A stretch of 55,699 bases of DNA from Aplysia californica (lineage: Eukaryota): positions 143,610 through 199,308 of the forward strand of contig NW_004798197.1 in NCBI RefSeq assembly GCF_000002075.1, given 5' to 3'. A program made the translations under genes and the position numbers. Positions 1 through 55,699 of this stretch are shown piece by piece. The notes under the pieces were generated by a model, which saw nothing but the letters and a program-made list of their open reading frames with translations, was not told the DNA's origin and made no database searches. Numbering within the stretch: position 1 is the first letter of the stretch; the number at the start of each line of letters is the position of its first letter.

Positions 1-756
1 CCCCCCCCTCCCCCGTCTGCTTTTGTTTTCAAAATATTAATATCATAACCTACGTTGTGACCGGTTTGGGGGGGCGAGTTGTTGTTGCTGTTTGTAGGCT
101 AGGTTGTTTTTTTAAAATCCATGTGATGTCCCGTTATTGCCTGGACGCACAGTGTGTACTGTGTTGTACAGCGCTGAAGCTCGTGTGCAGTTCTAGAATT
201 AGGGCACGGAGACTTCCTATGGTAAAAGATCTTGGGGAAAGGGGCACGGACACGGAGCGGACAGAGCAAATGGTCGAAATAACCATACTTCGTGGGCAGT
301 CGCGCTGTGTTTGTTTCGGTTGGGAGGTGGGGGGGGGGGATTATTAACTGAAGGGAGGAAAATTGGTAGGAGTTCCCTCTGAAAAAGGAAAGATTAACGA
401 GTGGATACAAATAGAAAGATAGGCAGAACAAAAATCCTTCTTAAAACTGAGTAACAATCTGTGCAAAGGTACAAAATGTTCAAGGAAAAGTTTTCGTCCC
501 AATAATAAGCGACTCGTCTCCCCTTTCAGGACTTTTCTTTATTTGAATCGCAAAAATATATCTAGTATTTCAGTTTTTTATATATCCCTTACCGGAAGTC
601 GGGTGTGCAGTACATGGTCGTGATAATGTAAACATTGTGGCATGATTTCAGTCAGAGGCCGTTTTCCCATGCCGGAACAGTAAGGTTTATGAGGATCTGT
701 AGACGAAATTCGTGTGTTTGTTACTTTACTGTTAAACTTATTCCGCCAAGACTACT

Positions 757-810
757 ATGATGAAGGGTTTTGCCCCAGATTCAAATTTTGAGTCAGATTC
801 TGACGAAGAG
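757..810 (+). CDS. EBNA1BP2: EBP2 coding exon 1 (MMKGFAPDSNFESDSDEE)
   Basis: ATG at 757 with an upstream in-frame stop; acidic SDSDEE typical of the EBP2 N-terminus; donor GTAGGT at 811. Confidence 0.8.
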
Positions 811-2757
811 GTAGGTGAACTGACCCTAGATATCTAGATCTAGACTCTAGATCTAGATCTATTCTAGATCTAGATATAGATCTAGATCTAGATCTAGATC
901 TAGATCTTGCTTTTTGTGTTGCAATGAAATGTCAGCGAGGATCGAGTTAAGGAGATTGTAGAAAAAAAGGGCATGCTGATAGAACTCTCGCAGGAAATTA
1001 TTTCTGAGTGAAAATTGCTAGGTTATCATATCATGTCATTTGTTCTTGCCTACCAGAAGAAGACTATAACTTATAAGATGATGATGTTGGCTATTAATAC
1101 CAACTGCCAACGGCACGGCGATGCATAAAGCTGAGCTTAGGCTTAGGCCTCTACTCTCTTTTATGGCCACCTCGGAGTGAGAATAGTGCAGGCGAGTCTT
1201 GTGGCTATTCTCACCCGGTGCGCGTTCACCAAATTATTTTGCGTTCACCCTAAACCACAGAATTCTACACTGTGATAACAGAAAAATTGTAGAATTCTGT
1301 GCCGTGAACAAACGATCCATTACAACTGTAGCCTACTAAAACTAAAAGCATACAATTTTGTCTGTGGGCAGTGGAGAAAGAGAGAGAGGAGTAGCGCGAG
1401 AATTTCCGGGCAAAACAAAATGGCGACCCGCGTAGTTCGGCTCGATTCGAAAAGTTAAATAGCCGTAGCATCTTTGTAGACAACCAAATTAATTTACTTT
1501 TGTGTTTTAACATCATTTTTTAAACTTTGTTTTGGTCAATTTGATTGTCCACACCGATAGACAGTATTCAGAAAGAGACTAGAGAGAGAGAGAAGAGGGG
1601 AGGAGTTGATCTTGCGAGAACTTCCGGGCGGGTGAGAATAGCCACTTTCCTCTTTTATCTCAGAAAAATGCATGCTGGTTTTAGTCTGATGTATGATTAT
1701 AGAATAGATTATAATCTCAGTGTCTTTTCTGTTTCAGATACAAGAGGCATTAGCAGCTGGTAAAATCCAGCCTGGCCTGATAGTGGAAGCTCAGAAAAAA
1801 AATTTCATCGACAATAAGGTGAGCATTGTGTGCTGTTGATGTCAGCAAGTAGCTGAAGTGGTTGGGAAATTTTGTTGTTGTTGGTGTTTTTATGCCGTCA
1901 TCGATGAAATTTTAATCATCGCAGTGGCTATTTTTACGCTGAGCCGTAAAGATAGCCTCCCGGGCTATTTTTACTGCGAGCCGTAAAGATAGCCTCCAGG
2001 GCTATTTTTATGGCGGTCACAAACTGATGACGTAGAACACGTTTTTCATAGGGTTGGGTCGTGCTCGCACAATTAGCGTCCGCGAGTAACGAACTACTCG
2101 CTGGCACTGCTTGCAAAGGAGTGGACAGGTAACGAACCGTCCACTTGTGAAGAGCAGTTCGCTACACATCGGACAGAGACAACAGTTCGTTTAGCGAGCG
2201 AGCGGACGGGCGGACCGAGAGACTCCATGCAATCGAGCGGGTGGACGGACAGACGGGAGCGACTCCTTCCATTGCATACAACTTACAACCCCCCGCCCCA
2301 CCCCCCGAAAAAAAATTAATAAAAAAATCACCCTCCTGCCTCACACTGTAGCTAGGCGTTCTTGACGGAAATTCTCTCTCCCCCCCCGGCCTTTGAGATA
2401 ATTGGAACGTACACAGTGTGCCCCCACGCACGAGGTGAAAGGTTACACACATAGTACTACGTCACCAGCCTCTCTCACTTCCTGTGGCACCGCTAGTGGT
2501 TTGAAACATCAGGCCTTATTAACAAACAATAGACAACGGGTCTAATCTCACGTCGAGTATCTCGTCTGCTAGAGTTCGTCCGTTCGCCCGCCCGCCCAGT
2601 GAATAAAATTGTGGAGCGGACCCAAAAAACGAACTGACTTGAGGCTTGAGGTCCGCANNNNNNNNNNNNNNNNNNNNNNNNNNNNNNNNNNNNNNNNNNN
2701 NNNNNNNNNNNNNNNNNNNNNNNNNNNNNNNNNNNNNNNNNNNNNNNNNNNNNNNNN

Positions 2758-2813
<56 letters not shown>

Positions 2814-5800
2814 CAGAGATCTAGGAAGTTCTTGTTTTAGATAAAGATTGAAAGAGTGAGAGGGAGAAAGANNNNNNNNNNNNNNNNNNNNNNNNNNNNN
2901 NNNNNNNNNNNNNNNNNNNNNNNNNNNNNNNNNNNNNNNNNNNNNNNNNNNNNNNNNNNNNNNNNNNNNNNNNNNNNNNNNNNNNNNNNNNNNNNNNNNN
3001 NNNNNNNNNNNNNNNNNNNNNNNNNNNNNTTTATGCATATATTCGATGTTATACAGCTTTGTTTTTGTTTTTATTTGAAGGTAAAGCACATGTCTCAAGG
3101 TAGATCATGGTAGAATGGAGAACAGACATGGAACTCTGGACAAAGAGAAAAAGTATCATCAGTATTTTTTTTAGAAAGGATTAAGGATTCAATAGAGTAC
3201 GAAATCCCGAATTTGTACAAAATTGTAGGTTTTTTTTGGTTTGATTTAGTTCGTGTTTTACGGCGCTCCCAACTGCATAAGGTCTTATGAACGCGCGGGA
3301 GTAATTAAATAGTTTCAGCTTGGTAGCAATTAATTTTGAATTTTGCCCGAGTGACGACCGAAGCCTACTCTTTTGTAGATTTTGGACCACAGAGGAATCT
3401 TTAATGTGTGCAACTTGCACACGGGACCTCCGAACTGTTTTTGGCTAAGTGTTATATCTTACTTACGGTACCTTAAGAAAAGGGGTGTGGCTGAAAGACA
3501 GCAGTATGTAGTATGTAAGGACCAAGGATCAAGGAGGAGGAGGAGGAGGAGGAGGAGGAGGAGGGAACAAAAAAAGGGGGGGATGAGAGATGTAGGCAGA
3601 AGCTGGAGTCGAAAGCTGACAACAGAGCATGGCAGGAGAGCTGGAAAGGAGGTGAACGGAGAAAATTTCAGAGAGGAAAATTTTCCGTCCCGTCGGGTTT
3701 CGTACCCGGATCCTATTGAATGAGAGGCAAACACCATGACCTCTAGACCATAAGAGCCACTCCAAATTGTATTCTGTACACATGTATAGATCTACATCAT
3801 TTATGGAGTGGTTCACGTTACACGCACCATCTCTCTGTGGCCAACTTCTGCCCCACCTCACCCATCACGGGACTAGCCAATCACAACGCCGCATCGCTGA
3901 CTGCCTGTTTGGAGCCCACCTACAGCCCCGTCCCCCACCCCCCAGCTAGAGCTCGTTCGATCTCTCCCGCTGTATCCGAGTTTGGGACTGTCCTTGCCCC
4001 GCTTTATCCAAGCATAATTGAGTTTTCCTAGAGAAAAGGGGGATTCCGGTAAGGTCCCGCTGTAATAACGGGCGCCGCTGTAGTCATTATTCTATTGTAC
4101 CAAATGTGAAGCTATCTCATTTTCAGACCTTGATTCAATGATCGGATAATTTACTGTAATATTTTGCGTTTTTCCAAAAAAAACCCCAAAAAACAACAAA
4201 ATACCCCCCCCCCCAAANNNNNNNNNNNNNNNNNNNNNNNNNNNNNNNNNNNNNNNNNNNNNNNNNNNNNNNNNNNNNNNNNNNNNNNNNNNNNNNNNNN
4301 NNNNNNNNNNNNNNNNNTCTCACTCCTTGTGGCACCGCTAGGCTAGTGGCTTGAAACATTAGGCCTAATTAACAAACAAAGACCGTGGGCCTAACCTCGC
4401 GTCGAGTATCTCGTCTGCTAGAGTTCGTCCGTTTGCCCGCCCGCCCAGTGAATAAAATTGTGGAGCAGACCCAAAAAACGACCTGGCTTGAGATCTGCAG
4501 TCCGCTCGCTGAGAGTCAAATTATGGAGCGGACCCCAAAAAACGAACTGTCTTGAGGTTCGCAGTTCGCTCTCATGGCCGTCCGTTACCCGCTCGCTCTG
4601 ACTAAACTAATGTAACGTACTTTGAGCTGGTTAAAACCGAAAGTAAGACACTATAATTAAATGTCCTCTATTATTAGTATTTTCATAATTATAGTCTTTA
4701 TTCTGGACCTTGTTGTTGTGGGATTCTTTCAAATAATAAAATAGATCACATTTTTTAAGTTTTTGTGTTTTGTTTTCTAATGTGCTCATATTATTACTGT
4801 CCATTTTTACGGGGAACAGCTCACCCCAAGGGTGATTCTTTTTCCGATTCATATTTAGGAAAAAAAATTATACAGGCAAGAAATAATGGAGAAAGTAAAT
4901 TTTGATAAGTCCGAAAATATGAAAGTTGCCATGGAATGGAAACAGCACCAACATGCAAAACAAACAATAATTTTAAAAAACCGAAGGCTTCTTACTCTCT
5001 AACAAAATTGCATGAAAATTGGTGGATACTATGGTCAATCGTACTGAGCAAAATTTTGATATTTGAATGTAAAAAAACATATATATGTGTGTTCCTGTAC
5101 CCTGAAATTGCATCACAATAATTAATAGATTAATCATTGTGAACCAAAAAAATATATATTTTACACCTCTATCAAAAATCTGCTCAGTGCAAAGGAAGGA
5201 GGAACATTTTAAAGGCATTCCCAAGGCGAAAAGCGTTAACTCCAAAATGGCCGCCCTTCTTGTGAGTGTGGTACATGTAGTGATGTTGGTGAATGAGATG
5301 ATGATGCTGGCAGTGATGGTGGTAATGATAATGACGAGGTGATGGTGGTGATGATGATAAAGAGAGGGTGAATGATGATGGTGGGGAGAAGAAGGAAGAG
5401 GTGATGGTGGAGGAAGGGAGAAGGAAGATGAAGAAGAGAATAGAATGATGGTGAAGAGGAGGAAATTGAAAACCTATGGGGCTGTTCAAATATAATCTTA
5501 CCCTTTTCGGGACTTTTTTAAAACACAAAACCCNNNNNNNNNNNNNNNNNNNNNNNNNNNNNNNNNNNNNNNNNNNNNNNNNNNNNNNNNNNNNNNNNNN
5601 NNNNNNNNNNNNNNNNNNNNNNNNNNNNNNNNNNNNNNNNNNNNNNNNNNNNNNNNNNNNNNNNNNNNNNNNNNNNNNNNNNNNNNNNNNNNNNNNNNNN
5701 NNNNNNNNNNNNNNNNNNNNNNNNNNNNNNNNNNNNNNNNNNNNNNNNNNNNNNNNNNNNNNNNNNNNNNNNNNNNNNNNNNNNNNNNNNNNNNNNNNNN

Positions 5801-8800
5801 NNNNNNNNNNNNNNNNNNNNNNNNNNNNNNNNNNNNNNNNNNNNNNNNNNNNNNNNNNNNNNNNNNNNNNNNNNNNNNNNNNNNNNNNNNNNNNNNNNNN
5901 NNNNNNNNNNNNNNNNNNNNNNNNNNNNNNNNNNNNNNNNNNNNNNNNNNNNNNNNNNNNNNNNNNNNNNNNNNNNNNNNNNNNNNNNNNNNNNNNNNNN
6001 NNNNNNNNNNNNNNNNNNNNNNNNNNNNNNNNNNNNNNNNNNNNNNNNNNNNNNNNNNNNNNNNNNNNNNNNNNNNNNNNNNNNNNNTCAAAACGTTCAT
6101 CTCACAGAAGTGTCATATTTGGTTAACCTCCCCACCCAATCTTACACTTTTCTTACAGAAACCACCAAAGACACCCTTTCCCCTCTGAGGTATAAGTTTA
6201 TATTTTGAACGGCCCCTATAGGCCTAGATCTAATACATTGAGGCATGTCGTGTACATGAGAGGCGGACGTATGGTCGCTTTTCGAGGATCGCCGTAAAAA
6301 TAGCCTGGGAATCACCGGGAGGCTATCTTTACGGCTCGCCGTAAAAATAGCCACTGCGTTTAATCATTTAGGAGGTGAGTTTGACCCTGTCTGTCAAGGC
6401 CAGCTTGGGCTGAGAGGAAAACAACATCCTGGCAGAAAGACCAAAAGCCTTCATTGCCTTTTTCACCATACACCAGGTATAGACCACGGACAAACACTTT
6501 CTCACTCTGGACCAGGGTATAGGCCACGAACAAACACTTTCTCACCCTGCACCAGGGTATAGACCAAGGACAAACACTTCCATTACTTTGGCTAGCTTCT
6601 TCACATTATTCCGTGGAGAAATACCGGGATGCTCAATAAAAAAATTTCCTCACAGAGGTATTGAACTCAGGTCTTTTGTGTGTAACAGCAAAGCACCTAA
6701 CCGCCATGTCATAGAAGCCAGTTGGATAATTGTTTGTGTGTGAATGTTTGTCATACAGTCTGGCTCCTCACATTCTTGCTGACAGAATACCCACATTGCT
6801 GCTCACAGAATACTCGCACTGTTGCAGCGTGTAACACATGCCGATACAGCACCTGTGGGAACATGTGTGATGTGTGTAACACATGCTGATACAGTGTGTG
6901 TGGGAACATGTGTAGTGTGTGAAAATCTGGGTTTGCTGCAGGCATAAACTTGTCTGTTCAAGAGCGTAGTTCGCCCAGTGTGTTGACTTCACCTCTCTAC
7001 ATTGTGTGTTGCCAGCTGTACTCGCCTCATGTCAGTCTTCGCTTCCTGATTCTGACTAATCTGAGCTGGGGTCTTTATCAACTACTTATATATTATATAT
7101 GGCTGCTTTTGACTTGTCAGGGTTTGATGTTTTCTGTGCAAAGCCTCTTCACTCTGATCCCAGAGAAAAGGGCAATGTTCGTCTTTGCCTTTGAGCTGTA
7201 GAACGTGTCATTGATGTTGGAGCTGTAGAACATGTCACTGATTCCTTGAGTTGTAGAATGTCACTGACATCTTTGAACTGTAGAACATCATTGACATCTT
7301 TCTGTCCCCGTAATTTCATGAAAGAAAAATTTTGAAATTATGCAAATTGAGCCCAAAAATGTGAAATTATGCGATTCTGTTTATTTTAACTAAGAATGAT
7401 AACGGAAAGTAATCAGAAATTATGCAAAAAATGACCAAATTTTGCTAAATTATGCAGGGTACATAAAACCACGGGAACAGATCTTTGAGATTTAAAATTT
7501 CACTGACATCTTTGAGCTGTAGAACATGTCACTGACAGCCCGAAGGAGACTCTTATTCTAACTATTGTCAGCATGTAGCAAACTATTGACCTAACCTACT
7601 TTTCCGGTAAGCACATGATTACCATATTGGTTTATATATCATGTTCTTGGTCATCCCGTTACTTTCAGATGTCTGTGTATTCTTGGAATTTTCCTTTTGT
7701 GTAAATGAAATAAATCTTCCATCCTCAGGAGGGCTTGAGTGACAAAATACGAGAATTTTCCCTTGACAAAATGAAATGGATAGAGAGATTGGAGTTGACA
7801 AACAACCCTGCACCATCCATCGATGCACTTACCAGTGAGGGAAATGAAGACGACGACTTCAACAGGGAGATGAGATTGTGAGTACTCATGACTTGTGTTG
7901 ATTCATACATTTCTTCAATAGGCTTTTTTCTTTTTCTTAAACCTTTCTTGGAATCAAGGAATCTGTAAGCTTTAGTTTGTTACTTAATCTTAATCTGCCA
8001 GGGTCCTGGAGACTGATATTTTTGCCCAAACTCTGATTTTTATGGGAAGATGATAAAGAAAACTATTTTTGGTTTTTGAGTGGTTAGCTGGTCTGCATTG
8101 AGTTCTCTTTATGAATGACAATATTTTTCAGTAGCTGTTATTTTGAGCATGTTTTTCTGTTTGTTCCTGCCAGCTATCGCCAGGCTCAAGCCTCAGTGCT
8201 TGAAGGCCTTGCCAGATTGGCCAAACTGTCGGTGCCGACCAAGAGACCCGAGGACTATTTCGCCGAGATGGCCAAGTCGGACGAGCACATGAAGAAAGTG
8301 AGTCTGTGATCCCCACGCTCGTGTCCACCCACATATCACATGCCTGCGGGTCACGCTCTTTGCTTAGTGGATAACTCTTGACTTTGCCTTAGATTGTCTT
8401 TCAAACATGCATGTAATCAAAGATTTCGAGATTTTCTATAACAAATTAGGTACAATTTGGGTTTCTTTTTTATCGACCTTCTTCTTGTTTCTTCCCAGAT
8501 GCTGATATTGTAATGTTTTTACCAGCTAACTCTGTACTGTTTAGTCACTGACGTGATTTTCTGTCTTACACTTACAATGAAGTTGTCTGTTTGGTCAGAT
8601 ATTCTCATGTGCTAAAGATTTCCGTTACAAAATGTTTCTCCAATGCCTGATAAGTGGGAGAGCTGTTGAAGCATTGCAGAACCATTCCAATGTTGTATGG
8701 TTTTACGAATAATGGATTTTCGTCTCATTTCTCTCAACCCAGAGTAAAATTAGACTATATTGTATTTAAATATTGTTGAGGTAAATACAGAAATACTTCA

Positions 8801-10542
8801 CACTTGAAGATGACGAGACAGAGTGATAAGTGGAGCCAACATTAGTTATCAATAAATATGCCTCTAAGAAGTATTCACCTCTATTCAATATTCATTAATG
8901 TCACACCATGAATAGCTCAAGAGCCCTTAACTTTCGACGAAGCAGAGCAGATAGCTTTGCAAGTAATTAACAGCAGAAGAGCGCAGTGAGATCCTCTCAC
9001 CTTATTCAAAATTCAAAGCTTTATGAATGATGGTGTGGTGTCATCATATCGCACGACGTGCGTGTCACGGTGCACTCAAACTCAAAGAATAGCAAAGTAA
9101 ATACTGAAGTTCAATGATTGTTGCTGATGGGCTTATATATAAGATTTGTGCGTGATATTTGAGCAGCACAAATAGTGATTTTATGCTTCAAAGGGTTGAT
9201 CTGTGTGGGTTAGTTTTCTAGATAAATTTTTGTGTGACTATAATATATGACATGTAAACATTTGTATGACTGTAATGTTTGACAGGTTCGCTCCAAGCTG
9301 CTTGAGAAGAAGATGTCCATGGAAAGGTCAGAGAAGGCGAAGAAGCTCAGAGAATTGAGGAAATATGGCAAGAAGGTGAGTGCTTCTTGTTTGTGTGATA
9401 TTCCCTCAAATGTCATGAGTGTTTGTATGTACAGTGGAACTCGGATTCAACGAGGTTGCCGGGCCTGACCTAAAATCTCGTTGAATCCGAGTGTTCGTTA
9501 TAGCAAACACGAGGTTTTGTGTAGATAATTACAAGCACTGAGCAAGTAATGTACAAAGAAATCACAAGAAGTGCCTGAAATGCCTGCATATTATGAGCTG
9601 TGTAAAAAAAAAAAAAAAGACCCGATTCGTTCAAATGCACACGCCTTTGTCATCTCGATTGTTCACCAAAAAGTTGTGTTGCTGTGTAGAGCCTAGCATA
9701 ACGGCAAATTTTGATATCATAGACCAGCGCACAATTCATTACGTAGATCTACGTCAGGACTAGATCTAGTTTATCATTGTAATAATGTTCAGTTGCCGAG
9801 GGGGAAAAAAGACTGACGCGTTTCTGTGACGTTCAACGCCCAGACCGCTAGTGCTCCCCCCCCCCTTTCCGACACATACACACAGTCACACGTGTGCAGG
9901 CCCCCCATCCGACCCAGACACCCGCCAGAGTAGACCCGTGGGCGAACCAACAACGCGTGTGTTGGTATGAAAAAAGGCCGCTGATTGGTGGCTTGCAATG
10001 GGCTAAGTGAATAATGGTTCACGATGCAGTTGCGATGGGTGGTTTCCAGGAATAGATAAAGTTCGTTCTGGGAGAAAAATGAGCGAAGCCACGTCTGCGT
10101 GGGTTGTTCACCCTGTAAGCGACCTCGTTGAATTCGAGCTCACTGATTTAAATGCTCGTTGAATCCGGATTATTTTTATTGATTTTAAGGTAGAAAAAAC
10201 AACGGAATCTATCTCAACTCGTTGAATCCGAGTTCTCGTTAAATCCGAGTTCCACTGTGCTGTATTTACTTGAATGTCATGAGTGTTTTTATGTGTCTTC
10301 CTTTCTTTCTATCAAACATCTATCATTCTTACTTCTCTACCCTCTTTTTTTTGTTTTGTAAATTGATTTAAATTGTGTCGATTTGTGGGTAAAAAACCAC
10401 CTGCATTAAAAGAGGAACAAAACTGTTTGTGTTTTTTATCAACACATTTTGTCCCTCTGTGAGTGGGAACATACGGTGACTTACAAATATTAGTCATATT
10501 CAAACCTTTCTTTGGGATTTTAGATCTCTCTCTCTCTCCCTC

Positions 10543-10604
<62 letters not shown>

Positions 10605-13600
10605 CAGTCTTTGCTCATGCAGGAGTTTCAATAAACAAAAAATTGTTTGGTGTAAAAAATGGATGAACCCCTGACATTCATTTCAAGCTAAGTATTCTTT
10701 GTGGTTTGTTTCTGTGTCTAATGTCTCCTTCCTCGACAGGTTCAACACGAGGTTCTCCTCAAGAGACAGAAGGAGAAGAGGGAGATGCTGGACTCTGTGA
10801 AGAAATTCCGAAAAGGTAACTAATTTCTCGGCTTTGCTCATACGCCTCAAGTGAAAACAAAGACAGGTGCTTTCTGTTTTTTTAGGGAATAAAAGTATGC
10901 ACTCTTAGGAACTGTAAAAAGAAAATGGCTATTTAGTTTATTGTGAGCCAAACGAAGGTCAGAAAAAAGCTGGTCCACTGTTGGTTCAGAAAACCGTTAA
11001 GGTGTAGGACACTCTTACTAGATGGTGTAACCTGATGCCTTTTCCTCGGACACCACCCGAGCACCTGAAGTAAGTCAGGAAATAGAAGACAGCTCAGGTC
11101 ACTGTTTTTTCTTTGAAGAACCAACGAAAGAAACTGAAATAGCTCGGTGCACATTCTACCGATGTTTCAAAACTCTTCCTGACTATGAATGTCGGATCCA
11201 CCTTAGATTTTGAAAGTATTAATTCGGTACCTGTCGTGTAAACGTGTCGCATAACTCCACCAAGTTATACCTGGTCTGGTGTTGGCTCAAAGTGAATGTG
11301 CTCTGTGGGTGGCTGGCAGGTGCTCTGGTGTGGTTTGCTTCTTCTTTCCTATTAAACATCTATCGTCTTTATCTCTCCTTCTTTTTTGTGTTTTTTACTC
11401 TCTTGTAACACCTCCAATCTTAGGCACATATATATGACCTTATTGTGTTGCAAGTGCCGCAAAACGCTTACTAAAACAATCAAATTATGTGCTCTGTCAG
11501 CTCAGTTGGTATCATGCTGGACTATGGAGCGGATGGCCCTGGTTCAAGTCCCTGACTGGGCGTTCTTGAACTTGGGGGTCGTTTTGTGGAGTTTTTCAAG
11601 GCTCTTAGCCTATTTGGTTCTGTCCTATCGGAGACAGACATTCATTAGAATTTGGAGGTCCCGCCTCTTAACCCTATCCGTACGCCCTTAGGTCATTTTG
11701 TACCCTCGGGGTTGTATTCTTCACATTTTAGAATACTTCTAGTACGAAGATCTCTTTGAAACTTTCAGTATTTCTTAAAAAATCATTTTGACAGACTGCT
11801 ATGCAAAGCGTACGGATCGGAAAACGAGTAAATTTCCTCTTTTAAAAGTGGTGGCTCAGAGTTCCCAACGTCGTATGGATACGATAGAAAAACACGACGT
11901 ACGGATAGGGTTAAATGACTTGAGCGTTAAACCCATATGCTTACATTACCCTCTACCCATACACTTTACTTTCAACCCATACACTTACTTTACCTTCAAC
12001 CCATACACTTTACTTTCAACCCATACACTTATTTTATTTAAAACGCATACATTTACTTTATTATCAACCTATACACTTACTTTATCCTCAACCCTTACAC
12101 TTACACATTTATTACACTTACACTCTTACCCATACACTTAAACACTCACATATACTGACACACGTACTCTCACAGGTCAGATTGACAAGATCGAGCTGCT
12201 GGGAGAGACTGTGGAGAGAGAGACACCAGCACAGCAGACGCAGAACGGCAAGAAAAACATGAGGTAGGTGTGCTAATAACTGATGTCAACAATGGTTTAG
12301 AAAAGGATGTAAAACACAGTCATTCCCTCCTCCTAAATAATGTCCCTAATTGTGTGGACAAGGATGTAAATGTTCCCTGTTGCTACATCAGTAGAAGTAG
12401 ACAGTCACTCTGTGTCAAACATGGACAGTTGCTACATTAGTAAAAGTAGAGTGTCCCTTAGTCCTTCTGTACTTTATGGAAGGGTTCAAAGGTCAAAGGT
12501 TTATTTATCCTGTGACCTACAGGGGAAAGAACATACTGCTACTCTAAATTGTTTGTTTGGTTTGTTTTTTTAGTTTTTTGTTTTAGTAAGGTTTTACGCC
12601 ACTCTAAATTGTGTTGATGGAGGTGTAAAACAACTGCAGTTGCACGATCCTAAGATTTCCTTCCCCTCATTGTCACAGGCCCAACAAGAAGCGAGAGTTC
12701 AAAAACAAAAAGTTTGGTTTTGGCGGTCAGAAGAAAAGGTCCAAGTACAACACAGCAGAGAGCTCAGCGGATGTGAGCGATTTCAACGCACGCAAAGCTC
12801 ATGGCAAGGGACCCGCTAGAAAGGTGAGTCTCAATTACAAGAAACGCACACACTGTCAAATATACCGACATGAACACACATGGTGTATATGTACGGGGGG
12901 GGGGGGGGTGTATGTTTGTTTCGTCTGTGTTGTGTGCACAGTGGGCCGCGGCTGCAACAGGACCACCGGTACCGAAGCGATGTCCTTGTTACAAAGAGGG
13001 ATCACGTTCACAGACACGGTAAATAATGATGAACCAGTGGGATCACTTTTATTACACTAACATAGTACTTACTACAGGTTGTTCAGGTATTTCCCCTTTC
13101 TTTTCCTGTGATATTATTTTTCTCCTCATATTTTCCTACCATAATTCAGAGTCTTTTATTCTTAATACTTTGCCACTTCATTTTGGGGAAAATCCAAAGA
13201 AACTAGGTGGCAAAGCGTTAATCTCATGGAGGTTGACTAGACATAGTTAGAAAGGACAGGTAACAATAGTTACTGCATTTATCATGTAGTGTGAGAATCC
13301 ATGCCCCACAGGGTCTGCTGCGTGCGCTGTGTGCTTTACGACTTTTTGTAGTGGAAGTTACCACAGGTGGGAAAAGGGAAACTCATAGTCATAGGTATGG
13401 GTGGTAGATCAGGCACCCAGTGGCGACTTCTCATTTCAAGTGTTTCTTCTTGTTATAAGCCTGGCCACCTAGCGGGGAGACAATGTGACGATGTGTCAGA
13501 TTAAGGTCTCGCGATGTCGCTGACTGGACATGCATCAACACCAAAGTGCTTCCAGCTTTCCTCCTCCATCCCCCGCACACACATACACGCGCACGCGCAG

Positions 13601-14504
13601 TATGACACGTCATATTTCCCCCTCCCTCCCCTGCACACACACACAGTATGACACATCGTAAAGTTTGTTCCAACAGTTGGGTCAGGCAGGTGCGACTGGC
13701 TGTGTTGGACATTGTCTTGCTTCTTTCTACTTTCTTGTCCCTTTGTTTTCTGTGGGATTTTGCCAGTGTTTGGACCACTGTTCTGCCGTAAGCTGACAAA
13801 ACGCCTTTTTTAATTTTGGTGCCAAAAATTTTTATTTGCTGAATGAAAAGCCTGATCAGTTACCATTCTTGTGTGAAAAAATTGAAGTGAAGCTGTAACT
13901 AGTTTTTGAATAAATTAGAATTCAAATTTCAGAAGTACTCTATTTTTCAATGGTTACACTGACATAAAACACTTTTTTCTCGTAACTGCAGTGAATAAAA
14001 AATGTGTTTTGTCAGCTTACGGCAGTGTTACAGGCGAGCATGTCTGTCCTGCTGTTATAAAAACAATTTGTGACTCTACATGAAAGAGACAAAACTCGGA
14101 GATTTGATCAGTGCGGCTCACAATACTGTTTGATAAGTGGGGAGAAAAAATGGTATATGTTTAACATTCAACACTTTGGGAAGACTATTATTAGATTAGG
14201 GAACCTCCGAGTTCAACATCCTTCTCTGAAAGGACCAAGCTAAACAGGAAATTCTTGTAAAGTGCCTTTCCCAGGGACATGATGTCGGACTGAGCTGATG
14301 CTCGAATCCCCCAAACCTGCAATGGGTCGGATAGCCAAACACTCAGCCACCGACGCCTTATAAGTGGGGCTCACTGTAGTGTTTTGATGTTTGATGATCT
14401 CCCCATTTATCTCGGATGTTTTCTATTTTTACTTTCAGGGTAAAGGAAACCAAAGGCCAGGCAAGAACCGACGAAAGGTGCTCAAGAATAAAAATAAACA
14501 CTAA
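757..14504 (+). CDS. EBNA1BP2: rRNA-processing protein EBP2 (EBNA1-binding protein 2), spliced gene, 290 aa
   Basis: join(757..810,1738..1818,7729..7877,8174..8297,9286..9375,10740..10815,12176..12263,12679..12823,14439..14504). All introns are GT-AG and phases are consistent. Contains Ebp2 motifs WIERLELT, DDFNREMRFYRQAQ, PTKRPEDYFAEMAKSDEHMKK, LRKYGKKVQ, KFGFGGQKK and RPGK. Confidence 0.96.
826..906. repeat. (TAGATC)n palindromic microsatellite
   Basis: Directly visible just after the EBP2 exon 1 donor. Confidence 0.9.
1201..1645. mobile_element. MITE with TIR GTGGCTATTCTCACCCG
   Basis: 17-bp inverted termini at 1201 and 1645; its right end recurs reverse-complemented at about 55617-55699; no clear TSD. 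Confidence 0.65.
1256..1301. mobile_element. 46-bp micro-element with TIR CACAGAATTCTACA
   Basis: Inverted termini; flanks ccctaaac/ccgtgaac (6/8 TSD); related copy at 54544. Confidence 0.6.
1738..1818 (+). CDS. EBNA1BP2: EBP2 coding exon 2 (IQEALAAGKIQPGL...)
   Basis: tttcag acceptor, gtgagc donor; resembles EBP2 LQDAFSRGLLKPGL. Confidence 0.9.
1920..6358. mobile_element. 4.4-kb non-autonomous DNA transposon with 9-bp TSD (Mutator/foldback-like)
   Basis: TIRs CGCAGTGGCTATTTTTACG.. built from tandem subrepeats; perfect TSD tttaatcat at 1911-1919 and 6359-6367; contains assembly gaps. Confidence 0.85.
7302..7480. mobile_element. 179-bp MITE with 6-bp TSD
   Basis: TIR CTGTCCCCGT..ACGGGAACAG; TSD atcttt on both sides; second copy at 16252-16430. 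Confidence 0.8.
7729..7877 (+). CDS. EBNA1BP2: EBP2 coding exon 3
   Basis: EGLSDKIREF...KWIERLELT...DDDFNREMR; AG/GT boundaries. Confidence 0.93.
8174..8297 (+). CDS. EBNA1BP2: EBP2 coding exon 4
   Basis: YRQAQASVLEGL...PTKRPEDYFAEMAKSDEHMKK. Confidence 0.96.
9286..9375 (+). CDS. EBNA1BP2: EBP2 coding exon 5
   Basis: VRSKLLEKKMSMERSEKAKKLRELRKYGKK. Confidence 0.96.
9432..10257. mobile_element. Tc1/pogo(Tigger)-like MITE
   Basis: TIR CAGTGGAACTCGGATT.AACGAG; TA left flank, TG right flank. Confidence 0.85.
10740..10815 (+). CDS. EBNA1BP2: EBP2 coding exon 6
   Basis: VQHEVLLKRQKEKREMLDSVKKFRK. Confidence 0.95.
11305..11478 (+). repeat. ~170-bp interspersed retroposon-like repeat (3' stem-loop plus ACTAAA tail)
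   Basis: Copies at about 33847, 36850, 37011, 37636, 41167, 42447, 46129 and 50403. Confidence 0.8.
11497..11935 (+). mobile_element. tRNA-derived SINE interrupted by a TTAA MITE
   Basis: A-box-like AGCTCAGTTGGT and B-box-like GGTTCAAGTCC; homologous copy at about 43848-44010. Confidence 0.6.
11672..11910. mobile_element. 239-bp piggyBac-like MITE
   Basis: TTAA TSD; TIR CCCTATCCGTACG; inverted copy at 23123-23361. Confidence 0.88.
12176..12263 (+). CDS. EBNA1BP2: EBP2 coding exon 7
   Basis: GQIDKIELLGE...KKNM; phase 1 in, phase 2 out, fits both neighbours. Confidence 0.88.
12679..12823 (+). CDS. EBNA1BP2: EBP2 coding exon 8
   Basis: PNKKREFKNKKFGFGGQKKRSKYNTAES. Confidence 0.96.
13783..14025. 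mobile_element. 243-bp MITE with 4-bp TSD
   Basis: 20-bp perfect TIR CTGCCGTAAGCTGACAAAAC; tgtt on both flanks. Confidence 0.8.
14439..14504 (+). CDS. EBNA1BP2: EBP2 terminal coding exon
   Basis: GKGNQRPGKNRRKVLKNKNKH*; matches the EBP2 C-terminal RPGK motif. Confidence 0.92.
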   Translation, partial: GKGNQRPGKNRRKVLKNKNKH

Positions 14505-15069
14505 TCTCTTCACACTTGTCTGCCTTACTCTTTTTTTTTTAATGAAAGTGTTTTTACGTCAGCATCGATACAATTTAGACCATTTAGCAGACGGGCTTCC
14601 AACCCAGGCTGAAAGGGATACAATATCTTAGCAAAAAGACCGAGATACTGGATAAAAATTCTTCCTACTCGGGAGTCGACCTCAGGTTTCCAGCATGAGA
14701 CAAGGAAGTGTCAAACCGCTGTGATGCTGATGTCTTGTTCTGTGTCCTGTGAATGTCTGTGTTACACGGATGAGTTGCCATGTAAATGTCTACCTTGCAC
14801 GGATGTGTTGCTATGTGGAGTAAATGTTTGTGGTACAGATTCGTCTGCTGGTTTTCCCCTTCTTTATTTCTCAGTGCTCTTTTTCTGTCTTCCAATGGTG
14901 TTGGGATGTGTTCAGTTGGTATCACACTGGGCTATAGTGCGGATGAATATGGTTCAGATCCCCAGTGGTACAGTTTGTATCCCGAGTTGTTTGGAGGAAT
15001 TTTCAAAGCTCTCCACCCAGATGGCTATCTCGGATCGGAGACGGGTGTTACCTCTGAAGACTTAGCCTT

Positions 15070-15280
15070 TCGACTGTGTTGTGTGTGCATGTGTCCAGGT
15101 CGGACAAGTGACTGTGTTGTGTGTGCATGTGTACGGGTGGGACAGGCGACTGTGTTGTGTGTACATGTGTTAGGGTCGGACAAGCGACTGTCGTATGTTG
15201 TGTGTGCTGTGTTCGGGACGAACAGACAGCTGTGTTGTGTGTGCGTGTGTCTGGGTCGAACAGATGGCTGTGTTGCGTGT
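15070..15280. repeat. Minisatellite ggtcggacaagcgactgtgttgtgtgtg..
   Basis: Directly visible downstream of EBP2. Confidence 0.75.
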
Positions 15281-15990
15281 TTCTGGGGGAATGAGGCACA
15301 AGCAGTCAGACCATGGAACGTCAGTAGTTAATAGAGATCATATATAAATACGAACATGTCTCTGTCATTCCCCCCCCCCCCCCGCTACTAATCAATATTA
15401 CTATAACAATGATAAGCTAGTCTTGAAATAGATCTACGTAATGAATTGCATGCTGGATTGTGGAATCAAACGTTGCCGTATGCTAGGCTCTACACAGCAG
15501 CACAACTTATTTGGCAAACAATTCGTCATAGACAATAGACGATGCAGACATGCATTTTATCCAGTTGGCCCTTTTGCACAGTATTTGTTCTTCTTAGGGT
15601 TCAGTGTATTTTCCTGGGATTTTCCAGAATTTCTCTGGCCCCCCAGAAAAACCTGGTCTTGCGGCCGCGTTTTTCGTCGAGTTCATCAATAAACCCGCAA
15701 TTTTTTGCAATTTTCGCAATTTCAGGCAAACTAACATCAATGCTTTAATTTTAAAAGAATTTTTAATTCGAAATGGTGCAAGTACAGAGCCCATAGGCCT
15801 ACATAAATCATGGTTTCGGCCCAGCTCCATTCTACTGGGCGTACTCTAAAAGCTATAACCGGAAATTCAGGCCGGAATGCATCATGTACAACACAAACTG
15901 AGACATTTAGATCTAATAATATGTGTAAGTGTAGATCTAAGCGTGTGCGTGTGATAAGAAAGTAGGTGTGTGTGTGGTGTGCATGTGTAC

Positions 15991-16023
<33 letters not shown>

Positions 16024-16251
16024 AATATTGTTCGTACAGGATGCATGTGTCTACATACACGGTAACCGGGCACTTAGTCTCAGTATCTACGTACACGGGA
16101 ACTGGAATGAAAATAGCTCTGAACCAATATTTGTCCAGTGCTGTCACTTTTTGAAAAAAAAAGAAAGTCCTACATGTACAAGTACTACAAGCGTCTTGTC
16201 GGACTCGCCATCGTGACCGGTCAGTGAACCTGTGCTTTCGCATCACATTAT

Positions 16252-16430
16252 CTGTCCCCGTCGTTTTACGCAAGAAAAATTCTGAAATTATGCAAACTGA
16301 GTCAAAAAATGTGAAATTATGCGATTCTATTACTTTTTAAAAACAATGAAAAAGGAAAATAATCAGAAACTATGCAAAAAATGATCAAATTTTGCTAAAT
16401 TATGCGTGGTGCATAAAACCACGGGGACAG
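16252..16430. mobile_element. 179-bp MITE with 6-bp TSD (second copy)
   Basis: TIR CTGTCCCCGT..ACGGGGACAG; flanks cattat/cattgt. Confidence 0.8.
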
Positions 16431-18308
16431 CATTGTGAGTACCGGTTGGGGCCACCAGAGTTCATTCAAAGTCTGTGCGCTGCGAAGTACAGGGCTCTGG
16501 AATGGGGGTATTGATTTTTTTTAAAGGTGCAGTTGGGAGAGGGCTGGGGATGAAGGCAACACTGGATGACAAAAACTGAACTTGGAGTTCTGAAGTGCCT
16601 GGTTACCGTAGGTAGACACTGAGGCTAGGTGCCCAGTTACCATGTACGTAGACACTCCCTTAATAAAATTAATGTAAACGCCTTAATTAAGCTGCGTTCA
16701 CACAGGAGTGGTCGCTATAGAAATGATCTACATTATTATTACTATTAAATGGAGAGAAAAAATTTGCTGTATTTTACGATTACAATTACAGTTAAAATTT
16801 ACAATTTACAGTTAAAACAATACCATACTGGTTTTAAAAAAGAAAATACCAGAAGTAGGTCTAAATACAGATTACCGGTGTATCGAAGGTTTCAAGAGAA
16901 AAATAGAATAGGATCTGAACTGATTGGGACATAAGCTAATTTTACAATTTGAGGTTGTTCGAATCTCCCATCAATTTTTTTTTGATTTTATAGACTAAAC
17001 CTCATACTACACTTGTAGATCTTTGCATGAACCAAGTACCCGGTGTGTACTAAATTTGATCAGCCCCGGTTTGAACATCAGAAGAGAATAATTTGCTCTC
17101 TTCATTTTGACCAGTCCTGCCTAAGACAACCACCGGTGTTATATGGCCACTTTTCTCCTTGACAATGGGTGGCTGTTTTACACAGGTTTGACTGTATAGG
17201 CACTCTTTTTCAAACATTGGCCCTGACAGACATGGTCGGAAGCCAGCCTCCTAAATGATCTAAATAGTGTGGATGAGGGCATAAAAATACCTATATTTAA
17301 AAACAGCCAAACAAAAACATAAACCATGTGCTTGTGATAAATTATTTTATTTACACTCAGCATGAAATAGGCTTCACACCGTTCCACTGAGTCAGCCACG
17401 AGGGGCTGTAGTGACTGCTAGCTTGATCTTCTTCTATGCTGGCTAAGTCAAAGGATGATTACTGCAATGTATGTATACACTGATGATTGATATGATATAT
17501 CGTGTATACATTGTGACTGATGATTGATATGATACATGTATACAATGATGATTGACATGATACTTGTATACATTGATGACTGATGTGATAACATAGGGCA
17601 CTCAGCACTCAGTACGTACAAATGAAGAAAACCAATGGCATGATGCGCAGTGTGATGAGATAAATTACCCACAGTACAGCAGCACCACAGGACCAGTCCC
17701 GGCCACAGAAGTGGGAGAACAGACAGAGGGTGTACAAACAGTACAGACATGATCTGTAAAAGCTGCCTATCACATGTAGCTGTTTGCCTCAATGTGATAC
17801 TGATAATGATGATATGTATAGAATTAAAGAAGAATGGTGTTTATCATTTGTGCTGTATCAAGGAGAAGAAGTATTCAAAATTTTCTGATGCTGTTGCCCT
17901 GTCTTCTCAGTGGATGTGAACAATGGTCCCGATGTTAAAGCACTAGAGTCTTAAAGTTTTCTACTGTAAAATTTCTGTCATCATCTCTAACAACTAACTG
18001 TGCCATCTGTCCATTTGCTGTTTCTGTGATCATCTCTAACTCTTAACAACTAACTGTGCTATCCGTCTATTCTCTTTTCTATGATCTTTTCTATTTCTAA
18101 CAACTAACTGTACCGTCTGTCCATTCCCCGTTTCTGTGGCTGTTGCTGGTCCTACCTCAGGCTGCAGCTCCCACCAATGACAAAAGAGTTGATGACACAC
18201 AGAAGTGGGACTGACTGACAGATGCCCAAGTGTTGGCTTCTGTAAGGCTCAAGAATCTTGTGATATTGCTTGTTGTCTGCACCTGTGTGGTCGAGTGGCA
18301 AGAATCCA

Positions 18309-18422
18309 TCAGTTGAGATTTTCCTGCTGCTCCTTGATCCTCCAGGCCGCGTCCATGTACTTGGTTATACTTGAGTTCTCGCGACGGAAACACAGCCTCT
18401 TGTCCGCCGTGTCATGCTCAAC
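18309..18422 (-). CDS. CFAP144: CFAP144 terminal coding exon
   Basis: VEHDTADKRLCFRRENSSITKYMDAAWRIKEQQENLN*. Confidence 0.9.
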   Translation of the reverse strand, partial: VEHDTADKRLCFRRENSSITKYMDAAWRIKEQQENLN

Positions 18423-21400
18423 CTGTCGGGAAGATGGGTCGAGGAAACAGTCAATTACATGAGTGTGTTGTATGTGTGTGTGTGTGTCAGTGTGTGTGGA
18501 TGGGGGGGAGGTGGGTGATGACGAAAATTTTCAAGGTGAAGGTCAAGAAACTGGCATTTTTCCACAGGTTTTGGAATTGTTATCGAATTTTTGTTTTTTG
18601 GCTCAACACCTCTCATGCCCATAAAAGAACATTCTCAAAATATCTGTGAGTATTTTACTGAAAAACGTTGATTAGAGGCATAAAAGATGTGTTTTCAGTT
18701 TCAAGGGACTCTCCAGCTAAGGAAATAACTCAACTTTGGTGGCCATTTTCTTGCTAATTTCACCTCTTAAACCAGCCCCCCCCCCCCCCCCCCCCCCAAC
18801 ACCTCTTTCACCTTGTAAATGACTTGTGCTCAAGATAAATGGATATTTTTTTCATCAAAATCAAGGCAAATGGACAGGCTTTGAGATCACACTAGCAACT
18901 ACACATGCCCAAAAATTGACAAGAGCCTGATTCCACCACATCCTGACACATATACAGTCGAACCTGTGTAAGACGGAATCACAAGGGAGCCAGAAATAAA
19001 TTCCGTCTTAGACAGGGGAATTTAGGGGGAGATGGACGGGGGTGTGGGTTCAAAGGTCCAGCCGGTGGGATCAAGGATCCAGTCGGCAAGCAATGGTCAA
19101 AACTTCACACCTTTCAATAGCTGTCCTGTTTGATAATGACATGTATCAGTCTTCCTAATCCAATTACCACAGTACTTGCTTGTTTGAACTATTAAAAACA
19201 AACATTTCAACATCTCCTTTGCTTCCACCCTTAGCCCCACCCACTGGTGTAACAAGCACAGTCAACCAATGCCACCCTTCACTGCCATGTAACAACGATT
19301 CGATGGGAACTCTTTTCACGGTTGGCTGTACGATCAGGGCGCATTGGTCAATCTAATTTCATACACTCTCACGAGCAGTTGTGAGATTTCAAACCCACAC
19401 CACCCAGACCATCTGCATCCCTCGGGGCTCACATGACGGGGTAACATTAACATCTATCCCCAAATTGCACCCCTACTCCCCTTCCTTGCCCAGCAGCATG
19501 GCCATGGCGTTAAGTTTAGAGCCAGCGGAACCAAACTTGCGAGTTTTGTCTTAGACAGGTGAAACTCTCGGAAGAGAGCGGATTTTTCTTTCTGTTTCCG
19601 CATTGGACAGGTTTCCATTAAGGCAGGTTCGACTGTACATAAATTTTTTTCTAATGTCGGGACCTGAAAACTTGTTGGCTAGGTGCGGGCTGGACTGTGA
19701 TTGTACAAGTAATTCTGACATAAACAATTCTGTTTGCAATTTTCACAAATAATCTGAGATGTCGCTACACCTTGTACTTCAGTTACAACTCCATGTCATG
19801 GGATCTAAGTTAAATGTTTTCTTTTTGTTGTCAGATCACAGTTTGCTATCAGATATTACACGTTTTGTACTAACGGTCTACTGATCACATTTTTTGTACC
19901 AACATACCAGGGGTCTGCTGATCCAGCCATATTCCTGGGCCTCTGTCTGGGGGAAGGTGTATTTCTTCACTGGCTCTTGGTTGGCTCGCTTGATCACCTT
20001 CAGGAAATGAGCTGTGGAGGAAAGTTTAACAAAATAGATACGCCCTGTGTGCATCGCAACTCCCCTAACCCAAATGTACACTGCTATATATATATATATA
20101 TAGAGAGAGAGAGACCCCCAGTCTTGGTTCTCAAACCATGTTTTCTGACATACTATGTTCTTGTTCAGATTTTACATTGCTGTAACAAAGTTCAAAGCCA
20201 GTCTCTGTACCTTAACTTTCAAATCAAACTGTCTCCACATAAAGGAAAATAAAGGATGGCAAGACCCAAAGATTAGGTGAAACTGAAAGAAATTACTTTG
20301 TACAGGAATCATATAAAAAAACAAATCAAATTTTGTTGAGATAACCTTTTTGAGGATACAACAAGACAAGTGAGCAAATATTTCGTTCATCAGGAACAGA
20401 AAGGAAATTTTAATTTTAGATCAAAGACTTTTTTTTTTTCACTTTAGTTAAGACTTTTACTATCACTTTGCTTTGGGCATCTGTTGAACAATAGACAAAC
20501 ATTCAAGTAATCTCATGACTGTTACCAAACGATAGTGAAGAAGTTATGCATTTAAATAGAGCATTTTAGATCATTTGAAACTGTGTTAAGTCTTAAGAAT
20601 TAAGTGCTATCACAAAATATTCAGACAGACAGTTCCCCTCTCTAAGATATATATAGATAGTCAATTTTTACTTTCATCCATCAAACTCCAATCATCGTCA
20701 TCATCTTGTGATATAAGTAGGCCTATTTCTGTTATTTTTATAGCATGAACCATCAGAATACCGCGGGCTACTCTCAGGAAACTGATTGTTGTCAGGTCGC
20801 TGTTCAAATGTGTTATGTCCAGAAAGAAATTTTTTTTCAGGAGAGAGAAAAAAACTGTTTCATTCTTTTAACAATTGTACCAAATAATGGGTTTTTTCCT
20901 TGCTTTTTTCTACATTTAGATTTTGAATTTCAAAAAAATATTTCTTGAGCACATGCAAACAATGAACCAATGTACCACACACGGCGTCCGAAATTCCGTC
21001 TCAGCGATCTTTTAGTTAGTCCGGGCCCCCCGCGGTAGGCCATAAATTAGCGGCAGGTGACCTGCAATTTCACGCGTCAAGTCGGGGATTGACCGGGGTC
21101 AACTCGTGCACAGCGCTGTCCTATCTTGTCCTTATCAGAACGCGTTTCTTCCCCTAATTTCATGAGCCGTAAAATGATGCTCACTCTACTCCTAGAACCT
21201 ATTTCTTCACCAATTCCGCTTCGTCTACGTCTTCTTGATATCTTGTGAAAGTTTCAACAGTTTTCATTGATTCGTTTGGGAATAATAACAGGTTTAAATT
21301 GTGAGTGTTAAGTGATTGGAAGCGCCGATAATAATGTTATCTCTTCAAATTTAATTACAAATCATTCGAGAATGGAACGATGGTCTTTATTTCTGTTTGC

Positions 21401-24400
21401 ACGGTGTGATAGCCATCAAATCATATTTTCTAATGATATGAATTTTGTTTTTCCAGCACTTTGCAGTGACTGGCTATCAGTTAGTGAATTGTGTTCCTAA
21501 GTAAAAATCGTTAAACTGCAATGGGCCAGTCACACATATGAGAGGCATAGAGTCTCTGAATGAACTTGGTCGTGTGTGTTGGCGTTTAAATTTAACTGTC
21601 AAACAAAACAAGTACAGAAAGCCCCGACTATGTAAGACAATAGCAGGAGATATTCTCTTGGTTTATGGGATTGATGTGAGGGACGAAAATGAACAGTCGT
21701 ATTCCGCTAACATTTGTGTCAAGTGTTTTACCGCGATTTCAACTATCAAAAGGAGATATGGTGTTACGTCACGTCAATTCATGCCGCAAAAAAGCAGTTG
21801 ACACTAGTAGGAACATGTGGTGTGCGTTTGACAATAGCAGAAATGTGAATTCCTTCTCCGTTTTGTCGGTACCGCTTAGGTGGCTGCATACAAAGATCAA
21901 TTTCAAGCTAACATCGTAAAACACCCCAAACATACCTCCCTCCATCCCCATGTATGCAAGGAACTAACAAACACAATTTGTACAGAAACAAGAAAATACT
22001 CCGTCGAAACTGCAAAAATTGAGGAGGCAAAAGGAATGGAAGCAATATTCAATCTTCTCAATGAAAGATTTAGCCATGTTCACACTGCAATATCAAATCT
22101 CAAACCAGTCGAACGATTTTCAGTTCCACAAATCTTCTTAGCAATCGACAATTACATGTCCGCATTCAGACGCTATTTCCCCGCAAAGTTATCCAAAAGC
22201 CACACATATCATAACAACACTGTATTCCACACATACAACAACACATGTTTGCTCTCGGGCGTTTAGGAGAACAGGACACAGAAAGCAGTCACCAAGTGAT
22301 CTCAAAACTGGAAGCCAGAGTATGAAGGATCCCAAACCAGATAGACATAATGCGTTTTATTTTTGTGTCGCATCTCCTGCAAATAGCTCCCTCATTGCGT
22401 GCTGCTGGATATGTTTAGAAAGAAAAATTGTATAAATGTATACTTTTATTCTGTACATGTTCATTTCGTGAAAAGAAATCGGTGCTGTATATTGAAGATA
22501 CGTCAGTATATCATTATTCAGGAGGATACACATTCCATTGGATACAAAAAGTCATGAATGCAGGGAAGCGTTTTGGCTATCATGCTCATGACAAGTTCCA
22601 TGTTCGTGCTGGAAACAAAATTTTGAGTGAGTCAATTTCTAAACACATTTTCCTGTCTTACGTGGCAGTTTTGTAAATATTTATCGTTAGGCTTATAAGT
22701 TATTAGCCATTCAATATGTGTTTGTTGTTTTGACTAACTATAAATAGACATACATTTTAAGAGCATCTAACTCCAAAACGTGAGCAGCCATGGTATTGCT
22801 ATTTCATACCAATAAAGAGGTTTAGTTGCTTTCTCTAAAGAACAAACTTGTGTTCCCGTATGATATTTTTTTTGTGTGTAAGACGATAAAACATGTGTTG
22901 AAAAATTCATTTCACCGGCTACTGACGCAGGTAGCGGGAGGGCGGGTTAGTGACCTCTGGGTGACCGGCCCGCCGTGACCCGGTCACTCCATCGCCGATC
23001 CAACTAAAAGAGCGCTGTTTGTACGCCGTGCACAGATTAAGAAACCACACACACATAAAAATTTTTAATGTTGGGCTTAGTGCATCTGAACAGCTGTCCG
23101 ACATTATATGTATCTACCTTAATCCTATCCGTACGTCATGTGCTACTATCATATCCATACGACGTGGGGAACTCTGTACCACCACTTTCCAAAGAGGAAA
23201 TTTACTCGTTAATTCGATCTGTACACTTTGCATCAGTCTGTCAAAATGACTTTTTGAGAAAAACTGAAAGCTTCAAAGAGATCTTCGTACTAGAAGTATT
23301 CTTAAACGTGAAGAATACAACCCCCAGGGGTACAAAATGACCCCAGGGTGTACGGATAGGGTTAAACATATTATCACTGCAAACAACAATTTGTTCATTC
23401 ATAAATTATCAGATGCATGTAACTGTTGGTCTATTTGTCAATGCAAGCATATCCACGTCAGCAAGCTGTTCAAATGTCCTAGGCCAGAAAGAACAATTTC
23501 TTCTCCAGGGAGATAAATAAATTGTTGCATTTGTTTGACAATTGTACCCATTTTGTGCATCTTTTCTTGCTTTTTTCAACATTTATACATTTTATCACAT
23601 ATTTCTAGAGCTCATGCAACGAATAACACAGATAGATTAAGAAACTGCAATAAAACGAACATTTCAAAATCTTGGGCTTATTAGGCTTATATTTGAAAAG
23701 CTGGTCAATGATATGAATTACGTGAGGATGTGTAAGAGAGTGTGTGTGTATGGGTGTGCGTGCATGTGCACGTACTGTGTATGGGAGTCATGTGGATTTG
23801 TTGAAATACAAAACTAATGAGCCAGTATCTTCACAATAAATTTTTTATCTTAATCCCTAAAACTTAAATTCTCTGCATCCTGCTAACCATCCTTGTCTCT
23901 CTTCACTTTTTCTCCATTCTTACATCATCTAATTTTGATGGTATGATGAGATTGTTAATATTTTTAAAATTCAGAGTTCCGCAACCCTACCTATTGTTAT
24001 TGTTATTGAGTAAACAAAGGAAAAGAAGTCAAATAAAAATCAACTTTATCTCTCAAAACTTTTCTTACTTCTTTCCACTCAAGATGCCATGAACTCTGTC
24101 TTTAAAATAAAGTGTGTGTGACACAACCTTCAGCATAACTGCCTCTAACAAAAAGGTGATATGTTGACTCACCATCTTCTTCTCCTTCAGCAGTATCGTG
24201 TGTTGAGTTTGGTTTGCCGGCTAAAACATACACTGTAGAAAAAAAAAAGAAGCAAGTCTAATTTGTGCTCTTAAATTCATTTAAAATAAGAGCCTTAGCG
24301 TAAGAAACACATAAACAACATTATAAAACAAATTTTAAAAACCCACACAAATTTAATAAATAATAAACCTGATCTGCACTAATGCTTTAAAAATGTTAAT

Positions 24401-27400
24401 GTTAATATATAATATACGAAATGCAATTAATGCAAACTGTACTAATGGCGCTCATATGACCTTATGCAGCTGCGAGCCCCGTAAAACCCTCTACTATTAA
24501 AAATTTTTAAAAACTGTACTAATAATAACCCATGAGGTCCTGAACACTGAAAAAGAGAAATCTAAAGAGCATATTTATTAAATTATAAATGTCAACATTT
24601 CCATAAATAGCTGTAATCTTTTTCGGAGTGGCTACTCGCCCGATGTCGGGTGACTTGCGCCAGGCTACTCGCCTGATCTAGGATTTCTGTGCATGTTCCA
24701 GGCGAACGAATCGGTCGATTAGCCCCGCCTGGTCTGCGACTTCTGACCCTTGGGGATTTCTGCGCATGTTCCGTGTTCTGACCCGTGGGGATTTCTGCCC
24801 ATGCTCCTTTAAAGTTCGCGTGATCAATCACGCAAGATTCAGTCACTCACTCAGTCACTCAGCCCTCCAACTCCAAGTCAAGAGTCGGATCGGTTCTAAA
24901 GTGAAAGTTTGACTCTGACTGCAATTATCTGACCAAATTGACATTATTATAATACAGTGGATTCCACTTATAACGGGTCCGGAAAAAACGAGAAGTCTGT
25001 TATAAAGACACTGTTCTAAAACCCCGTTTTTTTCTCCTCTTTACCTTTGTAAATAAAATACTGCTAGAGCGCAGTCAGACAAACATGCGAGTCGGTTATG
25101 GCGAAATATTCCTGCTGCTGTGCACAGTGCATAGGCCAATTATACATAATGCGAAACCTCGCCAGTTGAGAAACTTGTTGGTGATCTAGCGAAACAAAGA
25201 ATAGGAGAGCCCATGAGCGTCAACAATCAAGGCCGGAGCGACTGAGTAGAGAGGGTGTGGCATGCGCAGACAAGCAGAACGCATCGGGTGATAAGCCAGC
25301 GTAAGCCTAGTTTGGATTATCGAGGCCGACCATGCCTCTCACTTCACCAAAGCCAAGCTGCCAGTCCACATCGCTAGATCTAGCGCTAGAGATATAAACC
25401 TGATTCGAATTTTGATCAAGTAGAACCTAAAGGTCTTGTTGAAACAAAATCATCATCAGGGGAGATAGCAAAAGGAAACAAACAGGACACCAAACTCATA
25501 GATTAGGCCTGCTTTACAGTTTCCCTTGAATTTATTACTGGATCCCTTAAAGCGAGAATCCTGCTATAACGGACATTTTGCTCCGGTCCCCACCCTCTCG
25601 TTAGAACAGGGTTCCACTGTACATGTCATGTATGAAGATGGGACTGGCCATAATGTGTACAATAATGACTGTATTGCACCGGGTTCACTTCTACTTCATC
25701 CCAATCAGTATCAGCTCTCTCACTCCTCTCCTGTTGTGCTTGTTTGAATCATATGAGTTACAATGCGGTGGAATCGGGCACTCATCAAATTTTGGGTATG
25801 TGAGTTCTTGGTATCACCTTAACGGGGAAAAAATATCCATTTATCGTGAATACAAGTCGAGGTATTGGCGATAGAAGCAGATGGGGGTCGCTTGGTTTTA
25901 GAGGAAAATTAGTGAAAAGAAAGGCGGCCAAAGTTTTATTTTTTACTTATCTTGAGAGTCCTGCTGTGGAAACTGAAAATTTACATTTTTTGTCCGTTTA
26001 ATCAATGTTTTTCAGTAAAATGCACACAGAAATGTGTTCTTTAATGGACATGACAGGTGTTTAACCAAAAAACAAAAATTCGTTAAAAATTCCCAAACCT
26101 GCCGAAAAATGCCAGTTTTTTCACCTTAGTCAATGATAGTACATAACAAGATGGGCCACTTCTCTCTTTGAGCCAATTAAAAAAGTGTCCTCAAAATTTG
26201 GTGGCGCCCTCTTCACAAAAGCGCACTTTTGCGAACAGAGTTACCCTACTTGAGTTTTAAAAAATCAAAGTGAAACTAGCAAGTTTTGGGATAAATTACG
26301 GAAGAAAACTTTTTAAAAATGGTTACGCTGACAAAAAACCTCGTCCGGAGAAAAGGGTGATGGTTTTCTTCGATTAATTTGACTTTAGAATGAAAGGCGA
26401 GAGGTCATTAAAATAAAAAACCCTAAAACTCCGCACTGAACGTACCCGAACTGCTGATGAACAGCAGTCGATATGCGCACGCAAGGAGGTGTTATTCCTA
26501 TTCTTCTTCTGGAAAAACGAAAGAGAGCTTCAAAACAGACTGCAGCGCCATCTGAAGCAAAGAGCATACTTCCTGCGGACACTTTTTTGGCTGAGTGGCC
26601 CATCTTGTTATTCACTAACTTTGCCTTAGTTAATTTGATGAGCGCCAGATTTCACCACATAGGATGCCTCACATATGGTCGCTTTTAACTCATTCGCTAC
26701 GTACTATTTTCGGCTTGTGGACGAATTTTTTTTCGGGAGGGCGAATGAGATGATGACTAGTGGGCAGTTAAAAGGTCTTTGGGGCTATAAATTCAAATAA
26801 ATATATCAACGTCGTATTATATACCAATATTAATATTTTCAGTATGGTTTGTAGAATACATCTGTAATGTTTATTTGGGTATTTTTCAACTTTGGTTCCT
26901 GTAAGAGACGATTATGCAACACAATTTTGATTGGATGCGGGTAAAATTTGAAAATAAAAAATTAATAATCTTTGGTGAAACGAAAAAAATATGTTTGCAC
27001 CTAGTCAAATGATACATCAAAATAACCATAAATGAATATAGAACTGGAAAATATTGAAAAGTTTGCAGTTTTTTATAATCTTGAAAAACGATCAAAAACA
27101 GAAAAAACCCACTTGTGTCTTATATGGAATTGTTCAGAACTGCATTTGGAATAAACCTGTACATGTCTTGAGTGGCACTTTTTGTGTAATTTCATCAAAA
27201 AGTAGTGATTTTGAGGAGAAAAATATATTTTGACAATTTAGATCTAGACCTAGATATAGATCTAGCACTCAAAAATATTGATTTCTCAATAACAGTGTAT
27301 TGGCAATATGAGTCCAATCGTATCAATATATATTTTATAAAAAAGAGTCCTACATTTCTTTAGTGGGCAAAATAATGATAGATTTTGTTGTGTAAAATTA

Positions 27401-29433
27401 CTAAGACTGGTGCCCGGGCTATAATTTTGGCATCACGATAAAACAAAGTCGAATAGACTACAAAATCGCGTTTCAAAACTGAACCTAAATTTCCGATTTT
27501 CAGTGGAAATGCTTGACCCGGAAGTCAACATTATATTATTACCTTTATTTTAACATGGATATGTGGATTGGAATAGAATCTAAGCTAAAATTGAAGATCG
27601 GTTCTCGAGCCGCCGCGGCTCGGCGTAGCGAATGAGTTAAGGACCAGCAAGCTGACCCAGATTTCGAGGATTTCCAGAAATCTTGACCTACACCAAAAGT
27701 GGGTAGGCTATTGCCCTACCCAGATCTAGAGTAATCGTACCGGGTCGGGCAGCACATTTTTTTTTAGCTGTCGGGCACTGGAGTACAAAAAGATCGTTTA
27801 AAACTTTGTTTTTAAATCTAGCCTCAAAAGAGTGGCACACAAACCTAAAGCAACCTCCCTTACTTTTGTTGAAACAACAGTAACGGCGATATTTTGTTAA
27901 AAATAGTCCTTAAGACAGCTTTTTCTTCATCAACTGAGCAAAACAGCGTGAAGCTCTTTCCCTGGAAGAGTTAACATTGGTTGTGGATGAAGGAGCCTGT
28001 GGCCTAGATTCCTCGTTTTGGTAAACTCTGAAAGCTGGAGAGTTATTTGCATATGAGGCCCCATCAAGGATGAAAGAGAATTTCAGGTCAGCCTCGCCGT
28101 TTTTGCCCAAAGGGGGGGTGCCCGGATTGTAACATAAAATCCGTAGTTTCTCATCCTTCGGGCACATAAGATAATATAGTGCCAATGGTTATATAATAAA
28201 GAATCAAGAATTTGAGCCTAATTTAAATAATAGTAGAGTCAGATACAGCATATTAGCTCAGTCAGACACCAGGGTAGTAAAGTCAGATACCAGCGTGTAA
28301 TACAGTCGGATATTAGAGTAGCAGAGTCAGATACCAGTGTAGTTGAGTGAGCCAGATGCCAGTGTAGTAGAGTCAGATACCACGTTGTAGAGTGGGTCAG
28401 ATACATACTCATTAAAATAGCTATAAATGGTGAAAACCACTTCAGACAAACTATCATTGTGTCCAAGTGTTGATAACAAGCATTAAAAATCATGTTATTA
28501 AGCTTGCAAAGAAACAAATGTGATAACAATTGAAAATGACCGAATGTCAAAATACTGCCCAAATCCATGAGAAAACAAAAAAAATGTGTCCGAACTCGTA
28601 AATAAATCGGGTGTCACTTTTGCACCCAGTAAGGGCCTCAAATATGAGAACAAGTTGAAACAGGTCATTCCTGGGGTCATCCAATCACAGGACTTCCTGT
28701 AGCTGGTTTCGGTTTGTCTCTAGGGCAAGGCAGATAGGAGATATAAAGCTTTAAAGTCGACGTGCCTGTTTTCGTCCTTATTTTGACCGAACCGGTAATT
28801 TTACTCTAGAGGAATTTGGTTTCGTTGGAGTGTATATCTGTTTAGTAAAAACTCTCCTTGTCTTTTAAAGAAACTGAACGAGGGGGAAAAACTTTACCTT
28901 CAATTTTCTCAAAACAGCATTTTTCGGGATAGCCCCCTTATGCTTAAAAGCGACCATTGATCTAGACTCTAGATCTATATTATAAAAATTATATCGAGGC
29001 TAGAAGTCTAGCATCGCAGTTAAATCTAGATTCTAGATCTAGATATCTAGAGTCTAGATCTAGATATTGTTCAAATTGGGAAAAAAAATATCGTCACATC
29101 ACAAATGAAAACAGATTAAACAGAAAAGGACATTGTAAAAATTAAGACACAACTTTAATTTTATATTATCAATTGTCAATTGACTCTAGAATCTAGATCT
29201 AGATCTAGACTTGAAACTAACTTAGACTTGATCCTTTCAACAAAGTGTCAAAGGTAATGCCCTGAATAGCACTGGGCATATTTAAAAGTAATCTCACTTT
29301 TCTTGAAAGGATTGATCCCATAGTTAGTGAAGATTCTTTGAGTTCGGTGTTCTTTTTTAATTGTTTCACACAGAATATCATTCTGATGAACGAAGTTTAC
29401 AGGTTCCTTCTCTGTTTGCTTCGCCGCCGCCAT
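18309..29433 (-). CDS. CFAP144: Cilia- and flagella-associated protein 144 / FAM183 family, spliced gene, 137 aa
   Basis: complement(join(18309..18422,19908..20011,24173..24232,29298..29433)). GT-AG introns with consistent phases. Contains FAM183-like motifs VHQNDILCETIKKE, YGINPF, KKYTFPQTEAQEYGWIS and SITKYMDAAW. Confidence 0.9.
18955..19635. mobile_element. Tc1/pogo-like MITE
   Basis: TA|CAGTCGAACCTG ... CAGGTTCGACTG|TA. Confidence 0.82.
19908..20011 (-). CDS. CFAP144: CFAP144 coding exon 3
   Basis: HFLKVIKRANQEPVKKYTFPQTEAQEYGWISRPL. Confidence 0.92.
20980..23030 (+). mobile_element. Chapaev-type (RAG1-N-terminal-related) DNA transposon, internally deleted
   Basis: Termini CACGGCGT..ACGCCGTG; 4-bp TSD caca (20976-20979, 23031-23034); decayed transposase remnants at 21521-22418. 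Confidence 0.8.
21521..22418 (+). pseudogene. Decayed Chapaev/Transib-like transposase (N-terminal zinc finger joined to C-terminal catalytic end)
   Basis: N-terminal SLNELGRVC...ILLVYGIDVRDE...ICVKC resembles RAG1 LCRIC..IAKVFRIDVKAD..FCHNC. After a frameshift: KVIQKPHIS*QHCIPHI...LGRLGEQDTESSHQ. Several stops and frameshifts. Confidence 0.72.
23123..23361. mobile_element. 239-bp piggyBac-like MITE (second copy, opposite orientation)
   Basis: TTAA flanks; same length and internal sequence as 11672-11910. Confidence 0.88.
24173..24232 (-). CDS. CFAP144: CFAP144 coding exon 2
   Basis: MYVLAGKPNSTHDTAEGEED; poly-T..tacag acceptor, gtgagt donor, phase 1-1. Confidence 0.87.
24955..25619. mobile_element. 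Tc1/pogo-like MITE
   Basis: TA|CAGTGGA..TCCACTG|TA with degenerate longer TIRs. Confidence 0.7.
26689..27636. mobile_element. 948-bp piggyBac-like MITE
   Basis: TTAA TSD; perfect TIR CTCATTCGCTACG. Confidence 0.85.
28232..28403. repeat. ~20-bp minisatellite (agtagagtcagataccag)
   Basis: Directly visible. Confidence 0.8.
28960..29215. repeat. Degenerate (TAGATC)n cluster
   Basis: Visible at the start of CFAP144 intron 1. Confidence 0.8.
29298..29433 (-). CDS. CFAP144: CFAP144 coding exon 1
   Basis: MAAAKQTEKEPVNFVHQNDILCETIKKEHRTQRIFTNYGINPFKK; aaaATGG start context; gtgaga donor. Confidence 0.9.
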
Positions 29434-29870
29434 TTTGGATATAGACGCAGTTTCGCCTTCCTGTTGTTATGACAACTATTGGTGTAAACTTTAAAGCATT
29501 TCAAAAAATATTTTTAAAAGAAATTAAATGACTTCATATAAAATTATTGAAGATTCAAAGAGATGTGTAAGTCTAAATTTGCTTTATTCAAATAATTTTT
29601 TAAAAATAATAACATTTCCCGTCATGCACAGTTGTAGGACGCCATTACCGTACCAAAACAAGCTGTGAGCACTGAGAAGGCCAACCTTAAAACTAATAGA
29701 TCTATAATTATAATATAATGGCAAAGTGGGAAGCCTAGTTTCATCCTTTTTTGTGTAAGTTTGTGTATGTTTTGTTTTCAGTTGTAAAGTGACATGTGAA
29801 CAATATTATGTTGCAGCTTTTAATGTAAATTTCTTAATCAACCGTAATCTAATTGAGTGTGAGGTAAGTG
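29434..29870. promoter_or_regulatory. Probable bidirectional promoter of CFAP144/FZR1 with FZR1 non-coding 5' exon(s)
   Basis: CFAP144 ATG at 29433 (-). Strong + strand donors GTAAGT at 29755 and GAG|GTAAGT at 29864. The FZR1 ATG exon has an upstream acceptor, so a 5'UTR exon is expected. RFX-like GTT..ATGACAAC at about 29463-29477 suits a ciliary gene. Confidence 0.5.
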
Positions 29871-32800
29871 TACAGTACAAAAGTAACAAAGTGTGATGAA
29901 GTGTAAGCTCTGGGTCTACTGAGATGAACGTTTAGCTGATGTGTTGGGTGACTTGTTGAAGTTGGAGCTGTTGATCAACACATGATGAGGATCTAGATCT
30001 ACATCTAAATCTAGATATCGGCACTCCGGTACAATTGCAGTCCCGTTTGCACTAAATACTAAATCACACTCTAGATTCTAGTCTCTAGATTTCTAGATTC
30101 TTCTAGGCCTTCCCGCAGAGTAGGCTACCGATTGATACTGATTGAAATAGTTGGTATCAATGTTTTATGTTTTATCAGTAGAGAATCTAGATTCTAGATC
30201 TTGCCTACAAAATGAGCAGTAGAATTCCACCTGTTTTTAACAAGGCAAGGGGGCTTGTCCCTCTGACCCCGAAGTGGCTAAGACTAAGAGTACGGCCCTC
30301 CCGTACGTGTATGGCCCTCCACTGCACATAATATAAGCTAGGTTTTGTAGGCGACACATAAACTAACACATTGGACACTAAAAGTAGACAAACTTAAACC
30401 CTGAAAGTGGAAGCGCACAGGCCCTTTATAAAGGGCTTATAAAAGCCGGGCTGCCTGGGAAACGCGCTGGCCCTACACATATTATAGGGATGACCTACTT
30501 CGATTGGGAAGCACGCAGCTATGAAGGGCATTGACGTTGACCTTTTTTCAAGGGAAAATTTCTGCATTCATTATGGAAAATGACGTAGTATATTACAGGT
30601 CAATGTTATAAATAGTGACCAATGACTGTGCAAGTTATCCTGGCCAAAGATCGTAACAAAATAGTTCACTCAGCCAAAAAGGTGTCCGTGGAAGTCCGCA
30701 CATTGGTCTGGTTCAGATGACGCTGCAGTCTTTGTTTTAAAGCTCTCTTTCGTTTCACCAGAAAAAGAATAGGAATAGCACAGTTTGTTAGAACAGTTTC
30801 ACTTTTATTATGCCTTTATTATATTTTCACACAAGTACAAGTAGTGTAACTCTGATTGCAAAGTCTGACTTTTTCGAAGAGGGCGCCTTGAATATTGAGG
30901 ACACTTTTTACTTTTTGTTAATTGGCTCAATTATAGAGCTGTGAACTATCTTGTATAAATACACGATCTTTGTCTTGGCCAAGATATCGATCGATAAAGT
31001 GACACAGTCCAGCGGAGCGATTATCAAGGTAGGCACTTGGATAAAAATTTCAAAGCTTTCAAATTGCTTTAAAAACAATACCAATGCAAAGAGCTCAGTG
31101 ACACGATTCCAACGCTACCTTAGTTATTGCTCTATGTTGAACCGTTTTTGAGATATGGCATTTTAAAGATCTTTTCGAGGGGATAACATCTATATATATA
31201 GAAAAAAAAGGCAATTTTTGTGATCGAAACAGCAAGGACAATAAGGGAAATGTNNNNNNNNNNNNNNNNNNNNNNNNNNNNNNNNNNNNNNNNNNNNNNN
31301 NNNNNNNNNNNNNNNNNNNNNNNNNNNNNNNNNNNNNNNNNNNNNNNNNNNNNNNNNNNNNNNNNNNNNNNNNNNNNNNNNNNNNNNNNNNNNNNNNNNN
31401 NNNNNNNNNNNNNNNNNNNNNNNNNNNNNNNNNNNNNNNNNNNNNNNNNNNNNNNNNNNNNNNNNNNNNNNNNNNNNNNNNNNNNNNNNNNNNNNNNNNN
31501 NNNNNNNNNNNNNNNNNNNNNNNNNNNNNNNNNNNNNNNNNNNNNNNNNNNNNNNNNNNNNNNNNNNNNNNNNNNNNNNNNNNNNNNNNNNNNNNNNNNN
31601 NNNNNNNNNNNNNNNNNNNNNNNNNNNNNNNNNNNNNNNNNNNNNNNNNNNNNNNNNNNNNNNNNNNNNNNNNNNNNNNNNNNNNNNNNNNNNNNNNNNN
31701 NNNNNNNNNNNNNNNNNNNNNNNNNNNNNNNNNNNNNNNNNNNNNNNNNNNNNNNNNNNNNNNNNNNNNNNNNNNNNNNNNNNNNNNNNNNNNNNNNNNN
31801 NNNNNNNNNNNNNNNNNNNNNNNNNNNNNNNNNNNNNNNNNNNNNNNNNNNNNNNNNNNNNNNNNNNNNNNNNNNNNNNNNNNNNNNNNNNNNNNNNNNN
31901 NNNNNNNNNNNNNNNNNNNNNNNNNNNNNNNNNNNNNNNNNNNNNNNNNNNNNNNNNNNNNNNNNNNNNNNNNNNNNNNNNNNNNNNNNNNNNNNNNNNN
32001 NNNNNNNNNNNNNNNNNNNNNNNNNNNNNNNNNNNNNNNNNNNNNNNNNNNNNNNNNNNNNNNNNNNNNNNNNNNNNNNNNNNNNNNNNNNNNNNNNNNN
32101 NNNNNNNNNNNNNNNNNNNNNNNNNNNNNNNNNNNNNNNNNNNNNNNNNNNNNNNNNNAAAAAAAAGCAAAGCAATGAATTCATCAATGAAGTAAATAAA
32201 TTCATTTGTGAGCAGTGGATGGAAATTTGACATTTTCACACTACAACTCTAGTAAAGGGAGGAGTGTAGATGACTAGACAAGAGAAAAAACATCTTCTAA
32301 TAAACATGTAGTCTATCTTAAAACAAACTGCACAAAGTAAGTGAAAATTTAAATAGATATTTAAATAACAAGCACACACAAAAACAATTAAGAAGAAAAA
32401 ATATTTTAAAGACAATATAAGCACACAAAAGAAGTAAAAACTTGCGTGAAATCGATGGTCTAACAGTGACAGTAACACAGAAACAAAACAAGGCCAAGGC
32501 TGTTACATTTCCCTCCCCCCACCCAAAACTCCTTACTGGTTGTTACATGGTGCAAATTCATAAAAATTATACAACAGTGATACATATTACTTTCCAAAAT
32601 TTAAAATAAATCATATCTCCTACTATAAAACATTCTTCAATGCCGTTTAAGAGGTAATAAACGCCAACAATACACGTTAGCGTGGGTTAAGTTCGCTTTC
32701 CGCAATGGCCGCCATGACCTCCCGGTTCACGCTCAGCAGCGCGATCGATAATAGGTCATGCCCATTCATGGAGAGTGACCTATTTAAATTAGGGCTCACA

Positions 32801-33294
32801 CGCTTATGCCTCAACGTACAACATTGAAATTAACAAATAAAAGGTTGAAGAAAAGACTGTGAGGAGTACCTAAAAAAAAAAGATAAACTCTTTAAATATA
32901 AAGGCTTGAACTTACCTTATTTTTAACTCCTTGTAACTCCGAACACACACAACCGATCCCGAAGTGGAAAACGCCATAATACGCGCCTTTCTTTCCTCTT
33001 TAATTTGATAGGCGGAAGTAATCCATAAATTGAAAAGAACACTATAAACGAAACAAAACAAATAGGTACCCCCCTCACGGGGCCCGATTTCTCACACAAA
33101 ACGCGGCGGCCGCAGGTGAACGAAAATCTCGGGCCGCGCGGGCCGATATCCAAGTGCCTAATCAAGGCCGTGAGCATACTTCTATCTAAATCTAAGGGCC
33201 GTACGCATAGCTATGAGGCTATGCGTACAGGAGGGCTGTAAAAAAAAACAACCGAATTTGACCATGATTTGATGTTTTGCAGAGTTGGCTGTCG

Positions 33295-33470
33295 TTATTC
33301 TCACCTGAGGTGAAAATAAACATATAATATTATTCTCACGCGGGGTGAGAATATATTCATTTTGTTCTCACCCGCGGTGAGAATAATATTATATTGTTTA
33401 GAATAAAATGGGTATTATTCTCACCCGGTCTGAGAATGCAATGGATTTTTATTCTTACCTGGGTGTTGGG
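33295..33470. repeat. Array of short palindromes TATTCTCACC-n-GGTGAGAATA
   Basis: Five degenerate palindromic units separated by AT-rich spacers. Confidence 0.7.
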
Positions 33471-33719
33471 AACAGGTAGCTTTTATGCCTACATGTAGGC
33501 TAATAGAATGATAGAAAATAATTTGTGAATAGTGAAATTTTTAGATTTTGTATTACAATTTTAAAAAATTTTCTATCACCTTTTGTGTCATCAGGAGATA
33601 TATTGCTATCCATCTTTGACCAGAGAAGTTGAGAGGCTGTTCACTGTACTGCAAATGGTCGTCTGTTTATAGTGTAACTGGTGAAGCCTCGACCCTACCT
33701 CTCCTGTTGTTCTTGAATC

Positions 33720-33785
33720 ATGGATCCGGAATACGAGAAAAGACTGCTACGTCAGCAGAATGGACAGATGGCTCCTTTTGGAATG
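33720..33785 (+). CDS. FZR1: FZR1 coding exon 1 ([12 protein letters not shown]...)
   Basis: Resembles the Cdh1 N-terminus MDQDYERRLLRQ; upstream acceptor probably at 33594. Confidence 0.92.
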
Positions 33786-36700
33786 GTAATTGTATTTATA
33801 AGTTTTGTTGTGTGATTATGTGGAACGGTAATTGTACAAGGTGGGAGTGGGTGGTTGGCTGGTGTTGTGGTGTGGTTTGCTCTTTCTTTCCTATCAAATA
33901 TCTTTCGTCCTGATCTCCCCTTCTTTTTTATGTTTGTTACTCTCTTGTGACACCTCTATTCTTCGGTACTTACATGACCTTATAATTGTGTTGCAAGTGC
34001 AGTAAAACTCTTACTAAAAGTAAACGAGCTGAGATCTCTGTGTGTGTAATAATTTGCTATGACTAATTAACTGAGACCTCTGCTATGGACTGATCAAATG
34101 GGAACCCTCTGATTTTTTTTACCATATCAAAGAATCTTGATTGGATTTGCAGAAAATCTGGTATTTTTCCTTAGATTTGGTCTCAATTGGTGGTTTGCAA
34201 CTTATCACAATGGCTTCTTGAAAGGGTTTATTTGCAATATTTGCTTGACTTATCATAAATTATGTGAAAATATTGAGGTTTCTTTGCAATATTTTTGCAG
34301 TTTATCGTATTGACATGAAAATTCAATGTCTAATTAATTGGGATTGTGGGGGCTCCCAATTTATTTTTTTACCCAAACTCCAATTATTAGGGCGGATTCT
34401 GAGGAAAACTCCAATTTTTGGTCATGGAGGGTTTGTCAGGTCTTTGGTGTGAACTCCCCACAGCTGGGGTTGTGTTTGCTTATGTTTGCTGTTGATGCGC
34501 TTAGAGGAGGAGATGTGTTAAAGGGTTTGTCAGGTGTGTAGTGATAACGCCCCACTGCTGAGGTTGTGTTCGCGCTTTTGTTTGCTGTTGATGTGTGCAC
34601 AGAGTAGGAGACTTTGTGTCAAAGTCCAGGTTTGGTAATGGGAGCTGTAGAGGGGTGGGGGATCCTGTAAAGTGCTTGTGTTGGTCCTGAGTGGGTTGAC
34701 ATCAGACTGAAGCTATGTCGTTTTTTGCTCCTGTCATGATTTGAGCTGCTTCTTGACTCGATACTCAGCCTGGTGTCCTGTGTGTGGGGTGGAGAATTTG
34801 GGTCTGTGTGTATGTTTGTGGGGGGGGGGGGGTGTCTTGATAATAATGATTGTAATGATTCTTTGGGTTTATAAGGGAGACATTTATGAGTGCAAGTTGT
34901 TCACCAGAACCCAAGACACTGAAGAGACTGGTGCTGAGGCCCAATGAGGATGTTGTGTTCAGCTCAAACTGAAATTAGATATAAAATTTGTTCCTTTCGC
35001 AAAAGTTGTCTGAACACTAAGATATTATTTTTTGAGAAATAATTTACTGTTCTTTTTTTTTCCAGCCTATGTTTGCCAGCCCAGTTGTCTCTCCAAGTAA
35101 GAAGATTTATGGCGACAGATTCATTCCAACCAGAGCTAGTCCTTGCTGGCATATCAACTTTGACCTCAACCAAGTAAGTTGTCAGCAGTGGACACTTTGA
35201 TTTGTTAATGTCATCTACTTGCTGCGTTGTGCACTTTGTTGGTTTGGCTTTTCAGGTGCTATGTCGGCAGTGTTATTGGCAGGCTGCAAGACTAATGAAC
35301 TAGGTGAAAATGTGCCGTCTGTTTTTGTTTTGTGTTTGCCAAAGTATTGTGTGTTGGTTACTGATAAAGACTGAATCATGTGTCTGTGCTACCAGTTCAG
35401 TTTTTTCCAGAGATGTGTTTTGCCCTCGTATTACACAGTATATAGCTTGACTTTTCAAACTTTAGGCAGTTTTGTCTTTGATCTCTGGACTAACCTTTCA
35501 CCTGCATAAAAGTTTTGAATTGAAATGGAATGCTTTCTTTTTTCCTTGCAGCCACAAACTCCAAGCTCAACTCTGAAAGCAAAAGATTCAAACAGTGAAA
35601 CCTCCAAAGATGGTCTTGCATATGCTTGCCTCTTGAAAAATGAACTGCTGTCTGCTGGGATTGAAGATTTAAAGGTGGGTGAATTATTTTTTTCCCCCTA
35701 GAAGTACTCGATGAATAATGTTGAGACTATTCTGAGTGATGATAGTATATCATGTATATGATCTGCTCATTTTGCTGGAGTAAGGATGGTGTAAGTATCG
35801 GTGACCCAGCCACAGTTGTTTAGTCGGTTGGTGTGATCAAAGTGCTTCATTAGATTGCTGCTCACAGTTCTTCTTTTTTTCTTAAAACCGGACCAGAGCA
35901 TACATACAATTTAGGACACACAAAAAAAGAACTGCAAGACATTATATAGTTGCTGTATTCACACCATACCGACATACTCTTCAGTTTTGTTGATAGGTGA
36001 GGTGTAAATTTTATCAGAAAGGCAAACAATATCTACAGACAATTATTAACTCATTCAAGACAGAAACAGTATGTTTATGAATTACTTGAATGTAGAACTA
36101 TGATCTCAGGGAGACGGGGTGCGCCATGTTTCCTCGCCCCTCTTCATAAGGGTCCATTTCAGTGTATGAATTACATTTTTTGATTATCGTAGTAGAGGTA
36201 ATATTTTCCGCAATATTTTACCCTTTGTTATATATGATATTTATGTATGTGTGTATGTATACATATGCATGTAGTGACTTAAATAACTTTTCTTTCTGGC
36301 AGGATCTGCATACAGAAGACAAGAAAGTCCTCGCTCCCAAAGAAACAAAAAATTTATTCAAAGTAAGAAGTGGTTACGTTGTCGTGGGGTGGGGGTGAGA
36401 GCTGTTTTTGTCATATTTCTTTGCTGTGTATAAAGTAACAATCGTGTGGTGCCGGGGCGGCTTGTGGTAAATACAGGGTGTTGAGGAAGTCATCAGTTGT
36501 ATGGTTTGCTCTCATCAACTGTAAACATTTGTGTGTTACATGATGGGGGGGGGGGGGGGGGGGGGCATGTACTTTGCAATTTTTGAGCAGAGGAAGTTTT
36601 TGGTATCATAATAAAACCTGTACAGTTGCCTAGCTTTTGGTGAACAAATAAAATTCGTTTATCATAAAAAGATGACGAGATGTTTGCTATTGCCTGGTAT

Positions 36701-39700
36701 GAGGAATAAAATTTGCAAGAAAATGGCCGTCAAAGTTTAGTGACTTCCAAAGCTGTAGTGTCCTTACAAACTGTTCATAACTTTGGTATTATTGTAACCA
36801 TTGGTATTATTGTAACCATTGGTATTATTGTAACCATACAGGAATTTCCTAGTGAGTGTCTAGCGGGTACTCTGTTGTGGTTTGCTCCTTTCCTATCAAT
36901 TGTCTATATTTCTTATATCTCCTTCTTTTCTTTGCCCGTCACTCTCTTGTAACGCCTCTATTCTTCGCTCTTGTATGACCTAATTGTGTTGCAAGTGCTG
37001 TAAAACTCCCTGTGGGTGGTTGGCGGGTGCTCTGGTGTGGTTTGCTCCTTCTTTCCTATTAAACATCTGTCGTCCTTATCCCCCCACCCCCCTCCTTTTT
37101 TGCGTATGTTACTCTCTTGTAACACATAATCTATTCTTCTGCACTTATATGACCTTATTATGTTGCAAGTACCGTAAAACTTACTAAAACTAAAGCATGT
37201 CACTCTCTTGTAACACCTCTAGTTGCAAGTGCTGTAATACTCTCCCTAAGACATGCAAAGTGTGTTGTCTGAAACGGGTGCTGTGTTCTGTCCTCAGTTC
37301 CACACACCGCGGCGCTGCTCCGACGGCTGCGACGTCTCCCCATACTCACTCTCTCCTGTTGGCAGCAAAAGTCAGAAGCTCCTGAGGTCACCACGAAAGG
37401 TCAGTACTGGGTCAAGGGGTTGGAGGTGGGTGTGTGTTTTTTTTTTGTGTGTGTGGACAGTTATTATAGTAATTGACACTGACTTGTAAAAGTAAAAAGG
37501 TTGGGTAAGGATGGTTGTAGGGTTCCACCAGTAGTTCCTTTACTTGTCTTTCCCTCTGTTGTCTCTGTCTCTCGTTTTCCCATCACTAAGTGACTGTTAT
37601 TGTGTCCTTGTGCTGCTTTTAACTCAAATAAATCCGTGGGTGGTTAGCGGGTGCTCTTCTGCGGTTTGCTCTTTCTTTCCTATGAAACATCTGTCGTCCT
37701 TATTTCCCCTCCTTCTTTTTTGTGTTTGTTACTTTCTTGTAACTTCTCTAATGTTTGGAACTTATATAACCTAATTCTATTCCAAGTGCCTTAAGTCTCT
37801 TACTAAAACTATCTCTACTCCTTTGTGTTACTCTTTAGTGACCCCCCAGGGCAGTGCCACTGACTGTAGTGTCTTTGGGCCATTCCCTACGGAGGGACAT
37901 TTCTTCTTCAAGCACAGTGGAATTGTAAATGGGCTGATTCATGTCACGCTCATAACTGTGCCTGATCTACAACTCGGAACTGCTGCTTTTTCTCTCCTAA
38001 TCCTTACTATTGTCATTTTCCTCTACTTTTTTTGTATGTCTGTTGCACGCTTGTGACCCGCTATTTCCGGGGTGCCTTGATTGTCGAGGCAGACCTTGTG
38101 CTGTTGAAGTTAGAGAGGTGAGAAGAGTAAGTCTGATTCCCTGTAAAGACTTCTCTGTTGACACCCACCCCTTGGCGCTCATATGACCTTATGCAGGTGC
38201 AAGCGTCGTAAAACCCTCTACTATAAAAAAAATAAATAAATAATGCTCTTTAGAGGCACCTCTAATGATCAACACCCTCATGTCCCTATTGTGTTGCAGG
38301 TGCCGTAAAACGCTCACTAAACTTAAACATAGAGAGGTGGCCACCCTCATTCACAAAGGTTTTTTCCATTATCTGCTCCTGCAGGCTGTGCGGAAAATCT
38401 CCAAGATTCCATTCAAAGTTCTGGACGCGCCGGAGCTACAGGACGACTTCTACCTGAACCTTGTGGACTGGTCATCCCAGAATGTGCTGAGTGTGGGACT
38501 GGGCACCTGTGTGTACCTGTGGAGTGCTTGTACTAGTCAGGTACTGATGCTGTGTGTGTGTACCTGTGGATTGCTCGTACTAGTCAGTTACTGATGCTGT
38601 GTGTGTGTGTACCTGTGGAGTGCTTGTTGTTTGTGATGGGGAGTGGGTGTACTAGTCAGGTACTGATGTGTGCGTGTGTGTGGAGTTCTTATACCTGTCA
38701 GTAACTGATGCTGTGTGTGTACCTGTGGAGTGCTTGTACTAGTCAGGTACTGATGCTTTGTGTGTGTGTGTGTACCTGTGAAGTGTTTGTGTGTGTGCCT
38801 GTGGAGTGCTTGTTGTGTGTGATGTGGAGTGGGTGTACTAGTCAGGTACTGATGCTGTGTGTGTGTTTGTGTACCTGTGAGGTGTTTGTACTAGTCAGGT
38901 ACTGGTGCTGTGTGTGTGTGTGTACCTGTGGAGTGCTCGTACTAGTGGGGCACTGTTGCTGTGTTTGTGTGTACCAGTGGAGTGCTAGTTTGTGTGTGTG
39001 TGTGTGTACCTGTGGATGGTTGTTTTGTGTGTGTTTGCCTGTGGAGCGCTTGTACCAGTCAGGTCCTGATGCTCTGTGTATGTATGTGTGTGTGTGGGGG
39101 GGGGGGATGACAGACTTAATGCTTTGCCTGCCAGTAGTGGCTGCTAACAGGTCAAATAGGATCATCACACTTAAGCTCGCAGGGAAGAAAGACATGTGGC
39201 AATGGCATGGTTGGAAATTTGGAGGCTCTTGAAAGCTTCATAAAAATGCTCTCCGGCTCCTTATTTTTATTAGAAGTTTGTTTTCTTTTTGATAATCACA
39301 GTTTCTTCTTTGTTTTTTTGTTTTGTTTTTTAAGTCCTACCCATTCCTATTAACTGGTGCTTTAGTAGTTCCCTCAAAGTGTGCCATTATACAACTTGTT
39401 AAAGTTAACTGAGGATGTTGTTCTTGTTTGGTTTGAAAATTTTGTATAAGACATTCTGTCTTGTTTGGTGTAATGTCATTGGCCAAGGGAATTAGTAGAA
39501 CTGTATCAGATTCAGATCAAGAATTGTTGTTTGGTGAATGTCTTTAGCTTATGTTTTGTCTGTCTTTGTAATACTCAGTATATGGTGGGGGGGGGGGGGG
39601 GTTAGAATTGAAATAGTATTTCAATCCAAAAAGTATTGTGTATCCCCAACTTTCTCTATACCTCTATTCTACGTCTGAGACAAAGTGTCTAAAACCGAAG

Positions 39701-42700
39701 TTCTGTGTCTATAACGGTCAGTGGTTGAATAGTTCTTTGCTTTGAAGGTTTCCCTGTTTCTGTTTTCTGTTAGGTAATTCTTAAAGTGTACATTTCCATT
39801 AGGGATTGACATAATTCTATAATTCTGGCCGTGGTATGGTGAAGAAGAGTTGTCGCCGGGGTGGCTTTGTGTGAGCGGACAAGTTGCCTTCCAGTAAGGG
39901 AAACCGACACATGATGTGCCACACGCACGCACACACACACACGATGCGCGGCTGTAGTGTGATGATCCTGACTGTAGCACTCCCCGCCCAGAATGTTGGT
40001 TCGACCTCCCTGTTTTAACTATGAGAATCTTGTGCAGGTGACCAGACTGTGCGACCTGGCCTCGGACAACGACACAGTTACGTCGGTCTCCTGGTCAGAG
40101 AGGGTGAGTCTTTGACTAGCTCAGATGAGATAAGATAAGACAAGACAAGTGTAGATAAGATGAGACAGGATAAGATAATACTGTGGGAAATGTTCTGTGA
40201 CTTTATAGGAGTGGCAAAAACACATGAAGATATACTCAGAATTTAAATGATTTATTACTTTTTATAAAAAGAATTTCAATATGAAGGGAAAAACAAAAGC
40301 TGACAACAATACATGTCACATCAGGTGCATCTCTCAATTGACATGCAGGAACTTATCTCACATTTTGAACATATATTTCATATCTGGGATTTCAAATAAA
40401 AGCACATTTCTGAGTTGATTTTACTGAAAAATATCCATCAAAGACACGAAAAAGAATGAAAATTATTTTACATGGCCAGTTGGCACCTCTGTTGTATGTC
40501 TCATTTATTTGAGTTTGTTTTTTTCTTTTATCAGCTGTTCTCTGTTAACATCCACCTCTTGGCGCTCATATGACCTTATGCGGTTGCGAGCGCCGTAAAA
40601 CATGTACTAAAACTAAACTAAAACCTGTACTAAATGCCCTGTTATTGTTCTCTAAGAAGTCATCCCTTGACTGTGCTTCACTTGTGCTTTGTCATCAGAA
40701 CCTAAAACCTAGTGTCCAGCAAAATTGTGACAATTCAAAAATTTCGGGGGGGGGGGGGGGGTGTTGGATCTGCACTCCATTTAAATTTTCCCTTTTCAAT
40801 AACTTTTGAGTATTTGTTAAATATATGTATTGAGATGTTAATTCCAAACTAAGAAAGAAAGAATTAAGTAGGCACTAAAGTGATTTGTTCAAAGAAGTAT
40901 GTCCTACCTTTGGCTGTGTTTCCCCTGCTTAGGGCAATCAAGTCGCTGTGGGAACAAACAAAGGCTACGTGCAGATCTGGGATGTTTCAGTCAGCAAAAA
41001 AGTTCACACCTTGACAGGTCACAGTGCCAGAGTTGGTGAGTATATGACATGACATATGTACAGTTGAACTTTTGGTAAAAACCTTGCCTTGCTCTAAAAG
41101 CCATGCTGCTCTGTGGTGTGTAGTTAAGTGTGGTCCAAGTTTCTCTTTGTTGTTTCTCCAAGATATGTGGGTGGTTGGCGGGTGCTCTGGTATGGTTTGT
41201 TCCTTCTTTCCTATCAAATTTCTATCGTCCTTTTATCTCCTACTTCTTTTTTATGGTCTATTTGTGTTCGCAAGTGCCGTAAAATTCACACTCCCGACTG
41301 AAAACTTACCCAAACACCCAGCCCCATGGGTACCTGTGGGAAAGGGCAGAGGTGACCAGTATTTTAGCTTTTGGTTACTCTATAGGTTGTCAGTAGGGTG
41401 GTTGGAGGGCACCACTGATGGGTCGTACTTCTTTTGTTTCCTTCTGTTGTATCTGCTAGTGCTGGTGGTTGGAGAGCACCACTGGTTGGTCCTACTTCCT
41501 TTTTTTCCCTCTATAGAGTTTATCTATCTGTCTTGCTTCTTTCCTTCACTATATAACATTTTTTGTGTTGATGTGCTTTTCTCTACTCAGAGCCATGCCC
41601 TGCCACTGACTGAAGTGTCTTTTCGCCATTCTCAAAGGGGGGATATTAATATGTTCTTTTGCACAGTAGATTTGTAAATGGGCTGACTTATCAATGTCAT
41701 GCTCGTATTTTGCTGAAACAACATTGGGGGAACTGCTGCTTTTTCTTTCCTCGTCCTTACTATCGTCATTTTTCCTTTACTTCTTTTGTATGTTTGTGGC
41801 TTTCTTGTGAACTGTTGTTTCCGGGGTGCCTTGATAGTCGCAGCAGACACTTTGTGCTGTTAAGGCTAGAGATGTGAGCAGAGAACGCTGTGATTCCCCA
41901 GTTGGACTTCTCTGTTAATATCCACCCCTTGGCGCTCATATATACAGTTGCGAGCGCCGTGAAAACCTTACTAAAGCTAAATCTCTACTCAAAATCAGAG
42001 GCTGTCAGTTGTGCTGGGCATTGACTTACATTTTCGTCGACTAGATGTGCGGGTTAACTACCTGAAATTTACTGGATATAACTGGGTCAGCCTGGACTTC
42101 ACGTCTGTTCAGCAACATAATCCCAAACCCAAGCTTGCTTCCCTCTCGACTTGTGGCTGGTTGATTTACATCTAGATCCAACCCAGTTTATGTTTGGCTC
42201 TCGAGAGTTGCGGATCATTCTGGATTTGTTTCTTGCATTGAGGCCCCTTTTTAAATTTTGTTGTTGTCTTTTAACATTTAGAATTTGAATTTCAACACTA
42301 TTTCGTGTCTGCATGCAACCGAAAACACAGATTTAAAAAACTGCACTTATTATTTTATTTTTTTAATTTACTTGGTACATTTGAACAGCTTTCTGAAAAT
42401 ATGTTTTTCCAACAACCCCCTGTCTGTCTGTTTTGTACAGTGTACAGATGCTCTGGAGCGGGTTTGCTTCTTATTTTCTATCAAACATCTACCTCCCTGA
42501 TCTCTCCTTTTTTTGTTTGTTACTCACTTTTACCTTTGGCATTTGTATGACCTTAGAATTGTGTTGCAAGTGCCATAAAACGTCCACTAAAACAAAGCCC
42601 CTGGCTGTCTGTGTGTACAGGAGCTCTTGCGTGGAATGGAGACATGTTGTCCTCGGGCAGTCGCGACAGGTTGATATTGCAGCGAGACATCCGGACTCCT

Positions 42701-45700
42701 AATTCCACACCCGAGAGGAAGCTCATCGGCCACAAGCAAGAGGTGAGTCTCTGGTTGTTGTGTGCAGCAAAGTGAGAGGACGAGACAGTAGGACAGTGAT
42801 TGGACAAAACAGCAAAATGATGGGACAGTACAGCTAAGTGAGAGGACAGAACAGTAGGAAAGTGGTAGGACAATACAGCAGGAAAGTGTTAAGACATAAA
42901 AACAGCAAAGTGGGAGGACCAAATCTGTTGTCCAGCTGTTGTATGCAGCAAAGAGCAGGGTATCGGAAAATAGGGGACCCGGTCAAATGCCAATAAATGG
43001 GTCATCTTCAATCCAATTTGAACTAAATTTTGAACAAATAAAGAGCAACCAATGGGGTGTCAAGTTGGTAAATATAAAGAAAACCAGTCTACTTGTGAAG
43101 GAAATGTCAAGTTTTGAAAATTTCAACTTTAACACATTACACACTAAGGGCCTGGACGAGAAGTCCATTGTTAGATCATAAGCAAGGGGAAGGAACCCAC
43201 CTCCCGTGAATACAAGCGTTTAAAAAACACTTTAAAAAAATACTAAACAAATTCCAAAAATCCTGAAAAAATAAAAGTTAAAAAGAAAATGTAGTTTCAG
43301 AAACATATAACTTTATGTATGCGCAAACTGTTGGAGATGTTCTAACTTTAGTTCAATCGGGGTGTCCGACCCGTCACTCACTCTCAGCCTCGCGGTCGGG
43401 CCCTAGATCTAAATTCTAGATTTTCTCCATCTGATCAATCTGAATCGCCCCAAACTCTTGCTACAACGTTTTCATCAAAATCTGAGCCATCTGATTTGTC
43501 CTATGCTTGTTTTTTGCTCAAATCCATCGTTATTTCCATTTTTGAACTCAGTTATGTCGCTTTTCAACAAGTCGAGACACTTTCGAAGTGTCGGTAACGC
43601 GATCGCGTTTCGATCAGCTCTAATACTAAAACTACTGGCCCGAAAAATTTCGTTTCGATATCAACCGAAAGAAGAAACTTTTTGCTATAACAAATCAAAA
43701 TCTCGGCCCCAGGGTCTCGTCAAGGCGACACTTCGTTTCTAAAGACGCTAGGTCGCCGCGGGCGAGTCTGGGTGGAGCGTTTAAGGGAATTCCCTGGCGA
43801 GTTAGGGTGTAATGTGTTAATTGAGTAAAACACAGAACTTTATAATTAAGCTCAGCTGGTATCATGCTGAGTTATGGAAAGGATGGCCATGGTTAAAATC
43901 CTAGACTGGGCGTTCTTGAACTCCGCCGTCACTTTGTTGTGAGTTTTCAGAGCTCTCAAACCATTTGGCTTTGTCCTATTGGAGACAGACATTAAATTCG
44001 GCAGTCCTGCTTTTTGAATAACCTATTAAGAGTTGACAGGGGCATGGGGCATTTTACCTGTATACTCCCCCCCCCACGCCTCCTAAATGATGTAAATTGT
44101 GTGTTGATGCTCTTTTCTTTACTCAGTGGTAGGGTGGAAAATGAGAGCAATTGTGACTTTAAATAATTGTGTTAATGTTCTTTTCTTAACTCGGTGGTAG
44201 GATGGAAACTGAGAGCAATTGTGACTGTAAATAACTGTGTGTTGTATCTGGTCTCCTCTCCCCCAGGTGTGCGGCCTGAAATGGTCACCTGACCACCAGC
44301 ACCTGGCCTCGGGTGGCAACGACAACCGCCTGTTTGTGTGGAACGCGACCAGCACCACGCCCATGCAGCACCACATGGAGCACTTGGCTGCCGTCAAGGC
44401 CATTGCCTGGTCGCCCCACCAGCACGGGCTGTTGGCCAGCGGGGGCGGCACGGCTGACCGCTGCATCCGCTTCTGGAACACGTTGACCAACCAGCCGCTG
44501 CACTGCGTGGACACGGGCTCCCAAGTCTGCAACCTGGCCTGGTCCAAACACTCCAACGAGCTGGTAAGCACACACTATCTCTGTTACTTCTTATTTACCG
44601 GTTATTGTGTGTGGGGGGGGGTGGTGGTGTTTTGGGTTTTTTTCCTTGCCCTTTCAAAGTGATGCCGTCTGATTAGTACAATGTTGCGTAGGTGATGTGT
44701 TAGCGATAGTCAACACTAGGTTATGAAAAGATGAGATTTTTAGATGGTAGTCTGTACGTTGTGAGTTTTTTATGGTTCGATTCATTTTGTCTTGTGACTT
44801 TTCTTAGTATTGCTAAGTTGTCCCTTTATGTTTGTGTGGTGTAAAAAGCGTTCGGTTGAGGGAGGATGTAGTTCTTGTGTGGTGTAATGTCGTTGACCAA
44901 GGTAATTGGTAGAACTGTGTCTGATTCAGATCAAGAATCGTTATGGGGTTAATGTCTGTAGCTTATGTTTTCTCTGTCTTTATATAACTCAGCATGAATT
45001 GGGGGAGGGGGGTAGAATTTTAAAAAAAAATTGTTTAGACACTCTCTGTGAAGAATGCTCTAGTGATCAATTAGACAGCAAAATATTTTAGTTGGGTTGA
45101 ACAGTTCTGTACTTTCAAGGTCTTCCGTGTTTCTCTGTTTTCCGTTTGGTAGTTCTTAAAGTGTTCATTTCCATTAGGGACTGACATAATTCTGGCCGTG
45201 GTATGGTGAAGAAGAGTTGTGGCCGGGGTGGCTTTGTGTGAGCGGACAAGTTGCTTCCCACTGAGACTAACATGTCACTGGCACATGAGGAGCCGAGCCC
45301 CCCCCCCCCCAAAGAACTGAATTTAAAAATAGTGAACGTTGACGACTTGTTTTTGTTGTGGTTGCTCCAGACCGAAGGGCTAGAACCCAAATGGCCGCTG
45401 GATCGGAAAAGTAAAAGTCAGTTGTGGTTGCTTAGGCAGAAACATGTGAAATGAGTTGTTGCTTGAGACTGGGCTTTTGGGTTTGTTTTTTTTTGTTCAC
45501 TTACATTGTTTTTCTCTCTTCTCTCTCCCACACACAGGTAAGCACACATGGCTACTCTCAGAACCAGATCTTGGTGTGGAAGTACCCGTCACTTGTACAG
45601 ATTGCCAAACTGACGGGACATTCCTACAGGGTGCTCTACCTGGTGAGTCTGTGTGTCGCGACAGCGCAGTGCCCAGCCCAGTTTGTGTGTTTTGCAAGTT

Positions 45701-46765
45701 ACGGAATTTTAAAAAGTTAAGAACTGTAGAAATGGTGGAGAGAAATATTTTCTTTCCAATTTTCAAGCTGGCTGCCGTTTCCATTTCAACGGCTTACATA
45801 ATCGACTGTGTCAACAGTGCTTTTTTACTGCCTGTGACAAAAGTTGTTTCAGTTTAAAATGTCCCGTAAGTATTGAGCCCCCTTAATGCCCCATAAATGT
45901 CAAGTCCCATAATGTCTGATAAATGAAAGTCACACAATATCCCATAATGTCTGCTGAGCGTGTTAAGTCCCATGAACATGACGTCCGGGCTGTACTGACA
46001 TTTGCCTGTTTGTCTGTGGTTGTCCAGGCGATGTCTCCAGACGGGGAAGCCATCGTGACTGGAGCGGGAGATGAAACTCTGAGGTTCTGGAACGTTTTCA
46101 GCAAAACACGATCAACAAAGGTACGTGCATGGGTGCTCTGCTGTGCTGTGTTCCTTCTTTCCTATCAAACATCCGTCGTTCTTATCTCTCCTCCTTCTTC
46201 TCTTTGTGTGTTACTCTCTAGTAGCAGCTCGAATCTTCAGCACTTATGTGACAAAAATGTGCCATAAAACCAAAGGCACATACCTGTATGTCTGTCTGTC
46301 TCTTCTCCTAGTCTCAGTGTCTTTATTAGGGTAGTGTGGGTGGTTGGAGGGCATATCTAGCTGGTCCTACTACTTTTGTCCCCCTCTGTTGTCTCTGTTT
46401 GGGTGTTTAGAGGGTGCCAATGGTAGGTCTTATTTGTTTTCTGCCCCACTGTTAATTCTGTTTGGGTGGTTGGAAGGTGCCACTGGTGGGTCCTACTTTT
46501 TCTCTTTCCATGTGTTATTTCTGTCTGTATGGGTGGTTGCAATACAACAGGAAAAAAAAAACACAAGTGGGAATAGGTCATTTGTACAGATTGTCTTATA
46601 ATGGTGGCCGTTAAAGCAGGTTGGCCTGTATTTCTGCCATTTCCTCTGGTGGAATGAGGAGAGAAAGTTGGGAGATGTTATTTCTCCCCAAGCCTGTCAC
46701 TCTGTTTGTGTTTCTGTCCTCAGGAGTCCAAGTCCGTGCTGAATCTCTTCACCCGCATCAGATAA
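33720..46765 (+). CDS. FZR1: Fizzy-related protein homolog (Cdh1, APC/C co-activator, WD40), spliced gene, 480 aa
   Basis: join(33720..33785,35066..35173,35552..35674,36303..36362,37298..37399,38385..38540,40038..40103,40933..41035,42621..42742,44267..44563,45538..45642,46028..46120,46724..46765). Contains C-box [50 protein letters not shown] and the C-terminal IR tail. Confidence 0.98.
35066..35173 (+). CDS. FZR1: FZR1 coding exon 2 (C-box)
   Basis: [19 protein letters not shown]. Confidence 0.95.
35552..35674 (+). CDS. FZR1: FZR1 coding exon 3
   Basis: [20 protein letters not shown]. Confidence 0.95.
36303..36362 (+). CDS. FZR1: FZR1 coding exon 4
   Basis: [20 protein letters not shown]. 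Confidence 0.9.
36850..37250 (+). repeat. Tandem copies of the ~170-bp interspersed repeat
   Basis: About 2.5 head-to-tail units. Confidence 0.8.
37298..37399 (+). CDS. FZR1: FZR1 coding exon 5
   Basis: [23 protein letters not shown]. Confidence 0.96.
37853..38226 (+). repeat. ~370-bp LINE-3'/SINE-like repeat
   Basis: Homologous to about 41600-41985; both end in a GGCGCTC..GCGCC-like stem followed by G..AAAAC. Confidence 0.7.
38385..38540 (+). CDS. FZR1: FZR1 coding exon 6
   Basis: [28 protein letters not shown]...[11 protein letters not shown]. Confidence 0.97.
38507..39072 (+). repeat. Minisatellite derived from the FZR1 exon 6 end and donor site
   Basis: Unit gtgtacctgtggagtgcttgtactagtcaggtactgatgct(gt)n repeated with variation. 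Confidence 0.92.
39467..39888 (+). repeat. ~400-bp direct duplication shared between FZR1 introns 6 and 10
   Basis: Aligns to about 44879-45255. Confidence 0.8.
40038..40103 (+). CDS. FZR1: FZR1 coding exon 7
   Basis: [22 protein letters not shown]. Confidence 0.96.
40933..41035 (+). CDS. FZR1: FZR1 coding exon 8
   Basis: [17 protein letters not shown]...GHSARV. Confidence 0.96.
42621..42742 (+). CDS. FZR1: FZR1 coding exon 9
   Basis: [24 protein letters not shown]...GHKQE. Confidence 0.96.
43133..43816. mobile_element. 684-bp piggyBac-like MITE
   Basis: TTAA TSD; TIR CACATTACAC.CTAA. Confidence 0.8.
44267..44563 (+). CDS. FZR1: FZR1 coding exon 10
   Basis: [20 protein letters not shown]...SKHSNEL. 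Confidence 0.97.
45538..45642 (+). CDS. FZR1: FZR1 coding exon 11
   Basis: [19 protein letters not shown]...GHSYRVLYL. Confidence 0.97.
46028..46120 (+). CDS. FZR1: FZR1 coding exon 12
   Basis: [31 protein letters not shown]. Confidence 0.97.
46724..46765 (+). CDS. FZR1: FZR1 terminal coding exon (IR tail)
   Basis: [13 protein letters not shown]. Confidence 0.96.
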   Translation, partial: ESKSVLNLFTRIR

Positions 46766-46939
46766 ACATTTGGCTGTGACCTTCACTTACGACCTTCACC
46801 ACATTGTGTGTGTGGCCACCTTCACAGCATTGTATGTGTGAAGACCCAAGTGGAAAGTTGTCGAATCTTCATTCATTGTCTGGGAGTTGGGGTCTATGTG
46901 TGGATTATGAATGGGGCTTGAATTGGATAAGATTGACTT

Positions 46940-47260
46940 TGTGAGTAAATGATCCTTGTATCACTGAGTGAATGATCCTTGTATCGCTGAGTGAAAGATA
47001 CTTGTATCGCTGAGTGAGTGTGAATGATAATTGTATCGCTGAGTGAATGATACTTGTATTGCTGAGTGGGTGTGAATGGTACTTGTATCGCTGAGTGAAT
47101 GATGCTTGTATCGCTGAGTGAGTGTGAATGATACTTGTATCGCTGAGTGAGTGTGAATGATACATATATTGCTGAGTAAGTGTGAATGATACTTGTATTG
47201 CTGAGTGAGTGTGGATGATACTTGTATCGCTGAGTGAGTGTGAATGATACTTGTATTGCT
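46940..47260 (+). repeat. Minisatellite in the probable FZR1 3'UTR
   Basis: Units gtgaatgatacttgtatcgctga(gtgagt), about 23-29 bp. Confidence 0.9.
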
Positions 47261-49343
47261 ATAGAAATTGAGTTTATTACTTCATGAGTGAGCAGCCCAT
47301 TATTGCTGAGTGAATGTTTGTAACTTTGTTGTGGGGAATTCCCAGAGCCATACAAAATGACTGACCCCTGGAGTGTTCAGGTCTTGTGGAAGAACTGGGC
47401 CGGTCAGTCTGTGCGTCTGCTTATCTGGACTCTCTTTTTGTCAGTGTGTATGTTTTGGATCCTTTCGGGGGTTGTTGTTTTTTTATTTATGGTTTTAAAA
47501 AAACACCTTTGGTTATAATTGGATATATTGATCAAATTGTGATGGATTGTGTGGTATTAGTTGGGAGGAAAAAGTTAAGGCACGTTTTTTTTCTTCTGTC
47601 ATTGAGAAGTAGGAGTATAGAGGGGAAGCTGATGGGAGTTTTGTGTGTGCTGTATAGTGGAGGCTTCATCTGAGACGGCCGCCCATTGTTGATGAGGTAT
47701 GTGGTCCTCCCACAGTCTCGTTATAGCGTAGACAAAGACACAAAGAAGTGGGAAGCCACAGTTTTTATAGAGGTGATTGTCTTATACAGGTGGTCGTTGG
47801 AGCAGGTAGGACTGTAATAGTTGAGAACGGATGGGACTATGTGGGGAAGTTTTACCAAGGAAGATGTTACAGGAAAATAAAACTGACGTCTGTGGTGTAG
47901 TGGACGGGGTCTTCACTGTCGCACGCAGGAGACCCGAGTTCAATTTCGAAGTGAGGAAAAAATTCTATGGAGTGCGGTATCGCTGTCTTTCTGCTGGGAT
48001 GGGGTGGCCCTGATAAGCAGGCTCGTAGCCCACCTCCAAAATGGTCTAGATTGTGTTACTTGGAAAGGGGGGGGGGGGTGTGGCGGCTTTGAAAACAACT
48101 GTTTGACTGTATTTCCATGTTAATGCAAGTGGGGAGTCAGTATTATTTTTGAAATTTTTTGCTGTTGCTGTACTGTATTTCCACAGCCACGTGGAGTATC
48201 TGTCACTTTGTATGTATCATGTGTCATTGTGTGTTGATTTGGGTTGGGGGTTTTTTTTAGATACGGTACTGCAGTACTTCTGGGCATCTTGTCTTGTCAG
48301 TGAATTGTCGTGATGTCACGACTGTGGCTGTTGTTGGCATTTGTTTTTATTTGGGGGGGGGGGGCAGTTCTGCATTACTTTGCTCAGTTGTCGAGTTGGA
48401 ACTATTTAGTAGCGTAGTGTATGTTATAGCGGGCGAACATTGCATGTACGTGTACCAGGCTCGTTTAGTTGTTCTGGTTTTTTGAAACCGTGGCTGTCAC
48501 AGTTGTCTGTACAGGCCAAAGTGTGTGTGTGACTGTATGGGTATGTCTGGGATATGTGATAGTTACACTGGAAAAATTTCTTTGCTTTGTGATGCTTGTC
48601 TTGTCTGTGTGTTTGTTTTGTCTGCCTGTGTGTGTGTGATGTTTGTTTTGTCTGTGTGAGGTTACCTTGGATTGTACAGACATAAGACAGGGCTGTGGAC
48701 GGTGCAGGAGATAACGTGTTGGGCCAGCGGTGGGTGTACTTGTGAGACTTGGGTGTGAGGAATGTTTCGTATGTTGGCCGGACATGAGGCGGAGGTTTGT
48801 ATATATATAGCTGAGAGGAGAGTGCGGGCAAAGTTGTTCAGGTGATGCTTTGCAGGGGTGGGTTGTGACGTTTGCAAGATGACCAGTTGGGTATACAGCA
48901 CACAAAGTGGTGACTGGCCTTGGGAGACGGATGATTGTTTATTTTTTGGTCTGGTGTGTAGATTGTTCATGGTTTCTGTCTCTGGATAATATAATGTCTT
49001 GCAATAACGTATGTTATGGAGTTGTTTTTTTGGGGGTTTTATGGACAGCATGCACAGTTTGTAGACATTTTATGCCTGAAATTATCAGTTGTGGTCTTTA
49101 AGTAACAATGTTGACACAAGTGTCGTTTCCATGATTTAGATAAAAATTAACTTTTGCTACTGTTATTTTCGAACATTTTGATACAAAATAACTTGCATAC
49201 ATACAAAAATGTTTTTAAAAATGTACACGACGGAGCATGAGATGTGGCATCCACAGAAACTGGGAGCAAAACGAGTTATGTGTGAGGTTCTACTTGAGTC
49301 ACGGTGTGTGTGTGTGTATCTGGCCAGGAAGTAGGCTGTAGAC

Positions 49344-49621
49344 CAGGGTTCCTGCGGGAAAACTCTTTGAATTTACAATCTGGGAAAACTTTCCCTCAAA
49401 ACTTCTTGAATTTGTGGAATCTCCTTGAAAACTCCTTGAATTTCACCTGATCGGACACAGAACAAATTTTTTGTCGGAAAATCTAAACTACGATTCCTTT
49501 CTGACAAGTGTAGGCCTATTGGAAATAGGCTTTTGGTATGCATTTCTTGACCAAATCTGGAATTTTTTAAATTTCTCCTTGAAATCTTAAATTTGGTGGG
49601 GATTTCCTGTCAGGAACCCTG
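49344..49621. mobile_element. hAT-like MITE
   Basis: TIR CAGGGTTCCTG..GGAAA; TSD degenerate. Confidence 0.6.
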
Positions 49622-50402
49622 GACATAGACGTACACGTGTTATTTATCCGCTCTGTGTGGATGGGGGTGGGGTAGGATTGGGGCTATATCGTCGCTGTCA
49701 CTCATTGCCGAATGTCAAAATAGGTTCACGGGAGAACTGTTGTTTTGTTTTTTTATTTCTCTCAGCATGTTGTCTTAATACAATATGTTCATTTCATCGA
49801 AATCCGTTACTATTTTAAGAAGAGGAATGAGACTTGGGCCAATTTATGGGTGTCGTCAAACTCAACAACATGGGCTGCTTGATTTTCAAGTTTTTAGAAA
49901 TTTAGATGTTGTTTCTGTCTGTCTGTCTTTCTTTTATCCATCACTAAAAATGACCATTATTGTGTCGATGTACTTCTCTTTTTTCAAACTCAAACACGAA
50001 GTTTTGACACACTGCAATACTGGCAGACGCAGATGATTTGTGATGACTTAAAACTGTGCATGGGTGTAGTGGATGGCTTGTTTCTCCCCTCCCGGGANNN
50101 NNNNNNNNNNNNNNNNNNNNNNNNNNNNNNNNNNNNNNNNNNNNNNNNNNNNNNNNNNNNNNNNNNNNNNNNNNNNNNNNNNNNNNNNNNNNNNNNNGGA
50201 GTGGCTAATTATGTGATGACTGAGACTGTACAGATACAGCTGACAACTCTACAGTTTTGTGTTCAAGAAGTAAACAATAAAGGAAACTACGTCAACTCAC
50301 GCCTCGTTTTGTTGTCTTCTTCTTGTGCCTGGGGGTTTTGGGGGTAGGTTTTTTTGGACATTTTTAACAAAAGTGTTTTTATGCCTTCTTCAACACAGTT
50401 TA

Positions 50403-50578
50403 GTGGGTGGTTGGTGGGTGCTCTGGTGTGGTTTGCTCCTTCTTTCCTATTAAACATACATATATTGTCCTTTTCTCTCCTTTTTTGTGTTTGTTACTCT
50501 CTTGTAACACTTCTAATCTGCGGCACTTACATGACCTTATTGTGTTGCAAGTGCTGTAAAACTCTTACTAAAACCAAA
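50403..50578 (+). repeat. ~170-bp interspersed repeat copy
   Basis: Aligns to 11305-11478 and 33847-34024. Confidence 0.8.
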
Positions 50579-50982
50579 GTACACAGTTTAGATATTTAGG
50601 AGGCGGGCTTCCTGTCAGGGCCAACCTGGGCTGAGAGTTGTATGGTACCCAACATTCCAGCAGAAAGACTGACACCATACTTGATAAAAATTTCTGGGAA
50701 GTCTGTTCTGCGTGCAGCAGCCAAGCGCCTAACCTCATGAACTGAGGAAGACATTCTTGAACATCCGAGGAGGAAGAGAAGCTGTAGACATTGCTGGCTA
50801 CTTCAGGAAGAGAGAAGATAGTCCTTGATTATTCCTTTACTTTCTCTCTTTTCTGATTTAACCATGCCAGTTAGTTCAAATAATAACAAGCAGCTGATGA
50901 CCACAATTTGCTGTTGACAGCATCGCCTTTCCTTTTCTTTAAGAGCTTTGCCTTTTCTTTTAATTTAATGATATTTAAAATA

Positions 50983-52522
50983 TACTGACCGGCATAAAGA
51001 ACGCGAAAAATTAACACCATGTGTAGAAATCAAAACTGAGTATTTTCGTGAGTTGTTTTCATTTGTCTCTATTCACAATGTGTTCTTGTTATAGGATTGG
51101 CTCGATTTAAAAAACAACACGTTCATTGGCCGCTTATGCATCTAACAATACAACAAAGCAACTCTCCCAATGGTACGCAGTTGAAACGTGAATTTTTGCT
51201 CACATGATAAGGTGGTCTGGCCTATAAATTCTCTGCCCTAAAATATTTGAGTGTTGCATAGTCCGACTATCGAGATGCCAAGATTATCGGCGGAAAATCG
51301 AGAAAGAGCTATTGGATGTTCTGCAAGCCGGAGAGAGCCCTCAGCACATGGCAACAGTCCTGGGAGTTCATGCTAGCACTATCTACCCCATGCAAAACAT
51401 ATTCCAGACAACCAACTCCACGAGAGATCTCCAAAGAAGCGGAAGACCTCGACTGACAACAGCTTCCCCAGATCACTTCGTCGAGCGTCACTATTGCCGA
51501 GATCCACGGTTTGTCTACCTTCAAGACAGCCCAGAACACCATAGGAACGCACGGTAGAGCTGTGAGTGACCGCACCATATGCCGCCGACTTGTGGCCAGG
51601 GGGCTGCGTTGTCAGGGTCCGGAGTAGAAAGCGCCCCTGAACGTGCATCATCGACGAGCTCGTCTCCAGTGCCAGTGGGTTCAGAACCAAGTTAACTGGC
51701 GTCATCGGCAATGACAGCGTGTGTTCTTCAGCGACGAGAGTCGCTTCTGCATCGATCTTGACAATAGATGGGGCCCGAATTTGGCGCGCCCCAGACAATG
51801 CGATTCTTACGTGAAGATCTGGGAGAGAGACCCGAGGGGAGGTCAAAACGTGATGAAATGGGGCGCGATCAGTATCAATCAAAGACTGGGCCCCATAATC
51901 TTCCAAAATTTAGGACCTGGGCGTGGCAACGGAGTGACAGCACAGCGCTACATCCACCAAGTCCTGCAGCCCCATGTTGCTCCATTTTTCCAGAGACATC
52001 AAAACCACCTCTTTCAGCAGGATAACGACCGGCCTCATACAGCACGTGCTACCCAGCAGTTCCTGGTGCAGAACAACATACCCACCACAATGTCTCACCC
52101 ACCCCGTTCACAAGATGTGAACCCAATAGAACACCTTTGGGACATCCTTCAGAGGTGTCTCAATCAACTCCAGCCCAGACTCCGCACAGCTGTACACCTG
52201 GGTGCTGCTATTTTTCAAGAGTGGGTGCAGCTTCCTAACTGATAAATCAATCGTTTTGTCCACTCTGTGCACTGCTGATGAACTGTTGTCATCAACACTA
52301 ATATGGGCCATACCTGATACTGACAGGCACTTAAGCCCCAAGGTCAAGGTCATTGGTGCCGAATTACAAAGTCTGTCCCTAAGCACATTCCCAACTCTCT
52401 CATTGTTTTCTTCAATTTGAGTCACCTCAGCCCTGTTTCTCTAAATAAAAATAGATCTATTGCTTCAATTTACTCTCTTTTTCTTGTGTCATGGGAATGC
52501 GCATTACTTTTGCTGGTAAGTA
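50983..52522 (+). mobile_element. Full-length decayed Tc1-family transposon
   Basis: Imperfect ~22-bp TIRs TACTGACCGGCATAAAG../TACTTACCAGCAAAAG..; TA TSD on both sides; internal transposase pseudogene. Confidence 0.9.
51275..52242 (+). pseudogene. Tc1 DDE transposase pseudogene
   Basis: MPRLSAENRERAIG.., HTH, RSGRPR, FSDESRF, QQDNDRPH, SQDVNPIEHLW; frameshifts and stops in the 5' half. Confidence 0.92.
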
Positions 52523-54543
52523 TAAATATATATATATNNNNNNNNNNNNNNNNNNNNNNNNNNNNNNNNNNNNNNNNNNNNNNNNNNNNNNNNNNNNNNN
52601 NNNNNNNNNNNNNNNNNNNNNNNNNNNNNNNNNNNNNNNNNNNNNNNNNNNNNNNNNNNNNNNNNNNNNNNNNNNNNNNNNNNNNNNNNNNNNNNNNNNN
52701 NNNNNNNNNNNNNNNNNNNNNNNNNNNNNNNNNNNNNNNNNNNNNNNNNNNNNNNNNNNNNNNNNNNNNNNNNNNNNNNNNNNNNNNNNNNNNNNNNNNN
52801 NNNNNNNNNNNNNNNNNNNNNNNNNNNNNNNNNNNNNNNNNNNNNNNNNNNNNNNNNNNNNNNNNNNNNNNNNNNNNNNNNNNNNNNNNNNNNNNNNNNN
52901 NNNNNNNNNNNNNNNNNNNNNNNNNNNNNNNNNNNNNNNNNNNNNNNNNNNNNNNNNNNNNNNNNNNNNNNNNNNNNNNNNNNNNNNNNNNNNNNNNNNN
53001 NNNNNNNNNNNNNNNNNNNNNNNNNNNNNNNNNNNNNNNNNNNNNNNNNNNNNNNNNNNNNNNNNNNNNNNNNNNNNNNNNNNNNNNNNNNNNNNNNNNN
53101 NNNNNNNNNNNNNNNNNNNNNNNNNNNNNNNNNNNNNNNNNNNNNNNNNNNNNNNNNNNNNNNNNNNNNNNNNNNNNNNNNNNNNNNNNNNNNNNNNNNN
53201 NNNNNNNNNNNNNNNNNNNNNNNNNNNNNNNNNNNNNNNNNNNNNNNNNNNNNNNNNNNNNNNNNNNNNNNNNNNNNNNNNNNNNNGGGCAGATGACAGA
53301 AGTACATGTCTAGAGAACAGGAAAGGAGGTGAAAGGAGAAGTTTTTAATAAAGAAGAAACATTTTCCGTCGATATCAAGTTTCGAACACGCGACCTATTG
53401 ATTGCGAGGCGTAAACCGTACCTTTAGACCACGAGAGCCCCTCGTTTGTGTGGGTGAAAATATTTCGCTTTAAAATCCAAGCCAGTCTCTTGTCTAAATT
53501 GATCAGCCGCTTTTTCTATGTTTTGCATAAAGCAACAGCACATAGAGTGCAGGCACAATAATAATGCTGTCGTCGCAAAGAGACGGTGGCTTTATCATAC
53601 TCATACTTTATGACGAGGAATCTCCTCGATCGAAAGAAAACTGGACGATAGACTGGAACGTGTAAACAGACACAGAAGTTCGATAAATGGACAGTTCTCG
53701 CATAGTGGGTATACGACGAATCTGACACAATTTATCGACAGTTAAATTGCGTGTAATCGGGGCTTAAGAAAACTGCTGAGTATGGGGCAGCAGCAAGGAG
53801 CTTAGAACTAGGGTTGGCCTTGGCAGGGAGCGCCGGAACCAGCCTCTTATAAATTTTTAATGTTAATGATCTAAATGGTGTCGCTGGGAGCATAAAAACA
53901 CTTTCATTCAGAATTTTTAAAAAGGAAAACAACACCTGTGAAAACTTCTGTCCACTGGAGCATCAAATCGGTTCTTACACTTACACACAATACAGGCGGA
54001 AGGCATTTTTACTAACTGACAACACGACCTATCCCAATAAAACCTTCTTTCTTATCTAGATTTCAGTGCGTGAGTCGGGCAGCCGTCAGCGCAGGTAGAC
54101 CATAGTTCCGCTGCGAGAGAGGGCCCCTATCAGGCGTATGGTGCCGCCACAGAGCATCCTCCATTACTTATAATCTCCTTGGGCAGTAGGTATTTTTTCA
54201 TACATGTATTTGGATTATTAAGAAACCGTTAGGCCTAGGCCTAGGCCTAGAATCTACCTGTTATCATTATTCTCTCTCTCTCTCTCTCTCTCCCCCCCCT
54301 CTCTCTCTCTCTCTTTCTCTCTCTCTNNNNNNNNNNNNNNNNNNNNNNNNNNNNNNNNNNNNNNNNNNNNNNNNNNNNNNNNNNNNNNNNNNNNNNNNNN
54401 NNNNNNNNNNNNNNNNNNNNNNNNNNTCTCTCTCTCTCTCTCTCTCTCTCAAATTAGAACATTAAATACAGAATACAGAAAAAATAAATAAAACACACAC
54501 AAAAAAAGCCCCCAACAAAACACCGATAATGATGCTTCGTTTC

Positions 54544-54576
54544 CACAGAATTCTACACTTAGTGTAGAATTCTGTG
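54544..54576. mobile_element. 33-bp palindromic micro-element with perfect 8-bp TSD
   Basis: CACAGAATTCTACACT-T-AGTGTAGAATTCTGTG flanked by ttcgtttc on both sides. Confidence 0.8.
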
Positions 54577-55234
54577 TTCGTTTCCTATCACAAGCTAGAT
54601 CTATAGCTTTTTGTTTCGTTTTGGTGGGTTACCATCTCGCGGGAAGTGGGAAACTTTTTTTATTCCCTCAAAGGAAAATAAAATTATGAACAAGCAGCAA
54701 TATGCCATATTGAGTGTCTGCTCTTTGGGTTAGTCTTCCTTTTGTGCAATTCTTGAAGTCTTGGGAGGATCTAGAGACGCTCATATTCTTAGATGCTATT
54801 CTTATAAATGACTGTATAATTTTCTGTAGAAAACAACACTTATAGAAAATTGACAATTAAGTCTATGTAACATTTGAATAAAACAACAGAAAAAACCTAA
54901 CAACAGCACCCAAAACCCCCCCCCCCAATCCCAAAACAAGATAAAACAGCGAGAAAAATCCTGTCATACATCACTTCCCCGAAGTAAGCAAGAAGCCAGG
55001 CAAGCATAATTCGAATCGAAACTCGAAACTGGAGTCCAAGACTTTTATACTTTTAACCCTTGCTGTGGACCGTGGAGGTATTTTATGTTTAAATTGCAGC
55101 GTTTTTCTATTTTCTACTTTCCTGAATGGGAAACTTTTTGGACTGTGTGTGTTGTTTTACAAGAAACTTTAAAGGCAAGTGAGATTGCTGCCATGGCCAT
55201 GGTGGTAGTCAAGGCCAAGTCGAGAATAAATTGT

Positions 55235-55566
55235 AGATCTATATATCTAGATTCTAGATATATATCTAGATCTAGAAATCTAGATCTAGATCATTGCCAC
55301 CGAGTAAATTGGAGCTCTTTTGCATTGGTGGGTAGATCTAGCGGTATTTTTTTACCTTCCCTCCCGTCTCACACTCAGCTACCAGTTGTCTAATTTCTAC
55401 TAGATCTAGATTCTAGATCTAGATATAAAATAGGTAGCGTCAATTGCCACCGAGTGACGCGGTGGCAATTGACAAAAATTGACTTTTTGTCAACTGCCAC
55501 CGAGTGAAGCGGTGTCAAGTCTGAAAACAACACCATCTTTAGCTTTATACATAGATCTAGATCTAG
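55235..55566. repeat. (TAGATC)n clusters interleaved with TGCCACCGAGT repeats
   Basis: Directly visible. Confidence 0.8.
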
Positions 55567-55699
55567 GTAGGCCTAATGTGTGTCTACTAATGGGTCGATT
55601 TGTTCTCAACTAATTTTGAAAGTGGCTATTCTCACCCGCCCGGAAGTTCTCGCAAGATCTACTCCTCCCCTCTTCTCTCTCTCTCTGTCTCTTTCTGAA

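Follow-up and report, generated by a model that had tools for sequence, protein, structure and literature searches.

The unequal ends of a DNA transposon from Aplysia californica are real, and they characterize a whole clade within Chapaev, a superfamily that is already known. The element lies in the window, that is, the whole stretch of 55,699 nucleotides that we analyzed, and each of its ends consists of a CAC-initiated tip and an inner block, with a spacer between them that is longer on the left than on the right by about one helical turn. This layout, proposed in the initial annotation, was found in the element's own family and in its sister families, and its conservation suggests that the transposase likely pairs one long with one short end.

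The window's element and its own family

The element is an internally deleted, non-autonomous Chapaev cut-and-paste transposon, a broken copy of 2,051 bp (20980 to 23030, plus strand) derived by internal deletion from a 3.8-kb parent (L031:68-3875). This parent, found among 20 genomic loci selected via the left end of the window's family, is 3,808 bp long, has the target-site duplication (TSD) CTTA, and carries a transposase split over three overlapping frames. Bases 1 to 917 of the window copy correspond to bases 1 to 911 of the parent (82%), and bases 960 to 2051 correspond to its bases 2746 to 3808 (89%). Two broken remnants of the transposase were located by tblastn with P0001, an intact protein from a sister family. 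The N-terminal Chapa zinc-finger domain lies at 21532 to 21862 on the plus strand (P0001 residues 4 to 113, E = 2e-13; L031:583-1035 in the parent), with a layout that agrees with supplement 5 of PMC4411706, and the C terminus with the GEQ-TE catalytic-Glu motif lies at 21931 to 22409, also on the plus strand (residues 768 to 929, E = 3e-20 and 2e-14). The element is bounded by the 4-bp TSD CACA at 20976 to 20979 and 23031 to 23034. Its flanks recur about 600 bp onward at 75 to 85% identity (20828-20963 versus 23495-23624 and 23034-23064 versus 23634-23664), so the insertion went into one unit of a duplicated repeat that is older than the element. Elsewhere in the window, a plus-strand frame at 51715 to 52242 contains FSDESRF, DNDRPH, and SQDVNPIEHLW, which resemble Tc1/mariner transposase motifs.

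The left end (20980-21017) reads CACGGCGT, 14 nt, and CAGCGATCTTTTAGTT, while the right end, on the minus strand (23030-23002), reads CACGGCGT, 5 nt, and CAGCGCTCTTTTAGTT. This is the arrangement originally noted, and rereading the coordinates confirmed it, with CACA outside both tips. When the ends were counted as a 7-nt terminal block, a spacer, and a 9-nt inner block, the left end comprised CACGGCG (20980-20986, plus; CACRGC across families, with positions 1 to 3, 5, and 6 invariant in 22/22 ends), a long spacer of 22 nt (20987-21008, plus), and CTTTTAGTT (21009-21017, plus), whose conserved core TTAGTT occupies 21012-21017. The right end mirrored it on the minus strand with CACGGCG (23024-23030), a short spacer of 13 nt (23011-23023), and CTTTTAGTT (23002-23010; core at 23007-23002). 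Subterminal repeats of the motif TGACC/GGTCA lie at 21058 to 21101 inside the left end and at 22951 to 22986 inside the right end.

The 16-nt block occurred twice in the window, compared with 0.04 occurrences expected from shuffles. Copies were then collected genome-wide with a pattern that left the spacer free between 0 and 25 nt, which gave 79 exact ends versus none for the reversed control; the spacer was 14 nt in 42 of them and 5 nt in the other 37, and no other length was seen. All 21 inward-facing end pairs within 15 kb combined a long with a short end (a duplicated right end accounts for one of these pairs), and 4-bp TSDs were present in all nine other pairs of the family that were examined. 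Thus, the 14-versus-5 spacing that the initial annotation had proposed to look for in further copies is conserved. Ends recovered without the pattern behaved similarly: 29 of 30 left ends found by BLAST, whose ranking is biased toward copies without indels, were in the 38-nt register and the remaining one had a damaged tip, and among right ends from the 20 loci chosen via the left end, 11 of 12 were at 29 nt and one was at 28 nt.

Conservation across sister families and assignment to Chapaev

A search with the catalytic segment of the parent gave 49 genomic matches, in which other families showed 36 to 69% identity. Nine sister families were recognized in the genome (transposase identity of 41 to 77% in catalytic segments), and the window's family was 60 to 64% identical in this segment to those of L082 and L081. 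The ends of the sister elements were chosen by CAC..GTG tips, TSD, and end-to-end similarity, requiring neither TTAGTT nor any particular length, and these ends provide the unbiased evidence; a conservation table anchored on TTAGTT is circular for TTAGTT itself. Paired ends were obtained for 12 of 20 sister loci, representing seven families (L083 and L093 gave none, and L085, L086, L089, and L099 gave one end or that of a neighbor), and in all of them TTAGTT was separated from CACRGC by a spacer of variable length; the asymmetry had the same direction throughout, the longer spacer lying upstream of the transposase gene. Two further families (L119/L090/L099 and the nested L127 element/L087) were added, and tblastn confirmed their orientation.

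In ten families and one metagenomic element (L103), TTAGTT ended 38 to 41 nt from the left tip and 29 to 30 nt from the right tip, with left-right offsets of 9, 9, 10, 10, 11, 10, 10, 11, 10, 10, and 10 nt. Counted as above, the spacers were 22 to 25 nt on the left versus 13 to 14 nt on the right in 11/11 elements; their last 13 bases were only 33 to 36% identical between families, while the length was retained. The TSD was 4 bp in 9 of these 11 representatives, with L098 matching in 3 of 4 letters and L103 in none. Since all of the families share one ancestor, the asymmetry demonstrates conservation and not repeated origin. The initial annotation had described two conserved blocks: the existence of two blocks held, but the longer 16-nt block is specific to the window's family (older copies have CACCG), and TTAGTT alone is the inner block common to the families. 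Genome-wide matches to three end patterns exceeded those of their controls (254 versus 23, 698 versus 60, and 263 versus 90), and among the 100 matches listed for the first pattern, 41 were at 29 to 30 nt, 51 were at 38 to 41 nt, and 8 had other lengths. In the L081 family, a MITE of 272 bp (L118:196-467) retained 39/30 ends and a 4-bp TSD. CACRGC..TTAGTT at 39/29 offers a simple signature by which such elements, along with their MITEs, can be annotated.

A second repeated motif was shared across families. TGACC/GGTCA occurred 54 times in 22 ends, compared with a mean of 4.9 and a maximum of 15 in 2,000 shuffles, and formed clusters 40 to 150 nt inside 19 of the 22 ends. These repeats, which resemble nuclear-receptor half-sites, may be a second binding site for the transposase or a host protein.

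The initial annotation had raised the possibility of an indel private to this copy, and the difference of 9 nt could likewise be read as a neutral indel. The asymmetry was fixed in 79/79 exact ends of the family and retained across sister families, where an offset of 9 to 11 nt persisted in 11/11 elements with diverged spacers. The one feature that such a reading can draw on is a short repeat with a period of 10 to 11 nt in two left spacers (L081:2423-2461 and L082:2368-2406), a possible mark of the origin of the long spacer; this periodicity suggests that the long spacer could have arisen through a one-turn duplication. A private or neutral indel was thus refuted by the family-wide and cross-family lengths, and we give it next to no weight.

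Some copies deviated from the common layout. One member of the L081 family (L117:216-1888) had lost 10 nt from its left spacer, between two GAAATC-like repeats, resulting in 29/30 ends with a perfect TSD. This short-left variant was found at one site and in a tandem duplicate that shares its flank; such a single-site occurrence fits slippage after insertion, short of proof. Single left ends of 36 nt were seen in L089 and L123. In one case, two Chapaev families were nested (L127:731-3015 inside L127:155-4488), each with a TSD and 39/29 ends. In L120:249-3183, the left end was in inverted orientation with respect to the right one, and in L121:5153-5340 two right ends lay back to back, sharing one flank; each is either an inversion or an assembly artifact.

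Relatives outside the genome were searched for as well. Metagenomes yielded 16 loci, of which L103 had both ends (39/29) and L101, L104, and L110 had left ends of 39, 39, and 40 nt, while no end was recognized in 12 of the 16. No relative was found among viral contigs. Prokaryotic genomes yielded a Chapaev transposase on two short contigs of one bacterial MAG (L139 and L140, the former with a right end of 29 nt), likely a eukaryotic carry-over. Searches of the genome with PF06918 and with a distant homolog revealed no more distant Chapaev group. Pfam names the transposase by DUF1280 alone, and public databases label several mollusc homologs (P0009, P0010, P0027, P0043, and others) as "amine oxidase" or hypothetical protein, although these are Chapaev transposases.

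The hallmarks of Chapaev are CAC..GTG tips, a TSD of 3 to 4 bp, and C(2)C, LH, and H(4)H motifs (PMC4079192), together with an N-terminal Chapa zinc-finger domain (PMC4411706). In the present elements, CAC was found at the tip of 22/22 ends, the TSD was 4 bp, and P0001 contained the C(2)C, LH, and H(4)H motifs. The N terminus of L083 reads as the Chapaev-1_ACa segment that PMC4411706 prints in its supplement 5, where Chapaev-3_ACa and Chapaev-2_ACa are close matches to L081 and L099, respectively. The TSDs varied in sequence and were 4 bp, as opposed to the 3-bp TWA of the Chapaev3 subgroup and the 5 bp of Transib and RAGL elements. Because a preprint reports TSDs other than 5 bp for some Transibs (bioRxiv 10.64898/2026.08.26.747230), the length alone is not decisive; however, neither a single protein nor a profile of 85 sequences gave a sequence match to RAG1, BbRAG1L, or HzTransib (PDB chains) at E ≤ 10. 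Thus, the 4-bp TSD, the Chapa domain, the match of sister proteins to named Chapaev families, and the lack of a RAG1 or Transib sequence match in these searches together identify the element as Chapaev. A Transib or RAG-like (ProtoRAG) transposon would share the CAC tips, the Chapa domain known from RAG1L, and a RAG1-like fold, but TSD length, the profile search, and the match to published Chapaev families refuted this identity, no RAG2L, CTT, or GRPR was found, and we regard its probability as negligible. The RSS/Transib/ProtoRAG likeness in the initial annotation accordingly survives for the CAC tips and unequal spacers and fails for kinship with Transib or ProtoRAG, the inner box TTAGTT being different from the RSS nonamer. 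Published Chapaev3 ends have neither TTAGTT nor a constant offset (PMC4079192, fig. S6), so the rule is shown for the present clade and not for all Chapaev; in our reading of the same figure, two species have a Merrow left end that is 9 to 10 nt longer, and in two lampreys the Merrow ends are about the same length.

The transposase and the probable pairing of unequal ends

One sister element, L082, combines both ends and a TSD with an unbroken transposase ORF of 937 amino acids (P0001), whose motifs are GGDHG, GDY, CLWC, YLH, HILEQH, and GEQGTE. The parent of the window copy has this set except for the second His, whereas in the window copy itself the motifs are either missing through deletion or disrupted. 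The core of L082 was modeled with a pLDDT of 94.9, and the best solved matches of the model were RAG1 (E = 1e-15), BbRAG1L (6e-11), and HzTransib (2e-8). Comparison with RAG1 (VIA) gave Z = 29.1 and an rmsd of 4.0 over 459 residues (Z = 26.7 in the wide search), with approximately 15% sequence identity in the structural alignment. The model thus predicts a RAG1-core fold for the L082 transposase.

Most rows of the structural matches began at model residue 127, but for eight of the RAG1 chains listed the alignment reached model residues 61 to 68, which correspond to mouse RAG1 from approximately residue 392 onward, with an rmsd of 4.6 to 8.4 Å. The nonamer-binding region of mouse RAG1 spans residues 387 to 480 (PMC1131882). 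At this position, the model has three helices (74-92, 96-109, and 112-122) that probably form a nonamer-binding-like (NBD-like) domain, with a conserved basic PRK motif and basic helix (R in 58, K in 57, and R80 in 60 of 65 rows). Folded alone without an alignment, this region reached a pLDDT of 47.9, and the isolated RAG1 NBD structure was not among the listed fold matches, in which a model of 688 residues can mask single domains. The GRPR/K motif was absent at the NBD-like position, which has xxPRK instead, the CTT clamp (CCGHC tail) was found in 0/85 sequences, and the elements, with a single transposase gene in 3.8 to 4.4 kb, contained no RAG2-like gene. Upstream of the NBD-like domain, model residues 20 to 60 form a conserved KTxGQP module.

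We place a probability of roughly 60% on a mechanism in which the transposase pairs one long with one short end. In such a mechanism, the catalytic core would grip and cut at CAC while the NBD-like domain would read TTAGTT; with spacers that differ by one helical turn, TTAGTT would lie on the same side of the double helix in the two ends, and only a long with a short end would be accepted by a tilted dimer, as RAG1 does with 23 and 12 signals. The window copy would have been mobilized in trans by an intact transposase. Pairing is favored by the presence of only two spacer lengths with 21/21 mixed pairs, and by an offset held at 9 to 11 nt in 11 elements despite spacers that are 33 to 36% and transposases that are 41 to 77% identical. 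In RAG, it is the NBD that enforces the 12/23 rule (PMC10462144). Against this, it has been proposed that TIR asymmetry makes no difference to invertebrate RAGL proteins (PMC7204232), and RAG1 without RAG2, the condition that applies to the present elements, shows no 12/23 preference (PMC8355894).

The 29/30 copy with a perfect TSD (L117) also argues against a pairing rule. It would be expected if spacer lengths were selected end by end, through assembly order, efficiency, or overlap of the left end with a promoter, and if equal-ended pairs worked too. The absence of an encoded RAG2 and the occurrence of both symmetric and asymmetric TIRs in Subgroup II Transibs (PMC9435367) point in the same direction. 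However, no amplified equal-ended family or MITE was present among the end pairs listed genome-wide, the short-left variant was found at one site, and the two lengths differ by a full turn in 11/11 elements; we consider selection without a pairing rule unlikely, although it keeps appreciable weight.

Asymmetric pairing could also hold with a different reader of TTAGTT, namely, the Chapa zinc finger, the KTxGQP module, or a host protein, in which case the likeness to RSSs would be convergent, as in P elements, where spacings of 9 versus 21 bp go with an unrelated THAP domain (PMC7776569). The missing GRPR/K at the NBD-like position, an inner box that is unlike the RSS nonamer and has its A-rich strand on the opposite side, the extra conserved module, and the TGACC motif, which needs a reader too, all speak for another reader and against the NBD-like domain. 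Conversely, the NBD-like helices directly precede the RAG1-like core, with basic residues at positions aligned to the start of the NBD, and no CTT clamp (0/85) is available as an alternative. We hold a different reader to be slightly less likely still, and the weight given to it overlaps with that of the long/short pairing mechanism and that of selection without a pairing rule. With its unbroken transposase, two ends, and TSD, L082 makes it possible to test directly if long/short pairing depends on RAG2 or the GRPR motif.

Comparison with known asymmetric ends

The closest known elements are those of the Chapaev-1/-2/-3_ACa group (Kapitonov and Jurka 2007, via PMC4411706), which have the same CAC..GTG tips, 4-bp TSD, RING-less Chapa domain, and C(2)C, LH, and H(4)H motifs, and of which the window's family is a further sister. 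In the available portions of the sources, no description of a TTAGTT box or of spacer asymmetry was found for this group, and the string "asymmetr" has no match in the available main texts of PMC4411706, PMC4079192, PMC12730594, and bioRxiv 10.64898/2026.08.26.747230. Likewise, the accessible parts of the RAG-evolution papers PMC8355894, PMC10462144, and PMC9435367 do not name Chapaev, and "chapa" is absent from that of PMC7204232. We found no published description of end asymmetry in Chapaev; Repbase Reports and Yuan and Wessler 2011, which lie outside this comparison, may bear on its novelty.

According to one review, the 12/23 rule is common to RAG and only some Transibs (PMC8355894), and its origin has so far been argued from few Transib and RAGL elements. 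Here, a whole Chapaev clade keeps an end asymmetry of 9 to 11 nt while the spacer sequence drifts, and Chapaev has been placed beside Transib and RAG (PMC4411706). It is conceivable, and we put it forward tentatively with the odds somewhat against it, that the one-turn long/short rule predates Transib and RAG, having existed in the ancestor that Chapaev, Transib, and RAG1 share, and that it is enforced by a homologous NBD-like hinge and operates in a single-protein transposase without RAG2. If so, Chapaev would be the outgroup that shows the source of the 12/23 rule.

The Drosophila P element has 9 versus 21 bp between the terminal repeat and the internal transposase site, an arrangement already likened to 12/23 (PMC7776569), but it belongs to another superfamily, with a 31-bp TIR, an 8-bp TSD, and a THAP domain, and the L082 model matched it at only Z = 11.6. 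Bipartite ends with an offset of about one helical turn, as in the present elements, are found in Transib5, Transib2_AG, Subgroup I Transibs, PflRAGL-A, and AanRAGL (PMC1131882, PMC10462144, and PMC9435367), with an offset of 10 bp in PflRAGL-A (PMC10462144) and spacers of 4 and 13 in AanRAGL (PMC9435367). These Transib and RAGL elements differ in their 5-bp TSDs and detectable RAG1 sequence similarity, and the present elements have no TR2/CTT module; the 5' end is short in insect Transibs (PMC1131882), whereas it is long here.

The V(D)J signals RSS12 and RSS23, used by RAG1-RAG2, share with the present ends a CAC tip, a variable spacer, an AT-rich inner box, and, as predicted here, the RAG1 core fold of the protein. 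However, the tip is CACRGC and not CACAGTG, so only CAC is common, the inner box is TTAGTT and not ACAAAAACC, and the present system has no RAG2, no GRPR motif, and a 4-bp TSD. The total lengths are 38 to 41 and 29 to 30 nt, compared with 39 and 28 nt for RSS23 and RSS12, and the offset is 9 to 11 nt, compared with 11 for the RSSs. Overall, the present ends fall into two spacer classes approximately one turn apart, 22 to 25 versus 13 to 14 nt, which is a layout of the 12/23 type.

What the first reader, a model, noticed from the sequence alone, without database searches (positions are those of the whole stretch)
20980..23030. RAG1-related (Chapaev-type) transposon remnant inside CFAP144 intron 2
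Seen: CACGGCGT..ACGCCGTG termini and a perfect 4-bp TSD (caca). A decayed ORF begins H..SLNEL(C>G)RVC...ILLVYGIDVRDE...ICVKC...WCAFD..NS(C)SV(C). A later frame reads HI..HCIPHI...LGRLGEQDTESSH. Known: Chapaev transposons have CAC..GTG ends, 4-bp TSDs and an N-terminal zinc finger related to the RAG1 N-terminus (molluscan N-RAG-TP is such an element). The H..H..E-x-x-x-ES segment resembles the zinc-binding and catalytic-Glu end of Transib/RAG1-type cores (RAG1 HKTLAH..SEGNES). Inference: an internally deleted copy of a possibly undescribed family relevant to RAG origins. The central core (probably more than 1 kb) is missing.
Basis: partly seen in the sequence, partly recalled or inferred. Interest (0 to 1): 0.8.

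Follow-up and report, generated by a model that had tools for sequence, protein, structure and literature searches.

The report
Deleted Chapaev (RAG1-like) transposon copy
This is one copy of a 2-kb cut-and-paste transposon family that has lost the middle of its gene; its full-length relatives encode an enzyme folded like RAG1, the antibody-gene recombinase. The kind is already known, but this copy inserted recently and its ends have an RSS-like long/short layout.

Summary
Window 20980-23030 is a 2051-bp element with CACGGCGT...ACGCCGTG ends and a CACA target-site duplication (TSD). The genome holds at least 40 copies, and 26 of 28 checked copies have perfect 4-bp TSDs.

The coding remnants match about 900-aa transposases at residues 39-111, 738-824 and 820-894. 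About 560 aa of core is missing, and every copy shares that deletion. It is therefore a non-autonomous family, not a one-off relic.

Full-length relatives carry the Chapaev hallmarks: C(2)C, LH and H(4)H motifs, DUF1280 and an N-terminal zinc finger.
- A profile of the zinc finger hits the RAG1 N-terminus (E 3.3e-7).
- An AlphaFold model of the core (pLDDT 96.7) matches only RAG1, amphioxus RAG1-like (BbRAGL) and Transib structures (E down to 2e-12).

Chapaev, its Chapa domain and Aplysia N-RAG-TP are all published.

Two additions:
- Contigs from two other samples carry the exact empty site, so this insertion is polymorphic and the family was recently mobile.
- In six diverged families the 5' end has 24-27 nt and the 3' end 15-16 nt between the heptamer and a conserved TTTAGTT motif. 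The scan also filed this asymmetry separately (s1-680753).

The parts
20976..20979 (.). Target-site duplication, left copy (CACA)
   Evidence: The empty-site contigs keep a single CACA, shown as 4 letters that fit either side of the joint.
20980..21017 (+). 5' terminal inverted repeat, long form: heptamer CACGGCG (20980-20986), 24 nt, then TTTAGTT (21011-21017)
   Evidence: The same 38-mer marks other copies genome-wide.
21018..21531 (+). 5' non-coding leader of the element
   Evidence: No homology to transposase proteins. It is shared by all copies.
21532..21862 (+). Decayed Chapa-type N-terminal zinc finger. 21556-21771 in frame +1 matches P0003 residues 39-111. The tail at 21779-21862 is in frame +2.
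   Evidence: tblastn E 1e-13. More than 150 related stretches lie in the genome, and 348 relatives are in the protein library.
21897..21930 (+). Approximate internal deletion junction. About residues 175-737 of a full-length transposase are absent.
   Evidence: Similarity to the longer relative L060 stops at element position 917, which is window 21896. The next protein match starts at 21931 with residue 738.
21931..22191 (+). Remnant of the C-terminal helical region of the transposase (P0003 residues 738-824), frame +1
22176..22400 (+). Remnant of the H(4)H zinc site and GEQxxE catalytic-Glu segment through to the end of the ORF (P0003 residues 820-894). Frame +3, with two stop codons inside.
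   Evidence: 49% identity over 75 residues.
22401..22992 (+). 3' non-coding part of the element
   Evidence: Shared by all copies, with no protein match.
23002..23030 (-). 3' terminal inverted repeat, short form. Read inward: heptamer CACGGCG (23030-23024), 15 nt, then TTTAGTT (23008-23002).
   Evidence: The same 29-mer marks other copies.
23031..23034 (.). Target-site duplication, right copy (CACA)
19902..20021 (-). Host exon, FAM183/CFAP144 (Pfam positions 48-87)
   Evidence: 48.8 bits, above the cut-off.
29272..29379 (-). Host exon, FAM183/CFAP144 (Pfam positions 1-37)
   Evidence: 29.4 bits, above the cut-off.

Best explanation
Window 20980-23030 is one copy of a non-autonomous Chapaev-type DNA transposon family.

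**Origin.** The founder arose from a full-length element of about 4.2-4.9 kb by one internal deletion of about 1.7 kb. The deletion removed the NBD-like (nonamer-binding-domain-like) region and the RNase-H catalytic core. It kept both ends, the N-terminal Chapa zinc finger and the last ~160 codons.

**Spread (inferred).** The deleted form cannot make transposase. It was copied around the genome in trans by a RAG1-like transposase from autonomous relatives that the same genome still holds as long open frames. That enzyme is inferred to recognise the CACGGCG heptamer and a distal TTTAGTT motif, cut at the CAC ends, and insert with a 4-bp staggered cut.

**This copy.** It landed in an old repeat inside a CFAP144/FAM183 intron, antisense to the gene. 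The landing was recent enough that the empty allele still segregates. The copy has no coding capacity and no shown host function.

**Shown:** family, ends, TSDs, the deletion, homology, fold of relatives, polymorphism.
**Inferred:** trans-mobilisation, which transposase did it, and the roles of the two end motifs.
For: **Family and ends.**
- At least 40 copies share the same boundaries.
- 26 of 28 have perfect 4-bp TSDs.
- Mean pairwise divergence is 3.8%, and the nearest neighbour of each copy is 0.7-1.5% away.

**Deletion.** The remnants align to P0003 residues 39-111, 738-824 and 820-894 only. The longer relative L060 diverges from the element at position 917.

**Full-length relatives.**
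- 348 proteins share the finger, many of them 830-1030 aa with DUF1280.
- The columns GGDHG, GDY-x17-CxxC, PPYLH and H-x4-H...GEQGxE are conserved.
- Complete elements L064, L066 and L067 carry CACNG ends and TSDs CGCT, ATTA and AGAT.

**RAG1 link.**
- The finger profile hits the RAG1 N-terminus at E 3.3e-7.
- The core model has pLDDT 96.7. Its top 49 Foldseek hits are all RAG1, BbRAGL or HzTransib, and the next hit is at E 0.09.

**Possible transposase sources.** The genome holds open frames of 906-993 aa. At C19 a kin with 80% finger identity sits next to a family-like 5' end.

**Recent insertion.** Empty-site contigs occur in two runs of another study. Paralogues of both flanks are at most 87% identical.
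Against: - No intact autonomous element with matching ends was read for this exact family.
- The closest full-length proteins in hand are only about 44% identical in the finger.
- The window ORF and the L060 finger, searched alone, do not reach RAG1. The Pfam RAG1 core model finds nothing in the genome. The RAG1 link therefore rests on profiles and a predicted structure of relatives.
- The empty-site contigs have low depth (about 3) and come from runs of unstated library type.
- Literature classification is split. Chapaev is placed in CMC (Yuan and Wessler, cited in PMC4079192) or in the Transib superfamily (PMC4411706).
Confidence: 0.9

Rival explanations
1. It is a Transib or RAG-like (RAGL) transposon relic, a direct member of the lineage that gave rise to RAG1-RAG2, rather than a Chapaev.
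For: The heptamer CACGGCG is close to Transib and RSS heptamers. The core of relatives folds like RAG1. The N-terminal finger is shared with RAG1. The ends are asymmetric in length, as in RAGL-A (PMC10462144).
Against: TSDs are 4 bp rather than 5 bp in 26 of 28 copies and in three full-length relatives. Full-length relatives hold one ORF, with no room for a RAG2-like gene. The Pfam RAG1 core model finds nothing in the genome. Sequence identity to RAG1 in the structural matches is 12-14%. The C(2)C, LH and H(4)H motif set is the published Chapaev signature (PMC4079192).
Confidence: 0.05
2. It is a one-off decayed relic: a full-length element that inserted here and was deleted in place, long dead.
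For: The ORF is broken by frameshifts, stop codons and lost cysteines.
Against: All of the 40 or more copies share the same deletion and boundaries, each with its own TSD. The deleted form itself therefore transposed. The nearest copy is 1% different, and the empty allele still exists.
Confidence: 0.02
3. The element, or its short zinc-finger ORF, has been taken over by the host, for example as an intronic regulator of CFAP144 or as a finger-only protein of the N-RAG-TP kind.
For: Many library proteins are finger-only fragments of 100-250 aa. N-RAG-TP was described as a RAG1 N-terminus-like element only (PMC8355894). One 87-aa frame is open in this copy.
Against: The insertion is polymorphic. 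The first zinc-binding Cys is mutated and the last CxxC is lost. Copies differ in which frames are open. No expression data were examined.
Confidence: 0.03

Closest known systems
Chapaev DNA transposons (Kapitonov and Jurka 2007; CMC group of Yuan and Wessler 2011; placed in the Transib superfamily by Kapitonov and Koonin 2015, PMC4411706)
   Same: CAC..GTG termini and 4-bp TSDs. DDE transposase with C(2)C, LH and H(4)H motifs. N-terminal Chapa zinc finger shared with RAG1, and some relatives add a RING finger (P0241, P0243). Non-autonomous deletion derivatives are common.
   Different: Nothing that defines the group differs. This 2051-bp family was not matched to a named Repbase entry, because Repbase is not available here. 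I found no description for Chapaev of the conserved long/short end layout or of the NBD-like domain.
N-RAG-TP of Aplysia californica (Panchin and Moroz 2008, as summarised in PMC8355894)
   Same: A molluscan mobile element whose ORF resembles the RAG1 N-terminal region. The window family keeps exactly that part. From memory, the genome's size and contig count match the Aplysia californica assembly; this is unverified.
   Different: Identity with the published N-RAG-TP sequences could not be checked, because the paper is not held. Here the finger-only state is shown to be a deletion derivative of a full RAG1-like transposase, not a separate kind of element.
RAG1, RAG-like (ProtoRAG/RAGL) and Transib transposases
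   Same: The predicted core fold of relatives matches mouse RAG1, BbRAGL and HzTransib structures and nothing else. The spacing Asp-x19-CxxC and H-x4-H followed by Glu matches my recollection of RAG1 (D708/C727/C730, H937/H942, E962); that numbering is from memory. The N-terminal finger aligns to RAG1 99-184. The ends have a heptamer and a distal A/T-rich motif with a spacer difference of about 10 bp, as in RSS and RAGL-A TIRs (PMC10462144).
   Different: TSDs are 4 bp rather than 5 bp. There is no RAG2-like partner. Identity to RAG1 is only 12-14%. The Pfam RAG1 core model does not detect the family. A GQP motif stands where the HMM alignment places RAG1's GRP.
CACTA/EnSpm and Mirage (the other CMC groups)
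   Same: CAC-type termini and short TSDs.
   Different: The termini are CACGG rather than CACTA. TSDs are 4 bp, against 3 bp for CACTA and 2 bp for Mirage (from memory; PMC4079192 gives 3-4 bp for Chapaev, and the 2026 preprint read gives 2-4 bp for CMC). The Chapa finger is present.

Membership tests
Chapaev | Terminal inverted repeats ending 5'-CAC ... GTG-3' | tested here: met
   Searches show this in 28 copies. Full-length relatives L064, L066 and L067 show it too.
Chapaev | Target-site duplication of 3-4 bp | tested here: met
   26 of 28 copies have perfect 4-bp TSDs. Three full-length relatives carry CGCT, ATTA and AGAT. The empty site confirms 4 bp.
Chapaev | DDE transposase with conserved C(2)C, LH and H(4)H motifs | tested here: met
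   These are invariant or near-invariant columns in alignments of 11 and 80 relatives. The window copy keeps only the H(4)H and Glu part, and that part is broken.
Chapaev | N-terminal Chapa zinc finger related to the RAG1 N-terminus | tested here: met
   Remnant at 21532-21862. Family profile against RAG1: E 3.3e-7. Pfam RAG1_imp_bd is above its cut-off in P0121 and at C198.
Transib / RAG-like transposons | 5-bp target-site duplication | tested here: not met
   TSDs are 4 bp throughout.
Transib / RAG-like transposons | RAG1-type catalytic core fold | tested here: met
   Only for full-length relatives, and by predicted structure: Foldseek E 2e-12 to RAG1, 9e-9 to BbRAGL, 7e-7 to HzTransib. The window copy lacks the core.
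RAG-like transposons (RAGL) | Linked RAG2-like kelch gene | tested here: not met
   L064 (4174 bp) and L066 (4881 bp) each hold one transposase gene. L066 has an extra 116-aa call carrying a zinc-finger-associated domain (Pfam zf-AD); I read it as the transposase's own N-terminal finger. Neither element has room for a second long ORF.
N-RAG-TP | Identity or close similarity to the published Aplysia sequences | not testable with these tools
   The paper is not held and no reference sequence is available.
CACTA/EnSpm | CACTA termini and 3-bp TSD | tested here: not met
   The termini are CACGGCG and the TSD is 4 bp.

The most novel reading that the evidence does not exclude
Chapaev-type elements may obey a 12/23-like rule. 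They have no RAG2 partner and make 4-bp TSDs, yet the two ends carry the same heptamer and the same distal TTTAGTT motif. The spacer is about one helical turn longer at the 5' end: 24-27 nt against 15-16 nt. This holds in six families whose spacers are otherwise unalignable, and in hundreds of genomic ends.

The transposase has a helical domain placed like RAG1's nonamer-binding domain. If the enzyme needs one long and one short end for synapsis, the structural basis of the 12/23 rule predates the RAG1-RAG2 partnership. It could then be tested in a family that was recently mobile.
Probability: 0.4. Interest if true: 0.8.

Novelty: new member of a known kind. Interest (0 to 1): 0.55.

Why it matters
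As annotation, this is an ordinary intronic transposon copy of a published superfamily. It earns a second look for three reasons.

1. It gives a tool-based confirmation that a Chapaev lineage really has a RAG1-type core and a RAG1-type N-terminal finger. The literature still files this group in two different places.
2. The family moved recently enough to be polymorphic. An active RAG1-like transposase may therefore still be obtainable from this mollusc.
3. Its ends share the long/short heptamer-spacer-motif layout of recombination signal sequences. That makes the question "how old is the 12/23 asymmetry?" directly testable outside the RAG1-RAG2 lineage.

Tried and rejected
**Searches that found nothing useful.**
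- Pfam on the six window ORF pieces gave nothing significant; the best was zf-AD at E 0.016.
- On the longer relative's finger, RAG1_imp_bd reached only E 0.41.
- A word-index protein search with the 312-aa ORF of copy L051 gave no hit.
- Pfam RAG1 core (PF12940) against the whole genome gave no hit, and the control genomes gave none either, so this says little.
- Single-sequence searches of the finger against PDB sequences did not reach RAG1. Only family profiles did.
- Foldseek with the N-terminal model gave no hit below E 0.3. The ZAD-like and NBD-like matches are moderate, at Z 4.6 and 6.1-6.7.
- Rfam found nothing in the window.

**Steps that were blocked.**
The autonomous partner of this family was therefore not read.
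- The Panchin and Moroz 2008 paper is not held.
- P0193 is not on record, and P0048 and P0240 came without DNA.

**Left unresolved.** The ends of three further relatives (L068, L069, L070) could not be resolved.

**Deliberately not done.** I built no consensus of the family. All comparisons used individual copies.

**Rejected readings.** Chance ORF, in-place decay of a unique copy, a CACTA element, and a RAGL element with RAG2L.
Full report
**1. What is in the sequence**

The stretch 20980-23030 begins CACGGCGT and ends ACGCCGTG, with CACA on both sides. Beyond the 8-bp perfect repeat, the two ends share a second block: CAGCG-N-TCTTTTAGTT. It lies 9 nt further in at the left end than at the right end.

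The quoted peptide strings are present. An 87-aa frame at 21538-21798 holds the CxxC-type pairs, with the first Cys changed to Gly. Its continuation in another frame has lost the last CxxC. The H..H..GEQDTESSH string lies in a third frame.

**2. It is a repeat family with real transposon ends**

A DNA search of the window's own genome (927,310,431 bases, 4332 contigs) found 42 matches. Most cover positions 1-2051 at 90-99% identity.

In the 28 fetched copies that retain both ends, the boundaries are the same to the base. 26 of them are flanked by a perfect 4-bp duplication, each of a different sequence.

Mean pairwise divergence among the 28 copies is 3.8%. The nearest neighbour of each copy is typically 0.7-1.5% away, and the nearest copy to the window copy differs by 1.0%.

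**3. The coding remnants and the deletion**

The 87-aa frame has more than 150 related stretches in the genome. Some sit inside open frames of 800-940 aa.

One longer relative, L060, is broken by an assembly gap that I left as it is. It matches the element only up to position 917 and then continues as an open frame. Its 200-aa N-terminal part found 348 proteins in the exhaustive library search, among them proteins of 830-1030 aa.

Against the 900-aa protein P0003, the window aligns at three places only:

| Window | Frame | P0003 residues |
|---|---|---|
| 21556-21771 | +1 | 39-111 |
| 21931-22191 | +1 | 738-824 |
| 22176-22400 | +3 | 820-894 |

About residues 175-737 are absent, which is roughly 1.7 kb. 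Because every copy has the same structure, the deletion happened once in a founder, and the deleted form then spread.

**4. What the full-length relatives are**

All ten long relatives tested carry Pfam DUF1280, except P0076, whose middle carries other domains. The N-terminus of P0121 passes the Pfam RAG1_imp_bd cut-off. One locus in this genome, C198, does so too.

A word search with the core of P0003 gave 106 relatives. The named ones come from Plakobranchus, Elysia, Nucella and Littorina, which I know as gastropods, and from Amphiura, a brittle star. Two of them have a RING finger after the N-terminal domain.

Alignments show conserved GGDHG, GDY followed 19 residues later by CxxC, PPYLH, H-x4-H and GEQGxE. 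These are the C(2)C, LH and H(4)H motifs given as diagnostic of Chapaev, together with CAC..GTG ends and 3-4-bp TSDs (PMC4079192). The N-terminal "Chapa" finger and the occasional RING are described for Chapaev and linked to RAG1 in PMC4411706.

**5. Test of the RAG1 relation**

- **Sequence.** A profile of 11 full-length relatives has a 137-aa RAG1 N-terminal fragment (21wb_A) as its best PDB hit, at E 3.3e-6. A finger-only profile, whose first row is the window family's own relative L060, gives E 3.3e-7 to that fragment. It gives E 3.8e-4 to full-length mouse RAG1 residues 99-184. Single sequences do not reach RAG1.
- **Core structure.** An AlphaFold model of P0003 residues 395-900, built with 80 relatives, has mean pLDDT 96.7 and pTM 0.93. 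Its 49 Foldseek hits at E 0.001 or better are all RAG1 (best E 2e-12, TM 0.62), amphioxus BbRAGL (9e-9) or HzTransib (7e-7). The next hit is at E 0.09.
- **N-terminal structure.** The model of residues 24-400 has a confident finger, a disordered linker and an ordered helical part. Model residues 250-361 align to RAG1 393-511, the nonamer-binding domain and the start of the next domain, at Z 6.1-6.7. That is moderate on its own but collinear with the core match. The first half of the finger resembles ZAD domains at Z 4.6.

The Pfam RAG1 core model does not detect anything in the genome. The link is therefore remote and rests on profiles and predicted structure.

**6. Complete elements elsewhere**

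Contigs encoding relatives gave complete elements:

| Locus | Span | Length | TSD | Heptamer |
|---|---|---|---|---|
| L064 | 2376-6549 | 4174 bp | CGCT | 5' CACAGCG / 3' CACGGCG |
| L066 | 1757-6637 | 4881 bp | ATTA | CACGGCG |
| L067 | 2132-6312 | 4181 bp | AGAT | CACGGTA |

Each holds a single transposase gene with no space for a RAG2-like gene. L061, the contig of P0003, starts exactly at CACGGCGT. L062 and L063 have recognisable ends but no clean TSD.

**7. Recent mobility**

I laid contigs of four public runs on 20600-23400. One contig in X14 and one in X16 (two samples of a 2023 study) join 20975 to 23031. They skip 2055 bases, which is the element plus one TSD. Four letters fit either side of the joint, the flanking sides are 84-85 nt, and there are 0-1 mismatches.

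Both flanks belong to old repeats, but their paralogues in the assembly are at most 87% identical over comparable lengths. The contigs therefore represent the empty allele of this locus. Their depth is low and the library type is not stated.

**8. Possible transposase sources**

The genome has open frames of 940, 941, 906 and 993 aa that match the core.

At C19, three features lie in the order and spacing of a full-length element:
- a 38-nt 5' end of the window-family type;
- a finger 80% identical to the window ORF;
- a 514-aa open core frame.

I could not read these loci.

**9. End architecture**

In all six families with both ends resolved, the 5' end is long and the 3' end is short. The figures are the number of nt between the heptamer and [T/C]TTAGTT:

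| End | Six families |
|---|---|
| 5' end | 24, 25, 25, 25, 25, 27 |
| 3' end | 15, 15, 15, 15, 15, 16 |

The spacers are not alignable between families. The extra segment differs from family to family in sequence, and its length ranges from 9 to 11 nt.

Genome-wide, the pattern CACGGCG-N(8-32)-TTTAGTT occurs 737 times, against 104 for the reversed control. Of the first 100 listed:
- 44 are 29-30 nt long;
- 46 are 38-39 nt long;
- 3 are small variants of the long form;
- 7 look unrelated.

A second non-autonomous family of about 1.55 kb, and a 272-bp element, each pair one long end with one short end. Where the finger ORF is known, the long end lies upstream of it. Two neighbouring loci on C3 are the exception.

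A length asymmetry of about 10 bp is published for RAGL-A and some RAGL-B transposons (PMC10462144). I found no such statement for Chapaev. Whether the asymmetry is required for transposition is inference.

**10. Context**

Pfam FAM183 (CFAP144) matches two minus-strand exons at window 19902-20021 and 29272-29379. The element lies between them, antisense, in an old repeat.

**11. Verdict**

The finding is correct in observation and in its main reading. The kind is known: Chapaev, the Chapa domain and molluscan N-RAG-TP. I cannot say whether this family has a name. The scan also noted what may be another copy of this family elsewhere in the genome (s1-691460); I did not check it. The added value is the structural confirmation, the polymorphic insertion and the conserved long/short ends.

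Noticed in passing
window 23138-23400: A very abundant repeat starts about 100 bp downstream of the element. Summed contig depth there is about 660,000 in run X1, against 15-30 for unique flank.
   Followed up: no
window 20788-20979: The insertion site lies inside an old interspersed repeat. There are at least 1247 candidate copies, and the best are 78-87% identical.
   Followed up: partly
G000:C8:525275-526854 and many others (for example C12:3021731-3023320, C4:2148870-2150469): A second, more numerous non-autonomous family of about 1.55 kb has the same heptamer and TTTAGTT motif. It always pairs one 39-nt end with one 29-nt end.
   Followed up: partly
G000:C7:1588895-1589166: A 272-bp miniature element pairs a 39-nt long end with a 30-nt short end of a third family.
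   Followed up: no
G000:C3:342615-342643 and C3:345818-345846: Two neighbouring loci have the short (29-nt) end upstream of the finger ORF. This is an exception to the 5'-long rule. Their sequence equals the long form of a sister family minus one 10-nt tandem unit.
   Followed up: no
L061:1-3117: The contig encoding the 900-aa P0003 starts exactly at the CACGGCGT terminus and ends in an A-run just after the stop codon. It may be a transcript-derived contig.
   Followed up: no
P0156, P0182, P0184, P0211, P0224, P0235: Several Plakobranchus ocellatus database proteins named "amine oxidase" are Chapaev-type transposase fragments. The name looks like an annotation error.
   Followed up: no
Pfam PF06918 (DUF1280) on P0003 residues 323-493 and relatives: This family of unknown function covers the region just before and into the RAG1-like catalytic core of these transposases. 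DUF1280 therefore appears to be part of a RAG1/Transib-type transposase.
   Followed up: partly
P0003 residues 38-110 (model residues 15-87): The first half of the Chapa / RAG1 N-terminal finger resembles insect ZAD domains. Evidence: VIA-align Z 4.6 with rmsd 3.0 over 64 residues; weak Pfam zf-AD hits; and a profile hit to 7po9_A at E 0.11.
   Followed up: partly
L060:1135-1236 (G000:C367): An assembly gap interrupts a longer relative of the window family, just after the point where the 2-kb family's deletion begins.
   Followed up: no
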